DNA from: Promethearchaeota archaeon
Lineage (GTDB): Archaea > Asgardarchaeota > Lokiarchaeia > Sigyniarchaeales > SOKP01
Reading direction: 5' to 3'
Assembly: GCA_029838195.1 (NCBI GenBank)
Contig: JALGVJ010000001.1
Location: forward strand, 1 to 64,000
Length of the DNA: 64,000 bases
Each line of letters opens with the position of its first letter. Positions within the stretch are counted from its first letter, which is position 1. Made by a program: the position numbers and the translations under genes. The notes below the pieces were generated by a model. That model did not search any database. It was not told the DNA's origin and saw only the letters and a list, made by a program, of their open reading frames with translations. Positions 1-64,000 of this stretch are shown piece after piece.

Positions 1-1966
1 TTAAGACGAGAATTTTTTGAGCTCTAGAAAATGCTACATAGAAATGTCTTGCTCTATCAAATTCAGTTATTCGTTTAATTGGTTCATACAAACCACGATT
101 ATAAAATTTATTTAGATACTTATCAACAATTTTTTTGGTTCTAAATTCCTCATCTAAAGAACCCACAATGGTAATTGGAAATTCTAAACCTTTTGACTGA
201 TGAAATGTCATTATTTGGACATAACCTTTTGGAATAGGATTATCAGAATCTTCATATTCATCCATTCCTCCATCTATTAAAAAGTTAAAAAAACTGTTAA
301 AAAGTAGAAATTTTATATAATTTTTATTTGAAAATGTGATTATTGATACCTGATAGTAAATTTGGAAAATGCTCAAAATCTTGGAAAATTTTGATAAATT
401 TCTTGATTTTGGTTCATTTTTAATAAAATTTAAAAAAGGTTTGTAAGCAAGAATTTGATAAAAAATATCAATTAAGTTTAAATCAAGTGATTCTCCTTTT
501 TTAAGTGAATTTATCCGCTCTCTCCTTCTTCTAATGAAATCTCTCAGTGAGGTATTGTAATATTTTTGAATTAATAATAATCCTTCATCAATGAAATTCT
601 TATTTTTATAATCTTGTAAATTTTCATCGAAAAAACCGAAAATTAAAGCGAAACAAGCCATCATTAATTTAATTTCATCATTTTCGAAATAAGATTTCGC
701 TCTCGGACAAAAATAGGGGATGTTGATCTTTTCTAAAGCATCCATATATTTTTTACTGTATTTAAATCGTACACTTCTTAATAATAAAGCAACATCACTA
801 TAATCTTGAATTATTTTATTTTTTTTAAAAAAATATATCATTTGGGCCAAACGTGTTGCTTCATCTTTTTCATTACAGCCCCAAATACAAAAAATTGATG
901 GATATTTTGGAAATTCTTCATTTGGAGGAGGCTTTATAATTTTATTTGGATATCTATAGATTTTCTCAGATTTAGAACTCCAATCGATTGAACTCATAAA
1001 TTTATTATAAGATTTAATTATCCTCGGATGAGAACGATAATTAAATAATAATTTTATGGTTTTAATATCATTCTTAAAATGCTTTGGAAATTCTAAAATA
1101 TTCCTTACTGTTGCTCCTCTGAATCTATAAATTGATTGATCTTCATCACCAACGACACAAATATTATTATTTGGTTCACTTAAAAATAAAATTATTTGTT
1201 CTTGTACATAATTTGTATCTTGATACTCATCAATCATTAGATATTTTATCTTAGTTTTAATTTTTTTTGAAACTTTTGGATCATTTAATAACTTAAAAAC
1301 TAATAATTGAAGATTGGCGAAATCAATTTTATTATCCTTAAACATTAATTCTATATATTTAACATAACAATTTCCAAGTATTTTTACAAAAGAATCAATA
1401 GAATCGATAAGATCTCTGGGTTTAATAAGCTCCTCACTAATTTTATTAAAAAAAGGCACTATATTTTTTATAGTTGTCCATTTTGTTTTCCATCTTCCAC
1501 AATATCTCTCATTTATAAGTTCTCCGATTATAGAATCAAAATTTTCATAAATAAAAAAATATTGAGTAAGGTCATCAAGTATTATATAATTATTTTTAAG
1601 TGGAGTATATATCAAATTTCTTAAAATTATATCATTACATAAGCTATGAATCGTTCCAATCTTAATCTCTTGAAGCGAAATTTTTAACTTTATCTTTTTA
1701 ACAATCTGACTTAATCGATCTCTTAATTCAAATGCAGCCTTCTCAGTAAAAGTGGTTAATAGGATTTCCGAGGGTTTAGCTTTTCCAGACATAATTAAAT
1801 ATAAAGTTCTTAATATTAAGACTAAGGTTTTACCCGTTCCAGGACCCGCAATGATTAATAAAGGACCATCTGTAGTTATAATTGCCTTTTTCTGATCTAG
1901 ATTTAAAGTAGGAAATATTCTTTCAAAAATTTCTAAAATTGGGTCATCTAATTCTATTTTTCCCAT
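1..1966 (-). CDS. UvrD/PcrA/Rep-family SF1 DNA helicase (3' end runs off the window; absent from ORF track)
   Basis: Manual translation from ATG at 1966 gives MGKIELDD...LLIIAGPGTGKT (Walker A), LLTTFTEKAA, IDEYQD (Walker B), VGDEDQSIYRFRGA, NYRSHPRI, MTFHQSKGLEFP and FYVAFSRAQ. Confidence 0.93.
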   Translation of the reverse strand, partial: MGKIELDDPILEIFERIFPTLNLDQKKAIITTDGPLLIIAGPGTGKTLVLILRTLYLIMSGKAKPSEILLTTFTEKAAFELRDRLSQIVKKIKLKISLQEIKIGTIHSLCNDIILRNLIYTPLKNNYIILDDLTQYFFIYENFDSIIGELINERYCGRWKTKWTTIKNIVPFFNKISEELIKPRDLIDSIDSFVKILGNCYVKYIELMFKDNKIDFANLQLLVFKLLNDPKVSKKIKTKIKYLMIDEYQDTNYVQEQIILFLSEPNNNICVVGDEDQSIYRFRGATVRNILEFPKHFKNDIKTIKLLFNYRSHPRIIKSYNKFMSSIDWSSKSEKIYRYPNKIIKPPPNEEFPKYPSIFCIWGCNEKDEATRLAQMIYFFKKNKIIQDYSDVALLLRSVRFKYSKKYMDALEKINIPYFCPRAKSYFENDEIKLMMACFALIFGFFDENLQDYKNKNFIDEGLLLIQKYYNTSLRDFIRRRRERINSLKKGESLDLNLIDIFYQILAYKPFLNFIKNEPKSRNLSKFSKILSIFQIYYQVSIITFSNKNYIKFLLFNSFFNFLIDGGMDEYEDSDNPIPKGYVQIMTFHQSKGLEFPITIVGSLDEEFRTKKIVDKYLNKFYNRGLYEPIKRITEFDRARHFYVAFSRAQKILVL

Positions 1967-2090
1967 TAGTAAGGAGATAGTTATTTATGATTATATATAG
2001 AAATATTAAGACCTATCATCTTAATAAACTTTTTAATTCAATTTAAGAAGTTTTATTTTAGATTAAATACCTAATTTCTAAATTAACTAT

Positions 2091-2333
2091 ATGATTTCAG
2101 AATTGAAAAATGGGTGTTTCTTAGTCTTCTTAAATTTAAAATGTATAGAGTTATTTAAAAATTATACTCTCGAATGGGATGCTGTAAAATTCGAAAATCA
2201 AGATGATTATGATTTAATTCCGTGTGAAATTTACTTTATCGCGATGATTAATGCTTTAAATAAAAAAGAAGCAATCAAGAGGGGAAAACGTTTATTTGAC
2301 TCAAAATGTCCTTGCAGAAATAGTAAATTATAA
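2091..2333 (+). CDS. small hypothetical protein
   Basis: 80-aa ORF in a very AT-rich region; no recognisable motif. Confidence 0.35.
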   Translation: MISELKNGCFLVFLNLKCIELFKNYTLEWDAVKFENQDDYDLIPCEIYFIAMINALNKKEAIKRGKRLFDSKCPCRNSKL

Positions 2334-2440
2334 TAAATCTCAAAACTGATTTGTTTTTTCAATGACTAAAGGATTTAAAAGAGTAGAGAAAAATGTGTTG
2401 TTATAATTTCATCGCATTATATAAAAATTTGATCTAAGTA

Positions 2441-2626
2441 TCATTCTGTATTTTTTAATTTTTCTTTAAACCATAATTCAATTCCTTTAATCAGTAGCAT
2501 TTTCGCTAGTTCATTATCTTTAATCTTGAAGTAATCTCTGGCTTCAATAAAATCATTATAAGCATTGGGATTCTTGTCTTTCCATAATATGAAACGAATT
2601 TCAATATCTTCTTTCTTTTTTAACAT
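2441..2626 (-). CDS. small hypothetical protein, possibly a ribbon-helix-helix-like DNA binder
   Basis: 61 aa from ATG 2626 (MLKKKEDIEIRFILW...NELAKMLLIKGIELW), a strand-helix-helix pattern. The longer track ORF's N-terminus looks spurious. Confidence 0.35.
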   Translation of the reverse strand: MLKKKEDIEIRFILWKDKNPNAYNDFIEARDYFKIKDNELAKMLLIKGIELWFKEKLKNTE

Positions 2627-2823
2627 AATATGATTACTCTTTATCAAATTTTGTATATAATGACAAATCTTGGAAGAAAGAACTGACAAAAAGCAAAAAA
2701 ATTTTATGCGGAATAAAAAAATAAGACAATCTTTAATAAAAAGGAGAAATCTAATAAGATTTAAAGAAATTCTAACGTCTATACTATTCCGATTTATCAA
2801 TGAAAAGGAACTTAGGGAATCTA

Positions 2824-3190
2824 TTAAAAAGTTCTTAAAATCGCTTCTTGAGTTTTTTGAAGCTCCAGTAACAATAACTCATCAGCATTATTAGATCCTT
2901 CTGCTTGGATGTAAATCGATAAAATGTTCAAAACAATCTTATAATTGGGAGCAATGTATTCTTTTAGTTTTTCAAGAATATTATCTATGAATATATCTGA
3001 AACTCCCTTGGTTATAATCACCATTTTTTCCAACCTTTTCAAGAGATCTTCTGAATACTCAGTTGATTTAGAGAATAAAACACCATACCATTTTAGTTCT
3101 CTTGAAACCTCTTCAGGAGTGATCTTCTTATTTTTAATTGCTTTCTCTCACTGTTCAATTCTATAGTTCCATAATTCAAAATATCTATCT
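2824..3190 (-). pseudogene. degraded gene fragment
   Basis: Protein-like frame DRYFELWNYRIEQ*EKAIKNKKITPEEVSRELKWYGVLFSK...LKRLEKMV..., broken by stops and lacking a proper start. Confidence 0.35.
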
Positions 3191-3624
3191 TAAATTCCAT
3201 GTGATTAATTATGTATTTTAGGCTGAAAGGGATTAAGTTTTAGACCTATTATGGATACCATACACAATAATGAACATAAGCCCCCAGATTGAGACTTTGA
3301 TTTCATTCGATTTCTAACTCAACTCTTATACTAAGATCCTTTTATTACTCAACAAATAATTAACGAATTAGCAATGAATTTCTTGAGATTTATGAAGACA
3401 TAAGATTTTTAGAAGAAATAAAGCAAAAAATAATTCAATGAAAAGTAAACATCAAATTCAAATTCTTATAAGATCATTCATATATATTATAAGAGCAGAA
3501 TAAAAAAGAAAAAATTGGAAAGGAGTCCATTGCCAAAAATTTCTAAAATTTGGATTATTCATTGCCAATAATTACTAAATGTATTACCAATATTATTTAA
3601 AAAACACAATTTATAATCGCAAAT

Positions 3625-4545
3625 ATGCATTTTGTAGAGAAATTAATTGAACAAATCATAGATAAAAAAAGCGTGATATGCATGGGATTAGATCCTCGCA
3701 TGAACGGCGAAGGACAAATACCACGTTATCTCATTGAAGAGCTTCAAGAACCAAATAAAATTATTAGGGAATTTAATAAGATTTTGATCGATAATGTCCA
3801 CGATTTAATTCCCGTGGTCAAGCTTCAAATCGCATTTTATGAAAAATATGATGCCTTGAGTGCTCTAAAAGATACGGTTAAACATGCGCACGAGAATGAT
3901 TTATTAGTGATAATAGACTCGAAAAGAAATGATATTGGTTCTACTTCTGAAGCTTATGCAGAGTCCACGTTCTATGTATACGGTGCCGATGCCTGCACGT
4001 TAAATGCGTATTTTGGCTACGACAGTATTGCCCCCTACTTAAAATATAAAGATAAAGGCTTATTCATTTTAGTGAAAACCTCGAATCCCAGTAGCAAGGA
4101 GTTTCAAGATTTATTTAGCGTGAAATTAGATGCCGTGCCGGAAAATCAAATTAAATTTCATATCAATCATATCGAATTGGAACGAAATTACATTAAAATG
4201 GCAAGATTAGTGAATGAATGGAGTAAAGATTTGGAAATGTTTTCCTCCTATCATGATATGGGAGTAGTAGTGGGGGCTACTTATCCTACCATCTTAAAAG
4301 AAATTCGAACCATCGTGAAGCACTCCTTTATCCTCATGCCCGGCTACGGAACACAAGGAGCTACCGCCTCGGATATAAAACTTGGTTTCCATGAAGATGG
4401 TCTAGGGGGAATCGTTAATTCTTCAAGAGGAATCATGTTTGCTTATCGCAATTCTGCCTTACATGGAGCACGAGATTTTGGAAAAGCCGCCCGAGAAAAA
4501 GTGCTAGAAATGAATGCAGAAATTAATAGAGCGATTGGCTTGTAA
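3625..4545 (+). CDS. pyrF: orotidine-5'-phosphate decarboxylase
   Basis: CMGLDP, KLQIAFYE, DSKRNDIGST, VKTSNP, VVGAT, PGYGTQG and VNSSRGI motifs. Confidence 0.95.
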   Translation: MHFVEKLIEQIIDKKSVICMGLDPRMNGEGQIPRYLIEELQEPNKIIREFNKILIDNVHDLIPVVKLQIAFYEKYDALSALKDTVKHAHENDLLVIIDSKRNDIGSTSEAYAESTFYVYGADACTLNAYFGYDSIAPYLKYKDKGLFILVKTSNPSSKEFQDLFSVKLDAVPENQIKFHINHIELERNYIKMARLVNEWSKDLEMFSSYHDMGVVVGATYPTILKEIRTIVKHSFILMPGYGTQGATASDIKLGFHEDGLGGIVNSSRGIMFAYRNSALHGARDFGKAAREKVLEMNAEINRAIGL

Positions 4546-4570
4546 AATCATGAATTCAAAGATATTTCGC

Positions 4571-4978
4571 TTAAATAGAATTGACAATCATACCAAAAAT
4601 ATTAGCAAAAATGATAAACGGAATCCCAAACAAGAGAAACACTACAAGCGATCTTTTGGCTCCCAATCGATGAATCATGTTAATTAAATTATAATCGACG
4701 AAAAGCGCTAAAAGGATAACAAGAAGGATAGCGGGATTATTCTCTCCATTAAATTCTCCCGCAATTCCAAACAAGATGAAAGGCAAGAAAACAAAAAAGA
4801 TTACGAGTAATTGAATGAAAAAACTAATGATCACCCAATAGAAGTTTTTCCTCTCTTGGGCTTTCACAATCATGAGCCCTATTTTTAGCAAAACAATTTC
4901 GGTTAAAATGAACACCGGGATGAAGATAAATAGGGCAACTAAGTTGGGAGGAGATTCTTGAAAAAGCATGAAAAACAT
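4571..4978 (-). CDS. small 4-TM membrane protein
   Basis: Four hydrophobic segments in 135 aa. Confidence 0.7.
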   Translation of the reverse strand: MFFMLFQESPPNLVALFIFIPVFILTEIVLLKIGLMIVKAQERKNFYWVIISFFIQLLVIFFVFLPFILFGIAGEFNGENNPAILLVILLALFVDYNLINMIHRLGAKRSLVVFLLFGIPFIIFANIFGMIVNSI

Positions 4979-5188
4979 GATTATTTAAACTCCTTTCTTC
5001 TTGATTCTTAATGCATTTACTTTCTCACTTATATTTTTAATATAGAAGATTTTTGATTTAAAATTAATTACTTTCTTTCAGATACATGTTCTAATTAAAA
5101 ATTAAAAGGAATGAATATTTTCGATCTTAATCAAGATTTATAAAAAACTTGGAGGATAATTAAAAAAAAGAAAAAGGAAATACGTGCA

Positions 5189-7150
5189 ATGGTAGATACA
5201 GAGAACCAAGATGATATCAAAATTTTCGTTGCTGTCTGTGAATGTGGAATAAATATCGCTGAAATTATTGACTGTGAAAAATTGGCTGAATATACCAAAA
5301 ACTTGCCCAATGTCGTAGGAGCAAAAAACTATCTGAGTTTATGCACGGAAGCCGGTGCTGAATTTATTAGGGAAAATGTGGAAGAAAGCAAGGCTAATCG
5401 GGTCATTGTGGCCGCTTGAACTCCTAAAACCCATGAGCCCGTTTTCCAGAGCGTGCTTAAATCCATGAACATGGATCCCTCCTATTTAGAATTTGTCAAT
5501 ATAAGGGAACATTCGAGCTTCGTTCATCGCAATGATAAGCCTGGCGCTCAAAAAGTGGCCGAAGATGCAATTAGATCTGCTGTGGCTCGAGCTTCCACCT
5601 TGGAAAAAATCTTAGTTAAAAAAGTCGATGTCACTAAAAAATCCTTAATTATCGGGGGAGGTGTCGCTGGATTAACCGCCGCCATCGATCTTGCCGACCA
5701 AGGATTTGATGTGCACTTGGTAGAAAAAACTCCTACAATAGGCGGTAAAATGGCCATGTTAGATCGAACATTCCCTACAGATGATTGCTCCATCTGAATA
5801 TTAGGACCCGTGATGCTCGAGTCTGTCCGAATGGATAAAATACACGTGCATACCTATAGTGAAATAGAAAAAATTGAAGGATATATCGGAAATTTCACCG
5901 TAACTATTAGGAAAAAAGCACGATACGTGAAAGACACGTGTAATGGCTGTGGAGCGTGCACGGAAATTTGTCCTGCGCACGGATACGATGAATTCAACCA
6001 AGGATTAAATCCAAGAAAAGCAATCTACATCGCTTTTGCCCAAGCAGTGCCGTCCATGGCTCAAATTGATATGACAAAATGTATTCGATGCGGATTGTGT
6101 CAAAGCGTGTGTGAACTAAAAGCCATTGATTTCGAGCAAGAAGATGAGTTCATTGAGGAAAAGGTTGGATCCATCATTATTGCAACGGGTTGGGACGAAT
6201 ATGAGCCTCCAAAAGGATATTTAGGGTACGATATATATCCTAATGTCATAACGCAGATGAAATTGGAGCGAATCTTGGCACCAAACGGTCCTACGACGGG
6301 ACATCTCGTGCGACCTTCGGATGGAAAACGTCCAAAAAGGATCTTGTTTGTTCAGTGTGTTGGGTCTCGGGATTTGAATAAAAATACTTATTGCAGTTCG
6401 GGCGTGTGTTGCATGATCTCCATTAAGAATTCGAAGCTAATAAAGCAGCATTATTCGGATTCAGAAATTACCGTGGCTTACATGGATATAAGAGCAGCGG
6501 GAAAAGATTACGAAGAATATTATACTATGTCTCGTAAGGAGGGAATCAAATATATTCGAACCAATATCTCGAAAGTGGAAGAGGATCCGGAAACGCACAA
6601 CCTTAAAATCATCTTGCAAAACACGTTGAGTTCAGAAAAATTAACCGTGGAAGAATTTGACATGATTGTGTTATCGGCGGCATTAGTACCCCCCAAGGGC
6701 ATTAAAAAACTGCAAAAAATGCTGAAGCTTGAAACTAGCAGGGATGGGTTTTTCAAAGAATTTCATTCGCGCTTAAATCCGATTGATACCAACGTTCCGG
6801 GAATTGTATTAGCCGGGGTTGCACAAGGTCCCAAATCCATCGCGGAAGCAATTGCTCAAGGAAGAGCTGCAGCTTCTTCTACGGCTCGCCTCATGACAAA
6901 GGACAAATTCGAAATTAAATTAATTCGAGCCACCGTAGACAAGGAAAAATGCGCTGCATGTCGATTGTGCGAATTAAATTGACCTTATAACGCAATCAAG
7001 ATAGAACAAGAAGGAGCTAACGTAAATGAAATTTTATGTCGAGGATGTGGGGCTTGTCTTTCAGAATGTCCCTCGGAAGCCATTTCCTTAAGGTATTATC
7101 GAGAACCTCAATATGAAAAACAAATTGATGCAATTTTAGAAGAAATTTAA
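5189..7150 (+). CDS. hdrA: heterodisulfide reductase subunit A, selenoprotein (653 aa; Sec at residues 77, 203, 598)
   Basis: Track ORFs 5189, 5453 and 5810 share one frame, joined by TGA at 5417 (VAA-U-TPKTHE), 5795 (DDCSI-U-ILGP) and 6980 (CAACRLCELN-U-PYNAI). The frame then continues through CRGCGACLSECP to TAA at 7148-7150. HdrA motifs: VCECGINI, VNIREH, IIGGGVAG, QCVGSRD, YCSSGVCC. Confidence 0.95.
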
Positions 7151-7163
7151 AAAGGTAATAAGT

Positions 7164-7655
7164 ATGGCAGAGAATGACATTAAGATTATCGGATTTTTAT
7201 GTTGGAAATGAGGGTATGGGGGAGCAGATATGGCAGGGACCATTCGGGCTCAATATCCGGCAACATTACGGCCCATTCGGGTAAATTGTACGGGGAGAGT
7301 GACGCCAAATCTCATGCTACGTGCTATCGCAAGAGGAGCTGATGGCGTGGTATTAGCGGGCTGATATCCGGGAGAATGTGATTTTGATACGGGTAATTAT
7401 GTTGCTAAGCGAAATACAGAGTATGCTCGAGAAATTCTGAGGAGCGTGGGGCTTTCACCGGAACGAATTCAAATCTTCTGGTGTTCCGCTGCGGAAGGAC
7501 AAGTATTTCAAGAGAACATTGAGCGGATCACGGAAACTATTAAGAAATTAGGCAGCAACCCCTTGAAAGAAGCGATAAAAAAAGGAAATGAGAAACAATC
7601 TCTTGTCGGTTCTAAAGGAAATAAAGAGAAAAGAACAAAAAACCGAAATGGATGA
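7164..7655 (+). CDS. mvhD: MvhD/VhuD [2Fe-2S] hydrogenase delta subunit, selenoprotein (163 aa; Sec at residues 16 and 67)
   Basis: ATG 7164 follows AGGT. Translation: MAENDIKIIGFLCWK-U-GYGGADMAG...IRVNCTGRV...GADGVVLAG-U-YPGECDF...GLSPERIQIFWCSAAEG, with TGA at 7209 and 7362 at MvhD Cys positions. Confidence 0.93.
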
Positions 7656-7710
7656 ATTTTGTGAGGAAATATTTGTCACAAAATGACGACCTTGCGAGGG
7701 TTTCGGGTTT
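7640..7710 (+). promoter_or_regulatory. eukaryote-type SECIS element
   Basis: Helix I AAACCGAAA/TTTCGGGTTT; core ATGAA (7652-7656) opposite TGAC (7684-7687); helix II ATTTTGTGA/TCACAAAAT; apical loop GGAAATATTTG with AAA. Lies directly 3' of two TGA-recoded genes. Confidence 0.85.
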
Positions 7711-7714
7711 ATAT

Positions 7715-7790
7715 TCATTTTTCACTTTTCCATAATTTTTTTAAAATTTTTTAATTTTTATTTTTAGTTTTTATCTTAATTTTTATTAAG
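7715..7790 (+). terminator. oligo-T-rich tract, probable archaeal terminator region of hdrA-mvhD
   Basis: Several T5-T7 runs immediately after the SECIS. Confidence 0.4.
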
Positions 7791-7800
7791 GAATTGCATC

Positions 7801-9099
7801 ATGGGTAAAAAGGATCCTTCTGAATATTATTTAAAAGCCCAATCGCTTTATAAAGCTTCCCAATTTAAAAAAGCAGGAAAATATTTTTCTCAAGCGGCAG
7901 AAGAATTTGAACGAGTAGGAGACATGGAGTCTGCAATTGATAGTTATCTTCATGGCGCCCAATCTCATGCGAAAAAAGAAATTTATATCAAGAGTAGTGA
8001 ATTGTTAAGGTTAGCGGGGCACCTTTCAATAATTCATGATCAGTTTTCAAAAGCTCATCAAATATTTCAAAAAGCTCTTGAAGTGGCATCAAAAATAGAT
8101 AAAATCCGGGAGAGGCAGGCATATCAACTATTATTTTCCATTTTTTCGTTTTTCTGTTATTTTTTGGAAGGAGCGGATGATAAAGGGATTCACGGAATTA
8201 AGAAAGTGAAAAAATTCTTGGATGAGAGTTTTTTTAAAAATCATTTCCTCACGAGAGTGGTAAAGGATTTCCTGTTATTTTTTAAAAATCGCAACATGAA
8301 TTACGTGGCAAAAATCGAGGAGGAGTTAATGAGCAATGATTTATTAGAGGGAGAATTAAAATTAATAAAAACCGCTTTAAATATTGCGAAAATTAATCTT
8401 TTCATGAAGTCAGAATTACATTTGGATAAAAGGCTCTATACTACGAATGATCTCATAAAATTAACGGTCACCCTCGATCTCTCCATCATTCAAGAGTTAT
8501 CGGGAAATTCAAATCAAGATTTTCAGATCAAGACCTTTAAAATTACCAGAATCAATATTAATTTAACAGATAATTTTACTACCACGGAAAAACCTGCCCT
8601 TCCCATCATTTTAGACCTCAATCGAGAAACCCTAATCTCTTATGTTATTAAACCACATTTTCAAGTCGAGGAGCCGAAAATAGGCCCCATTACTTTTTAT
8701 TGCATTTTAAATGATACTTTCGCTTTTACCCATGATACAGAGGTTATTAAGCCAAATTTGATTTCTCCCCCCCCAACTCTCCACGCTGAGACTAAGAATC
8801 TGAGACCTCCTTTAACGGATAAATCATTTCCATTACAAATCACGGTGGAAAACATGAGTGAGGGAGATGCTCATGATTTAAACTTGACAGTATTGCTTCC
8901 CGATCAACTTAAATTAATCCGGGGAACTCTGGAAAAAAAGGTGTATTCTTTAAATTCTTACGAAAAAATCACGTGGGAGCTTCAATTAAAACCTATAGAA
9001 GCCGGAGATTATCAATTAGAATTGCAATTGAAGTATAAGGATGGAGATGGAAATATAATTGAAAATTTAGAACAATTCCCCATATCCGTGAAAATGTAA
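7801..9099 (+). CDS. TPR/SNAP-like helical repeats plus C-terminal Ig-like beta-sandwich domains
   Basis: N-terminal A/Y-patterned helical repeats; C-terminal alternating beta pattern (FPLQITVEN...WELQLKPIEAGDYQL); no signal peptide. Confidence 0.65.
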   Translation: MGKKDPSEYYLKAQSLYKASQFKKAGKYFSQAAEEFERVGDMESAIDSYLHGAQSHAKKEIYIKSSELLRLAGHLSIIHDQFSKAHQIFQKALEVASKIDKIRERQAYQLLFSIFSFFCYFLEGADDKGIHGIKKVKKFLDESFFKNHFLTRVVKDFLLFFKNRNMNYVAKIEEELMSNDLLEGELKLIKTALNIAKINLFMKSELHLDKRLYTTNDLIKLTVTLDLSIIQELSGNSNQDFQIKTFKITRININLTDNFTTTEKPALPIILDLNRETLISYVIKPHFQVEEPKIGPITFYCILNDTFAFTHDTEVIKPNLISPPPTLHAETKNLRPPLTDKSFPLQITVENMSEGDAHDLNLTVLLPDQLKLIRGTLEKKVYSLNSYEKITWELQLKPIEAGDYQLELQLKYKDGDGNIIENLEQFPISVKM

Positions 9100-9158
9100 T
9101 TTATTTAATGGATTAAATCAATAAAAAAAATAATCAAATCCCTATAAACTTCAAGAAG

Positions 9159-10652
9159 ATGGCTTTAACACCCGAGGCTATTTTTAATGATTTTCAAAGA
9201 AACCTTATAGATAAGGAAACAGCCACGGAACTCTTTTTATCATTAATAGATAATGTAGAGAGCATGCAAATTCGAATTTTAAGTATGAAATACCTAATAA
9301 AATTAAAAGTAAGGAGCCCTAAAGTTTATAAAATTTTAGAAAACACGTGCATATCTGATTTAAATGAAAAAGTTCGAATTCAAGCAGCTAAAACCCTTAT
9401 GAACTTGCATGCGGAAAGAGCCCTCCCGCTGATGAAATGGCTCTTATTTAATGAAAGATCCTTAACTATGTTAATTTCTATTACGAAAATGGTCGGAGAA
9501 TTCAAATCACATCAAGCCAGAACCATATTGTTAAAAAAATTTGTTGAAATTAGAAAAAAAAAATATAAATATAACATAAAACATTTTCCGAAAGAGTTGA
9601 ATGCGGAAGATCTCTCGAATAGGGAATTGGGTGAGATTTTAATAAATTATTTCCTCATTTCAGCTTTAAAATTGAAATTAGGGTATATAAAATTTGAACC
9701 TAATGATTTTGGATCCATTATATCGTTAGATTTATCTAATGCAGATTATCAAGGCTTAGCGTGGAATACTCTATCAACTTCTTTAGAATCCATTCTCTCT
9801 CTTTCTTTCTTGAAAAAATTGAATTTAAGCAACAATCACTTGAGATCGCTCCCGGACATCGTGAATAAATTCAATTCGCTTGAAGAAATGGATTTGAGTC
9901 ATAATAATTTGTCCCAATTACCAGAAAGCATTTCTACCTTTGAAGATTTAAAGATTTTAAATCTCAAATCAAATCAATTAAGATTTTTACCTTCATCCAT
10001 TGGAAATCTGAAATCGTTAGAAAAATTAATTTTGAGAAATAATATTTTGAAGGAAATCCCTGAATCCTTAGGCTCTCTTACTTCTTTACAACTTTTAGAT
10101 TTACACCATAATCAATTAACGGAACTTCCCTCTACTCTTAAAAATTTAGAACATCTTTCTTTTCTCGAATTGGGATGGAACAATTTTCAAACCCTCCCTG
10201 TGGGGATAAAATCAATCTCGGCTCTTTCAGAATTGGATTTTAGTCGTAATAACTTAACAGAACTACCTCATTGGATGGAAAAATCAACAACTCTAAGAAA
10301 ATTAGACTTACCTGACAATAAATTATCAAATATTATATCTCTCCCTCCCAATTTAGAATATTTAAATTTAAGAAATAATCAGTTCACTAACCTTCCCGAA
10401 TGTTTATCCTCTTGTACATCCTTAAAAGTTTTAAATTTTAGTTGGAATCAATTAAAGACACTTCCTGATTGGATAAGTTCTTTAAAATCCCTAGAAACAC
10501 TAAATTTTTGGGGAAATAAATTAAATGAAATTCCTGAATCAATAAATGAATTGGAGAATCTTAAAATTATGTATCTTAATTTTAATAAAATTAAAGAAAT
10601 ACCAGCCCCCCTAAAAGAGCTGGAAGAAAGAGGTTGCTCGATAAAAATTTAA
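9159..10652 (+). CDS. HEAT-repeat plus leucine-rich-repeat protein
   Basis: N-terminal ISDLNEKVRIQAA HEAT-like motif; about 12 LxxLxLxxNxLxxLP repeats. Confidence 0.9.
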   Translation: MALTPEAIFNDFQRNLIDKETATELFLSLIDNVESMQIRILSMKYLIKLKVRSPKVYKILENTCISDLNEKVRIQAAKTLMNLHAERALPLMKWLLFNERSLTMLISITKMVGEFKSHQARTILLKKFVEIRKKKYKYNIKHFPKELNAEDLSNRELGEILINYFLISALKLKLGYIKFEPNDFGSIISLDLSNADYQGLAWNTLSTSLESILSLSFLKKLNLSNNHLRSLPDIVNKFNSLEEMDLSHNNLSQLPESISTFEDLKILNLKSNQLRFLPSSIGNLKSLEKLILRNNILKEIPESLGSLTSLQLLDLHHNQLTELPSTLKNLEHLSFLELGWNNFQTLPVGIKSISALSELDFSRNNLTELPHWMEKSTTLRKLDLPDNKLSNIISLPPNLEYLNLRNNQFTNLPECLSSCTSLKVLNFSWNQLKTLPDWISSLKSLETLNFWGNKLNEIPESINELENLKIMYLNFNKIKEIPAPLKELEERGCSIKI

Positions 10653-10703
10653 GAATTCCTTCCCCTCCTCCTCATAAAATTAATTTAATTCGAATAAACT
10701 TAA

Positions 10704-11843
10704 TCAAATGAGGAGAGGGTCTTTAGGAGCTAATGTAACTCGTTCGCACTTTTCTTTTTTAATGATGATATCATCCTCTATGCGAATTCCCCATTGATTT
10801 TTCCAATACAAGCCAGGTTCATTGCTATAAACCATGTTTTCTTTAAGAATTTCCTCTTTTGAAACACTTTTACTAATTCTTGCTCCTACGTCATGGACTT
10901 GAAATCCAATAGAATGACCTAAACCATGAATGAATAATTCATCCGGATTATATCCCTCCTTTCTTAAATATTCGCGGCACTTAAGGGCAGGGGTGCAGTT
11001 TTTCTCACCATCCTTATAATATTCGAGGGAAATCTCTTTAGCTTTTAAAAGAATGGAATAGGCTTTTATAAACTGTTCGGGGGGTTTAGAACCCACCCAA
11101 AAAGTCCACGTGATGTCCGAACACATTTGATTTATCCGCACACCAGTATCAATTAAAAGGACTCCTTTTTTTATCTTTTTCTGCGAGGTATTATGATGCG
11201 GATCAGCAGAATGAACGCATGAAGCTATTATTGTTTCGAAACTAGGTTCTCCTATTTTCAAGTATTCATGCTCTAATCTTGCCTTTATTTCTTTCTCCGT
11301 CATTCCAATTTTAATCCAATCAGGAAGGGTATTTAATATTTCCATTGTAACTTTACACGTCTCTCGAAGATCTTCTAAATCTTTTTCATTTTTTATCATC
11401 CGTAATTGATAAATAATGGGAGCAGCAGAAATAAATTCAACATTATAAGCGAGGGAATTCAAGGCAAAATAATCCCCCACGCGAAGATAATCCGCATATT
11501 CCGTATTGTCCTTAGAATTAAAAATCTTCCCATAATTTAATGCAATCCGTTTATTATTCAAAATTTTTCTTAATTTATTTTTAAGCTCCCCCATATTCTC
11601 ATATACTTCCACATTTACTTGAATGCCTTGATGGTCTAATGCTTTTTTTATCATGAACGCCTCCATGGGAACAGAAAACACCGCATGATGCCCATCGGCG
11701 GCAATGAAAATATAATGTCGCCCATGAGTTTTTATTCCTAACATGAATTCTGAATGTATATCACTCTGCTCATTGCAAACTATGAGCCAGCCATCGCAAT
11801 TCTTCTCACGTAAAATATTACAAGCTTGTTCAAATTTATTCAT
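10704..11843 (-). CDS. Xaa-Pro aminopeptidase (M24B)
   Basis: DPHH, IDTG, SDITWT, HGLGHSIG..VHD, NEPGLY and GIRIEDD metal-binding motifs. Confidence 0.92.
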   Translation of the reverse strand: MNKFEQACNILREKNCDGWLIVCNEQSDIHSEFMLGIKTHGRHYIFIAADGHHAVFSVPMEAFMIKKALDHQGIQVNVEVYENMGELKNKLRKILNNKRIALNYGKIFNSKDNTEYADYLRVGDYFALNSLAYNVEFISAAPIIYQLRMIKNEKDLEDLRETCKVTMEILNTLPDWIKIGMTEKEIKARLEHEYLKIGEPSFETIIASCVHSADPHHNTSQKKIKKGVLLIDTGVRINQMCSDITWTFWVGSKPPEQFIKAYSILLKAKEISLEYYKDGEKNCTPALKCREYLRKEGYNPDELFIHGLGHSIGFQVHDVGARISKSVSKEEILKENMVYSNEPGLYWKNQWGIRIEDDIIIKKEKCERVTLAPKDPLLI

Positions 11844-11931
11844 GAGATTATTCTATTTCTAAATGTTTTTTAGGAGGAAAAATGTTTTTAATAAAAATTA
11901 ATCTTTTTAATTCTAGACGAATAAAGGAGAA

Positions 11932-13467
11932 TTATATTCTCTCAATCATCATGCCTCCTAATATGATTGGACCTCCTGTAGAATTATAAATCTTTTCAGC
12001 TTTCTTTAGTTTTGATTGGCTATCCGAGTATATCCTAAAAATTAAATCCCCTTCGGTAATTCTTGCCCCTTGTTTTTTAAATAATTCTACACCTGCGGTC
12101 TTGGAGCCAGGACAGCCGGCAGCCTTCGCTATTTTATTAATTATTGCGTTATTTACTTCCGTTATATGGCCTGATTTTGAGCTATAAAATTCTTTTTTAT
12201 AGGGCCCCAATTTAATATCAGAAGGTTTAATGTCAGGGTTGCCGCCTTGAGTTTCAATTATACCTCTCATCTTTTCATATGCTTTACCCGAGCGTAATAT
12301 TTCTTTTGCTAAGGTTTGACCTTGACCTCTCTCTGCTTTTCCTCCCATTTCTAATAAAATTCCTGCTAGAGAAGTTGATTTTTCAATTAAGGAATTTGGT
12401 CCAGCAGAATAATCTATTAATAAATTTAAAGCTTCCATTGCCTCAATAGCAGGTCCTACTGTGTGTCCGATGGGCTGATGGGCCAATGTAAGAGCACATT
12501 CAGCTTGAATTCCCACTTTTTTTGCTATTTCTTTAAATCGCAAGGCAAATTGATGACCGTCCTCAACTTTCGGAAATTTTGTTCCTTGACCTACGGGTAT
12601 ATCTAATACGAGTTTTTTTACGCCCATGCTAAGCTTTTTCGCTAAAATTGAGGGAATCATTAGACCAATAGGGTCCATGTGAAGTGGGCGTTCAATTTCA
12701 ATCAATATATTATCAGCAGGAGCAATATCAAGTGCTCCTCCCCACGCAATACAGGCCTTCTCTTTGGAGATGATCTTTTTTAACTCATCTGAGTTAAATG
12801 AAACAGGGGCAAGCGTTTCCATGGAATCTGCTGTCCCTGATGGCGATGTAATAGCTCTAGTGGATGTTTTTGGGATTAATAATCCCGCAGCAGCTACTAT
12901 TGGAACTATAATTAGGGAAACTTTATTTCCGGGGACTCCTCCAGTACTGTGCTTGTCAAATACATTAGGTCCGAAGTCAAAAATTTCTCCACTCTTCGCT
13001 TCCGCTATTGTTAGAGATGTTATCTCATCATTATCCATGCCATTTATAGAAACGGCCGTAATAAATGCCGCTAAATCGATTTTTGATAAAGATCCAGCGA
13101 CCGCATCATTAATTATACTAGTAATTTCCTCGCTTGTTAATTTTCCGCCTCTAATTTTTTTTTGGACAAAAGTAAACGAATCGGGTGGTTCAACTGGTTT
13201 AACTGATACGAACGAATCCTCTTTTAGATCTTCCTTTTCATTTAATAAATCTATGAATATTCCAATTTCACCGGGCTTCACTAATGCATTTGAATAATCA
13301 ATTTGCACTATCGCATGCCAATATTTATCTTCAATGGATTTAGCATCAATATTTTTAATGATTATTCTCTCTCCAGCTTTTTGCCCTATCTTGAGAGCAT
13401 CTTCGGGACTTAAGATTACATCTCTTTTATTGCCGGCAAAATTTATTTTCTTAACTTTTAATTTCAT
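11932..13467 (-). CDS. deoA: AMP phosphorylase (thymidine phosphorylase family)
   Basis: DKHSTGGVPGNK, PKTSTRAITSPSGTAD and SILAKK, plus the archaeal N-terminal extension; about 510 aa. Confidence 0.9.
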   Translation of the reverse strand: MKLKVKKINFAGNKRDVILSPEDALKIGQKAGERIIIKNIDAKSIEDKYWHAIVQIDYSNALVKPGEIGIFIDLLNEKEDLKEDSFVSVKPVEPPDSFTFVQKKIRGGKLTSEEITSIINDAVAGSLSKIDLAAFITAVSINGMDNDEITSLTIAEAKSGEIFDFGPNVFDKHSTGGVPGNKVSLIIVPIVAAAGLLIPKTSTRAITSPSGTADSMETLAPVSFNSDELKKIISKEKACIAWGGALDIAPADNILIEIERPLHMDPIGLMIPSILAKKLSMGVKKLVLDIPVGQGTKFPKVEDGHQFALRFKEIAKKVGIQAECALTLAHQPIGHTVGPAIEAMEALNLLIDYSAGPNSLIEKSTSLAGILLEMGGKAERGQGQTLAKEILRSGKAYEKMRGIIETQGGNPDIKPSDIKLGPYKKEFYSSKSGHITEVNNAIINKIAKAAGCPGSKTAGVELFKKQGARITEGDLIFRIYSDSQSKLKKAEKIYNSTGGPIILGGMMIERI

Positions 13468-13735
13468 GATTTTTCCTTATAAAACATGTAAACCCATGAA
13501 TTAAAAGGTTTATTCTAATATAAGAATGCTTATTTCAGCATGCGGTGAAGTGAATTTTCAAAAAAGGGAGGTGTTTTCAAGAAGGAATTATTTATTTTTA
13601 AAGAAAATAAAACTCAAACTATTTTAGAACAAAACAATTTTAGAGTTTTTAATGTCCAAATATTTTATGAGAATGAAATATTTTTATAAAATAAAATCAT
13701 AAATTTAAAAACTCCGCTTGCTTAATTGAGCAATA

Positions 13736-15238
13736 ATGGAAATGTTTCCTCATAAGATTCTCGAAAATTTTCATCGAAAACTCGTGAATAAAGATAATGC
13801 ATTAGAAAAAATCTTGTCTATCATCGAAAATTCGGAAAGCGTGGAAGACAGAATAGAAAGCATGGACATCTTAAAAAAATTACACCCTGAGGATGAGCTG
13901 GTTTTTAAAATTTTAGAAAGCTTGCTTCTTTCGGACTCTAATGAATTAGTAAGGGTTCATGCGACGGATGCGATTCGAGAACTTTTCCTTGAACAAGCTT
14001 TTCCTTTAATGAAATGGGCCTATGAGCATGAAACTTCCTTGACTTGTTTGATCCGGATTGTTGAAACCTTAGGAGCCATGCAAAACGCATTTTCTGGGGC
14101 GTTTTTAAGGAATCGTCTCGAGAATATTCCTAATCCACGCTTTAAAAGAGAGATACAGCAAATTTACGAGAAACATGAGGAAATACGAGATGCTCATCTT
14201 GCCCAAATTTTGATTAATTATCTCATTATTGATTTTTTAGAAAAAAAGTTTAATAGAATAGATTATACGCTTCAAGATGGGCTCATTACTGAATTAGACC
14301 TTAGTTATATTGGAAGCCAAGTATTCAGCACCGCCATTTTAAAAAAACTGCCCGAGGTCATTCATTATCTTCATGAATTAAAAAAATTAGATTTGAAAAT
14401 CAATAGATTATCTAAAATCTCCCCTTCAATAAGTTCCTTGACTTCCTTGAATTACATGGATCTGAGTTATAATAAATTAAAATCATTACCTTCAACGATC
14501 AGTTCCTTGACCTCTTTAAACACGTTGTACTTGCGGTACAATCAATTAGAACAATTACCTTCTTCTATTGGAAACTTGACATCTTTAAAAATATTGGACT
14601 TGCGTTCGAATAATCTTAAAAATCTTCCGGAAACGTTGGGTAATTTAAAAGAATTAGAAATACTTGATGTTCACGGAAATCAATTGGAAGAATTACCAGA
14701 TACGTTAGGAAATTTAATATCTCTTCAATCTTTAGAACTGGGATTAAATTACTTAATTCATCTTCCAAGAAGCATCAAAAATTTATCAAAATTAAAGACA
14801 TTAGTCCTTGGAGGGAATCAACATCTCAAGATTAGCTGTCTTGAACAAGTTCAACATTTTCAGGCTCTTCAAGAATTACAGCTTTATGATAATAATTTAG
14901 ATAAATTAATTCCCTCCATTTCGAAACTAACATCATTAGAGAGATTGAATTTGAGAAATAATAGATTAGAAACAATCCCAAAGGAACTAAAGACCTTAAA
15001 ACATTTAAAAGCTTTAAATTTAAGTTGGAATCACATCATTGAAGTACCGGAGTGGATCCTTGAGTTAAAATCGCTGGAAGAATTAATTTTATGGGGAAAT
15101 CATCTCGAAGAATTTCCCAAAATTGTATTAGAACTTCCCTCTCTTAAACTTATAGACTTAAATTTTAATAGAATTTCTGCTATAAATTCAAACATTATTG
15201 ATATTTTAAAAAAAAAAGGAGTTAAACTTCTAAGGTAA
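13736..15238 (+). CDS. HEAT-repeat plus LRR protein (paralogue of 9159..10652)
   Basis: LLLSDSNELVRVHA motif; about 12 LRRs. Confidence 0.9.
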   Translation: MEMFPHKILENFHRKLVNKDNALEKILSIIENSESVEDRIESMDILKKLHPEDELVFKILESLLLSDSNELVRVHATDAIRELFLEQAFPLMKWAYEHETSLTCLIRIVETLGAMQNAFSGAFLRNRLENIPNPRFKREIQQIYEKHEEIRDAHLAQILINYLIIDFLEKKFNRIDYTLQDGLITELDLSYIGSQVFSTAILKKLPEVIHYLHELKKLDLKINRLSKISPSISSLTSLNYMDLSYNKLKSLPSTISSLTSLNTLYLRYNQLEQLPSSIGNLTSLKILDLRSNNLKNLPETLGNLKELEILDVHGNQLEELPDTLGNLISLQSLELGLNYLIHLPRSIKNLSKLKTLVLGGNQHLKISCLEQVQHFQALQELQLYDNNLDKLIPSISKLTSLERLNLRNNRLETIPKELKTLKHLKALNLSWNHIIEVPEWILELKSLEELILWGNHLEEFPKIVLELPSLKLIDLNFNRISAINSNIIDILKKKGVKLLR

Positions 15239-15245
15239 GATCCTT

Positions 15246-16616
15246 TTGAAATATAATTCTCTCCGGTTGCTTATTGAAAAATTTCATTCGAGTAAAATAA
15301 ATAGACCTTTATTAATTAGTCAATTATTAGAGATATTAGAAACCGGTGAAGACGTGGAGGCTCGATTGGAAAGCATCTCCATTTTAGATACTTTAAAAGT
15401 AAAAAATGAACAATATTATAATACATTGGAGAATCTTTTAATATCCGAGTCGAATTGGGAGATTCGAAAAGCAGCAGCAACGAGTTTAAAATCAAATTTT
15501 CCTAACACCTGCTATGAACCTTTAAAATGGGCTCTATTCCATGATGATGTCCCTTTAAGTTTAAAAACCATATTTACTTATTTAATAGAAATCATCAAGG
15601 AGAAAGCACGGCATGAATCAAGTGAAGTCCGGAAATTCCTAATCAACGAAATAAATCAGATAAATATTAAAGAATTTAAAATAGGATTAGAAGAATTATG
15701 CACAAAAACTTCCTTAAATAGAATTGAGTTAAAAGAATTAAAAGAAATTATAATAAATTATTTTACTTACGTTTATTTACGAAATATTTATTGGAGGTTA
15801 AAAATCAAGGTAGAATCATGTAAAATAACCGAATTAGACTTTATTTTTAAAGGATTGAAACGTATTCCCGATGCAATACAACATTTAACATCCTTAAAAA
15901 AATTAGTTCTTAGATATAATCAATTAGAAGAAATTCCCAATTGGTTGGGAACCCTCCATTCTTTAACTGTATTGAATTTGAACGTAAATAATATAATGTA
16001 TTTACCCCGCTCTATTGGTGAATTAAAAAACTTGGAAGAACTTTCTCTATGGAAGAATGAATTGAATTTGATTCCTTCCTCTCTAGGTTCGCTTCATTCA
16101 TTAAAAAATTTGAATTTACGTCTTAATAAATTAATTGAATTGCCCGACTCGATTTGTAATTTAAAATCGCTTATTTTCTTAAACCTTCACGATAATAAAT
16201 TGAAAGCCTTACCCGACTCTATAGGAAACTTGTCTTCTTTAAAGATGCTCAATTTGAGTTGGAATGAATTAATTTCCTTACCCGATTCAATAGGAGCTTT
16301 AAAATCATTAGAAATCCTAGATTTAGAAAGAAATCAACTAACTTTTTTACCAGACTCAATTGGTTCATTAAAATCTTTAGAAGTTTTAAATTTAAAAGAT
16401 AATAAAATAAAAAGATTGCCAAAGACGATTAAAAATTTAAAATCTTTAAAAACATTGAACTTAACAAGAAATGAGCTGGCTGAAGTGCCAGAATTTCTAA
16501 GTGAATTGGCCTCCTTAGAAGAATTGTATTTAGGAGAAAATCACGTGTTAGAATTACCTAGCTCCTTAAAACGTCTTGAAAAACACAGGCAAGAAAAATT
16601 AAAAATTTATTGGTAA
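15246..16616 (+). CDS. HEAT-repeat plus LRR protein
   Basis: LLISESNWEIRKAAA motif; about 10 LRRs; TTG start 7 nt after the previous stop. Confidence 0.88.
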   Translation: MKYNSLRLLIEKFHSSKINRPLLISQLLEILETGEDVEARLESISILDTLKVKNEQYYNTLENLLISESNWEIRKAAATSLKSNFPNTCYEPLKWALFHDDVPLSLKTIFTYLIEIIKEKARHESSEVRKFLINEINQINIKEFKIGLEELCTKTSLNRIELKELKEIIINYFTYVYLRNIYWRLKIKVESCKITELDFIFKGLKRIPDAIQHLTSLKKLVLRYNQLEEIPNWLGTLHSLTVLNLNVNNIMYLPRSIGELKNLEELSLWKNELNLIPSSLGSLHSLKNLNLRLNKLIELPDSICNLKSLIFLNLHDNKLKALPDSIGNLSSLKMLNLSWNELISLPDSIGALKSLEILDLERNQLTFLPDSIGSLKSLEVLNLKDNKIKRLPKTIKNLKSLKTLNLTRNELAEVPEFLSELASLEELYLGENHVLELPSSLKRLEKHRQEKLKIYW

Positions 16617-16629
16617 ATGGTAGTATAAA

Positions 16630-18378
16630 TTAACCCGATTGAAGTTCATATAATTCTTTTATCTCTGCTAAGGTGGTTATATCTTTTGGTCCTTTATCCG
16701 CACGAAAGCGCTTGAATACGGGGAATCGAAGGCTATAGGACTCATCTCTTACTGTAATTTCATCACCCATTATTTCTATTACAATTTGGGGTTCTAGCCA
16801 TGTATCGGGAGTCTCATCTGAGATCACGGATTTGGGCTTAGAACTTAATTCGATAGGTTTCACTTTTTTCATTAATTCTTCCATGATTTCATCCGTCCAA
16901 CCAGAGGCTATTCTTGTAAATGTCAAAAAGCTGTCCGTGGATGGATCATAGATCGCGCCGAGATATGTACCATATACGCCTTTTCTCCTTCCTCGGCCAT
17001 AATTTGCTCCCACCAGTACCACATCTATTGTATCTTTTAGTTTACTTCCTTCTAATCCTTTCATTTTTAACCATTTAAACCCTCTATTCCCTGCCTGGTA
17101 TATCGAATCTTCCTTTATCGATTTCGCCATTATCCCCTCTGCCCCTTCATTTCGTGCCTTATTGAAGAAATTTAATAAATCTTCGATGGATTCAATTTTG
17201 ATGGATTGGACTAATCTGAGCTCATCTCTCTCTTCAATTATCTCTTCCAATTTCTTTCTTCTTTTTGGTAAAGGATAGTCAATAAAGGGCTCATCCTCAT
17301 GTTGAAGGAGATCAAACGCGAATAAACAAACAGGGATCTCTTTAGAAACATCCTCTACATCATGTTTTCTCCTCCGCTTACTCAATTCTTGGAAAGGAAG
17401 CATTTTTTCATAAAATGTATCCATTGCAACCACTTCTCCTTCGATGATCACTCTCTTGGCCTTTACGTTTTCCCGTATTACTTGACACACATCCGGATAT
17501 TGGTTTGAAATGTCATTTAGAATTCGAGAAAATAAGTATATTTTATCTCCTACTTTATGTACTTGTAATCTCTCCCCATCTAATTTATATTCTACTACAA
17601 AAGGAACGCCCAATCTAGAAGGAATTTCAAGGTAGGGAACACGGGAAGCTAACATCATTCGAATGGGGGTTCCATATGTAATTTTTATGTTTTTCACGGC
17701 ATCAATGCCTTTTTCTGCTAATAACTTCGTGACATCTCCTAAATCCGGATGGAGATTAAACGCTCGCTCAATAATGTCACGATTTTCTTTCGTTCCCGTG
17801 AACCCCAATGCAATTCCTTCGATAATTGTTTGAGTGGATGCACCGACTCTCAAGGTGGATGTAATGATTCTTAAAAGGTATTTGGTTTCCAAGGGAGAAC
17901 ATTTGCTCATTAACCCCCGTAATATTCCTAATTTTACATCTTGAGAGCCACTTCCTTCACTTCTTGCTATTTTTTCTAATTCGGAATATAATTCAGCAAT
18001 TTCTAAGGATTGCTTTCCAAGATCTGTTGCGTTAAAATCTAATATAGACTTCTGTTTTTTCTTTTTCTTCAATATCTCTTCAGCAGCTCCCCCCACATCT
18101 CCAATTTTGATTAAAATTTCTTTAATTTTTTTTTTATCAATCCCCGAATGAACGGATAATGCTTCAATTATCATTTTCTCAGCAATCCCTAACTTAGAAA
18201 ATTGCTTGATGTTGGAAACTAGTTGACCTTGCAATAGATAAATGATTTTATCTAAATCCTTGAAATCTCCTGTTTCCTTGATCTTTTTAAAAAAGGTGGA
18301 AAGGATGTCAATCATTTCAAGGCGCTTGGTTGTCGACTCCAAGGCATTGAATAATTTCGCCAATTCTTGAAATTTCAT
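16630..18378 (-). CDS. lig: ATP-dependent DNA ligase
   Basis: EYKLDGER (motif I), EGEVV, FDLL, EGIMAK, WLKMK and SLRFPVF. Confidence 0.96.
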   Translation of the reverse strand: MKFQELAKLFNALESTTKRLEMIDILSTFFKKIKETGDFKDLDKIIYLLQGQLVSNIKQFSKLGIAEKMIIEALSVHSGIDKKKIKEILIKIGDVGGAAEEILKKKKKQKSILDFNATDLGKQSLEIAELYSELEKIARSEGSGSQDVKLGILRGLMSKCSPLETKYLLRIITSTLRVGASTQTIIEGIALGFTGTKENRDIIERAFNLHPDLGDVTKLLAEKGIDAVKNIKITYGTPIRMMLASRVPYLEIPSRLGVPFVVEYKLDGERLQVHKVGDKIYLFSRILNDISNQYPDVCQVIRENVKAKRVIIEGEVVAMDTFYEKMLPFQELSKRRRKHDVEDVSKEIPVCLFAFDLLQHEDEPFIDYPLPKRRKKLEEIIEERDELRLVQSIKIESIEDLLNFFNKARNEGAEGIMAKSIKEDSIYQAGNRGFKWLKMKGLEGSKLKDTIDVVLVGANYGRGRRKGVYGTYLGAIYDPSTDSFLTFTRIASGWTDEIMEELMKKVKPIELSSKPKSVISDETPDTWLEPQIVIEIMGDEITVRDESYSLRFPVFKRFRADKGPKDITTLAEIKELYELQSG

Positions 18379-18510
18379 GAATTTTTTACCTCGTAAGAAA
18401 AATTGAATTAATTAATGATGGATCCATGAATACAAGAAAATTAAAAATATATACCAAATAGAATTTATTTTTTCTTAATAAAATAATAGAAAAAGGGAAA
18501 AAAAAAACCT

Positions 18511-19383
18511 TTATTTGAGCATTTTTGATAACTCCACGTAACTCTTCTTAATTGCATCGGAAATCTTGGTGGATATGCCATTGAAACTGTCACGTGAAAA
18601 ACTCAGTTTTGCCCCTTCTTTTACGCTAAATTGACAAATAGGCCCGTCGATCATTTCGACCCCAATGCTTCCATCACTCTTCTTACTTATCCATAAATCA
18701 TCATAATGATCTAAAATGCTAATGATTACAAACGCAATCCTACATTTTGTTAATAAATCTTGCTCTTCACTTTTTACCGTGGAAAGTTCAGCTTTTTCAA
18801 CAGGTTCTTTCGCGCTGACGGACTCTTGTCCCGTAGTGGATATCTTGGTCTCTGTTGGAGGCATTACTTCAAGTTTTGGTCTTGAAATTACAGTTTCTGG
18901 AGCTTTAACTTCCGCTTTTGGTGTTATTTTCGGTTCTATTTTTACTTTCGGTTCTTCCACAGAGATGGGTTTTATGCCTTCTTTTACGGCTTCAGCTTCT
19001 TTTATTTGAAAAGTAATTAATTTGTCCTCTATTTTTTTAAATTTTCTGTTTAAAACTTGCTGGAATTCTTCCCATTTTTCCGTCTCTTCTGGTACTCTTC
19101 CTACTTTTCGACTATCTATTTCTTTAATCACTCTAATGTCTCTACCTATAATGCTTTTATCCATGGTATACCCATGGCCTTTTAAAGATTCAGCCTGTCG
19201 TAAAGCTGTTCGACGAGCTACGAGACCTTGCCTTGCACCATGCCAGAGATACAAGGTTAAACTACTTTCGTCCAAGACAATTATGGATTTGTCTGGTTGT
19301 AAATTGTCCTTACTCCACTCTACGGGAACAATTACGCCTCCTTCTTGAACATCAAACATGATAGCGAAATCCAATTTGCTCAC
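18511..19383 (-). CDS. gelsolin-like domain, P/E/K-rich linker and C-terminal domain (1DGelX-like)
   Basis: LQPDKSIIVLD..TLYLWHGARQGLVARRTALRQA matches the gelsolin-repeat pattern (LD...IYxWxG...helix). Confidence 0.6.
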   Translation of the reverse strand: MSKLDFAIMFDVQEGGVIVPVEWSKDNLQPDKSIIVLDESSLTLYLWHGARQGLVARRTALRQAESLKGHGYTMDKSIIGRDIRVIKEIDSRKVGRVPEETEKWEEFQQVLNRKFKKIEDKLITFQIKEAEAVKEGIKPISVEEPKVKIEPKITPKAEVKAPETVISRPKLEVMPPTETKISTTGQESVSAKEPVEKAELSTVKSEEQDLLTKCRIAFVIISILDHYDDLWISKKSDGSIGVEMIDGPICQFSVKEGAKLSFSRDSFNGISTKISDAIKKSYVELSKMLK

Positions 19384-19491
19384 TTTTTCATGGCAATTTG
19401 AGAATACATGTCACATTTTTGATATAATTAACATGGTGTATAACCTTAAAAAATTAAGCCTTTCTAAGATCTATAGATCTCTCATTCCTTT

Positions 19492-21033
19492 TTATTTTTC
19501 ATTTTTCTTTTTTATTTGTGATAATGTTTCTGGTACATCCGCCGCTTCCATGCCTTCTAGTTTTCTGTAATCTTCTACTGTTCTTGAAGATACTCCTTTA
19601 AGATAAGCAATTAATCGTTGCTCAATGGGGGGTTCTAATTTAGAAGGCACTTCCTCCCTCAAAATTTCAAGCATTTTTTCTCGAGCTCTCTCCATGATAT
19701 CTTTTTCTCCCTCTTTCATCCACGCCCCTCGTCGTTTTCTGTCTACAAGGGAAGGTACAAAAATTTCTTTTCTTACATATTTCGCAGAATGCTTGGTTCC
19801 TAGATAATTTCCCGAAGATAAGGCAACTCTTTCAATTTCTTCACGGGCTAAGGTATCCGAATTCACGGTGATTCCTTTTAGTTCTCTCTTTACCATGCCA
19901 ATGAGATCATCATCGATAATTAATAATTCTAACGCTTCAGTAATAGAAGATTCATAGGTACCAGCACACGTGATATAATTATGACCAGCAAGGGCTGCAT
20001 GGAGAAGAGTCAAATACCGTTCAAATCCATTTTGAAGATCAAAACATTTTGAGTCAGTCATTAAACCGGAGCCTTTCGAAGGAATCTTATAGTAATGGGC
20101 TAATTGGGCTGAGCCTATCGTTATTAAAGCAAATTCCGTGCTCCCATAAGCCATGTTTCCCGTTAATGGATCCATTATAGTATTAGTAGAGCCATATAAA
20201 ACAGGTGTGCCGGGATTTATTAATTGGGTCAATACAATTGAAGCTAATATTTCCATGTTAGTTTGAACCAATAAACCCGCTAATGTTACGGGAGCTGTAG
20301 AGCCCGCACCCGCAGCGGAGGTGATATTCATTGGTTGGTTATGCTTAGCAAATACAAATAATCCATTAAGTAAAATTTGAGGTAAGAGTAAAGGAGAAGT
20401 GGGATTGAATACGCCTAATAATCTGGGTTTCTTTTTTAGTTCATCTGTTCCTCCTGAAATGATGGAAGCCATATTAATCATGTCTTGCGAGGCGGTTCTT
20501 CCGAAACATGCCATTCCAAAAGGTTTGATTCCATGTTTTGCCCATTGTAAAATAGAATGACAATGAAGCACCGTGTAGGGAACATCTCCGGGCCAAATGT
20601 CTAAATGTGAGCAATCGATATTGTCTAATTTGTTTACTATTTTGATTTGATTAATTAAATCTTTTAGAGTAGAGTTTCGGATCTTTTTTCTTTTAGAAGA
20701 ATCATGTATTTTCATTGCAGCCCCAAAGGTGGAAAATATTTGAGCATTCAGATTCACTTTAATAGAATAAGAACCATCGGGGCCGTATAATGTAAATTCA
20801 TTAGGAACTTTTTTTAATTGTTCTTTTACTAAATCCTCCGGAAATAGGATATATATCTTATTATCTCTTTTTATCGAAGTTGCTCCATTTTTAACAAGGA
20901 GATTTTGGGCTTCCTCTGATTCTACTCTCACGCCTAGGGTTTGTAATAATTCTAACGTATTTTCATGAATGAGTTGAATCTCATCCTTAGAAAGGATTTT
21001 TAACGGCTGGATTTTCATGATTTCTGGGTTCAC
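19492..21033 (-). CDS. MttB-superfamily methylamine:corrinoid methyltransferase, non-pyrrolysine
   Basis: IHENTLELLQTLGV, NPTSPL, GSTAPVTLAG, QLINPGTP and TDSK motifs; no in-frame TAG. Confidence 0.88.
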   Translation of the reverse strand: MNPEIMKIQPLKILSKDEIQLIHENTLELLQTLGVRVESEEAQNLLVKNGATSIKRDNKIYILFPEDLVKEQLKKVPNEFTLYGPDGSYSIKVNLNAQIFSTFGAAMKIHDSSKRKKIRNSTLKDLINQIKIVNKLDNIDCSHLDIWPGDVPYTVLHCHSILQWAKHGIKPFGMACFGRTASQDMINMASIISGGTDELKKKPRLLGVFNPTSPLLLPQILLNGLFVFAKHNQPMNITSAAGAGSTAPVTLAGLLVQTNMEILASIVLTQLINPGTPVLYGSTNTIMDPLTGNMAYGSTEFALITIGSAQLAHYYKIPSKGSGLMTDSKCFDLQNGFERYLTLLHAALAGHNYITCAGTYESSITEALELLIIDDDLIGMVKRELKGITVNSDTLAREEIERVALSSGNYLGTKHSAKYVRKEIFVPSLVDRKRRGAWMKEGEKDIMERAREKMLEILREEVPSKLEPPIEQRLIAYLKGVSSRTVEDYRKLEGMEAADVPETLSQIKKKNEK

Positions 21034-21235
21034 AGTTTTTCTAAATATTTAATAATCGAATGAACAGCATGGCGATTTGCGTATTTAAAGGAATAATTAA
21101 TAATAATAAAAAAACAAAGGTTAATTTTAAACTCCATTATTTTTCATTTCACGCACCAAAAATTTGAATAATTTCAAAAAATTCTTGTTAATGAAAAATA
21201 ATATATTATTTATTAAACTAAAGAAATGACGTCAA

Positions 21236-22222
21236 ATGAGTAGCAAGCAATTAAAATTAACCATACCAAAAGGGAGTCTTCAAGAGGCGGTTACCTCTTT
21301 CTTTGAAAGAGCGGGATTGAAATTGACGTTCGCATCCAGCCGGGATTATAGACCATCAATTAATGATCCTGAAATTTATGTTAAACTTTTACGTCCCCAA
21401 GAGATCCCAAATTACTTGATTGGAGAACAAGAATTCGATTTAGGCATTTCTGGCATGGATTGGGTAAAAGAGACGAGCGCTGATGTGGAAGTCATATTAG
21501 ATTTAGAAATAGGAGGCGTTAAAATTGTTTTTTGCGTTCCCAATACTTGGGATCATGTGAATTCACTTGCCGATGCCCTTCGTTATTTTCATGAGAATAA
21601 TAAAATACTTAGAATTTCAACGGAGTATCTGACCTTATCATTAAATTATTTAATGGAGAATGACATGTATAAAGAATTATATGGAAATAAAGCGCCTTTA
21701 GTTATTACTCCTTGGAAAAAATGGGGTGAAAATGATAAAGTAAAAATTTTTTTATCTTTTGGAGCAACAGAAGCAAAACCGCCGGAAGAAGTAGATGCTA
21801 TCATTGATAATACGGAGACGGGCTCTACTTTACGAGCAAACAATTTAAAAATCGTGGAAATCATTGACCATTCCACTGCAGTATTAATTGCCAATAAAAA
21901 TGCTTTACAAGACGATTGGAAAAGAGAGAAAATTAAAGATCTTAAAGTGCTTTTGGTAGGAGTTATTGAAGCTTCAAAAAAATTACACATTTTCATGAAT
22001 GTGAAAAAGGACAATTTAAGTAAAATCATTTCCAAGCTTCCTGCTCTCAAAAAGCCCACCATTTCAAGACTTGCGGGAGATGATTCTAATGACTGGTTTG
22101 CAATTAATACCATTATCAAGAAAGATGAATTTCTAAGTTTAATTCCCTATCTACGGAAATATGCTCAAGGTTTAGTGGTACATGAACCTCGACAAATCCT
22201 TCCTTTAGAAAAAATCCAATAA
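21236..22222 (+). CDS. hisG: ATP phosphoribosyltransferase
   Basis: IPKGSL, RPQEIP, DLGISGMDW, GATEAKP, DNTETGSTL and a C-terminal regulatory domain (PTIS). Confidence 0.93.
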   Translation: MSSKQLKLTIPKGSLQEAVTSFFERAGLKLTFASSRDYRPSINDPEIYVKLLRPQEIPNYLIGEQEFDLGISGMDWVKETSADVEVILDLEIGGVKIVFCVPNTWDHVNSLADALRYFHENNKILRISTEYLTLSLNYLMENDMYKELYGNKAPLVITPWKKWGENDKVKIFLSFGATEAKPPEEVDAIIDNTETGSTLRANNLKIVEIIDHSTAVLIANKNALQDDWKREKIKDLKVLLVGVIEASKKLHIFMNVKKDNLSKIISKLPALKKPTISRLAGDDSNDWFAINTIIKKDEFLSLIPYLRKYAQGLVVHEPRQILPLEKIQ

Positions 22223-22235
22223 AAGGAGGAATTGC

Positions 22236-23546
22236 ATGGACGCTCTACAAATTATCTCATCTGAAGAGATTGCGGAAAAGACTCTCACTCATTATCTTCC
22301 CAGAATCGAGCAAGATTTTGAAGATATAAAGCAAGACGTAATAAACATCATCAATCAAGTCAAAACTTACGGGGACAAAGCTGTTTTAGAATATACGAGA
22401 AAATTTGATCATGTTGACTTAGAAAGGGATCAAATAAAAATATCTTTAAAAGAACTCCAAGACGCTTGGGAATCTGTCGATGCGCAACTATTTAAAGCAA
22501 TACAGCATGCCAAAGAAAACCTATTAAAATTTCATCGAGCTCAAATGAAAGAAGATTGGACCATCGAGATTGTCAAGGGCGTGAAAGCGGGACAAATTTA
22601 CCGTCCGCTTGATTCGGTTGGAATCTACGTTCCTGGCGGGAAAGCTATTTATCCAAGCACGGTTTTAATGACAGCAATTCCTGCTCTTGTAGCAGGCGTG
22701 AAAAACGTGATTTTATGTTCCCCTCCCTCGTTCCATGGAACAATTGCACCAGAAATTCTCGCTACCGCAAAAGAATGCAATATTTCTCAAATTTACAAAA
22801 TTGGAGGTGTTCAAGCTATAGCAGCCATGGCGTTTGGTACAGAAACAATCCCTCCCGTTCAAAAAATCATCGGCCCGGGAAATAAATGGGTAAATGCTGC
22901 AAAACAATTATTGTCAAACGTCGTAGCTATAGACACGCCAGCTGGCCCCTCAGAAATTTTGATAATTGCGGATGAAAATGCAAATTTAGATCATGTCATG
23001 ATAGATTTCCTCTCTCAAATTGAACATGATCCCGATAACATTGGAATTTTAATCTCGCTTTCCGAAAAATTAACGATTAATTTTAAAAATAAAATCTCCC
23101 TTGTTGTAGAGCAATCGGAGCGAAAAGAAATAATAAAATCTTCTTTAAAAAATTCCTTAATCATTAATGCAAAAAATATAGAAGAAGCAATAAGAGTCGC
23201 AAATTTAATTGCTCCTGAACACTTAGAACTCTTGATAGCTAACTATGATGCCGTTTTGGATAAAATAATGAATGCAGGAGCAGTATTTTTAGGACCTTAT
23301 TCTCCCGTCCCATTAGGTGATTATTGTGCCGGAACTAATCACGTTCTTCCTACCGGTGGTAATGCTAAAAAATTTTCCGGCTTGAATACCCTCCAATTTT
23401 TAAAAATTATTGATACATTGGAATGTAATTTAACGGGACTTGAAGAATTATCTCATTCTGCGATAAAACTTGCAGAATTTGAAGGATTATCCCTTCATAA
23501 AGAAGCAATTTTAAGGAGATTAAAAGAAAAAAATAAATTTAAATGA
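22236..23546 (+). CDS. hisD: histidinol dehydrogenase
   Basis: GIYVPGG, YPSTVLM, GPGNKWV, AGPSE, QIEHD, APEHLE and GDYCAGTNHVLPT. Confidence 0.96.
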   Translation: MDALQIISSEEIAEKTLTHYLPRIEQDFEDIKQDVINIINQVKTYGDKAVLEYTRKFDHVDLERDQIKISLKELQDAWESVDAQLFKAIQHAKENLLKFHRAQMKEDWTIEIVKGVKAGQIYRPLDSVGIYVPGGKAIYPSTVLMTAIPALVAGVKNVILCSPPSFHGTIAPEILATAKECNISQIYKIGGVQAIAAMAFGTETIPPVQKIIGPGNKWVNAAKQLLSNVVAIDTPAGPSEILIIADENANLDHVMIDFLSQIEHDPDNIGILISLSEKLTINFKNKISLVVEQSERKEIIKSSLKNSLIINAKNIEEAIRVANLIAPEHLELLIANYDAVLDKIMNAGAVFLGPYSPVPLGDYCAGTNHVLPTGGNAKKFSGLNTLQFLKIIDTLECNLTGLEELSHSAIKLAEFEGLSLHKEAILRRLKEKNKFK

Positions 23547-23620
23547 TTTACAAGGTTTCTTCAATTATATATTTATGATTGAATGGGATCTATTAATATT
23601 TTACTTATTTTTTCCTTATC

Positions 23621-24712
23621 ATGAATCTTAAGAAGTTAATACGAAATAACATTTTAGATTTTGCTGCATACACTCCCGGTGAGCAACCAATTGAGAAAGG
23701 ATGGATTAAATTAAATACAAATGAGAATCCATACCCTCCTATTCCAGAAGTCATGGAAGATCTGACTAAGGCAATCAATGATAATTTGAGAAAATATCCC
23801 GATCCCCGGGCAGTTCAATTAAGGAAAATATTAATTGAGCAGTTTTTAAAAGACAAGTATAAAATTGATAACTTAGAGGCAATTCTAATTGGAAATGGTT
23901 CTGATGAAATTCTTGATATAATTTTTAAAGCTTTCATTGAAAAAAATGATGAGATCGTTTTCTTTAACCCTTCTTATGGCATGTATAAAGTTTTAACTGC
24001 TCTTTATGAAGGTAAAGCTCAAGAAATTAAATTAAACGAAGATTTTAGCATTCCCCGGTTTGCATTTGATGTACAAGGCAAATTATTAATCATTAATTCT
24101 CCTAATAATCCAAACGGAAAATCTTATTCAAATGAATTGATAGAGACGTTTTGCGAGAATTTTTCTGGAATCGTGCTTGTAGATGAAGCTTATGCTGACT
24201 TTTCCAATACAACCGCCTTATCCATTCTTCCTGATTTTGAAAATCTGATTGTAATTCGCACTTTTTCCAAGAGTTTTTCCCTTGCGTCCATGAGAATCGG
24301 CTATGCGGTAGCCCATCCAAGTATAATTAATGAATTAAATAAAGTCAAATTACCCTATAATACGAGTTATATTGCTCAAGTGGCGGCAATTTCCTGTCTT
24401 AAAAATATAAAAAAGATTTTTTCCCGAAATGAGAAAATTATCTTCCAGCGAGAACAGCTCATTAATGAACTAAAAAAAATACCATCGATTAAAGTATTTC
24501 CCTCAGATGCTAATTTTGTATTAATAAAATTTCCAAACAAAAATTTAGCCAAAACATGTCATGAAGAATTAAAAAAACAAAAAATTCTCGTTCGTTATTT
24601 TAATACAAGAGAATTAAAAGAATATATTAGGATTTCAATTGGAACGGAAGAAAAAAATATTTTTTTCTTGGATTCGTTTAATAATATTATAAAAAAAGTC
24701 CTCAAAATTTAA
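23621..24712 (+). CDS. hisC: histidinol-phosphate aminotransferase
   Basis: KLNTNENPY, GNGSDE, SPNNPNG, VDEAY and RTFSKSFSLASMRIGY. Confidence 0.94.
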   Translation: MNLKKLIRNNILDFAAYTPGEQPIEKGWIKLNTNENPYPPIPEVMEDLTKAINDNLRKYPDPRAVQLRKILIEQFLKDKYKIDNLEAILIGNGSDEILDIIFKAFIEKNDEIVFFNPSYGMYKVLTALYEGKAQEIKLNEDFSIPRFAFDVQGKLLIINSPNNPNGKSYSNELIETFCENFSGIVLVDEAYADFSNTTALSILPDFENLIVIRTFSKSFSLASMRIGYAVAHPSIINELNKVKLPYNTSYIAQVAAISCLKNIKKIFSRNEKIIFQREQLINELKKIPSIKVFPSDANFVLIKFPNKNLAKTCHEELKKQKILVRYFNTRELKEYIRISIGTEEKNIFFLDSFNNIIKKVLKI

Positions 24713-24764
24713 ATTAAAACTTTAATTATTTACTTTTACTAAAATTCAAGGAAGGAATGTTTTC

Positions 24765-25910
24765 ATGGTGCTTTTTTTCGGTGAGAGAAAAGATGTCATT
24801 GAATGTACAAACTGTGGGTATAAGCTCATTAAACCTTACCCTAAGGATAAAAAATGTCCTCGTTGCAAGAAAATTGTTGATGCTTTAGAAGAGAATAGAA
24901 AGAAAACACCGAAACAATTTGAAACGATGACAAAAACAGCTTCATCGAAATTATGGGGGAAAGTAAAGATAAAAAATACGGAATCAGATGCATTTCTTGT
25001 TTCGGGAGATAAAATTATCTTAAAAGATAATGAATATATAAAATTATTTGGCATTTGTTCTGTCCAGCGCACGCCCTTATACTATAGTAATGAAAAGCAC
25101 GTCTATTTATTGGAATTGACCAATAACTTGGACTTCATAGCTACGAGCATTTTAGGAGGGGAATTAGATAAAATGCTTCTCATTTCAGAAGAAACCCATC
25201 AAGAGGAAAAATGTCAATTTCTCGTGAAAGAAGGAATAATATATATTGTCTATGGCGTATTTCCGGATAAAAAAGGAAAATGGTTATTGGAACAAATGCA
25301 CGTTCATTTTTCTGAATTGGTAAAAGGAAAAGATGTAGATAACTTAAACAAGTTAGAAAAACATGAACTTAAATTAGAGTTTCGAAAGCGAATTAATTTT
25401 ATCGTGGAAGAATATCTTAAAATTCAGGCAGTCTTTTCTGATCAAGACCTCCCCTATATCGATCCACATATAAGAATTGATTATATAGGGTTATCATTCA
25501 AATCGATTGGCCTTATCTCTTTATTAATCGGGAATGAACTTAAAGTAGAAGTTGCCGGTGAATTCGATAATGAAATGGATAAATTAGAAATGCAAGAATC
25601 TATTTTAACGGCTAAAATTGAGGCCATTGCGGCTAACACCCGGGGAAATACTGGAGCAATACCCAGATGGATTGCAGTTAAATTAGGGTATCAACATTAT
25701 AGGTTCATTACTTTTAAACAATACGAAAAAGATTACTTCATGTGTTTCTTATGTGAAGGAAATCTAAAAAAAGTGGAAATAGCTGAAAAACAATTAGACC
25801 CTTTTATCCTGCCTTATACTACAAGTGAATTTAAAGGAGATCTACAAGCATTTAATGAATTGAAAAGAAAATTAATAAATTTCTTTAAAGAAAAGAATAC
25901 GTTCCCCTAA
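24765..25910 (+). CDS. Zn-ribbon plus tandem longin/roadblock-like domains
   Basis: CTNC...CPRC, then two beta-beta-alpha-beta-beta-beta-alpha-like segments. The fold is inferred from sequence pattern. Confidence 0.5.
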   Translation: MVLFFGERKDVIECTNCGYKLIKPYPKDKKCPRCKKIVDALEENRKKTPKQFETMTKTASSKLWGKVKIKNTESDAFLVSGDKIILKDNEYIKLFGICSVQRTPLYYSNEKHVYLLELTNNLDFIATSILGGELDKMLLISEETHQEEKCQFLVKEGIIYIVYGVFPDKKGKWLLEQMHVHFSELVKGKDVDNLNKLEKHELKLEFRKRINFIVEEYLKIQAVFSDQDLPYIDPHIRIDYIGLSFKSIGLISLLIGNELKVEVAGEFDNEMDKLEMQESILTAKIEAIAANTRGNTGAIPRWIAVKLGYQHYRFITFKQYEKDYFMCFLCEGNLKKVEIAEKQLDPFILPYTTSEFKGDLQAFNELKRKLINFFKEKNTFP

Positions 25911-27127
25911 ACCTTAATAAATTTAATCGTTATTATTAATGCGATACAAGTTAAAATTGAAATGAAGTAAAAAGGAACGTGTAAAGAAAATTCTCCTAAA
26001 GAACTTATTATTATAGGTCCTAAAGCTCCACATATGAATCCTATGGTATTATTAAACCCAAACCCTGAACCTTTCAAATCAGGATTAATTTTCTCGATTA
26101 TATTCGAAATTTGAGAATTACCAGCAGTCTGAAAATAAGCGAAGCCCATTCCAGAAATAATGCATCCCATGTAAAAAATGAGAAAATTCGGTATAAAGCT
26201 CATCAAGAAAAATAATCCACCTGCGATAAGAATTAAACCTTGGCCTACTATTAAAATTCTTTTTGAATTGAATTTATCCACGAGAGGGCCCCCTAAAATT
26301 ATTGAAATTATATAAATAAAAACAATGAAAATTAAAAGATAACTCGTTTCCAATTCATTTCTTCCCCAATAAATCTGTAAAACCCATATGATATAAACGA
26401 TACTTCCATTTAAAAACATCCATCGAAGGCTATTTAAAATAATAGTCAACAAATATTGGCGCTCCTTGATTAAAACCTTTATATTGCTGAAAAATGCAAT
26501 GGCATTTTGATCTCCTAATATTTCTTCCATGCTAGAGGATGATTCTTTCTTAGGGATGTCTAAAAATGCAAAAATTAAAATCATTGAGATGAACGTTAAA
26601 GTACCCGAAAATAAAAAAATCAATCTAAAATTAAAATAATAAGCGACATACCCTCCTAAAATAATTCCGCCAAAATACCCCAAGCTCAGACTAAAGGAAT
26701 AAAATGCCATGGCTTTCCCTTGTTTTTCTTTATCAAAATGTTCGCAAGTTAGTGCTTGAAGTATCGAACTATAAGCTCCTGCGCCCTGGATTGCCCTAAA
26801 TAAAATTAATTGGATTACATTTTGAGCCATGAAGCATAAAAAGGTTCCTGCAATATATATGCTCATGCCAATTCCAATCATTAATTTTCTACCAAACTTA
26901 TCAGAAGCAGAAGCAATTGGGAATTGAAAAATTGATTGAGTAATTGAGAAAATGCCTACAACCAAACCATATGAAATGAGAGTACCCGATAAACTTAGAA
27001 TAAATCGCGGTAAGCCAATATCAACTATACTCGAGCCTAAGTTCCTAAAAAAATTAGCTATTAAAATGGTAAATAAAAAGATTTTTGCTTTTAGAGTACT
27101 AATAGGTAAATCTGATTTTTTTTCCAT
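25907..27127 (-). CDS. MFS transporter
   Basis: About 12 TM; SDKFGRK motif A; FRAIQGAG. Confidence 0.9.
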   Translation of the reverse strand: MEKKSDLPISTLKAKIFLFTILIANFFRNLGSSIVDIGLPRFILSLSGTLISYGLVVGIFSITQSIFQFPIASASDKFGRKLMIGIGMSIYIAGTFLCFMAQNVIQLILFRAIQGAGAYSSILQALTCEHFDKEKQGKAMAFYSFSLSLGYFGGIILGGYVAYYFNFRLIFLFSGTLTFISMILIFAFLDIPKKESSSSMEEILGDQNAIAFFSNIKVLIKERQYLLTIILNSLRWMFLNGSIVYIIWVLQIYWGRNELETSYLLIFIVFIYIISIILGGPLVDKFNSKRILIVGQGLILIAGGLFFLMSFIPNFLIFYMGCIISGMGFAYFQTAGNSQISNIIEKINPDLKGSGFGFNNTIGFICGALGPIIISSLGEFSLHVPFYFISILTCIALIITIKFIKV

Positions 27128-27338
27128 TTATCTTAGAAATTAATGAAAAAATAAAAATTATTTTAATTACAAGTGAGAAAAAAACATGAATGGATTCAAA
27201 CTATATCCTCAAGAAACTTTCCAATAATAAGAGAGGGTGGTAAATTTTTAAGATATTTAGTCATAATTGACTAAAAAAAGTTTTATAATCGAGCTGACGT
27301 AAATAGAGGCTCTCTTTTCAATGCGTTCCCTTATTTAT

Positions 27339-27611
27339 TTAGCGGTTCTTTTGCTCCTCGCGCATTTCATTAATTTTAGTCTTCACTTTTTTAAGTAAAC
27401 GATTTCCGGTAGCTTTTATCAATGTTTTAAGATCTTTTGGAGTTTTTGAGGCATTTACTTTTGGAATTATTTTTAAATTAAAATCACTTGGCTTGTTTTC
27501 AAATCCACATTGTTCACAATACACCATCTTACCTTCCCGCAAGTAGGTAATTAAGTCCTCTTGTAAACGAGCTCCACATTCAATGCAATATAATATTATC
27601 TCTTCTGACAT
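27339..27611 (-). CDS. small Zn-ribbon protein
   Basis: CIECG...CEQCG with a basic tail. Confidence 0.7.
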   Translation of the reverse strand: MSEEIILYCIECGARLQEDLITYLREGKMVYCEQCGFENKPSDFNLKIIPKVNASKTPKDLKTLIKATGNRLLKKVKTKINEMREEQKNR

Positions 27612-27828
27612 TCCAGTTAAAAAGAATGATTTTTTATTTAAATAACGATTTTACTACTTATAGTAATGTTGTCTTAGATATTATATAATTATTTCATTTT
27701 CAAAAACAATTTATTTTTTGAAGAAAAAAATTCTATTGAAAAGGGGTTAGCTCCCGATAAAATTTCTCTCTAAGATCTCGAATTAAAAATTCAAAGGAAG
27801 GATTATAATAATTAAAAAAGATGGTAAA

Positions 27829-28803
27829 ATGATAACCTCCATAGAACGTATTGTCGAAGAATATCATGAGAAAAAAATCGATATTGATACTTTATACAAT
27901 CACGTGCTATCGATAATCGAGGTATGTGATGATGATCAAATTAGAAGGAAATATATCTTCTCTTTAAATAAAATCATTCCTCTCTTGCCAAAAATAAAAA
28001 GAAGCTCTCTTTTAGAGTATTTGGAACAACTACTCTTATCCGAAATAAATCCTGCTATTAAAATCACAACGATTTCTGTCCTTCAATCATGGACTAAGAA
28101 TAAACTTTTAAATCCATTAAAATGGATGCTCCAACACGAAACAAACTATGAATGCTTGGTGTCAATAATAAAATCATTAGCTTGCCTTGAAAGTACTATT
28201 AGTAAAAAAATATTACTTAAAGAGTTAAAAAAAATCAGAAAAAAAGTATTCATGGATGAGAAAAAGCAAATTAAAAATATTAAATATAGACAAGAACTTA
28301 AAAAACTATTTGAAAATAAAACAATCTATGCTCTAACGCCTGAGAAATTAGCAGATATTCTCATCAATTATCATACCATTAAAATTTTAAAAGAAAAATT
28401 CTTTTCCGTTTATTATGAACTTGAAAAAGGATGCGTCATTGAATTGGATTTATCCGATGTGGAATACGAAGTAAGAGGATGGAAACCCGAATTTAAAAAT
28501 AATATAAAAAGCTTATTAGAGATCCCGGGCTTGGAAAATTTAAAATATCTTCGAAGACTCGACCTTTCCAATAATCAAATACAAAGTATTAAAGAATTGT
28601 TGCCCCTTAAAAACTTGACTCATCTTTATTTGGGGAATAATCAACTTCAAGATAAAGCAAATATTAAATGGATTAATAAGATGGAAAACCTCCGATATTT
28701 AGAAATAATTGGTAATAAAATCGCAGATAAAAAATATATTCATGAATTTAACCCTAATATGGAAATCTTGATAAAACGCACTAATGTCCCAACCTTCTCG
28801 TGA
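27829..28803 (+). CDS. HEAT plus short LRR protein (same N-terminal family as the three above)
   Basis: LLLSEINPAIK, LKWMLQHE, LADILINY, IELDLS; 3-4 SDS22-like LRRs. Confidence 0.82.
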   Translation: MITSIERIVEEYHEKKIDIDTLYNHVLSIIEVCDDDQIRRKYIFSLNKIIPLLPKIKRSSLLEYLEQLLLSEINPAIKITTISVLQSWTKNKLLNPLKWMLQHETNYECLVSIIKSLACLESTISKKILLKELKKIRKKVFMDEKKQIKNIKYRQELKKLFENKTIYALTPEKLADILINYHTIKILKEKFFSVYYELEKGCVIELDLSDVEYEVRGWKPEFKNNIKSLLEIPGLENLKYLRRLDLSNNQIQSIKELLPLKNLTHLYLGNNQLQDKANIKWINKMENLRYLEIIGNKIADKKYIHEFNPNMEILIKRTNVPTFS

Positions 28804-28853
28804 TAATTATTCTTAATTCTCTTTAATTTCTATATTATAACTTTTTTTCAATT

Positions 28854-29235
28854 CTCTAACTATGAATTTGGACAAATTGTCCTAGCATCCCGTCGTTAGA
28901 GGAAACGGGAAAGATCGATGATGCAACACTGGGATGAGAGGCCACCGCATGCGAGATGAGCTTGAAATAATAACGCCGAGAGGCGGGCGGAATTCGAGTA
29001 CCGCGTGAGATAAAGCTTGCTTGACGTGCTGCGACCGCACGCATCGCACTTGAAATTTTCCCAAGCGATCCCATTTTCTTAAAGTGTTAGTACTGACACC
29101 CAATAAGGAGGCAACATGTCCGAGGGAGAGAAAGAAAGAGCTCATGAAGAATGATTAGGAAAGACAATAAAAAACCCCTTTATTTTTGTGTTCATGTCTA
29201 ATTTTGTCCAAAATTGTTTTGACTAGTCGGCGACT
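28854..29235 (-). mobile_element. internally deleted IS607-family element (copy 1)
   Basis: Remnant TnpA HTH (LSLGHVASLLGVSTNTLRKWDRLGK). The end at 28854-28909 is 52/56 identical to 47063-47118; the other end has CGACTG and TGTCCAA motifs shared with copy 2. Confidence 0.78.
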
Positions 29236-29401
29236 GTTTAAAATTGAATTAATCAGACGTCTATCTCTGTTGGAATTTAAAGTAATGAAGAGAATGTTAA
29301 GAATATTTTAAACAAAATAAATTATAAAATTTTCAAAAAAAATGAAAAAAATGATAAATAATTTAAAAATAAAAAATATTTGAAATTTATCTCTATGGGT
29401 T

Positions 29402-38883: not shown

Positions 38884-40149
38884 TTAGGTGTTTTTAATAT
38901 CTTTTTTTAAATTAATCTTTTTTATATCGTGTAATAGTTTTGAGAGGGAATCGTCCAATTGTAATGTATTATACAAATCCATTACTACTTCTTTATTGAA
39001 CTCTTGATTTTTTGGTTTTAAATCGCAATATTCTACTTGTAATAAATTATTTGAAATTTTTATTATCATATCTCGCAAATCGTCCTCATTATAGCCAATA
39101 TTAGGAGTAAATATGGGTAATGAATTAAAATTATAATTTAAAGCGAGAGAATTTAAATCGATAATGTTAGAACAATAACCATGGTTAGTAAATGTTAGTC
39201 CATCCGAAATAGCTTTCATCTCTTTCGGATAAGACGGTTCAACCTCTCCCAAGATTTTAGCAAGAGCATGGAATCTTAATAATCTGCAAGTGGCGCATGT
39301 ATATTTTGTAAATTGGAGGTTATCATGGATCTTTTTGAGGAGTTCCAATAAATCAACCTTGACTAAAAAAAATTTAAGAAAAGGCAAGTATTTCAGGAGC
39401 TCTTTCCAATTTTTCATGCGAGCTTGCCAAATTGCTTCCTTTTTAGTCAAGCAAAATAATACGGGATGTATTAAACAACCTCGTTTCATCATGAGAAATC
39501 CTGCTAATAAATCTTCAAGCCTTCCTACATCCATTACCATTATTTTTTTATGAGTTTCGATGGGTAAGCCTTTCCAATTACTTTCAATGATGTCAGTAAA
39601 GATATAAGAAAATTGATTTCGAATTTCAACGTGAATGGTTTTTTTGGGATTAGTTAGATTCACGCTTAAATTTTTTTGAACGGCAAATTCATCCATTATG
39701 GCTTTCCCTAAGATGTTTGCGACATCTTGCGAAGTATACTCTTGTTTACCCGCTCTTTTTACTCGAATCGCAAATGAATCGTTGGGCTCTAACACGTGTT
39801 TAGCTATTTCCAAGCATTTTGATGTAATATGGCCGAGATTATTAGATGTTCGCAAGGCGGGACTCATGGTTTGAATTCCGAAAACATTTTTTAAAACCTC
39901 AATAGCTGCCGATAAATGTTCATTTTTAAAAAAGAAAAAAATGCGGGCAGAATCGTCACTCAGCTGATATTTAGTAAAAGGAATGTTCGCATTATTTAGC
40001 ATGGATCTAATGTTTTTTATCAAAACTTTTAGCATTTTGATTTTTACTCTTTGCGATTTTAGCCAGATCTCCGAATTATAATCAATTTTTAGCACGTTAT
40101 AAAATCTTAATAACTCCATTTTTTCACTCGAAATAAAAATTCTGTTCAA
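38884..40149 (-). CDS. ThiI-like THUMP protein with degenerate PP-loop
   Basis: SEIWLKS, VFGI, SFAIRVKRAGK, VNLTNP, GLPI and MMKRG are ThiI-like, but SGGxDS is absent. Confidence 0.8.
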   Translation of the reverse strand: MNRIFISSEKMELLRFYNVLKIDYNSEIWLKSQRVKIKMLKVLIKNIRSMLNNANIPFTKYQLSDDSARIFFFFKNEHLSAAIEVLKNVFGIQTMSPALRTSNNLGHITSKCLEIAKHVLEPNDSFAIRVKRAGKQEYTSQDVANILGKAIMDEFAVQKNLSVNLTNPKKTIHVEIRNQFSYIFTDIIESNWKGLPIETHKKIMVMDVGRLEDLLAGFLMMKRGCLIHPVLFCLTKKEAIWQARMKNWKELLKYLPFLKFFLVKVDLLELLKKIHDNLQFTKYTCATCRLLRFHALAKILGEVEPSYPKEMKAISDGLTFTNHGYCSNIIDLNSLALNYNFNSLPIFTPNIGYNEDDLRDMIIKISNNLLQVEYCDLKPKNQEFNKEVVMDLYNTLQLDDSLSKLLHDIKKINLKKDIKNT

Positions 40150-40155
40150 ATAATT

Positions 40156-41754
40156 TCAATTCAGACCTTCTTCATGAGATAGATTTAAATGATATTTACC
40201 AATTATATTTATCCTTTTTGATTTTAAGTCATGATCTTTAATAATAACCAAGCCTTCTTCATGAATATCAATCTCTGTTATGACTTCATTGAAATGTTCG
40301 CCTTTTAAATTTCCTCCATTCGAAAAAATCGTATTTTCTATTTTAAGATTAAAGGAGATACTTGGAGAGCTATTCAAAACGAGATTAATGGGAGAATGAG
40401 CGAATTGAGATAACGCATCTCCTGAATCTATTAATTCCGTACGCCATACTGAAAGCGGAGTGGGAATTAGATCATGAAAACAACACACGCCAACAAATTT
40501 TTCTGAATTTAAATGTAAGACCCTATCAATTACTTGATGGAGGCGTTTCCTTCCAATGAATCCGAGTTTTGAATCACTCGTAGTAGAGTTAATTCCTTGA
40601 AAATACATGGTATCCGTTTCAAATAATGGATTTAATGATCCAATATATTCTTGCCAATGTTCCCATGAAAGTGGTTTTGAATCCAAATAACCCGGAACTA
40701 CGATAAATGGCACTTTTAAAGCATCTAATTTTTTTCTAGCAAGTTGAAATTCTTTTTCAAGGCTGTTCTTGGTGAGATTACCCGCATGAATAACTAAATC
40801 AACCTCCTCTAATTTATTTATTGTCTCTATGGCCTTATCCAGAGATGTTTTTCTTTCTTTTTCCGTTGAGATCATGGAGTTAGAAATCTGTATGAACCTA
40901 AATTTTGGTTTTTCATTTGAAGAAATATGATTTAAATCATAATAATTCACCTGTCTAAGAATTTCCTTTTTATTCGTTGGCTCTAAAATGGGTAATATCC
41001 GGAATCTCAATTTATTTCCTTCCATATCAATAATACAATAAGTAAAAAGTTCTCTGTAGCGTGTTTTATAACAAGAAAATGTTCCAACATTAAAGATGTA
41101 AAGATCTTTAATTGAGCTACTAGTAGTATATAAATTTGACACGTGTCGATGTCCATTAATGACTAAATCCGAATTTGTATCAATTAACATTTGTATCATG
41201 TTTCCTGAATCATCTATAGCACTTCTTTCCTTTCCCGTAAAAGGAATGGGAATTAGTTGATGATGAAAACACGTGATTTTTATTTTATCTTCAATCTCCG
41301 GTTGTACCAAAAGATTTTTTACTGTAGCAATCGTATCATGATGAATGATTCCACTAGGTAAGTCTGGTTTCGTGCTATCAATCCCAATGATATAGAAAGT
41401 TTCATCCTCATGTTCAAAATGCCTATCCCCTATCATCTCTTCAAAGAGTAAATAGCCGACGTTAAGCGCATCATGATTTCCAATGATGAATTTTATGGGA
41501 GCGCCTGAAATCGGATTAAATTTTTTCATTTGTTCTAAGGCGAATTCATAATCCAAGAGAGTTCCGGACATGGTTAAATCTCCTAAATGAAGATATAAAG
41601 AGACATTTTTTATTTTATTGATTTTTTCCATTCCTAAATTAAATACGTGGAGATTAAAATCAGGACCAGAGCGAGTAATGTGGGTATCTGAAATTAGAAC
41701 CAGTCTTTTTGGCTTAGTTATTTTTTTATTGTTTTTTATAACTTTATCAATCAT
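40156..41754 (-). CDS. tandem calcineurin-like metallophosphoesterase
   Basis: Domain 1: SDTH, GDLT, GNHD, HH, GHRH. Domain 2 is degenerate: SNS, GNLT, GYLD. Confidence 0.85.
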   Translation of the reverse strand: MIDKVIKNNKKITKPKRLVLISDTHITRSGPDFNLHVFNLGMEKINKIKNVSLYLHLGDLTMSGTLLDYEFALEQMKKFNPISGAPIKFIIGNHDALNVGYLLFEEMIGDRHFEHEDETFYIIGIDSTKPDLPSGIIHHDTIATVKNLLVQPEIEDKIKITCFHHQLIPIPFTGKERSAIDDSGNMIQMLIDTNSDLVINGHRHVSNLYTTSSSIKDLYIFNVGTFSCYKTRYRELFTYCIIDMEGNKLRFRILPILEPTNKKEILRQVNYYDLNHISSNEKPKFRFIQISNSMISTEKERKTSLDKAIETINKLEEVDLVIHAGNLTKNSLEKEFQLARKKLDALKVPFIVVPGYLDSKPLSWEHWQEYIGSLNPLFETDTMYFQGINSTTSDSKLGFIGRKRLHQVIDRVLHLNSEKFVGVCCFHDLIPTPLSVWRTELIDSGDALSQFAHSPINLVLNSSPSISFNLKIENTIFSNGGNLKGEHFNEVITEIDIHEEGLVIIKDHDLKSKRINIIGKYHLNLSHEEGLN

Positions 41755-42464
41755 GATACCTCATTATTCGAATCAGATTTTAATATTGCTGGATTATCGT
41801 GATAAATTAGACCCTTTTCTAAAATTTGATCGCGCAAGGTAAAGGAATGACCCGAAAGTTTTACCCCCTCTTGTATGACCGTGCCAGGCATTATAATACA
41901 TTTGGCTCCAATTAAAACATTATTTTCAATGCGAATTCTTTTTAAAATTAACACGTCAGGTTCTATCGCATGGCTAATAATAACAGTTCCTGCCCCAATA
42001 ATTACATTATTACCAATTGACACGAATTCTGAAGAGATCCAGCAATTATCACATAAGCATTGCTTTCCGATAGAAGTTCCAAAAAATCGTAGAGTAAACC
42101 TATTTTTACACCATGGAAAGGGATTGGATGCCATGACAAGCAAGGGCCATTTTTTTATTAAATTTCTTAAATTCCAAAAATAATAATCGGCATTCGAAAG
42201 ATTCCTTACAAAAATTCCTTCTCTAGGAACGTGGATTAGATTAATCAAATTTAACATGAGATATGAACAAAAAGTCGAACTAAATTGAAGAATGTACATC
42301 CCGACGAAAAAATTGAAAGGCAAAAAAAGGAAAAATAAGGCAAGATATTGGGAATTCCAGAAGTAGTAATAATAAAATAATTCAAAAATCGATAAAGGAA
42401 TAAAACTAATAAGGATCTCAAATAAATATAACCCAAAAAATCTTTTTCTTAAAAATTCATCCAC
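41751..42464 (-). CDS. membrane-anchored hexapeptide-repeat (LbH) acyltransferase-like protein
   Basis: Two N-terminal TMs; IGNNVIIGAG, IENNVLIGAK repeats. Confidence 0.8.
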   Translation of the reverse strand: MDEFLRKRFFGLYLFEILISFIPLSIFELFYYYYFWNSQYLALFFLFLPFNFFVGMYILQFSSTFCSYLMLNLINLIHVPREGIFVRNLSNADYYFWNLRNLIKKWPLLVMASNPFPWCKNRFTLRFFGTSIGKQCLCDNCWISSEFVSIGNNVIIGAGTVIISHAIEPDVLILKRIRIENNVLIGAKCIIMPGTVIQEGVKLSGHSFTLRDQILEKGLIYHDNPAILKSDSNNEVS

Positions 42465-42552
42465 CGGAGTGAGAGAAGCTCCTTTTAAACTAGCCGGTTG
42501 AAAAATTAATCATGCCACCTTTGATACATTTATTTTTTTTAATTGTTGATTG

Positions 42553-43401
42553 TTATGGTAATGGTTTATCTCCTCGGACTCGAGAAAGTTTTTCTTTAGA
42601 TTGCTCCACTGTTTGAATGGGAAAAGATTTTTTAACGGGAGTACCCACGTGAATCAAATTCCCTTTCAATCGTTGTCCTATCCATGTATAACTATTAGCT
42701 CCTAAGATTGCCTCATTTTCCATTATTGTTCCGGGAGATATGATACTCTGAGGTCCCACTATGCAGTATTTTCCTATTTTTACTTTACGAATAAGAACTT
42801 TATCGTGATAAATTAAATGAGAAAATATAAACGTGTTTAAAGAAGTCATGGTGAAATCTCCTATTTCCACGTATAACGGGTCGATGTATCCTTCATATAT
42901 AACTACTTTTTTACCAATGCGAGCTCCCAATAAATTATAACAAACAATATCTACCCATGGTAAGGGTAAGGCACGGGCAAGCCAAATGGGAAAATATGCC
43001 GTCCAAAACCTTCTATGCATGTACTTCCAATCTTTACTCCCCCTGAAAAAAACTCCTTCTCTAGGGGGATGGAAATAGTTCAATAGCCGGAAAATACCCG
43101 CTGAAAATAAGGACACTACAATAAAAAATAGGAATAAATTACCATAGATATTTAAGGGGAGAAGAAACCATTCGTACCATAATGCTTGGGAAGAAAAAGG
43201 ATAAATGGAAATCCCCGTTAATAAGAAATAAAGATGTCCAAGAAACCAAGCATTCACGATATATAAAACTAAACCTCCAACAAATAATTGAACTAAAATG
43301 ATTAAAGAAAAAGGTGTATTATATACTCCGGATGTAGAAATATATTTAATATTATCTTCTGTTTCTTCTAATTCTCCATTCATTTTCGATTCCTTAAACA
43401 T
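42553..43401 (-). CDS. membrane-anchored LbH acyltransferase-like protein (paralogue)
   Basis: TMs; PPREGVF; LLGARIGKKV; IGKYCIVGPQ. Confidence 0.8.
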   Translation of the reverse strand: MFKESKMNGELEETEDNIKYISTSGVYNTPFSLIILVQLFVGGLVLYIVNAWFLGHLYFLLTGISIYPFSSQALWYEWFLLPLNIYGNLFLFFIVVSLFSAGIFRLLNYFHPPREGVFFRGSKDWKYMHRRFWTAYFPIWLARALPLPWVDIVCYNLLGARIGKKVVIYEGYIDPLYVEIGDFTMTSLNTFIFSHLIYHDKVLIRKVKIGKYCIVGPQSIISPGTIMENEAILGANSYTWIGQRLKGNLIHVGTPVKKSFPIQTVEQSKEKLSRVRGDKPLP

Positions 43402-43525
43402 GGATCATTCCTCTATGATAAAATCATCACTAGCTTAAATATTTAAATTTCAAATTATATATTATTATAAATAAATCACCCTTCATGTTAATAATATATC
43501 AAAATTAAAAATTTTTAATGAGATC

Positions 43526-44515
43526 ATGCCCGGAATCGAATGGGAGAAAGCAGAAGAAAGACCTGATAAAGCTCTTAAAGTAGAAGGACGCTTTCTCTTA
43601 GATCTAAGAGCTAAAGTAAATGACCTTGAAAAACAGCTCACCGAAACACGAAATAAATTAGCAGAAACTCAAAAAGATTTTGATACTACTACAAATAAAC
43701 TTGTCGAACTCTCGGGAAAACTCGACGATACAAACGCAGAACTGGAAAAAACTAGACAAAACCTGCGTGAAACCATCCAAGCAAAAGATCAACAAATTAA
43801 TGAGCTTACTCAACAAAATCAAGCCCTTAAAGGTGAAAAAGAATCGCTCACGGCAGAATTAAACACCCTTAAAGGTGAAAAAGAATCGCTCACGGCAGAA
43901 TTAAACGCCCTTAAAGGTGAAAAAGAATCGCTCACGGCAGAATTAAACGCCCTTAAAGGTGAAAAAGAAAAACTTCTAGCAGATATGGAAAAAATAAATT
44001 CTGAAAAAAATGCCCTTGAATCAGAGATTGAAAATTTAAAGAAGAATCAAGAAGCCCTCTTGGCTTCAAAAGACCAAGAACTTGCCTCTAAGGAACAAGA
44101 ACTTGCCAATTCTAACGAAAAAATCACTAATTTAGCAGCAGAAATAGATTCTTTAAAAGCACAACTTTCTGAATATAGTTCTCAGTTAGGAACGGCTTCG
44201 AGTTTGCAAGCACAATATGATGAACTAAAAACTAAATATGAAGAACTTGAAGCCATTCTCAAACAAAAAGATGAGGAATTAAAACAAAAAGATTTAAAAA
44301 TAAACGAGCTTAGAGCAGAATTAGATGAAATTAAAATGCCGGAAATAAGTCCGGCTACAATCTCAGCAGAAGAACGATTAACTTGTCCCATGTGTGGAGC
44401 AGTAGGTCATGATATTAAAAGCGTGGAAGATAAGACAAAAATCTTGAGTTATGTTGGTCATATTCCCATGTATGCTAAAAAGCACGTGTGTAAGAAATGC
44501 GGCTACGAATTCTGA
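43526..44515 (+). CDS. long coiled-coil protein with C-terminal Zn ribbon
   Basis: About 240 aa of heptads; CPMCG...CKKCGYEF. Confidence 0.85.
   Translation: MPGIEWEKAEERPDKALKVEGRFLLDLRAKVNDLEKQLTETRNKLAETQKDFDTTTNKLVELSGKLDDTNAELEKTRQNLRETIQAKDQQINELTQQNQALKGEKESLTAELNTLKGEKESLTAELNALKGEKESLTAELNALKGEKEKLLADMEKINSEKNALESEIENLKKNQEALLASKDQELASKEQELANSNEKITNLAAEIDSLKAQLSEYSSQLGTASSLQAQYDELKTKYEELEAILKQKDEELKQKDLKINELRAELDEIKMPEISPATISAEERLTCPMCGAVGHDIKSVEDKTKILSYVGHIPMYAKKHVCKKCGYEF
43823..43969 (+). repeat. 42-bp coding tandem repeat, 3.5 copies
   Basis: Unit GCCCTTAAAGGTGAAAAAGAATCGCTCACGGCAGAATTAAAC (ALKGEKESLTAELN), with one substitution among the copies. Confidence 0.95.
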
Positions 44516-44785
44516 ATCGTTTTATTTAAAACATGCTATTTAAAAACAAGTTGCCTTCTATTTCTTCTTATTATTTATCTTAATTTTTTTCTCAATGTCC
44601 CATTATCAGCATGAAAGCTTAATTAAAGAAAAAAATTAAACATGACTTTAATACCTTCGTTTCACGGATAAAAAAATAATTAATGGATAAAATTCCATTT
44701 AAAATATACTTGAAATTATTTAAGAATATTTATTATGTCTTAACGCTTCTTTAAAATATATCTAAAATAATCTCTGAATTTTAAG

Positions 44786-46225
44786 ATGAATTTGGAAAAG
44801 CTATTTAAACCCTCTTCTATGGCAGTTGTTGGCGTCTCTAAGAGTAATCCCCTTAGCCCCGGCAGAATAATTTTAGTTAAAAATCAGTTTGAAATGAACG
44901 TGAAAGTACATGGAATCCATCCTAAAGGAGGTGAAATTGAGGGGATTCCCTTATATGAGAAGCTAGATGAGTTGCCAGAAATTCCCGATTTGTTAGTAAT
45001 TGCCGTTAGCGCCGAAGATACCTTAGAATACATTCAACAATGCGCTGATTTAAAAATTCCCGCTGCAATAATTATTGGGGGTGGATTTGCTGAAATCGGC
45101 GGTGAGGGAATGAAGAGACAAGAAAAACTCGAAAAATTAGCTTTCGATAACGATATTGCTGTATTAGGACCTAATTGCATTGGAGTATACGCTCCTCCCT
45201 TGGTGGATACCATTTTTCTCCCTACAGAACGCATTACACGCCCCCCAAAGGGAAGCGTCGCCCTCATAAGTCAATCAGGTGGGGTTCTCATTGACCAATT
45301 TTTTGTAAAATTTAAAGAGAGAAATATCGGCGTATCCACAGCTGTATCGATAGGAAATCGGGCAGTAGTGGATGAGACCATGTTATTAGAATATTTTAGC
45401 AAAGTGGATAAAGAAACGAGCAATATTGCTTTTTACTTGGAAGGTTTTAAAGATAAAAGGGCAAGAGATTTCCTAAAAGCTGCAAAAGAATCTGAAGATA
45501 CGGTGATTGCTTTTTTCGGCGGAATTACCGAACAAGGCCGAATTGCTACGCAATCTCATACAGCAAGTTTGGCAGGAAATTCGAAGATACTATTCGGAGC
45601 CTTAAAACAATATCATGTGATTCATCCACACTCAGAACGCGAACTGCTAACATATTTAAAAGTATATGATGTATTATCTCAGAAGAAACAACCTTTTGGA
45701 CAAAAACGAATTGTATACGGAAATGTTGCCATTCTTAGTGTTTCAGGCGGTCATGGTGTAATCTGTTCGGACATGCTTCAAAAATATGGTTTGACACCTG
45801 TACGATTTACAGAAGAAGAAAAAAAACAAATGCATGACATTTTAAATCCAGTGGCTCGAGAAATCGCCTCATTTAACAATCCCATCGATTTAACGGGGTC
45901 CGTATTGGATAGAGATATTGAAAACATGATTAGTTTTTTATCTGATATTGAACGAATAGAATGCATTATATTATTACTCTTGCCTTACCCACCCAATATT
46001 TCATTTCAAATTGGAAGAAGAATTGCAAATGTCGTAGTTAGTAAGAAAAAACCCATTATTGCATTTTTGCCCTACGTAGAAAAATACTCGCTTATTATTG
46101 AGTCTTTAGAGCTTAGCAATATTCCGGTCTTTCATGAAATTAAGGAGGCAGTCCAGGCTGTGGCAGCTCTGAAATTAAGAACCAGAATTTATAATTTAAA
46201 GAAAAATAATATTTTTTGGGAATGA
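44786..46225 (+). CDS. acdA: ADP-forming acyl-CoA synthetase alpha subunit
   Basis: LFKPSSMAVVG, GGFAE, GPNCIG, SQSGG, SHTASLAG (phospho-His) and NPIDLTG. Confidence 0.9.
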   Translation: MNLEKLFKPSSMAVVGVSKSNPLSPGRIILVKNQFEMNVKVHGIHPKGGEIEGIPLYEKLDELPEIPDLLVIAVSAEDTLEYIQQCADLKIPAAIIIGGGFAEIGGEGMKRQEKLEKLAFDNDIAVLGPNCIGVYAPPLVDTIFLPTERITRPPKGSVALISQSGGVLIDQFFVKFKERNIGVSTAVSIGNRAVVDETMLLEYFSKVDKETSNIAFYLEGFKDKRARDFLKAAKESEDTVIAFFGGITEQGRIATQSHTASLAGNSKILFGALKQYHVIHPHSERELLTYLKVYDVLSQKKQPFGQKRIVYGNVAILSVSGGHGVICSDMLQKYGLTPVRFTEEEKKQMHDILNPVAREIASFNNPIDLTGSVLDRDIENMISFLSDIERIECIILLLLPYPPNISFQIGRRIANVVVSKKKPIIAFLPYVEKYSLIIESLELSNIPVFHEIKEAVQAVAALKLRTRIYNLKKNNIFWE

Positions 46226-46339
46226 CGAGATAAATTTCACTCATTCTTTTAAAATGAAATCGTTAACTATTCGGAAATATATAAAGAACGATTAACGTGG
46301 GTTAAAAATAATTAAACATGAATTTCATTGAAATGAATC

Positions 46340-46598
46340 AAATACAATTAATTTTAAAATAGTTTTAAAAATGCCTTCATTAGTTTAAACACATGTACTT
46401 AAATTAATAATACGAATGAATAAAATAACAAATGATGAATAAAATATGAATTTCGCCCACTTAAATGAATATATGTATAATTTCATTGAGGAAGTTTGTA
46501 ATAAGATTGGTCCAAGAGAATCAGGCTCTGAGTCAGAGAAGCTGACTGGAGATAAAATAGAATCTGAATTAAAAAATTACTGTGATGAAACTTAGCAA
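46340..46598 (+). repeat. ~260-bp direct repeat, copy 1 (upstream region plus truncated 5' end of the M28 gene)
   Basis: Near-identical to 49919-50178. ATG 46446 encodes MNFAHLNE...CDET and stops at TAG 46593 where the intact copy has TGG. Confidence 0.93.
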
Positions 46599-47030
46599 TC
46601 ATCGGCGGTATAAGAAAGCACGCATCTTGGTTTTCCTTCGAGAAAAAAAGAAATTTCATGATAAAAAGAAGGTGGCTCTCTATGGAAGAATATTCAGCAC
46701 TCACCAGAAGGCATCGAGAGATTTAAATCGACAACTTGCCCTTCACACGGGATATTTTATGAGAAAAGGATATCACCTCTACAAGGCGTATTCAGACGTG
46801 GGCTCCAGGCTCAATGGCAAGTGGAAATCGCTGTTAAAATTACTACAAGATGCTACAGTTGGGAAATTTGACGTCGTGCTGGCGAGTCACAAGGACTGCC
46901 TGTCTCACTTCGGTTACAACTCGTTGAAGCTTTCTTGAGTAGCTGGAGCGTGTCTCTTGAAGCAATGTATCCTCATGTCGTGGAAGATACCACTCATGGA
47001 GAACTCATTACCAATTATAAAAAATTATAA
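46599..47030 (+). pseudogene. IS607 TnpA serine recombinase remnant
   Basis: ALYGRIFST (from YARVSS), DLNRQ, SDVGS, KDCLSHFG (from KDRLxRFG); frameshift into VEAFLSSWSVSLE...ELI. Confidence 0.8.
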
Positions 47031-47062
47031 GGTGGCGATGGGATAAGCCCTAGATTTTGGTA

Positions 47063-47452
47063 CTCTAACTATAAATTTGGACAAAATGTCCCATCATCCC
47101 GTCGTTAGAGGAAACGGGCGTTGATCCGAAGATCAATCTTTTTTTTTCCTTGCCATCTCGTTCCCATGTTTATTTTCATCCCGAATTGGGATTCCTTTTC
47201 CTCATTTGAGGGAAATACTCATGTTTTCTTTCCCTTACATTTCTTTTCTAATACTTCATGAAAGCTTTTTTCCCTATCCTCACCTCGAGAGCTTATCAGA
47301 AATGGTTTCCTCTTTTTGTTTTAAGGAAGGATAAAGGAAGCTTTCTATATAAATATCATGGGCCAATGCATTTTTTAAATTTATCAGGGGGGATTGATAA
47401 TAATTTTTAAAAAGTCCAAGGATGTCCAATTTTTTGCTAACTTGTAACGACT
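47063..47452 (-). mobile_element. non-autonomous IS607-derived element (copy 2), apparently non-coding interior
   Basis: Same termini as 28854-29235 and similar length (390 vs 382 bp), but an unrelated interior. Confidence 0.72.
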
Positions 47453-47503
47453 GTATAATAAATATAAAACAATTTTAGAGTAATTTTTCTTATTTCCTCC
47501 TCT

Positions 47504-49135
47504 TTATATGAATTGGTAAACCGTTCCGCAAACATTTCCATCTGAAAAACTCTTAATTATTTTTAAATTAAAATTTTGTTTTATTTCTCTTAAATCTATA
47601 TAATTATCTGACACATAGTTTTTTATAAACCAAATTAAATAAACTTTCGGTTCATTTTCAATTGTTTCTTTAAATTCCGAAATATCTTCATCTTTATAGG
47701 GTAAGTTATAAGGTATAATAGTGGTACAAGTATATATCAAGTGAGGATCATTTGAATAAATTTTCCCATCCCATTCTTTATTTTGAACATATTTAATGAT
47801 TTCTGATTCCTTAAAATAATAATAGGTATATCCTCCTGCTCCTTTCTGCATTTCTCTGATGAGACTTTCATAATTATGGAAAAAAGGATGGATAAGAAGA
47901 ATTGATATCATGAAAATAATAATAATTTTTTCGAAAAGGAGAGGGATGCGATTATGTTTTAGAGCTTTAGGAAAAAAATTAAATCTTCTTGATAAAAATA
48001 CAAGTAAGGATTTGATTAGATAAATAAAATTTTTTAGAATAATTAAAATAATAGCAATAACATATAAATAGAGGGGTGATACTATTCTATTATTCATTAT
48101 ATCAAATCTGAATTGAAGTGCGGTATAGAACAAAAGAGAAGTATAACTTATCATCATTAATCCAATATGATAAAACTTAATTAAATAGATTTTATTTTCC
48201 CTATTTCTTTGAAAATCTAAAAATATTAAATAAGATCCTAAAATTCCAATTAAAATGAATCCACCTATTAAAAAAACTAATTTTATAACGTCCGGTAATA
48301 ATGACTTGACAAAAGGAATAATGTCTGGTGAAATGAGCCACGTAGCGACCGTATTAATAAATTGATATACATTTGATAAGAAAGGCCGGGGCGGAGGTCT
48401 TGCTCCTAAAAAAGTTCCCGTTATATAGAGATTTCTTAATATCCAAATGGATAATGGGATTAAAGATATTAAACAAAAGAGAAAAATAATTTTTATACGT
48501 CGAAACACGGAATATTCTTTTTCTATGAAAAGAAATTGAAATCCAAAAACAAGAATAACAAATATGCCAATATAGCGTTGTAAATTGCACAGAGCTGAAA
48601 TTATAGAAAGAATAAGAATATATTTCCTTTTTCGTTCTTTTGGTGCTTCAATTAGTTTAAAGAAATAAATTGAAAACAACGTTAATAATAGTATGAATAA
48701 GGGCTCTGTGCATGCATATTTAGAAACAAATAAGAGCGGGATCGAAAAAAGTATAAATAATTGCCCAACAATATCCAAGATTGAATCCTTTCCGAATTCT
48801 GAAAAAATTTTACGAGATAAGAAAACTATTAATCCAAACACAATTGCATTTACGAATCGGGCTCCAATATAAGGGTCGATCCCTAAAAATCCTAAAGATG
48901 CTAATAAGAGTGGAAAAAGGGGGGGAAATTGGGGCTCAGGATCATTCAGAAAACTCTCATATTTTCCGTTAGAAACTAAATTTCTTGCGATGGAGATATA
49001 TAGAGTCCCATCAGGAGTCATTGCAGCTCCATATTTAGAAGTCTTAAGAAGAACAAGAAAAACACCTATTAACCCTAATATAGTTGAAATAAAAAGTTCA
49101 ATTTTTCTTCTTTTCTCAAGAGAATGGAATTGCAT
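47504..49135 (-). CDS. GT-C fold membrane glycosyltransferase (PMT/ArnT-like)
   Basis: TPDGTLY, FPPLFPLLLA, TEPLF and RYIG; about 11 TM. Confidence 0.75.
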   Translation of the reverse strand: MQFHSLEKRRKIELFISTILGLIGVFLVLLKTSKYGAAMTPDGTLYISIARNLVSNGKYESFLNDPEPQFPPLFPLLLASLGFLGIDPYIGARFVNAIVFGLIVFLSRKIFSEFGKDSILDIVGQLFILFSIPLLFVSKYACTEPLFILLLTLFSIYFFKLIEAPKERKRKYILILSIISALCNLQRYIGIFVILVFGFQFLFIEKEYSVFRRIKIIFLFCLISLIPLSIWILRNLYITGTFLGARPPPRPFLSNVYQFINTVATWLISPDIIPFVKSLLPDVIKLVFLIGGFILIGILGSYLIFLDFQRNRENKIYLIKFYHIGLMMISYTSLLFYTALQFRFDIMNNRIVSPLYLYVIAIILIILKNFIYLIKSLLVFLSRRFNFFPKALKHNRIPLLFEKIIIIFMISILLIHPFFHNYESLIREMQKGAGGYTYYYFKESEIIKYVQNKEWDGKIYSNDPHLIYTCTTIIPYNLPYKDEDISEFKETIENEPKVYLIWFIKNYVSDNYIDLREIKQNFNLKIIKSFSDGNVCGTVYQFI

Positions 49136-49339
49136 TTAAATCAAAAATTTTTAAATGATTAATTTTAGGACTATAAATTAAACATGATAGCTCAAATTTA
49201 AAGCTTTTTCAACCATAACGACAAGATTTGTGAAAAATTCTCCTTTCCTTCAAAAAGAATCTTCTTATACTCCTGCTTTGGATCGTTAGGGATTACTATT
49301 ATGTGAATTTGACCCTTTCTCTGTTTTATCTTTCCGAAG

Positions 49340-49793
49340 GATCAAAAATTTAAAGGAAAGAGGAATTAGGATCTTAGACGTTACTAATAGAGATGGACTC
49401 CAAACGTCTCGTTTGGGAATGGCCAAAATCGAAAAGACTTTTTTAAACATTTTATTGAATCAAATGGGCGTGTATCAATCCGAAATGGGCTTTCTTACGA
49501 CAATTCACGAGATAAATTACATCAATGCAAATCTTAAATTAGTATGTATATGCGTCATAAAACCCATGAAACTTAGTGGTTGGATTCGGGCTATAGCTTC
49601 AGATGTTGAAAAAGCAGTTGAGCTAACACGTATTCGGCATCTTGATTTATCCATTTCTACTTCCAAGCTACTGATAGAAGGTAAATTTCAAGGAAAAAAT
49701 CATGAAGATGACATTCTCAATATGATGGTGGAAGCCGTAAAATTAGCCAGGGATTATGGAATTAAGACCATTGGAGTCAATGATCATATTTAA
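49340..49793 (+). pseudogene. truncated homocitrate synthase-like DRE-TIM enzyme
   Basis: IRILDVTNRDGLQTSRLG...QSEMGF...GWIRA; ends abruptly after IGVN, about 150 aa in total. Confidence 0.7.
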
Positions 49794-49832
49794 AATGCGT
49801 ACGTTTGAAAAAATAAAAAAAAAAAATTTAAA

Positions 49833-49916
49833 TTGGAAGGTTTTAAGGATAAAAGGGCAAGAGATTTCCTAAAAACTGCAATGGAATCTGAAGATAAGGT
49901 GATTACTTTTTTCGGC
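49833..49916 (+). repeat. 84-bp diverged copy of acdA internal segment 45437-45520
   Basis: TTGGAAGGTTTTAA.GATAAAAGGGCAAGAGATTTCCTAAAA...TTTTTTCGGC is present at both sites. Confidence 0.9.
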
Positions 49917-49918
49917 TG

Positions 49919-50178
49919 AAATACAATTAATTTTAAAATAGTTTTTAAAAATACCTTCATTAGTTTAAACACATGTACTTAAATTAATAATACGAATGAA
50001 TAAAATAACAAATAATGAATAAAATATGAATTTCGCCCACTTAAATGAATACATGTATAATTTCATTGAGGAAGTTTGTAATGAGATTGGTCCAAGAGAA
50101 TCAGGCTCTGAGTCAGAGAAGCTGACTGGAGATAAAATAGAATCTGAATTAAAAAATTATTGTGATGAAACTTGGCAA
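49919..50178 (+). repeat. ~260-bp direct repeat, copy 2
   Basis: Near-identical to 46340-46598. Confidence 0.93.
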
Positions 50179-51279
50179 GAAAAATATATCGCCCATCCAA
50201 CAGCATTTCTTGGAGGAGTGCGGTATGGAACTGTGCTCGTTTTTGTATCTATCATAATGTATTGGGTATCCTTATTGACTGATCTTAATATGATACAACT
50301 CGAAATTAGTTGGAGCTATATCTTTATGATTATTGGAATAATAATATTATTTTTAGCAGATTCTTATTTTGTTTTGGAAGTAATGCGGTATCATGAAGTT
50401 TTTGATTTTTTGTTTCCGAAAAAAGATTCCAATAATATAGTAGGTGTCATTTACCCCACCAAGGAGGTAAAGCAATCAGTTATTTTTTCAGCCCATCATG
50501 ATTCTGCTTATGAATTCAATCTATTCTACTATTTTAAACGTTTTGGACAGAAAACAATAAATTTTGCTTATATAGGAATTGTATTTATCTTAATTGTTTT
50601 AATCGCGAAATTTATATTAAACATTTTTAACGTTCGGGCTAACATGATCTTTTTAATATTAGGAATTGCTTTTCTATTTTTTTTACCCATATTTATACCT
50701 TATTTATTTTTTCATTCATATAAAAGCGTTCTGGGAGCATGTGATAATTTATCTGGGGTTGCTATTATTCTTGGAATAGCAAGATATCTTTCAGAAAATA
50801 AAAAAGATTTTGTGCCTCAAAATACAAAAGTTTATTTTGTTTCTTTTGCTGGAGAGGAGGCTGGCATAAGGGGTGCTAAAAGATATGTAGACATGCATTA
50901 TCAACAGCTTAAAAATGAAAATACGAAAGTTGTAAATATAGATTCTATTGCAACCCCTGAAACTATTTTAATTGCAACTAAGGAAATTATCATTGGTGTT
51001 AAACATGAAAAAGAGATATATGAAAAACTCTATGAAATAGCAAAAGAAAACGGAATTAATGGAAAGATGGTCCCTATCACCTTCGGAGCCACGGATGGCG
51101 CTGCCTTTAGTAAGAAAAAGATTGCTGCCACTTCGATATCTGGATTAGATTTAGAAAATGAATTAGTTCCGTTTTATCATACTCGTTTAGACACTCCAGA
51201 AGTAGTCGATCCTAAAGCCCTTGGATTAATAGTGAAAATGTGCGTAAATTATTTAAAGAGAATTGATATGGAATCATGA
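50026..51279 (+). CDS. membrane-embedded M28 metallopeptidase
   Basis: SAHHDS, GACDNLSG, GEEAG, NIDS, TDG and YHT; internal TMs. Confidence 0.88.
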   Translation: MNFAHLNEYMYNFIEEVCNEIGPRESGSESEKLTGDKIESELKNYCDETWQEKYIAHPTAFLGGVRYGTVLVFVSIIMYWVSLLTDLNMIQLEISWSYIFMIIGIIILFLADSYFVLEVMRYHEVFDFLFPKKDSNNIVGVIYPTKEVKQSVIFSAHHDSAYEFNLFYYFKRFGQKTINFAYIGIVFILIVLIAKFILNIFNVRANMIFLILGIAFLFFLPIFIPYLFFHSYKSVLGACDNLSGVAIILGIARYLSENKKDFVPQNTKVYFVSFAGEEAGIRGAKRYVDMHYQQLKNENTKVVNIDSIATPETILIATKEIIIGVKHEKEIYEKLYEIAKENGINGKMVPITFGATDGAAFSKKKIAATSISGLDLENELVPFYHTRLDTPEVVDPKALGLIVKMCVNYLKRIDMES

Positions 51280-51528
51280 ATCATGTTTTTCTTTATATGA
51301 AACTATATAATCAAAACCATCTTAAAGACAATACTCTCATTTGTTCCATAAATTGGAAGAATATAAAGAAGCGGATCGAATTCTTTTATTAACCACGTGG
51401 AATGAGAAAATTTGTAATTCTTTATCCATTTAATTAACTGAAAAAATTAATATATAGAAATTTAAAAGATAAAAAGAATTTTTCCATATATTATTTAAAA
51501 TTATTCTCTCTTTTAATGGATTTATAGA

Positions 51529-52389
51529 TTATCCGAATATCTTTTTAAAGGTCGGTATAGATGCTCTAAACCCATCTTCAAAAGTTCCACCATCAGGAGC
51601 ATAAACGGATTCATATGAAATAACTCCATTATAATTATCTCTTTTTAATGCTTTTGCGATATTTTCAAGATAAAGACCGAGATGACCCTTGCCCAACTCT
51701 CTAAAATGGACTGTAGCTTTATTAGGATACACTTCTGCATCTTTTAAATGAATATGACTTATTACCGGCTGTATTTGCTCATATCCATCTGGATATGGTA
51801 TTTCACAGCAACTTAATGTATTAGAAATATCCCAAATAATCCCTAAGTGTTCACTTCCGACCTCATCAATTAATTTTCGTGCTAAATATGCAGAACATAT
51901 AACCGAATTATTTCCTGTTTCAATAGCAACAATAATATCTTCATCTTCAGCTAATTTTGCGATAGATTTCATTAAATTTAGTAATTTAGGCCAAGCAGTA
52001 TTGTTTGATACCCATTTTTCTGCACCATTTGTTCCAAACATGATAACTTCACGATTTCCACTAAAGGTGCGCACAAGAGGACAATCTAATTCTTTAGCAA
52101 TTTCTATATTGCATTTTAATGCATTAAAATGTTTCTTATAAGTAGGATCCCTGATCTCTAACTTGCTAATATTAATTCCATTAAAGATATGGCGCGATAA
52201 GCAGCTAACTTTCAAATTATAGGAATGAATCAATTCTTTAATTTTTTGAACCTCTTCATCGGTTTGTTCACCAATTTCTTTATCCCAGAGAAATTGAAGC
52301 TCTATATACTCTAATCCTGCCTCTTCAATTACCCCTAGAGCATATTCAAAATCTCTTGAAATCCCATCAGTAATAACACCTAACTTCAT
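51529..52389 (-). CDS. sugar phosphate isomerase/epimerase (AP endonuclease 2 TIM barrel)
   Basis: Start reassigned to ATG 52389 (MKLGVITD), next to the upstream stop; IET, WDISN, HIHLKD and SYE motifs. Confidence 0.85.
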   Translation of the reverse strand: MKLGVITDGISRDFEYALGVIEEAGLEYIELQFLWDKEIGEQTDEEVQKIKELIHSYNLKVSCLSRHIFNGINISKLEIRDPTYKKHFNALKCNIEIAKELDCPLVRTFSGNREVIMFGTNGAEKWVSNNTAWPKLLNLMKSIAKLAEDEDIIVAIETGNNSVICSAYLARKLIDEVGSEHLGIIWDISNTLSCCEIPYPDGYEQIQPVISHIHLKDAEVYPNKATVHFRELGKGHLGLYLENIAKALKRDNYNGVISYESVYAPDGGTFEDGFRASIPTFKKIFG

Positions 52390-52390
52390 T

Positions 52391-53296
52391 TCAAACAATA
52401 CCCCGATGTCCTTTAATTTCGATATCGGCAATTTGTTCTAATAACTTTACTATTGACCAATTATCTCCCTCTGGAAAAAGAGACATCCCTGCTCTAAATA
52501 ATTCAAATGCTGCGGCTGTTGTAAACATTACTACGCCATTTTCTTTAGCCATATCCATTGAAATTCCAAGATCTTTATACATTGTCGAAATATGGCTCCC
52601 TGTATTCTCAAATTTACGGTCAAGAATAAATCTCGCACATTCTCTAAACAAATTACTTGATACTCCACTCGTACTAAATACTTCATATAATACTTCTGGA
52701 TCAACACCGGCTTTTGTCCCTAACACAAATGATTCAAATATTGCCGTAAAACTCGAACCAATTAAGGCTTGAAGTGCGGCTTTAGTTTTTTGTCCCAATC
52801 CAATTTTTTCTCCAACATGATGTATGTTTTTTCCCACAGCTTCAAGTATATTTTTACAATCTTCGAACATATCTTTTTTTGCGGCAACCATCATCGTAAG
52901 AGTTCCATTTTCTGCTCCAGATTTACCTCCGCTAACAGGACTATCAATTAAATTCATTCCGCACTCAATAATTGGTTGCTCAATCGCTTGAATTTCAGAA
53001 GGCTTAATTGTAGCTGTAATAATTATTGTAGATCCCTTTTTTAAACCTTTTAATAAACCATTCTGACCAAGGATTACATCTCTTACTTGTTGACCATTCA
53101 TGACCATTATAAATACCACATCGGCATTTTCTCCTACTTCTCTGCAATTCATAGCAGGTTTTCCGCCTAATTGGAATAGGAGTTTCATTCTTTCTTGTCT
53201 AAGGTCATATCCCATAGTTTCAAATCCCTTTTTAATAAGATTTTTAGCAATCCCTATCCCCATATTTCCCAGACCAATTACACCAACTTTTTTCAT
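52391..53296 (-). CDS. beta-hydroxyacid dehydrogenase (3-hydroxyisobutyrate/sugar-acid family)
   Basis: GVIGLGNMG, DSPVSGG, GTLTMM and KDL. Confidence 0.9.
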   Translation of the reverse strand: MKKVGVIGLGNMGIGIAKNLIKKGFETMGYDLRQERMKLLFQLGGKPAMNCREVGENADVVFIMVMNGQQVRDVILGQNGLLKGLKKGSTIIITATIKPSEIQAIEQPIIECGMNLIDSPVSGGKSGAENGTLTMMVAAKKDMFEDCKNILEAVGKNIHHVGEKIGLGQKTKAALQALIGSSFTAIFESFVLGTKAGVDPEVLYEVFSTSGVSSNLFRECARFILDRKFENTGSHISTMYKDLGISMDMAKENGVVMFTTAAAFELFRAGMSLFPEGDNWSIVKLLEQIADIEIKGHRGIV

Positions 53297-53782
53297 GTAA
53301 GTATCAAAATCATGGTTAATTAATTTTCTAATTCTTTCCTTAGATTTTAAAATCTTATTTATTTTATTAAATCTATTAATTTTTTTGTTAAACTCATAAA
53401 ATTACTGAAAAAATGAGTAAAAGATCAAGTTTTTTTGCTTTATTTAAAAAAATCAGAAAAACTTAATGGAAATTAAAATTATTTGAAATAGAAATTAATG
53501 CATTTCCAACTTTCATTTAAATTGATAGTTAAACATCATCTAAGAAACATTAACAACACGATGATATTAAAAAATAATGCCCAATCCGACAATTACAGAA
53601 AAAATTCTCAAATAAAAGAAGGTTTCATTTAAGGACATGTAATAATCACGGTTTTCTTATTCTTTATTACTCGTTTTCATAAATTTTAATTAAGATTAAA
53701 CATGAACATCTAATTAATTAAAAATTATTTATTTAAATTCTTACATCAAAATTTAATACTAATCAAAAAAATCGGAGTAAAC

Positions 53783-55132
53783 ATGTTGTCAGCAAACATG
53801 GAAAAATCATCCCCAAACATGTTTTTATATGCTCTCCCTAAAATAGCAACGTCGATGCTCATGGGATTTGCAGATTTCGCTCTCTTATTTTTGTATGGAG
53901 TAGTGTTTAGTCTTTCTGGAGTATATGTAGGGATCGCTTTATTTTTAGGTAAAATTTCAATTTCAATCTTGCAATTCGTCTTTGGATGGGTTTCAGATCA
54001 TTTCCCCTATTTGAATAAATTAGGTCGCCGAAAGCCTTTTCTAATTTTTTTCTCGCCGTTTTTAGCTCTATCTTTCTTATTTCTTGTCATGCCAGGCCCT
54101 TTCTTAGGATCCAATCCTTCCGAGATACATTTATTTCTCTGGTTCGCGATTTGGAACATATCTTTTCAGGGATTATATGGAATTCATAGTCCTTATCAAG
54201 CATGGTTAGCCGAATTATTTCATATAGAAGAGAGACCTAAGGTATCAGCAGTCCAAAATATTTTTATGATCATTGGAACAGCTATAATGTTAATCTTCTC
54301 CATGTTAGTTCTAACTGATGTCCAAGAAGAATTAAAGGAAAATGTTGCTGCTGTTCCTATTGAATTTTCATCTGCTGTTATTATTTTTAGTTTGATGGTT
54401 GTTGCATTTTTCTATATCTGTGCTTTTAAACTGCCGGTGGAAAAAAAACAGGAAATTAAAACGACTTTACTAAAAGATTTCAAGGCACTACTTCATGATC
54501 ACAATTTTCTTCATTTTAGCATTTTAGTAGGGCTTACAAGTTTAGCATGGATCATTGCAAATCAATATCTTTTACCTTTCGCAGAAGTAATCTTGGGGTT
54601 AGACTTCATTGGATATGCCCTTCTAGCAGTTATCATGGTTCTTGTTCTAATTGTGAGTATCATGGGCTGGAGAAAAAGTATTCATAAAAATGGAAAAGAT
54701 ACCACACTTCATTGGATCTATTTATTATCAATTATTGTTCTTCCTTTTTCTTTAGTTCCAATGCTTTCGCTTCCCAGCCCTTTCTTTTTTGGAGCCATTT
54801 ATATTCCATGTGTAGCAATAGGATTAGGTGGATGGACTTTTTTTCCTTATGTTATATATGCTGATTTGGCAGAACATGAAGCTAAGAAAGGAAAAAGTGC
54901 TCTAAAAGCTGGATTGTATGCTGGATTTCCATTCCTTCCTCTTAACGTTTTTCAAGCGATTGGACTATTTATAGCTGGAATCCTTTTAGAACTCCCAACT
55001 TATCCTTTTCAAACTGGTTTAAAGAGTTTGGGGTTTGTTGTTTGGGGACCCATTTGTTCGTTTTTCTTTATCATCACATATTTATATAAAAAGAAATTTG
55101 TTCGATTGGATCTAGAAAATGGAAATTCATGA
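53783..55132 (+). CDS. MFS glycoside-pentoside-hexuronide-type transporter
   Basis: GWVSD...LGRRKPF, PYQAWLAE and ER motifs; multi-TM. Confidence 0.85.
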   Translation: MLSANMEKSSPNMFLYALPKIATSMLMGFADFALLFLYGVVFSLSGVYVGIALFLGKISISILQFVFGWVSDHFPYLNKLGRRKPFLIFFSPFLALSFLFLVMPGPFLGSNPSEIHLFLWFAIWNISFQGLYGIHSPYQAWLAELFHIEERPKVSAVQNIFMIIGTAIMLIFSMLVLTDVQEELKENVAAVPIEFSSAVIIFSLMVVAFFYICAFKLPVEKKQEIKTTLLKDFKALLHDHNFLHFSILVGLTSLAWIIANQYLLPFAEVILGLDFIGYALLAVIMVLVLIVSIMGWRKSIHKNGKDTTLHWIYLLSIIVLPFSLVPMLSLPSPFFFGAIYIPCVAIGLGGWTFFPYVIYADLAEHEAKKGKSALKAGLYAGFPFLPLNVFQAIGLFIAGILLELPTYPFQTGLKSLGFVVWGPICSFFFIITYLYKKKFVRLDLENGNS

Positions 55133-55420
55133 ATTTCACGCCCGGAGAAATAAAAATGAGGAATAGAATAAATAAAAAGTAAATATCATTCAATATTTCA
55201 TTAATTTTATTTTAGTTTATTTTCTTTTTTTTGCTATGATCAACTGTCAAGTTTTTAGTAATATAGCCCAGGCAATGGTGTTATTATAAACGCTTATATT
55301 TCCTTCGATTAGGGGGGTACAAAATAATAAGAACACCTTCTATTACAAAAAATTTTCCAAATTTAAAGGTTTCAAGTTTCATTAATATTCAAGAAGAAGA
55401 ACATGGGTTAAAGGAGTTCA

Positions 55421-56248
55421 TTATTTTAAATTCACTAACTTTTCTAATTCATTAATTATCTCTTTAATCGAAAAATCATCAGAAATTTCCATTTTTATGG
55501 CTTTTTGAGCACAAACATCCATGCAGCGTCCACAACCCCGGCATTCGTCATCAATTTCTGCGATATTTCCTCTAATTTTTATAGCATCAACAAAACAGAT
55601 ACCATTCGTACATGTTCCGCATGCTACACAATTTTCATCCACATAAAAGCGAATTCCTGGCATTCTTTTTATTTTCTTGCCAATTTCGGGATGAAGAATC
55701 GGAGAAATTCTCCACAAGCAACAACAAGGACAACAATTGCATATGCTTAATAATTGGCATCCATCCCTCACGCCTAACCACTCCTTGTCTAATTTATTTC
55801 TACCAATCATGTGAACTAACCCTGCTTCCTTGCACTTTCGCAAGTGTTCCAGGGCCTCTTCCTTCGAAACTAATCGCCCCAAATTGGGATTAATTTCTAA
55901 TACAGCTCTTCCCAGGAATAAGCAACCTAAATTGATTGGATAATTCTTGCACTGCATGGATTCTCTACAGATGCAAAAATTCATGATCCAATGATAAGAA
56001 GCCTTATTAATAAAATATTCTAATATTTGGGAAGGTAATACTATTTCTTCTAAATCTTGAACTGACTGATTAACCTCGATTACGTTATCTAATGGGAGAT
56101 AGAAGATTTTATCTCCCGTGAATAATAACTTATCGATAATTTTTCTAAGAATGGGAAGGCGAGTAAGTTTGGCAATGAGTTTTACATTAGGAAATGTTTT
56201 TTTTAACAAATGAACGAACCATAGAGGACGCGTCATGAGAAGTTCCAA
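55421..56248 (-). CDS. 4Fe-4S dicluster protein
   Basis: CICR, ICNCCPCCC, CVACGTC and CRGCGRCMDVC. Confidence 0.88.
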   Translation of the reverse strand: MELLMTRPLWFVHLLKKTFPNVKLIAKLTRLPILRKIIDKLLFTGDKIFYLPLDNVIEVNQSVQDLEEIVLPSQILEYFINKASYHWIMNFCICRESMQCKNYPINLGCLFLGRAVLEINPNLGRLVSKEEALEHLRKCKEAGLVHMIGRNKLDKEWLGVRDGCQLLSICNCCPCCCLWRISPILHPEIGKKIKRMPGIRFYVDENCVACGTCTNGICFVDAIKIRGNIAEIDDECRGCGRCMDVCAQKAIKMEISDDFSIKEIINELEKLVNLK

Positions 56249-56439
56249 TAATTCTTCAATTATAATAATTTATTATTTTTTCCAGTATATATGAATGTTT
56301 CTTTACTATAAAATAAGAAAAATGGAAAAAAATAACAAAAATAATTTCTTTGATGGGTTTTTAAAGTCAATAATGGAGAAATTATTGAATATTATTAATA
56401 ATTAAAAATATCCGGAACTTTGCCGGAAAATCTATATAG

Positions 56440-58062
56440 ATGAGTAAAACCATGCTAAATGATGATATTTCAATTATTCCTCAACCAGTTAGATGCTTGA
56501 GGAAAAAAGGGGAGGTAATTTTAGATGAGGACTATATTATCACGGTGAATGAGAAGGCAAAGAGATGTGGAGAATATTTAGCAAGTTTATTAAGGCCTTC
56601 TCTTAAATTAAAAATCCAAGAAACCTCGCCCTCTAAAGCAGTTAATCAAGAAAAGAGCATTAATTTATTAATTAATGACCGGTATAATCATGTTGGAAGA
56701 GAAGGATACGTTTTAGATATATCAGATCCCTCGATTAATGTCGTAGCAAACGAAGAGGAGGGCTTATTTCATGGAATTCAAACCTTCCGCCAATTATTAC
56801 CCCTTGAAATTGAAACACGCAAGATTTTAGAAAATTTAAAAATCCACCTGCCCTGCCTTGAAATCGAAGATTATCCTCGATTTAAATGGCGGGGGTTCAT
56901 GTTAGATGAGGCACGCCATTTTCAAGGGAAAGAAATTGTAAAAAAATTATTAGACATAAAGGCTTTATTAAAACTCAATGTTTTCCACTGGCATCTCACG
57001 GATGATCAAGGGTGGCGTATTGAAATTAAACGGTATCCGGAGCTTACAAAAATAGGCTCTAAAAGAAAAGGAACGCAAGTTGGAGGATTTATTAGCAAAA
57101 AAAGAAAAAATGTTTCTCATGAAGGATTTTATACGCAAGAAGATATAAAAGAAATTATAGCTTACGCTCAAGAGCGTTTCATTAAAATAATACCCGAAAT
57201 AGACATGCCGGGGCATTGCATGGCTGCTTTAGCCACCTTTCCCGAATTGAGCTGTTCTGGAGGGCCTTTTGAAGTTCCGCAAACGTTCGGTATTAAAAAA
57301 GACGTTTTATGTATTGGAAAAGAAAAAGTTTTTCAATTTGTTCAAAATATATTAGAGGAAATAATCGAACTTTTTCCATCTAAGATTATTCACATTGGAG
57401 GAGATGAGGTGCCCACAAGTAGATGGAAAAACTGTCCTGATTGCCAGAAGCGAATGATAGAAAATAATTTAAAGAAAGAAAAACAACTTCAAACCTATTT
57501 CTCGAATAGAATCATGGATTTTCTTAATTCAAAAGGATGTAAAACCATGGGATGGAATCAAATTCTTAGTAAAGAATTAAAAAATAATGTCATCATTCAA
57601 TATTGGATGGGAAATAAAAAAACAATCTTGGAGAATTTAAGAAAAGGAAAAAAATTTGTCATGTCTAAATTTGGATCCGTTTATCTCGATTATAATTATA
57701 AATTTACTCCCTTGAGAAAAATATATAAATATGAACCCATTCCTAAAAAATTAGAGAAAAGCTATCATGAAAATGTATTGGGAATTGAAGCGCCCCTCTG
57801 GACGGAATGGATTTCTAATGAGAGGAGGTTATTTTGGCAAGCTTTTCCAAGATTAACTGCTGTGGCTGAAAATGCGTGGAGTTTAAAAAGGAATAAAAAT
57901 TTAGAATCTTTCAAGATGCGTTTAGAAAAATTTAATCAAAGACTAAGATTTTTGGGTGGTGGTCATGCTAGAATGCATGAGGTAGATCCTCCTTTCTTTA
58001 AAACCTTGTTTGGAATTTTTACAATTTTTAAAGAACCTAAAGGAGTTGCAGATTTATTCTAA
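56440..58062 (+). CDS. GH20 beta-N-acetylhexosaminidase
   Basis: RGFMLDEARH, HWHLTDDQGWR, PEIDMPGH, HIGGDE and WTE. Confidence 0.95.
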   Translation: MSKTMLNDDISIIPQPVRCLRKKGEVILDEDYIITVNEKAKRCGEYLASLLRPSLKLKIQETSPSKAVNQEKSINLLINDRYNHVGREGYVLDISDPSINVVANEEEGLFHGIQTFRQLLPLEIETRKILENLKIHLPCLEIEDYPRFKWRGFMLDEARHFQGKEIVKKLLDIKALLKLNVFHWHLTDDQGWRIEIKRYPELTKIGSKRKGTQVGGFISKKRKNVSHEGFYTQEDIKEIIAYAQERFIKIIPEIDMPGHCMAALATFPELSCSGGPFEVPQTFGIKKDVLCIGKEKVFQFVQNILEEIIELFPSKIIHIGGDEVPTSRWKNCPDCQKRMIENNLKKEKQLQTYFSNRIMDFLNSKGCKTMGWNQILSKELKNNVIIQYWMGNKKTILENLRKGKKFVMSKFGSVYLDYNYKFTPLRKIYKYEPIPKKLEKSYHENVLGIEAPLWTEWISNERRLFWQAFPRLTAVAENAWSLKRNKNLESFKMRLEKFNQRLRFLGGGHARMHEVDPPFFKTLFGIFTIFKEPKGVADLF

Positions 58063-58193
58063 TTAAGATTCTATTTTTTAATCTTTTACATGAACATATT
58101 AAAAACCAAAGGAAGAAATATTAATGAGTAATTTAAAAAACCAAATTAACGATCATTTTTTACACTCTTAGAAAAAAATAAAGAAAAATAATA

Positions 58194-59258
58194 ATGAGGG
58201 AAAGAAAAATTATGACTCTTGAACCATTAAGAGTAGCTACTTTTGGAGAAATCATGTTAAGACTTTCTCCTCCTGGATTCCAACGTTTTACTCAAGCAAG
58301 AACTTTTGAAGTAATTTATGGAGGAGGGGAAGCAAATGTTGCGGTATCCTTAGCAAATTTTGGTATTCCCGTTGATTATATTACATGCCTTCCATCTAAT
58401 GATATCGGAGAGGCTTGCATCCAATTTTTGCGTCAATTTGGAGTAAATACTAATAAAATTCTTAGAAGAGGAGAGCGATTAGGCATATATTTTCTCGAAA
58501 AAGGCTCCTCCGTGAGAGGAAGTAAGGTAATTTACGATAGAGCACATTCTGCTATAGCAACCGCAAAAGTAGGAATGTTTGACTGGAAAGAGCTGCTAAA
58601 AAACTGCTCGTGGTTCCATTTTACGGGGATCACACCTGCCATTTCTCAAAATTTGGCTGACATTTGTTTAGAAGCAGTAAAAGAGGCCCGAAAAATGAAT
58701 CTTACCATCTCATGTGATTTAAATTATAGAGCAAAATTGTGGAAGTATGGGAAAACTGCTGGTGAAATCATGAGCGAATTGGTTAAATATTGCGATATCG
58801 CTATTGGAAATGAAGAAGATGCGGATAAAGTCTTTTCCATCCGAGCCCCGGAAACCGATGTCATTAAGGGAAAAGTAGATCCCGAAAAATATCAATTTGT
58901 TTGCAAGGAATTAATGAAAAAATTCCCTAATTTAAAACACGTTGCCGTTACATTAAGAGGCTCTCTTTCCGCCAGTCATAACACGTGGTCAGCAGTACTA
59001 TATGATGGGAATACATTGCTCATGACTCGCACTTATGATATTGATTACATCGTCGATCGAGTGGGTGGTGGCGATTCTTTCTGTGCTGGATTGATTTATG
59101 GTTTTTTAACTTATAAAGATGACTCTCAAAAAATCTTAGATTTTGCCACCGCTGCCTCTTGCTTAAAGCATACAATAATCGGGGATTTTAATTTAATTTC
59201 CGTAGATGAGGTGCTAAAATTAATGGGAGGAGATGTTTCCGGAAGAGTATCTAGGTGA
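58194..59258 (+). CDS. kdgK: 2-keto-3-deoxygluconate kinase
   Basis: FGEIMLRLS, GGGEANVA, CDLNYRAKLW and DRVGGGDSF. Confidence 0.88.
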   Translation: MRERKIMTLEPLRVATFGEIMLRLSPPGFQRFTQARTFEVIYGGGEANVAVSLANFGIPVDYITCLPSNDIGEACIQFLRQFGVNTNKILRRGERLGIYFLEKGSSVRGSKVIYDRAHSAIATAKVGMFDWKELLKNCSWFHFTGITPAISQNLADICLEAVKEARKMNLTISCDLNYRAKLWKYGKTAGEIMSELVKYCDIAIGNEEDADKVFSIRAPETDVIKGKVDPEKYQFVCKELMKKFPNLKHVAVTLRGSLSASHNTWSAVLYDGNTLLMTRTYDIDYIVDRVGGGDSFCAGLIYGFLTYKDDSQKILDFATAASCLKHTIIGDFNLISVDEVLKLMGGDVSGRVSR

Positions 59259-59368
59259 GTAAAAAAATAACAATTGTAAATTCTAATATTAAAATGTTTT
59301 ATAAAATGTTTTAATGCACAAAAAATATTAAAAAAACAATCCAATGAAAGCTAAAGGTAAAAATATTT

Positions 59369-60166
59369 ATGAATGAGCAAGATAAAATGATCTTAACGAT
59401 AACCACGGCAAATTCGTGGATTTATCCGGAAGTTAAAAATTGGCCGCAAACCACGGATGAATTAATAGAAGAAGTGGTCCAATGTTATGAAGCGGGAGCC
59501 TCTATAGCTCACGTCCATTTGCCCAGAGGAAAAGAGGTGGAAGTTGTAGAAAATATTAGGGATCAATGTGATATTTTAGTACAAGCCGGCATGTCTAGCG
59601 AGTCCATTCCTCAGAGAAAGGGAGATTTCGAAGCGAGACCTGACATGTTATCCATCATCCTCAATCATCATGCAGAACATTTTACTAAAGTCATTGTAGA
59701 CGTTTTACATCCCCTAAAAGAATTAGAAGAATATTGCATGATGTGCAAGAAATTCAAAATTAAACCAGAATTTGAGGTGTGGCATTTAGGTTCTTATTGG
59801 AACTTGAATCATTTAATTCACAATAATTTATTAGCTCCTCCTTATATCTGCACGTTATTTTTCAATTGGCCGGGAGGGACGTGGAGTCCGGCAACTGCAG
59901 ATGAGTATTTTCACAGAATTAAATACATGCCAGAAAACTGCATTCATACAGTTAGCGTCATGGGAGAAGAACAAATAAAAATCGCAACTCTTGCGATTCT
60001 TCATGACGGAAACGTGCGCGTGGGCACTGAAGACTATCCCTTTCTAAAAAAAAATGTACCCGCCAAAAATAATGCAGAAATCGTAAAAAATATGGTGAAA
60101 TTAAGCAAAAACTTAGGACGAGATGTGGCGGATCCCACCGAAGCACGTAAAATATTAGGACTTTAA
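59369..60166 (+). CDS. beta-keto acid cleavage enzyme (Kce/DUF849 family)
   Basis: EAGASIAHVH, KPEFE and GNVRVGTED. Confidence 0.88.
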   Translation: MNEQDKMILTITTANSWIYPEVKNWPQTTDELIEEVVQCYEAGASIAHVHLPRGKEVEVVENIRDQCDILVQAGMSSESIPQRKGDFEARPDMLSIILNHHAEHFTKVIVDVLHPLKELEEYCMMCKKFKIKPEFEVWHLGSYWNLNHLIHNNLLAPPYICTLFFNWPGGTWSPATADEYFHRIKYMPENCIHTVSVMGEEQIKIATLAILHDGNVRVGTEDYPFLKKNVPAKNNAEIVKNMVKLSKNLGRDVADPTEARKILGL

Positions 60167-60200
60167 CCTGATTTTAAATATTGATAAAGGTGAACAAACA

Positions 60201-60947
60201 ATTAAACTGGAAAATAAAGTTGCCATAATTACCGGCGCTGGCGCCGGAATAGGAAAAGCAACAGCGTTTTTATTTGCTCGAGAGGGTGCTAAGACGTGTT
60301 GTAATTCTTTATCCGCTTCAGCACGAGAAGTGGTTGAAGAAATCAAAAAAGAAGGTAAAGAAGCTATTTTCGTTCAAGGAGACGTGTCAAAAGAAAAAGA
60401 TGCTAAAAAAATCATTAATGAAACGGTTAAAGCCTTTGGAAAAATAGATATCCTCTTTAATAATGCCGGGATCGTAATTCCAGGAAAAATTGATACCATG
60501 TCTACAGAAGATTGGGATAGAACTATGGAAGTTAACGTGCGGAGCGTTTATTTAATGTCTAAACATGCCTTGCCTTATTTAAAAAAAACGAAAGGCACCA
60601 TAATAAATAATTCCTCTTCGGTTGCTCTGAAAGGAGTTAAAGATAGAGCAGCTTATACGGCCTCAAAAGGTGCTGTTTTGTCCTTGACCAGAGCCATGGC
60701 TGCTGATTACATTGAAGAGGGAATTCGCGTGAATGCGATTTGTCCCGGAACAACCGATACCCCCTCCCTTACAAGGCGATTAGCTCAATTTGAAGACCCC
60801 GAAAAAGCAAGAAAAGAGTTTATTGCCCGGCAGAAAATGGGACGATTAGGAACTCCCGAAGAAATTGCGGAAGGCGTGTTATTTCTCGCTTGTAACACTT
60901 TCACGACGGGAACAAGTCTATCCATCGATGGTGGAATGACCATGTAA
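60201..60947 (+). CDS. short-chain dehydrogenase/reductase, probable ATT start
   Basis: The frame extends upstream of the track start through KLENKVAIITGAGAGIG; NNAG and YTASK motifs; AGGTGA lies 7 nt before ATT 60201. Confidence 0.88.
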   Translation: MKLENKVAIITGAGAGIGKATAFLFAREGAKTCCNSLSASAREVVEEIKKEGKEAIFVQGDVSKEKDAKKIINETVKAFGKIDILFNNAGIVIPGKIDTMSTEDWDRTMEVNVRSVYLMSKHALPYLKKTKGTIINNSSSVALKGVKDRAAYTASKGAVLSLTRAMAADYIEEGIRVNAICPGTTDTPSLTRRLAQFEDPEKARKEFIARQKMGRLGTPEEIAEGVLFLACNTFTTGTSLSIDGGMTM

Positions 60948-61008
60948 TAAGAAATAAAAAATGAAAAGTAAAAAAAGTTAAAAAAAAAGATATTTTCCTT
61001 TCTTTTAT

Positions 61009-62805
61009 TTATTTGCCCTTTTGTTTTGCTATTAATGATAACCCTTCAAAAAATGAATGGAAGCTTTTTGGAGTGAGTTTTTTGTATAATTCTAAGACTA
61101 TATCTTCATTAAGTTCCCTGAGATTTCTTTTTTCAATTTCTTTTTCCATCCCTTTAATTAAAGAATTCTGTAAAGGTTCTGGAATGAGTTTAAAGAAAAA
61201 ATAGTACAGGCTCATCCCTTTATTTTTCCACGTGATTTCAGTATTCCCTATTTGATCTTTAATATCTGCACGTGTTTCATTTAATCTTAAATGTTCCTCC
61301 TTTACGTTTCCGTCAATGGGAATTCCTAATCGTTCGTATTGCTCTAGAGGCGCATCACTTTCCCTCATTAATTTCACCATGAGCTGAATCATTCGTTTCT
61401 CTACTTCAGGATCTACAATTGGATGCTCTTGAAAAGGATCTTCTTGAAGATCAAAAAGAAGAGTACCATATACCCAAGAAACACCTGACAAAAAGCTGCG
61501 CGTCTTTATTTTCATGGTTCTACACCCTTTAGTAAATGAAAATGGATCAGCGGGTTCCCAATCTCTCATCTCATTAACAGAAAATTGTGTATTCATGTGT
61601 GTTGGCATTAACGTATAATCAAATAAAGGTTCATTTTTAGGATTACCAGCAGCTCTCATGTAAACGTATTTTCCATCCGTTACATTAACATGCTCTCCAT
61701 GAAACCCAAAAAGAGCAGCCTCTCTAATCTCTTTATCAGATTCAATGGTATCTTTTAAAGAAAATCCTTGCATATCTTTTGTTTTCTTAATACCAAAAAA
61801 ATCAAGTATCGTAGGTGCTAAATCTATCGTTTGACAAAGCGCTTTCCTCCTCTCATTTTTCTTTCTCACTCGTGGATCCCATATAAACAAGGGTATGTGA
61901 GCAATTTCATCGTAGTTCGGAGGAACCATCTTACCCCACCAGCCTTTTTCACTCAATAAAAATCCGTGATCCGTGGTCACGATGAGCATTGTATCGTTCC
62001 ACATGTCTTTTTCATCCATGATATCCAAAACTTTCCCCAAACAATAATCACACATGCTCACGCTCGCCGCATATTGCTTAATACAATGTTCGACTTGTTC
62101 GGGAGATTCCACTACTACTGAATAATTCGGCCAGTCAAAATGAGGGCCTTTATAATCCTTTTCATATAACTCTCTAAATTTTTTGGGCGCATAAAAAGGT
62201 TCGTGAGGATCAAAAGTTTCTATCTGAAGAAGCCAATTATCTTCTTGATAGTTTGTTTCAATGAATTCCAATCCTCTCTTAAAAGTCACTGCTTGGGGCA
62301 TTTGTTCCTCCTCTTGCATGTATTTCCTATTAATCCAATCCTGCCGCCAATGATCATGAATACTTCCAGTATAAAGATATTCTCGCATGTTTGGCACGTG
62401 GTCCGGAATCTTGGGGTCTTTAACGTGTCCTTTCCAAGGATCGCCTTCATGACCTCTAATGATCTCCCACGTATTATATTTTGTATGGTACGTGCAGCCA
62501 CCATCTTCCCAATAATGATAATGATCGCTTACTAAATGTGTGTAAATCCCATTTTCACCTAGAATTTTCGGCATTGAATCATCAAACGGTTCAATTGGCC
62601 CCCAACTCCTGTGTAAAAAATTGTATCTCCCCGTGTGAAGTTCTCGCCTTGCAGGCATGCACGGCAAGCTTCCCGCATAATAATTATCGAAAATGACGGT
62701 TTTTTCCGCAAGACGCTTGAAATTCGGAGCGTGTACCCAATCATTTCCGTAGGGAGGCAAAAAATTCCTTCGAAGCGTGTCATAAAAAACAATTATTACT
62801 TTCAT
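61009..62805 (-). CDS. sulfatase (Cys-type)
   Basis: DTLR, CMPARR (CxPxR), DPHEP and TDHG. Confidence 0.92.
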   Translation of the reverse strand: MKVIIVFYDTLRRNFLPPYGNDWVHAPNFKRLAEKTVIFDNYYAGSLPCMPARRELHTGRYNFLHRSWGPIEPFDDSMPKILGENGIYTHLVSDHYHYWEDGGCTYHTKYNTWEIIRGHEGDPWKGHVKDPKIPDHVPNMREYLYTGSIHDHWRQDWINRKYMQEEEQMPQAVTFKRGLEFIETNYQEDNWLLQIETFDPHEPFYAPKKFRELYEKDYKGPHFDWPNYSVVVESPEQVEHCIKQYAASVSMCDYCLGKVLDIMDEKDMWNDTMLIVTTDHGFLLSEKGWWGKMVPPNYDEIAHIPLFIWDPRVRKKNERRKALCQTIDLAPTILDFFGIKKTKDMQGFSLKDTIESDKEIREAALFGFHGEHVNVTDGKYVYMRAAGNPKNEPLFDYTLMPTHMNTQFSVNEMRDWEPADPFSFTKGCRTMKIKTRSFLSGVSWVYGTLLFDLQEDPFQEHPIVDPEVEKRMIQLMVKLMRESDAPLEQYERLGIPIDGNVKEEHLRLNETRADIKDQIGNTEITWKNKGMSLYYFFFKLIPEPLQNSLIKGMEKEIEKRNLRELNEDIVLELYKKLTPKSFHSFFEGLSLIAKQKGK

Positions 62806-62955
62806 AATTACTTTATTCCTCTTTTAGAGTTATTTTAGCCAATATTATTATATTATAAATAAAATGAATTTATTCCAATTAGATATTTAAATAAAAAAAA
62901 ATTAAATTTTGAATTGGAATTTAAAATTATTGAAATTTTTTCCGCGCATGATGAA

Positions 62956-64000
62956 TTATCTTTTAACTTCTGTAAGATCTGTAGCTTTGGTTTCCGGCAA
63001 TTTTATTAAAGTAATGATGATTGCAATTATACTACCAGGAATAACTGCTATGAGAAACAGCGTAGCAAAATCAATCCATAGCAAGAAAACAGCGAACAAA
63101 ACCGTCACTATTAAAAATAGAACAATGCCAATTGCGGTAGTAATTATTTGAACGCTAGCACGTGCCTCAGTTGGCGTTAATTCAAATATCATGGTAGTCG
63201 TTGTAGTTCCCGTGGTCCATAATGAATAAATGAAAATAGCGTAAGTAATACCAACAAGAATGATATAGGCTGTACCCAATGATACAAAATAAATAGAAAG
63301 AATCAAACATAAAGGAAGCGTCGTCAATTGAGTTATCAAGGCTCGTTTTCTCCCAAATTTATCCGAAATAAATCCAATGAGAAGTCCCCAGAAAATGCTT
63401 AGTACATACCGAATCAAATAAATTATATTCACTTGACTTAAATCATAGGTTTGGCTTAAAAAGGGTTGCCAATAGGATCTAAACGTCATTCCTGCCATTT
63501 GCCCAAGAAAACCGACAAAAAACACGAGTAAAATCATCTTAAAGTTTTTAAGCTTGAAAATGATTTTAAAGATATTCTCGGATTTTTCCTTGGTAGCTTG
63601 ATCTTTGAGTTGAGCTGCTTTATTAGCTTTCATGGTCAAATATACACTGGATTCCTTGAGTGTAAATATTATTAAAACGGTAACAATGATGCCAGCAATT
63701 AAGGGTAAATAAAACAATATTCGCCAATTAGGGAGAAAGAGTTCCCGGAATACTAAGACTAAAATCGCACCAATTAAACCTACAATCATTACGATCATGT
63801 TAAAGATTTGTCGTTTCTCTTTTGGGGCTTCTTCGCTTATTAATAACAATTGGATATCCGCTGCTAAAAAAAGATTTCCAATCCAAGTGCCTAACATGTA
63901 GGATAAAATATCGGTGGCAAAAATTACAAGGATGGCACCGATTGACATGCCAAGTACATTAACGATTAATGCTTTTTTCCTGCCAAATTTATCCGCGATG
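62956..64000 (-). CDS. MFS transporter (5' end outside window)
   Basis: Frame open to the window end (IADKFGRKK); second SDKFGRK motif. Confidence 0.88.
   Translation of the reverse strand, partial: IADKFGRKKALIVNVLGMSIGAILVIFATDILSYMLGTWIGNLFLAADIQLLLISEEAPKEKRQIFNMIVMIVGLIGAILVLVFRELFLPNWRILFYLPLIAGIIVTVLIIFTLKESSVYLTMKANKAAQLKDQATKEKSENIFKIIFKLKNFKMILLVFFVGFLGQMAGMTFRSYWQPFLSQTYDLSQVNIIYLIRYVLSIFWGLLIGFISDKFGRKRALITQLTTLPLCLILSIYFVSLGTAYIILVGITYAIFIYSLWTTGTTTTTMIFELTPTEARASVQIITTAIGIVLFLIVTVLFAVFLLWIDFATLFLIAVIPGSIIAIIITLIKLPETKATDLTEVKR

What the first reader, a model, noticed from the sequence alone, without database searches (positions are those of the whole stretch)
5189..7710. Bicistronic selenoprotein operon: five recoded UGAs apparently served by one eukaryote-type SECIS
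Seen: hdrA has 3 and mvhD has 2 in-frame TGA, all at conserved Cys positions. Only 13 nt separate the genes, too little for a hairpin. The one SECIS-like structure I found lies after mvhD, about 2.2 kb from the first UGA. Other genes here (hisD, acdA, kdgK) use TGA as a normal stop. Known: eukaryote-like AUGA/AA/GA SECIS elements and HdrA/VhuD selenoproteins have been reported in Lokiarchaeota, so the system class is not new. Inference: one 3' SECIS recodes across a translated downstream cistron, combining prokaryotic operon structure with eukaryotic SECIS logic.
Basis: partly seen in the sequence, partly recalled or inferred. Interest (0 to 1): 0.85.

Follow-up and report, generated by a model that had tools for sequence, protein, structure and literature searches.

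The report
Known Asgard hdrA-mvhD shared SECIS
Two adjacent redox-enzyme genes of a Loki-type Asgard archaeon carry five UGA codons that are very probably read as selenocysteine, guided by one RNA signal after the second gene; this is real, but the arrangement was published in 2016, so this is one more example of it.

Summary
hdrA (5189-7150) has in-frame TGAs at codons 77, 203 and 598. mvhD (7164-7655) has them at codons 16 and 67. All five align with Cys, or with the known Sec, in solved HdrA and MvhD structures. The gap between the genes is 13 nt.

One lokiSECIS lies at 7652-7686 (AUGA, 9-bp stem, 11-nt loop, GA), 2235 nt after the first UGA. A covariance model built from the genome's eight such elements finds no second one in 4800-8200 (52 bits against at most 11). 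The genome has tRNA-Sec, SepSecS, SelB, a PSTK-like gene and a Sec-containing SelD, and TGA is an ordinary stop in other genes of the window.

All 28 orthologous loci with enough downstream sequence have exactly one element after mvhD. In all 29 loci, the window's included, hdrA ends in TAA or TAG.

This scan has already reported hdrA-mvhD pairs elsewhere in this genome.

Two small extras: Sec598 replaces the fourth Cys of a CX2CX2CX3CP iron-sulfur motif (2 of 78 homologues), and a conserved mini-hairpin follows the SECIS. Low interest; a new member of a known kind.

The parts
5137..5147 (+). A/T-rich UUUAUAAAAAA, a possible archaeal TATA box 42-52 nt upstream of the hdrA start codon (inferred only)
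   Evidence: Sequence read; no promoter test was run.
5189..7150 (+). hdrA, heterodisulfide-reductase subunit A homologue, 653 codons, TAA stop, three in-frame UGA codons
   Evidence: PDB 9sfi_A at 1e-202 over residues 9-651. Third-codon-position substitution bias in all four segments between the UGAs, measured against the 84%-identical orthologue L031.
5417..5419 (+). UGA codon 77 (AAU-TPK), in the N-terminal domain
   Evidence: Aligns to Cys in 9sfi_A. Sec in 16 of 78 Asgard homologues and Cys in the other 62.
5795..5797 (+). UGA codon 203 (DDCSIU), the canonical HdrA Sec next to FAD, in a CxxU pair
   Evidence: Aligns to X (Sec) of 9sfi_A. Sec in 78 of 78 homologues. The equivalent Sec197 of M. 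maripaludis forms a Cys-Sec pair (PMC13518236).
6980..6982 (+). UGA codon 598, at the place of the fourth Cys of C588-x2-C591-x2-C594-x3-U598-P in the C-terminal ferredoxin domain
   Evidence: Aligns to Cys of CKVCALMCP in 9sfi_A. Sec only here and in L061, Cys in 76 of 78. The 55 codons after it differ from L031 by 6/3/25 substitutions at codon positions 1/2/3.
7151..7163 (+). 13-nt intergenic spacer AAAGGUAAUAAGU with a Shine-Dalgarno-like AGGUAA 5 nt before the mvhD AUG
   Evidence: Under an ATG-only rule for the mvhD start, the spacer is 13-15 nt in 17 of the 29 orthologous loci.
7164..7655 (+). mvhD/vhuD (FlpD family), 163 codons, two in-frame UGA codons; its stop is the UGA inside the SECIS AUGA
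   Evidence: PF02662 at 2.8e-44. PDB 9sw2_D at 1.3e-38.
7209..7211 (+). UGA codon 16 of mvhD (CWKU-GYGG)
   Evidence: Aligns to Cys in 9sw2_D. Sec in all four Sec-type paralogues of the genome, Cys in the Cys-type ones.
7362..7364 (+). UGA codon 67 of mvhD (LAGU-YPGEC)
   Evidence: Aligns to Cys in 9sw2_D. Paralogue comparison.
7643..7706 (+). Complete SECIS. Helix I is CCGAAAU 7643-7649 paired with GUUUCGG 7700-7706. AUGA 7652-7655. Helix II is 7656-7664 paired with 7676-7684. Apical loop GGAAAUAUUUG 7665-7675. GA 7685-7686. A 3' mini-hairpin CCU-UGCG-AGG lies at 7690-7699.
   Evidence: Stem covariation among 8 elements of the genome and 28 orthologues.
7718..7785 (+). T-rich tract with seven runs of 5 or more T; a likely archaeal terminator directly after the SECIS (inferred)
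   Evidence: 7 such runs in the 145 nt after the mvhD stop (7656-7800), all downstream of the SECIS, against 2 in the 2467 nt of hdrA-mvhD.

Best explanation
This is a two-gene selenoprotein unit of a Promethearchaeota (Lokiarchaeia-type Asgard) archaeon.

Inferred: hdrA and mvhD are transcribed as one mRNA that ends in the T-rich tract after 7706. The single eukaryote-like lokiSECIS in the 3' untranslated end has a kink-turn AUGA/GA core, a 9-bp helix and an A-containing 11-nt loop. It recruits the archaeal Sec-specific elongation factor carrying Sec-tRNA(Sec). Acting at a distance, like a eukaryotic 3'-UTR SECIS, it lets ribosomes read all five upstream UGAs as selenocysteine: three in hdrA, 2235 to 672 nt away, and two in mvhD, 443 and 290 nt away.

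The hdrA stop is TAA, so it cannot be recoded. The mvhD stop is the UGA inside the SECIS core. A ribosome that reaches it has already melted the element, so that codon terminates.

Shown here: the gene identities, the UGAs at Cys/Sec positions, a single SECIS, complete Sec machinery, and conservation of the layout. Inferred: co-transcription, actual Sec insertion, and the long-range mechanism.
For: Genes and Sec positions.

All four hdrA segments between the UGAs are under in-frame purifying selection.

Single SECIS: model R1 with filters off over 4800-8200 gives 52.2 bits for 7640-7698, and 11.3 bits or less, E >= 0.24, for everything else. Rfam finds nothing at E<=10.

Sec machinery: tRNA-Sec at C3:36948-37040. 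SepSecS at 483.6 bits, 650 nt downstream of it. SelB at 255.6 bits, over the cut-off, on the same contig. A KTI12/PSTK-like gene. SelD with one TGA.

Conservation: 28 of 28 orthologous loci with enough downstream sequence have exactly one R1 hit right after mvhD. In all 29 loci, the window's included, hdrA ends in TAA or TAG. Three other Sec-type hdrA-mvhD pairs lie in the same genome.

The stem covaries: 7 of 9 pairs change on both sides among orthologues and 9 of 9 among the genome's elements.

T-runs cluster only after the SECIS. TGA is a normal stop elsewhere in the window.

The same model is published in PMC4989117 and PMC11227280.
Against: There are no transcript, proteomic or reporter data for this or any Asgard locus in the papers I read, so Sec insertion and polycistronic transcription are not demonstrated.

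If transcription and translation are coupled, the first ribosome would reach UGA77 long before the SECIS, 2.2 kb downstream, has been transcribed. The model does not explain this.

My search for a second element covers lokiSECIS-like, Rfam and simple-hairpin signals only. A T5 run at 7194 lies inside mvhD. The apical loop ends UUG rather than the usual UAG.

The eight elements behind R1 were picked by a pattern that required the stem, so their pairing is partly by construction. The loop conservation and the orthologue data are independent of that selection.
Confidence: 0.85

Rival explanations
1. hdrA has its own hidden recoding signal, not of the lokiSECIS type, inside its coding sequence or just after each UGA as in bacteria. 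The element after mvhD would then serve mvhD only.
For: The 70 nt after UGA77 fold better than shuffles (z -2.66, 3 of 200 shuffles as good). In the paralogous pair on contig C84 a weak AUGA...GA mini-hairpin lies in the 3' end of hdrA (17.9 bits, E 0.03).
Against: The other four UGAs show no excess structure (z -0.40 to +0.94). Across 78 homologues, the 70 nt after Sec codons are no more structured than after Cys codons at the same sites: mean z -0.15 against -0.10 at codon 77, and about 0 at codons 19 and 203. R1 with filters off and Rfam find nothing. RNAz in Mariotti et al. also reported nothing else. The C84 hit has no counterpart in the window.
Confidence: 0.06
2. The two genes are transcribed separately, for example from a promoter inside the 3' end of hdrA. 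The hdrA UGAs would then be decoded by a SECIS acting in trans, or not at all.
For: No transcript data exist. An internal promoter within hdrA cannot be excluded from sequence alone.
Against: A 13-nt gap holds no terminator, promoter or hairpin. Oligo-T runs are nearly absent from 5189-7655 and dense right after the SECIS. In all 29 loci hdrA avoids a TGA stop, as expected if the downstream SECIS acts on it. The tight linkage is conserved in every locus examined and in the literature. An extra mvhD-only transcript would not remove the need for a full-length one.
Confidence: 0.05
3. The TGAs are not read as Sec. The genes would be pseudogenes or assembly errors, or UGA would be read as Cys or Trp by near-cognate suppression, or hdrA would end at codon 598.
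For: No proteomics. The genome is a metagenome-assembled genome with 7.9% contamination. Sec598 is rare, in 2 of 78 homologues.
Against: The TGAs fall exactly on conserved Cys/Sec columns, and the same positions recur in dozens of genomes. Every segment, including the 55 codons after UGA598, shows third-position-biased substitution. A complete Sec pathway and a SECIS accompany them. TGA terminates ordinary genes here.
Confidence: 0.04

Closest known systems
Lokiarchaeota HdrA-VhuD tandem selenoprotein pairs sharing one lokiSECIS (Mariotti et al. 2016, PMC4989117); called the hdrA-frhD cluster with a type I eSECIS-like element by Huang et al. 2024 (PMC11227280)
   Same: Gene order hdrA then vhuD/mvhD on one strand with a very short gap. 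Multi-Sec HdrA that includes the canonical site, and two Sec in VhuD. One SECIS, found only after the second gene. AUGA, 9-bp stem, 11-nt loop ending in G, then GA. An hdrA stop that is never UGA. A span of about 2 kb. The use of the AUGA's UGA as a stop codon was described there for VhuU.1.
   Different: This copy has Cys, not Sec, at codon 19, which is Sec in 70 of 78 homologues. It has Sec at codon 598, the fourth Cys of a ferredoxin motif, with no Cys beside it. The published cluster-motif Sec in HdrA.2 is described as being in the last motif and followed by an extra Cys. The loop starts GGAAA and ends UUG. Here it is the mvhD stop that lies in the SECIS core.
Eukaryotic 3'-UTR SECIS (type I), Rfam SECIS_1 RF00031
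   Same: [quoted passage not shown]
   Different: The upper helix is shorter (9 bp). No Rfam SECIS family matches even at E<=10. It serves two cistrons. There is an extra 3' mini-hairpin between the GA and the lower helix. No SBP2 was found in Lokiarchaeota by Mariotti et al.
Methanococcales/Methanopyrus VhuD and HdrA selenoproteins with the archaeal (GAA_A bulge) SECIS
   Same: Orthologous proteins. The canonical HdrA Sec (Sec197) and the two VhuD Sec positions are the same. The SECIS is in the 3' UTR, and the VhuD SECIS there also carries AUGA...GA(C).
   Different: HdrA there has one Sec. Mariotti et al. infer that it had its own SECIS, which degenerated in Lokiarchaeota. The maximum known span there was 50 codons within one gene.

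Membership tests
lokiSECIS / Asgard type I eSECIS-like element | AUGA immediately before the main stem | tested here: met
   AUGA at 7652-7655; invariant in 8 of 8 elements of the genome.
lokiSECIS / Asgard type I eSECIS-like element | 9-bp stem and 11-nt apical loop | tested here: met
   7656-7664 pairs perfectly with 7676-7684; the loop 7665-7675 is 11 nt.
lokiSECIS / Asgard type I eSECIS-like element | A-rich start of the apical loop; G at the last loop position, usually preceded by A | tested here: inconclusive
   The loop is GGAAAUAUUUG. AAA at loop positions 3-5 and the final G are present and invariant in alignment A1. The first two bases are GG and the base before the last is U, not A. 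G[U/G]AAA loop starts are reported variants.
lokiSECIS / Asgard type I eSECIS-like element | GA (or AA) directly after the stem | tested here: met
   GA at 7685-7686.
lokiSECIS / Asgard type I eSECIS-like element | Lies right at the end of a selenoprotein coding sequence, and only after vhuD in hdrA-vhuD pairs | tested here: met
   It overlaps the mvhD stop. It is the only hit in 4800-8200. The same holds in 28 of 28 orthologous loci.
lokiSECIS / Asgard type I eSECIS-like element | Directs Sec insertion at upstream UGA codons | not testable with these tools
   Needs a reporter assay, 75Se labelling or proteomics. None exists for Asgard archaea in the papers read.
HdrA (heterodisulfide reductase subunit A) selenoprotein | Full-length similarity to solved HdrA, with FAD-binding and ferredoxin domains | tested here: met
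   9sfi_A at 1e-202 over residues 9-651; 5odc_A at 8.5e-200; Pfam Pyr_redox_2 and Fer4.
HdrA (heterodisulfide reductase subunit A) selenoprotein | Sec at the canonical position near residue 200 | tested here: met
   UGA203 aligns with the X (Sec) of 9sfi_A; 78 of 78 homologues.
MvhD/VhuD (FlpD, PF02662) selenoprotein | FlpD domain with two Sec at the VhuD positions | tested here: met
   PF02662 at 2.8e-44 covering profile positions 1-123 of 123. UGA16 and UGA67 align to conserved Cys.
Archaeal/eukaryotic Sec-decoding trait in the host genome | tRNA-Sec, SepSecS, PSTK, a Sec-specific elongation factor and SelD are present | tested here: met
   The PSTK candidate is below the NCBIfam cut-off (153.6 against 290.5 bits) but is a full-length KTI12-family kinase.

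The most novel reading that the evidence does not exclude
Sec598 of this HdrA would be a natural selenolate ligand of a [4Fe-4S] cluster. It replaces the fourth Cys of the CX2CX2CX3CP motif in the C-terminal ferredoxin domain, with no spare Cys nearby. The same replacement occurs in a second genome of another genus (L061). In neither of the two Asgard selenoprotein papers I read did I find a Sec at a cluster-ligand position without a backup Cys. A weaker second candidate is the 3' mini-hairpin with a (U/C)GC loop, found in all eight SECIS elements of this genome. It may be an undescribed functional module of the lokiSECIS.
Probability: 0.4. Interest if true: 0.45.

Novelty: new member of a known kind. 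Interest (0 to 1): 0.22.

Why it matters
The shared SECIS of hdrA-vhuD pairs is the most extreme known case of one recoding signal serving many distant UGAs across a cistron boundary. It is also central to the argument that the eukaryotic SECIS arose in Asgard archaea. That significance belongs to the 2016 and 2024 papers. This locus adds another well-resolved example, with conserved helix I, core, loop, mini-hairpin and terminator, that could be used for a reporter or for structure probing. It also offers a rare HdrA variant with Sec at an iron-sulfur ligand position.

Tried and rejected
**Rfam.** A scan of 4500-8500 at E<=10 gave no SECIS family and only chance hits. Published tools are known to miss lokiSECIS.

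**Unconstrained folding.** Folding 7630-7720 gave z -1.64 only, so energy alone does not single out the element. The motif and covariation do.

**Loose pattern scan.** A scan of the genome for [AG]TGA-9-11-9-[GA]A gave 72 hits, mostly chance. Only eight share the conserved loop and have a TGA-containing frame ending at or just before them.

**Weak R1 hit at 1907-1959 (-).** At 22 bits, it lies at the start of an ordinary gene and has a poor stem. Rejected as chance.

**Hairpin after UGA77.** Not conserved among Sec77 homologues. Rejected as a local SECIS.

**Counting helix I and mini-hairpin pairs on alignment A3.** The MAFFT alignment is out of register. I relied on constrained folding of each sequence instead.

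**sigma-70 promoter/terminator scanner.** Not used, because it does not apply to archaea.

**VhuD Sec residues as [2Fe-2S] ligands.** I could not establish this from the papers available.
Full report
**Observation**

Reading TGA as a sense codon joins the fragmented ORFs of 5189-7655 into two genes. The first, 5189-7150, has 653 codons, a TAA stop, and TGAs at 5417, 5795 and 6980, which are codons 77, 203 and 598. The second, 7164-7655, has 163 codons and TGAs at 7209 and 7362, codons 16 and 67.

Pfam gives an FAD/NAD-binding domain and four 4Fe-4S motifs for the first protein, and FlpD (PF02662, 2.8e-44, full profile) for the second. Against solved structures the first matches HdrA end to end (9sfi_A 1e-202, 5odc_A 8.5e-200) and the second matches MvhD/VhuD (9sw2_D 1.3e-38).

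In those alignments codons 77 and 598 of HdrA and both MvhD sites face Cys. Codon 203 faces the 'X' that stands for the selenocysteine of the methanogen enzyme. The gap between the genes is 13 nt, AAAGGUAAUAAGU, with a Shine-Dalgarno-like AGGUAA.

TGA is not reassigned. Eleven of 39 other long ORFs in the window end in TGA. Among them, hisD (Pfam profile 3-410 of 411), an ADP-forming acyl-CoA-synthetase-like gene and an M24 peptidase (2-207 of 208) are full length.

**The SECIS**

At 7652-7686 lies AUGA, then AUUUUGUGA, then the loop GGAAAUAUUUG, then UCACAAAAU, then GA. This is a perfect 9-bp helix with an 11-nt loop, flanked by the AUGA...GA kink-turn quartet.

A pattern scan of the whole 4.5-Mb assembly found eight such elements that also share a loop consensus, NNAAAUNNUAG. 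That consensus was not part of the search pattern. Each has a TGA-containing reading frame ending at or just before it. All nine stem pairs change on both sides among the eight elements. Their pairing was a selection criterion, so the independent evidence is the invariant AUGA, AAA, U, G and GA together with the gene context.

I built a covariance model, R1, from the eight. With all filters off it scores the window element at 52.2 bits. Nothing else in 4800-8200, on either strand, scores above 11.3 bits (E 0.24). Over the whole window the next hit, 22 bits at 1907-1959 on the minus strand, sits in the first codons of an ordinary gene and lacks a proper stem. Rfam has no match to any SECIS family even at E 10, as Mariotti et al. 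also found for their loci.

**Sec machinery**

The assembly is 96.6% complete with 7.9% contamination. It has:
- a tRNA-Sec (ARAGORN anticodon UCA; Rfam RF01852 at 53.9 bits) at C3:36948-37040;
- SepSecS 650 nt downstream of it (483.6 bits);
- a SelB-type factor 5 kb away (255.6 bits, over the cut-off);
- a full-length KTI12/PSTK-like kinase;
- a SelD that itself contains one TGA.

**Conservation**

The genome holds four Sec-type hdrA-mvhD pairs. Those on C84 and C75 have one strong R1 hit after mvhD. The fourth, at C1:88.9-91.3 kb, has a degenerate one.

A search of 150 genomes of the same class found HdrA homologues with 1-5 in-frame TGAs throughout. Of 29 orthologous loci fetched, 28 have exactly one R1 hit at E<=1, always on the gene strand and just after mvhD. 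The 29th is cut off by a contig end. Seven of nine stem pairs show changes on both sides among them.

In all 29 loci, the window's included, hdrA ends in TAA or TAG and never TGA. The first UGA lies 2.2-2.5 kb from the SECIS. In seven loci, including the window, the mvhD stop is the UGA of the AUGA core.

Named relatives are Promethearchaeota/Promethearchaeia metagenome-assembled genomes, that is, Lokiarchaeia-type Asgard archaea.

**Rival explanations**

*Local, bacterial-type signals.* Of the five 70-nt stretches after the UGAs, only the one after UGA77 folds better than shuffles (z -2.66). The others range from -0.40 to +0.94. Across 78 non-redundant homologues, sequence after Sec codons is no more structured than after Cys codons at the same column. 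At codon 77 the mean z is -0.15 against -0.10, and it is about 0 at codons 19 and 203.

*Pseudogene or truncation.* Against the 84%-identical orthologue L031, every segment between UGAs shows third-position-biased change. The counts at codon positions 1/2/3 are 12/8/37, 17/6/65, 56/23/201, and 6/3/25 for the 55 codons after UGA598.

*Separate transcripts.* The 13-nt gap has no room for signals. Runs of five or more T are rare in the coding unit (2 in 2467 nt) and dense directly after the SECIS (7 in 145 nt). This is the pattern expected of an archaeal terminator after a 3' UTR element. It is suggestive only.

**Mechanism**

The best explanation is a single hdrA-mvhD mRNA whose 3' SECIS, together with the Sec-specific elongation factor, recodes all five upstream UGAs at a distance. 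The TAA of hdrA is immune to recoding. The UGA stop of mvhD is not recoded because a ribosome decoding it has already unwound the element.

Gene identity, site identity, the single element, the machinery and the conservation are shown here. Co-transcription, Sec insertion and long-range action are inferred.

One problem is open. If translation is coupled to transcription, the first ribosome meets UGA77 before the SECIS exists.

**Comparison with what is known**

This is the configuration reported by Mariotti et al. 2016 (PMC4989117). They describe tandem HdrA-VhuD with very short or overlapping junctions and multi-Sec HdrA at five Cys-aligned positions that include the canonical one. They find a single lokiSECIS only after VhuD, made of AUGA, a 9-bp stem, an 11-nt loop with a final G, and GA. 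[quoted passage not shown]

Huang et al. 2024 (PMC11227280) extend this to hundreds of Asgard genomes. The 2026 review (PMC13188914) repeats it. None of these papers reports experimental tests in Asgard archaea.

Earlier agents of this scan examined hdrA-mvhD pairs elsewhere in this genome and reached the same verdict. I reached it independently from the calls above.

**What is particular to this copy**

1. *Sec pattern.* Among 78 homologues, Sec occurs at codon 19 in 70, codon 52 in 12, codon 77 in 16, codon 203 in all 78, and codon 598 in 2. The window's HdrA is one of seven with Cys at codon 19. It is one of two with Sec at codon 598; the other is L061, from a different genus.

   Codon 598 is the fourth Cys of C-x2-C-x2-C-x3-C-P, the classical ferredoxin cluster-binding motif. 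No other Cys is adjacent. By homology this Sec should ligate a [4Fe-4S] cluster, which is an inference. The only cluster-motif Sec described by Mariotti et al. is in the last motif and has a spare Cys next to it.

2. *Mini-hairpin.* All eight SECIS elements of the genome are followed, 1-6 nt after the GA, by a small hairpin. Its stems all differ and its loops contain UGC, or in one case CGC. Combining the folding-energy comparisons with shuffles gives Fisher p 0.003.

   In the hdrA-mvhD elements the whole structure is closed by a helix I, CCGAA/UUCGG. With helix II constrained, the folded structure shows both helix I and the mini-hairpin in 27 of 29 orthologues, with compensatory variants such as GCGA/UCGC and UGUGU/ACACA.

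   A divergent paralogue group, in which hdrA stands alone with its own SECIS, has the same three parts. I did not find this arm in the main texts of the two papers. An earlier agent noted it on another pair.

**Verdict**

This is a new member of a known kind, and interest is low.

Noticed in passing
window 6980-6982 (HdrA codon 598); also L061 (G094:C11): Sec replaces the fourth Cys of the CX2CX2CX3CP ferredoxin motif with no adjacent Cys. This occurs in only 2 of 78 Asgard Sec-HdrA sequences. This copy also has Cys at codon 19, where 70 of 78 have Sec.
   Followed up: partly
window 7690-7699; the same position in the SECIS elements at C84:56909, C75:15223(-), C7:32150, C38:69225, C19:29954(-), C34:12266(-), C39:9962(-): A small hairpin with a (U/C)GC-containing loop follows the GA of every lokiSECIS in this genome. 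Every stem is different. In hdrA-mvhD elements a helix I (CCGAA/UUCGG) closes a three-armed structure.
   Followed up: partly
G000:C1:88914-91420 (locus L024), same contig, beyond the window: A fourth Sec-type hdrA-mvhD pair (2 + 1 TGA). Its SECIS-like element is degenerate: AUGC...AA, a 12-nt loop, only 13.8 bits. The mvhD frame runs into the 5' arm of the hairpin and stops at a UAA in the apical loop.
   Followed up: partly
L072, L073, L077 (G110:C1, G145:C214, G074:C122): A paralogue group, 62-63% identical, in which the SECIS lies about 50 nt after hdrA itself rather than after an mvhD. The L073 copy has five TGAs, including Cys-aligned sites at codons 304 and 390, and an AGGA...GA core variant.
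   Followed up: partly
G000:C34:12266(-), C39:9962(-), C7:32150, C38:69225, C19:29954(-): Other SECIS-bearing small genes with in-frame TGAs: one with adjacent codons reading ...GCUU..., a small CxxC-rich protein with several TGAs, and two paralogues sharing the same SECIS stem. Earlier scan notes call some of these HesB/IscA-like and zinc-ribbon selenoproteins.
   Followed up: no
L022:2471-2519 (C84 hdrA 3' end): A weak AUGA...GA mini-hairpin inside the coding end of the C84 hdrA (17.9 bits, E 0.03). There is no counterpart in the window, so it is probably chance.
   Followed up: no
L006:2505-2561 (after selD, C86): The selD 3' end has a variant element: a UUGA core, an 8-bp stem, the same UUAAAUUUUAG-type loop, then GA plus a further hairpin, all inside a lower helix AGAUGCC/GGCAUCU. 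It scores only 15 bits with R1.
   Followed up: no
window 7801-9099 and 9159-10652; 27829-28803: The gene after the SECIS is a 432-aa protein with no Pfam match. Leucine-rich-repeat proteins follow it and recur later in the window.
   Followed up: no
whole genome G000: ARAGORN finds only 15 tRNA genes in 4.5 Mb. This is probably because many archaeal tRNAs carry introns or because the assembly is fragmented.
   Followed up: no

Follow-up and report, generated by a model that had tools for sequence, protein, structure and literature searches.

Two mini-elements in the genome of a Promethearchaeota archaeon, el1 and el2, end in almost the same 56 nucleotides, and these nucleotides can be read in two ways. 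They may be what a transposase needs to recognize the right end (RE) of the element, or they may additionally encode the structured part of a guide RNA, whose guide would be the host sequence next to the element. The host belongs to the archaeal lineage closest to eukaryotes. We analyzed a window of 64,000 nucleotides, which is the whole stretch in which both elements lie and corresponds to C1:1-64000 of a genome of 94 contigs, and searched this genome with the 56-mers by BLAST. In the following, a caret marks an element boundary, LE denotes the left end, and H1 and H2 are the two hairpins of the RE module (Table 1).

Two mini-elements with a common right end

In a repeat search of the window, the two RE modules appear as a 56-nt direct repeat with 93% identity (52/56). 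The plus strand of the el1 copy contains, in this order, CTCTAAC (28854-28860), GGACA (28870-28874), TGTCC (28878-28882), CCCGT (28889-28893), GTTAGAG (28895-28901) and ACGGG (28905-28909). The el1 and el2 copies differ at positions 11, 24, 30 and 32 of the 56-mer. These positions are located in the spacer that follows the terminus, the 3-nt loop enclosed by GGACA/TGTCC and the linker that precedes CCCGT, and none of the three pairings is thus affected. Read on the minus strand, el1 and el2 both have the form ACAG^TCG...GTTAGAG^flank (ACAG at 47454-47451 in el2) and run into unrelated 3' flanks, AATTGAAAAAAAG for el1 and TACCAAAATCTAG for el2. The repeat search and a base-by-base reading thereby reproduce what a preliminary description of this DNA had claimed, namely four differences outside three pairings, common junctions, and differing flanks at both loci.

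The first element is a chimera, in which the LE and the 5' stub of tnpA are joined to the 3' tail of a cargo gene and the RE. Its segment 29049-29237 matches the LE side and first tnpA codons of copies on contigs C3, C62, C24 and C5 at about 90-92% identity, and its segment 28854-29056 matches the RE side of the copies on C23, C76, C72 and C70 at 82-87%. The sole open reading frame of el1 (28882-29145, minus strand) begins with the stub of a MerR-type helix-turn-helix (HTH), which at 23 bits does not reach the cut-off, and continues into the out-of-frame cargo remnant. A sister mini copy of 238 bp with identical boundaries is located on C72 (176874-177111).

The second element has only about 45 nt of the LE and the exact 56-nt RE in common with el1, and its similarity to the subfamily of el1 (subfamily A) ends exactly at the 5' base of H1. 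Its non-coding interior, in which the minus (sense) strand holds no open reading frame of at least 50 aa, is 88-92% conserved across at least four other copies. Relatives of el2 are found at C35:75908-76302 (complete, 88%), from C26:68915 to the contig end, at C47:1-280, and on C39, C3 and C77.

Of tnpA, the window contains only the HTH stub of el1 and, at 46582-46938, a decayed piece of the catalytic region that likewise stays below the cut-off (20 bits). Genes on the same strand lie 168 nt upstream of el1 and 53 nt upstream of el2, so that sense read-through transcription into both elements would be possible; a terminator scan of el2, a kind of scan that is unsuited to archaea, returned nothing relevant. 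Both elements have the two ends of their parents, contain no intact gene, are multi-copy and keep common boundaries. Judged by these sequence features, el1 and el2 are non-autonomous, MITE- or PATE-like members of an IS607-type family in Asgard-lineage archaea, in agreement with the derivation proposed initially: el1 has kept a tnpA HTH stub and a cargo 3' tail, and el2 is common to the family only in its LE and RE.

Table 1. Features of el1 and el2 in the 64,000-nt window, including the predicted empty sites.
Feature	Position	Strand	Description
Mini-element el1	28854..29235	minus	380 bp plus AG core at 29234-29235; internal-deletion derivative
el1 RE module	28854..28909	minus	H1 CCCGU/ACGGG with CUCUAAC loop; H2 GGACA/UGUCC; terminus GUUAGAG pairs with H1 loop
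el1 cargo-gene 3' remnant	28910..29056	minus	Large TnpB-like gene, zinc-finger and RHSNSA region; out of frame; homology to C23:110-303
el1 LE and first tnpA codons	29049..29233	minus	Two (T/A)GRACA motifs 10 bp apart; MerR-type HTH stub
ACAG 5' of el1 LE	29234..29237	minus	AC followed by the putative AG crossover core; possible TAM or target motif
el1 3' flank, would-be guide	28834..28853	minus	AATTGAAAAAAAGTTATAAT; first 16 nt single-copy in genome
Mini-element el2	47063..47452	minus	388 bp plus AG core; non-coding mini family
el2 RE module	47063..47118	minus	H1, H2 and pseudoknot all intact
el2 LE	47400..47450	minus	TCGTTACAAGTTAGC...TTGGACATCCTTGGAC; two TTGGAC motifs 10 bp apart
el2 3' flank, would-be guide	47043..47062	minus	TACCAAAATCTAGGGCTTAT; 16-mer unique in genome; in tail of opposite-strand decayed tnpA remnant
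Expected empty site, el1 locus			...TTTTAAACAG^AATTGAAAAAAAG
Expected empty site, el2 locus			...TATTATACAG^TACCAAAATCTAG

Copies, boundaries and the junction rule

BLAST found about 16 copies of the RE in the genome, whose flanks are all different and diverge exactly at CTCTAAC; the boundaries drawn for el1 and el2 thus recur in the other copies, and the repeat is far beyond chance. The LEs of the nine copies of subfamily A read ACAG^TCGCCGACTAGTC..., with ACAG in 9/9. In the five LEs of subfamily B, which read (T/G)ACAG^TCGTTAC..., ACAG is present in three, and the others carry the decayed variants ATAG and ACCG. The RE module of subfamily B is conserved at 96.5%, compared to 90.9% for the interior, which is a small difference. 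Full-length elements from metagenomes also have ACAG 5' of the LE (6/6), and their LE upstream of tnpA consistently follows the pattern ACAG^T....ACTAGT....AAACTTGGACA (6/6). ACAG is invariant even across clades with cargo proteins that are just 35-40% identical, while the first bases of the element vary. On the other side, 37 of the 42 distinct RE flanks begin with T.

The tips of the two ends, TCGCCGACTAGTC... on the left and ...ATAGTTAGAG on the right, are unrelated and form no terminal inverted repeats, and the flanks of the 16 copies show no target-site duplication. What recurs across copies, as suggested earlier for el1 and el2, is an AG at both junctions, before the LE (ACAG^T) and at the end of the RE (GTTAGAG^), together with the conserved ACAG 5' of the LE. 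On C26, an RE abuts 12 nt of an LE with one AG between them, GTTAGAG^TCGCCGACTAGT, an arrangement that would result if one copy had inserted, by exchange at AG, into the ACAG^T junction of another that was already in place.

From its conservation, ACAG appears to be a good TAM candidate; the same conservation could equally be explained by a target preference of TnpA. The 16-nt flanks of el1 and el2 are each unique in the genome, where no second target was found for either of them, and any guides would therefore be site-specific, as a homing model requires. A congener (G001) possesses the syntenic locus without el1. The exact ACAG^AATTG empty site is unreadable in this congener, in which intergenic DNA is too diverged (coding regions are 71-78% identical).

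The full-size element and its cargo protein

The genome-wide search, from which full tnpA-tnpB copies had been anticipated, delivered the approximately 16 RE copies, but neither tnpA nor the cargo gene is present intact in the assembly of this genome. BLAST and tblastn recovered only parts of the cargo gene from it, an N-terminal one on C5, one from the middle on C7, and C-terminal ones that lie together with the RE at four contig ends (C23, C76, C70 and C72). Probably, the GC-rich interiors of the elements were lost in assembly or binning. Frame 0 of the C23 piece reads ...CAAC...CDAC...RHSNSARLSALLL and then stops, about 80 nt before the terminus. Contig C5 begins within a copy and fuses a tnpA stub to 220 residues of a different protein, which match 19 proteins with E values of 1e-52 to 1e-69; these homologues are 879-943 aa long, apart from two of about 1190 aa. 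A PF07282 match on C38 was considered as the cargo gene and rejected, being single, weak and unrelated.

Full copies in relatives reveal the autonomous layout, ACAG^LE - tnpA - TnpB/Cas12-fold gene - RE^T. At loci L050-L054, L059 and L061, a tnpA of about 200 aa is directly followed, on the same strand, by a gene of about 900 aa. The TnpA protein combines an N-terminal MerR HTH with a C-terminal resolvase (serine recombinase) catalytic domain; for L051 and L053, the Resolvase match spans residues ~70-199 with 70-72 bits and the MerR match residues 8-46 with 37-43 bits. The stop codon of the cargo gene lies 0-30 nt upstream of H1 or inside H1 in all 15 of 15 loci examined, and the full elements of relatives terminate in ...ATAG(T/A)TAGAG. 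Contigs bearing full elements are labelled as Heimdall-, Hel-, Borr- and Sif-archaeota MAGs, and one as Bathyarchaeia. An element with the same end and a TnpB-like gene, which the initial reading presupposed, therefore does exist, as cargo ends on the four contigs of this genome and at full length in relatives, but its cognate protein is a D-D-H protein of 880-940 aa. None of the publications searched describes an Asgard IS607 family with a TnpB-like gene of this size.

Pfam holds no domain on record for the 19 cargo homologues, and TNB reaches just 12-17 bits (cut-off 26.3). The structure that AlphaFold predicted from an alignment of the 19 sequences is of modest quality (pLDDT 67), and Foldseek matched it exclusively to Cas12f, Cas12m, the TnpB proteins of ISFba1 (8iaz) and ISDra2 (8h1j), Fanzor2 and other Cas12 proteins (probability ~1.0, E 3e-6 to 5e-3, TM 0.15-0.36). 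The CxxC...CxxC pattern of a C-terminal zinc ribbon is invariant, and the RuvC motifs read G-x-D-F-N-R, W-D-S/A-I-G-G and R-H-S-N-S-A. Within these, D709, D818 and H920, residues assigned by motif position, are invariant in the 17-18 ungapped of the 19 homologues. Going by model and motifs, the cargo protein is of the TnpB/Cas12 fold and differs from ordinary TnpB proteins, which have about 400 aa. It has D-D-H in place of the canonical D-E-D RuvC triad, which is absent, and its cleavage activity is thus uncertain.

The right end as a possible transposase substrate

The LE contains two (T/A)GRACA motifs, 10 bp apart, in the arrays TGGACAAAATTAGACA (el1), TTGGACATCCTTGGAC (el2) and GAACAAACTTGGACA (L052). 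The RE carries this array inverted, as TGTCCAA(A/G)TTT, extended to ...TTTGTTC in some lineages, and the inverted array overlaps H2. In the RE of IS1535, TnpA motifs are helically phased and lie 10-28 bp from the junction (PMC6188088); by analogy, the phased motifs of both ends in the Asgard family are expected to be TnpA binding sites. The GGACA/TGTCC pairing, originally described as a hairpin, is more than that: H2 does covary (see below), and it also belongs to the putative TnpA motif array that the RE has in common with the LE.

It could be argued that the 56-mer is a DNA substrate of the serine transposase and nothing else. Its hairpins and the repeat of the loop in the terminus would then be protein-binding repeats or the architecture of a synaptic complex, and the whole would be the minimal right end for mobilization. 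The inverted LE array in the RE fits such a role, and the short motifs to which TnpA proteins of the IS607 family bind lie in arrays that may reach as far as 60 bp or more from the end (PMC6188088). Moreover, sequence conservation in the module is very strong, and the module is near-palindromic as DNA and also scores on the reverse strand. Independent mini families have only 53-65 nt in common with full copies; a minimal TnpA substrate would look like this core.

However, the array does not extend over the whole module. As in IS1535, the TnpA-type motifs of the RE are confined to its last 30 nt or so, and H1 with its CTCTAAC loop is situated outside the array, 35-56 nt from the element end, and has no counterpart in the LE. 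A decayed copy on C3 that contains only tnpA has kept the terminus and two TGTCCA repeats, whereas H1 is missing. Absent from the LE and beyond the outer motifs, H1 and the pseudoknot are thus not explained by TnpA binding. We read the module, as its sequence suggests, as bifunctional, with a putative TnpA site in the outer 30 nt that is overlaid by an RNA fold.

The right end as a probable RNA structure

For an alignment, we took 230 nt from each of 23 right ends of gene-bearing copies. In this alignment, nucleotide conservation starts exactly at H1, upstream of which RNAalifold detected no conserved structure, and RNAalifold, unaided, picked the loop-terminus helix and H2. The covariance model was built on H1 and H2 only; the pseudoknot was left out, and counts for the pseudoknot are therefore not fitted. 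The model detected modules in 22 of the 151 class genomes, with up to 24 copies per genome. They are 53-76 nt long and extend, at the 3' end of the cargo gene and on its strand, to the right end of the element. The modules of el1 and el2 score 74.7 and 76.5 bits, and the best copy beside a full-length gene 80.9. In relatives, modules outnumber cargo genes, and several of these genomes combine numerous modules with no detected cargo gene, as does G023 with its 18 modules.

Across 44 distinct modules, 96.9% of the cells are paired, as opposed to 25-46% in a control with partners slid. Double changes occur in 8 of 17 pairs, a number that none of 500 shuffles reached (shuffle mean 2.9), and the covariation score is 0.174 (control 0.074). 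H1 occurs as CCCGT/ACGGG, CCCAT/ATGGG, CGGGT/ACCCG and GGGGT/ACCCC, plus forms with U.G pairs. The helix between loop CUCUAAC and terminus GUUAGAG is 96-98% paired, and two of its seven pairs are doubly changed, in 12 sequences and several H1 backgrounds. Its two variants, CTCTAAC/GTTAGAG and CTCTATC/GATAGAG, are each seen with every H1 type (six combinations), which implies that the concordant switch was repeated or was exchanged between elements. Loop position 2, facing U, is A or G in genome G005. The hairpin and the loop-terminus pseudoknot, which had been proposed from the two window copies, therefore covary throughout the family, and they match the nexus pseudoknot of IS607 and IS605 guide RNAs (PMC10711439; 10.1101/2023.11.20.567912).

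H1 and H2 together show 15 G.U wobbles and 1 A.C, an excess that suggests that the sense strand is constrained. The pseudoknot lacks this bias, and where only one of its partners has changed, the result is mostly a mismatch (2 G.U, 6 A.C and 6 other). Most positions of H1 and the pseudoknot are invariant, suggesting that their sequence is also recognized as such, either by a protein or in the DNA. An A-T to T-A switch such as that of the pseudoknot would also be expected from an inverted repeat that is bound by a co-evolving protein. In shuffle tests of folding, the full copy on C23 gave z = -3.6, while the 207-nt end of el1 folds no better than shuffles (z = -1.4) and el2 gave z = -1.2. Rfam 15 returned no family at E <=1 for five loci including el1.

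For a role as transposase substrate alone, these data cut both ways. Mismatches instead of wobbles in the pseudoknot are in favor of such a role. In H1 and H2, however, the 15:1 ratio of G.U to A.C indicates that one strand is constrained, and the flip of CCC/GGG to GGG/CCC in H1, with pairing kept, is hard to square with base-specific protein contacts. Together with the position of H1 outside the motif array, this makes a substrate-only module unlikely in our view, albeit the strongest of the rival explanations.

A second rival accepts the RNA structure and assigns it to the mRNA, where it would stabilize or define the 3' end or control expression of the cargo gene or tnpA, and would be a passive leftover in mini copies. 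The sense-strand support for the structure is compatible with such a function, as is the position of the module, which adjoins or overlaps the stop codon. The module is also far below the length of known guide-RNA scaffolds, and the cargo protein, with His at its RuvC-III position, may not be a nuclease. On the other hand, the partner of the loop is exactly the last 7 nt of the transposon, a boundary that fits a guide scaffold (PMC10711439) and not a generic 3'-UTR, and the module is conserved in gene-less mini copies in many genomes. We consider this mRNA role quite improbable.

Chance similarity or a low-complexity repeat without biological unity, which the AT-rich surroundings and the many weak two-copy repeat families of the window might have suggested, has a practically negligible probability and is already refuted by the sharp common boundaries of about 16 copies, by modules in 22 of 151 class genomes with up to 24 copies each, and by their linkage to tnpA and a conserved cargo gene.

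A proposed guide-RNA mechanism

The best explanation overall, and in our judgment a fairly probable one given the sequence evidence, is that the RE module functions in a guide RNA. As DNA, its TGTCCAA(A/G)TTT part would be the predicted landing site of TnpA, with exchange at AG. As RNA transcribed from the cargo strand, it would form a nexus-like H1, whose loop pairs with the last 7 nt to give a pseudoknot, with H2 between them. This loop-terminus geometry has been described, and is essential, in the guide RNAs of ISDra2, ISXfa1 and CboIStron (PMC10711439; 10.1101/2023.11.20.567912; PMC11061315), and, more generally, the guide RNAs of IS605 and IS607 elements conserve and require a pseudoknot between a stem-loop and the nucleotides next to the guide (PMC10711439; 10.1101/2023.11.20.567912). 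The module could accordingly represent the 3' part of a guide-RNA scaffold, perhaps the entire scaffold, and the guide would be the host sequence just past the element end. Known scaffolds measure about 130-190 nt and are thus much longer than the module.

After excision by TnpA, the vacated site, consisting of ACAG plus flank, would be recognized and recut by the RNA-loaded large nuclease, and restoration of the element would thereby be favored. We infer transcription, RNA loading, the TAM role of ACAG, cleavage and homing as the steps of this cycle. The intact modules and unique flanks of el1 and el2 make it conceivable that these mini-elements supply guides in trans, given that they are transcribed and that an active cargo protein is present. 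Gene-less PATE-like elements of the IS605 type encode guide RNAs that need TnpB in trans (10.1101/2023.03.14.532601). A bolder version of the guide-RNA hypothesis would take the 53-76 nt module as the complete scaffold of the D-D-H protein, the family as a transposon-borne intermediate between TnpB and Cas12, and the mini copies as distributed trans guides; we offer it tentatively and regard it as rather doubtful.

Should the module be a working scaffold, the homing logic of TnpB would extend to archaeal IS607 elements with a much larger, unannotated protein of the TnpB/Cas12 fold, and serine-recombinase mini elements could carry guides, which has hitherto been proposed for IS605 PATEs only. 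It would then also be a very short, delimited scaffold of about 55 nt with natural compensatory variants. Such a scaffold would bear on the linked growth of the protein and shrinkage of the RNA from TnpB, with its small protein and long RNA, to Cas12, with its large protein and short pseudoknotted handle. If, instead, the module is only a TnpA substrate, el1 and el2 belong to an ordinary MITE family.

Comparison with known systems

The ends of the Asgard elements resemble those of IS607 and IS1535 (Chen et al. 2018, PMC6188088) in lacking terminal inverted repeats and target-site duplications, in having a common dinucleotide at both ends and in the target, in the spacing of about 10 bp between sub-terminal motifs, and in the position of the RE motifs, no more than about 30 bp from the junction. 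They differ in the motif itself, (T/A)GRACA, and in the presumed AG core, and the target ACAG^T appears more specific than the GG of IS607.

As to the cargo protein, the TnpB branch RIIIr-4 has His for the RuvC-III Asp and is linked to RHH/MazE-like antitoxins (Altae-Tran et al. 2023, PMC10691335). The RuvC-III His is likewise conserved across the Asgard cargo family, which, unlike RIIIr-4, is linked to an IS607-type tnpA and exceeds the usual TnpB size more than twofold.

The closest parallels are the guide RNAs of IS607 TnpB proteins, i.e. those of ISXfa1 (PMC10711439), CboIStron (10.1101/2023.11.20.567912) and ISFba1 (reRNA, PMC11061315, PDB 8iaz). In these systems as in the Asgard family, the tnpA gene encodes a serine recombinase and precedes a RuvC-fold gene, and the RNA module, which is putative in the Asgard family, extends from the 3' end of this gene to the right end, with a stem-loop pseudoknot beside the guide or would-be guide. 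The motif 5' of the LE ends in the crossover dinucleotide in ISFba1, whose TAM is AGGAG, and in the presumed crossover dinucleotide in the Asgard family with its ACAG. IS607 elements also have a fixed right-flanking nucleotide (PMC10711439), which is nearly fixed, as T, in the Asgard family. In contrast, the Asgard cargo protein has 880-940 aa instead of about 390-410 aa, no Pfam domain above the cut-off and a D-D-H triad. Its conserved module is only 53-76 nt long, compared to about 150-190 nt, and is hosted by archaea, and the presumed core is AG where ISXfa1 has GG.

Finally, el1 and el2 can be compared with the PATE-like mini elements of IS200/IS605 (Meers et al., 10.1101/2023.03.14.532601). 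Both are gene-less and multi-copy, retain both ends, have a right end that encodes, or in el1 and el2 would encode, an RNA, and are proposed to depend on TnpA and TnpB in trans. PATEs, however, are moved as single-stranded DNA by a Y1 transposase that recognizes hairpins, whereas the family of el1 and el2 has a serine recombinase, which acts on double-stranded DNA. Also in contrast to PATEs, the Asgard family comprises two types of mini-elements, one generated by internal deletion, such as el1, and one with an unrelated interior, such as el2.

Surroundings of the mini-element el2

The gene-less mini-element el2 (47063-47452, minus strand) lies beside a decayed tnpA gene of the IS607 type, which is truncated at both ends, carries a frameshift near position 46938 and stands on the opposite strand. 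Because this remnant ends about 30 nt from the right transposon end (RE) of el2, the would-be guide of the element, that is, the host flank 3' of the RE, falls within the 48 unassigned nt behind the remnant (47015-47062). A segmental duplication adjoins the other side, and two genes are partly copied in it: one of 479 aa (44786-46225), of which a piece is included, and one of 417 aa (50026-51279), represented by its 5' end. The second block of the duplication ends at 46598, exactly where the tnpA remnant starts, and a transposon-associated rearrangement is therefore suggested. Elsewhere in the window, four tandem 42-nt repeats (43823-44011, up to 98% identical) within a 329-aa coiled-coil ORF encode repeated LKGEKESLTAELNA.

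Inside el2 lies a perfect hairpin with nine consecutive Ts behind it on the plus strand and the loop UUCG on the sense strand. This feature, which is kept in all el2-type copies, could serve as a stop signal against antisense read-in, or could provide a substitute scaffold stem.

Coordinates of the features in the window and on other contigs (C) of the same genome (G000)
Feature	Position	Strand	Details
IS607-type tnpA fragment, decayed	window 46582-47030	+	catalytic domain only; Resolvase, 20 bits
Perfect 7-bp hairpin, 4-nt loop	window 47120-47147	+	GTTGATC-CGAA-GATCAAC; just interior to el2 RE module
Segmental duplication	window 45431-45528 / 46352-46598 vs 49827-49924 / 49932-50178		90-96% identity
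el2-type RE adjoining left-end start (L007)	G000:C26:68903-68921		GTTAGAG, then TCGCCGACTAGT
Weak TNB zinc-ribbon match	G000:C38:62896-63063		within 331-aa open frame
Likeness to cargo-gene 3' region	G000:C46:6137-6310		67% at DNA level

Transposon ends and TnpB-like genes beyond the window

At locus L007, just the 12 initial nucleotides of a left end directly follow the RE before the left end breaks off. This junction reflects either a nested insertion at the ACAG-T junction of an older copy, or what remains of the junction in a circle or in a tandem arrangement. The terminus itself varies in one genus (G130, G142 and G133; L082, L083 and L088), where GTTAGTA replaces GTTAGAG. With this change, the two outer pairs of the pseudoknot are lost, and so is the AG at the end. 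The elements of this genus may have a shifted boundary or use another crossover core, or their ends may have decayed.

Detectable cargo genes, the large TnpB-like genes of full elements, are far fewer than RE modules in three relatives: 24 modules stand against one gene fragment in G029 and 16 against two fragments in G159, and no cargo gene was found in G023 with its 18 modules. The C38 and C46 matches may represent further TnpB-like families of the window's own genome.

In metagenome, Borrarchaeota and Sifarchaeota contigs (L055, L056, L057, L060, L067 and L068), the large TnpB-like gene occurs without tnpA, next to an upstream gene common to several assemblies; the RE module is still intact there and has the CTCTATC/GATAGAG pseudoknot. 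These copies may be vertically inherited or domesticated.
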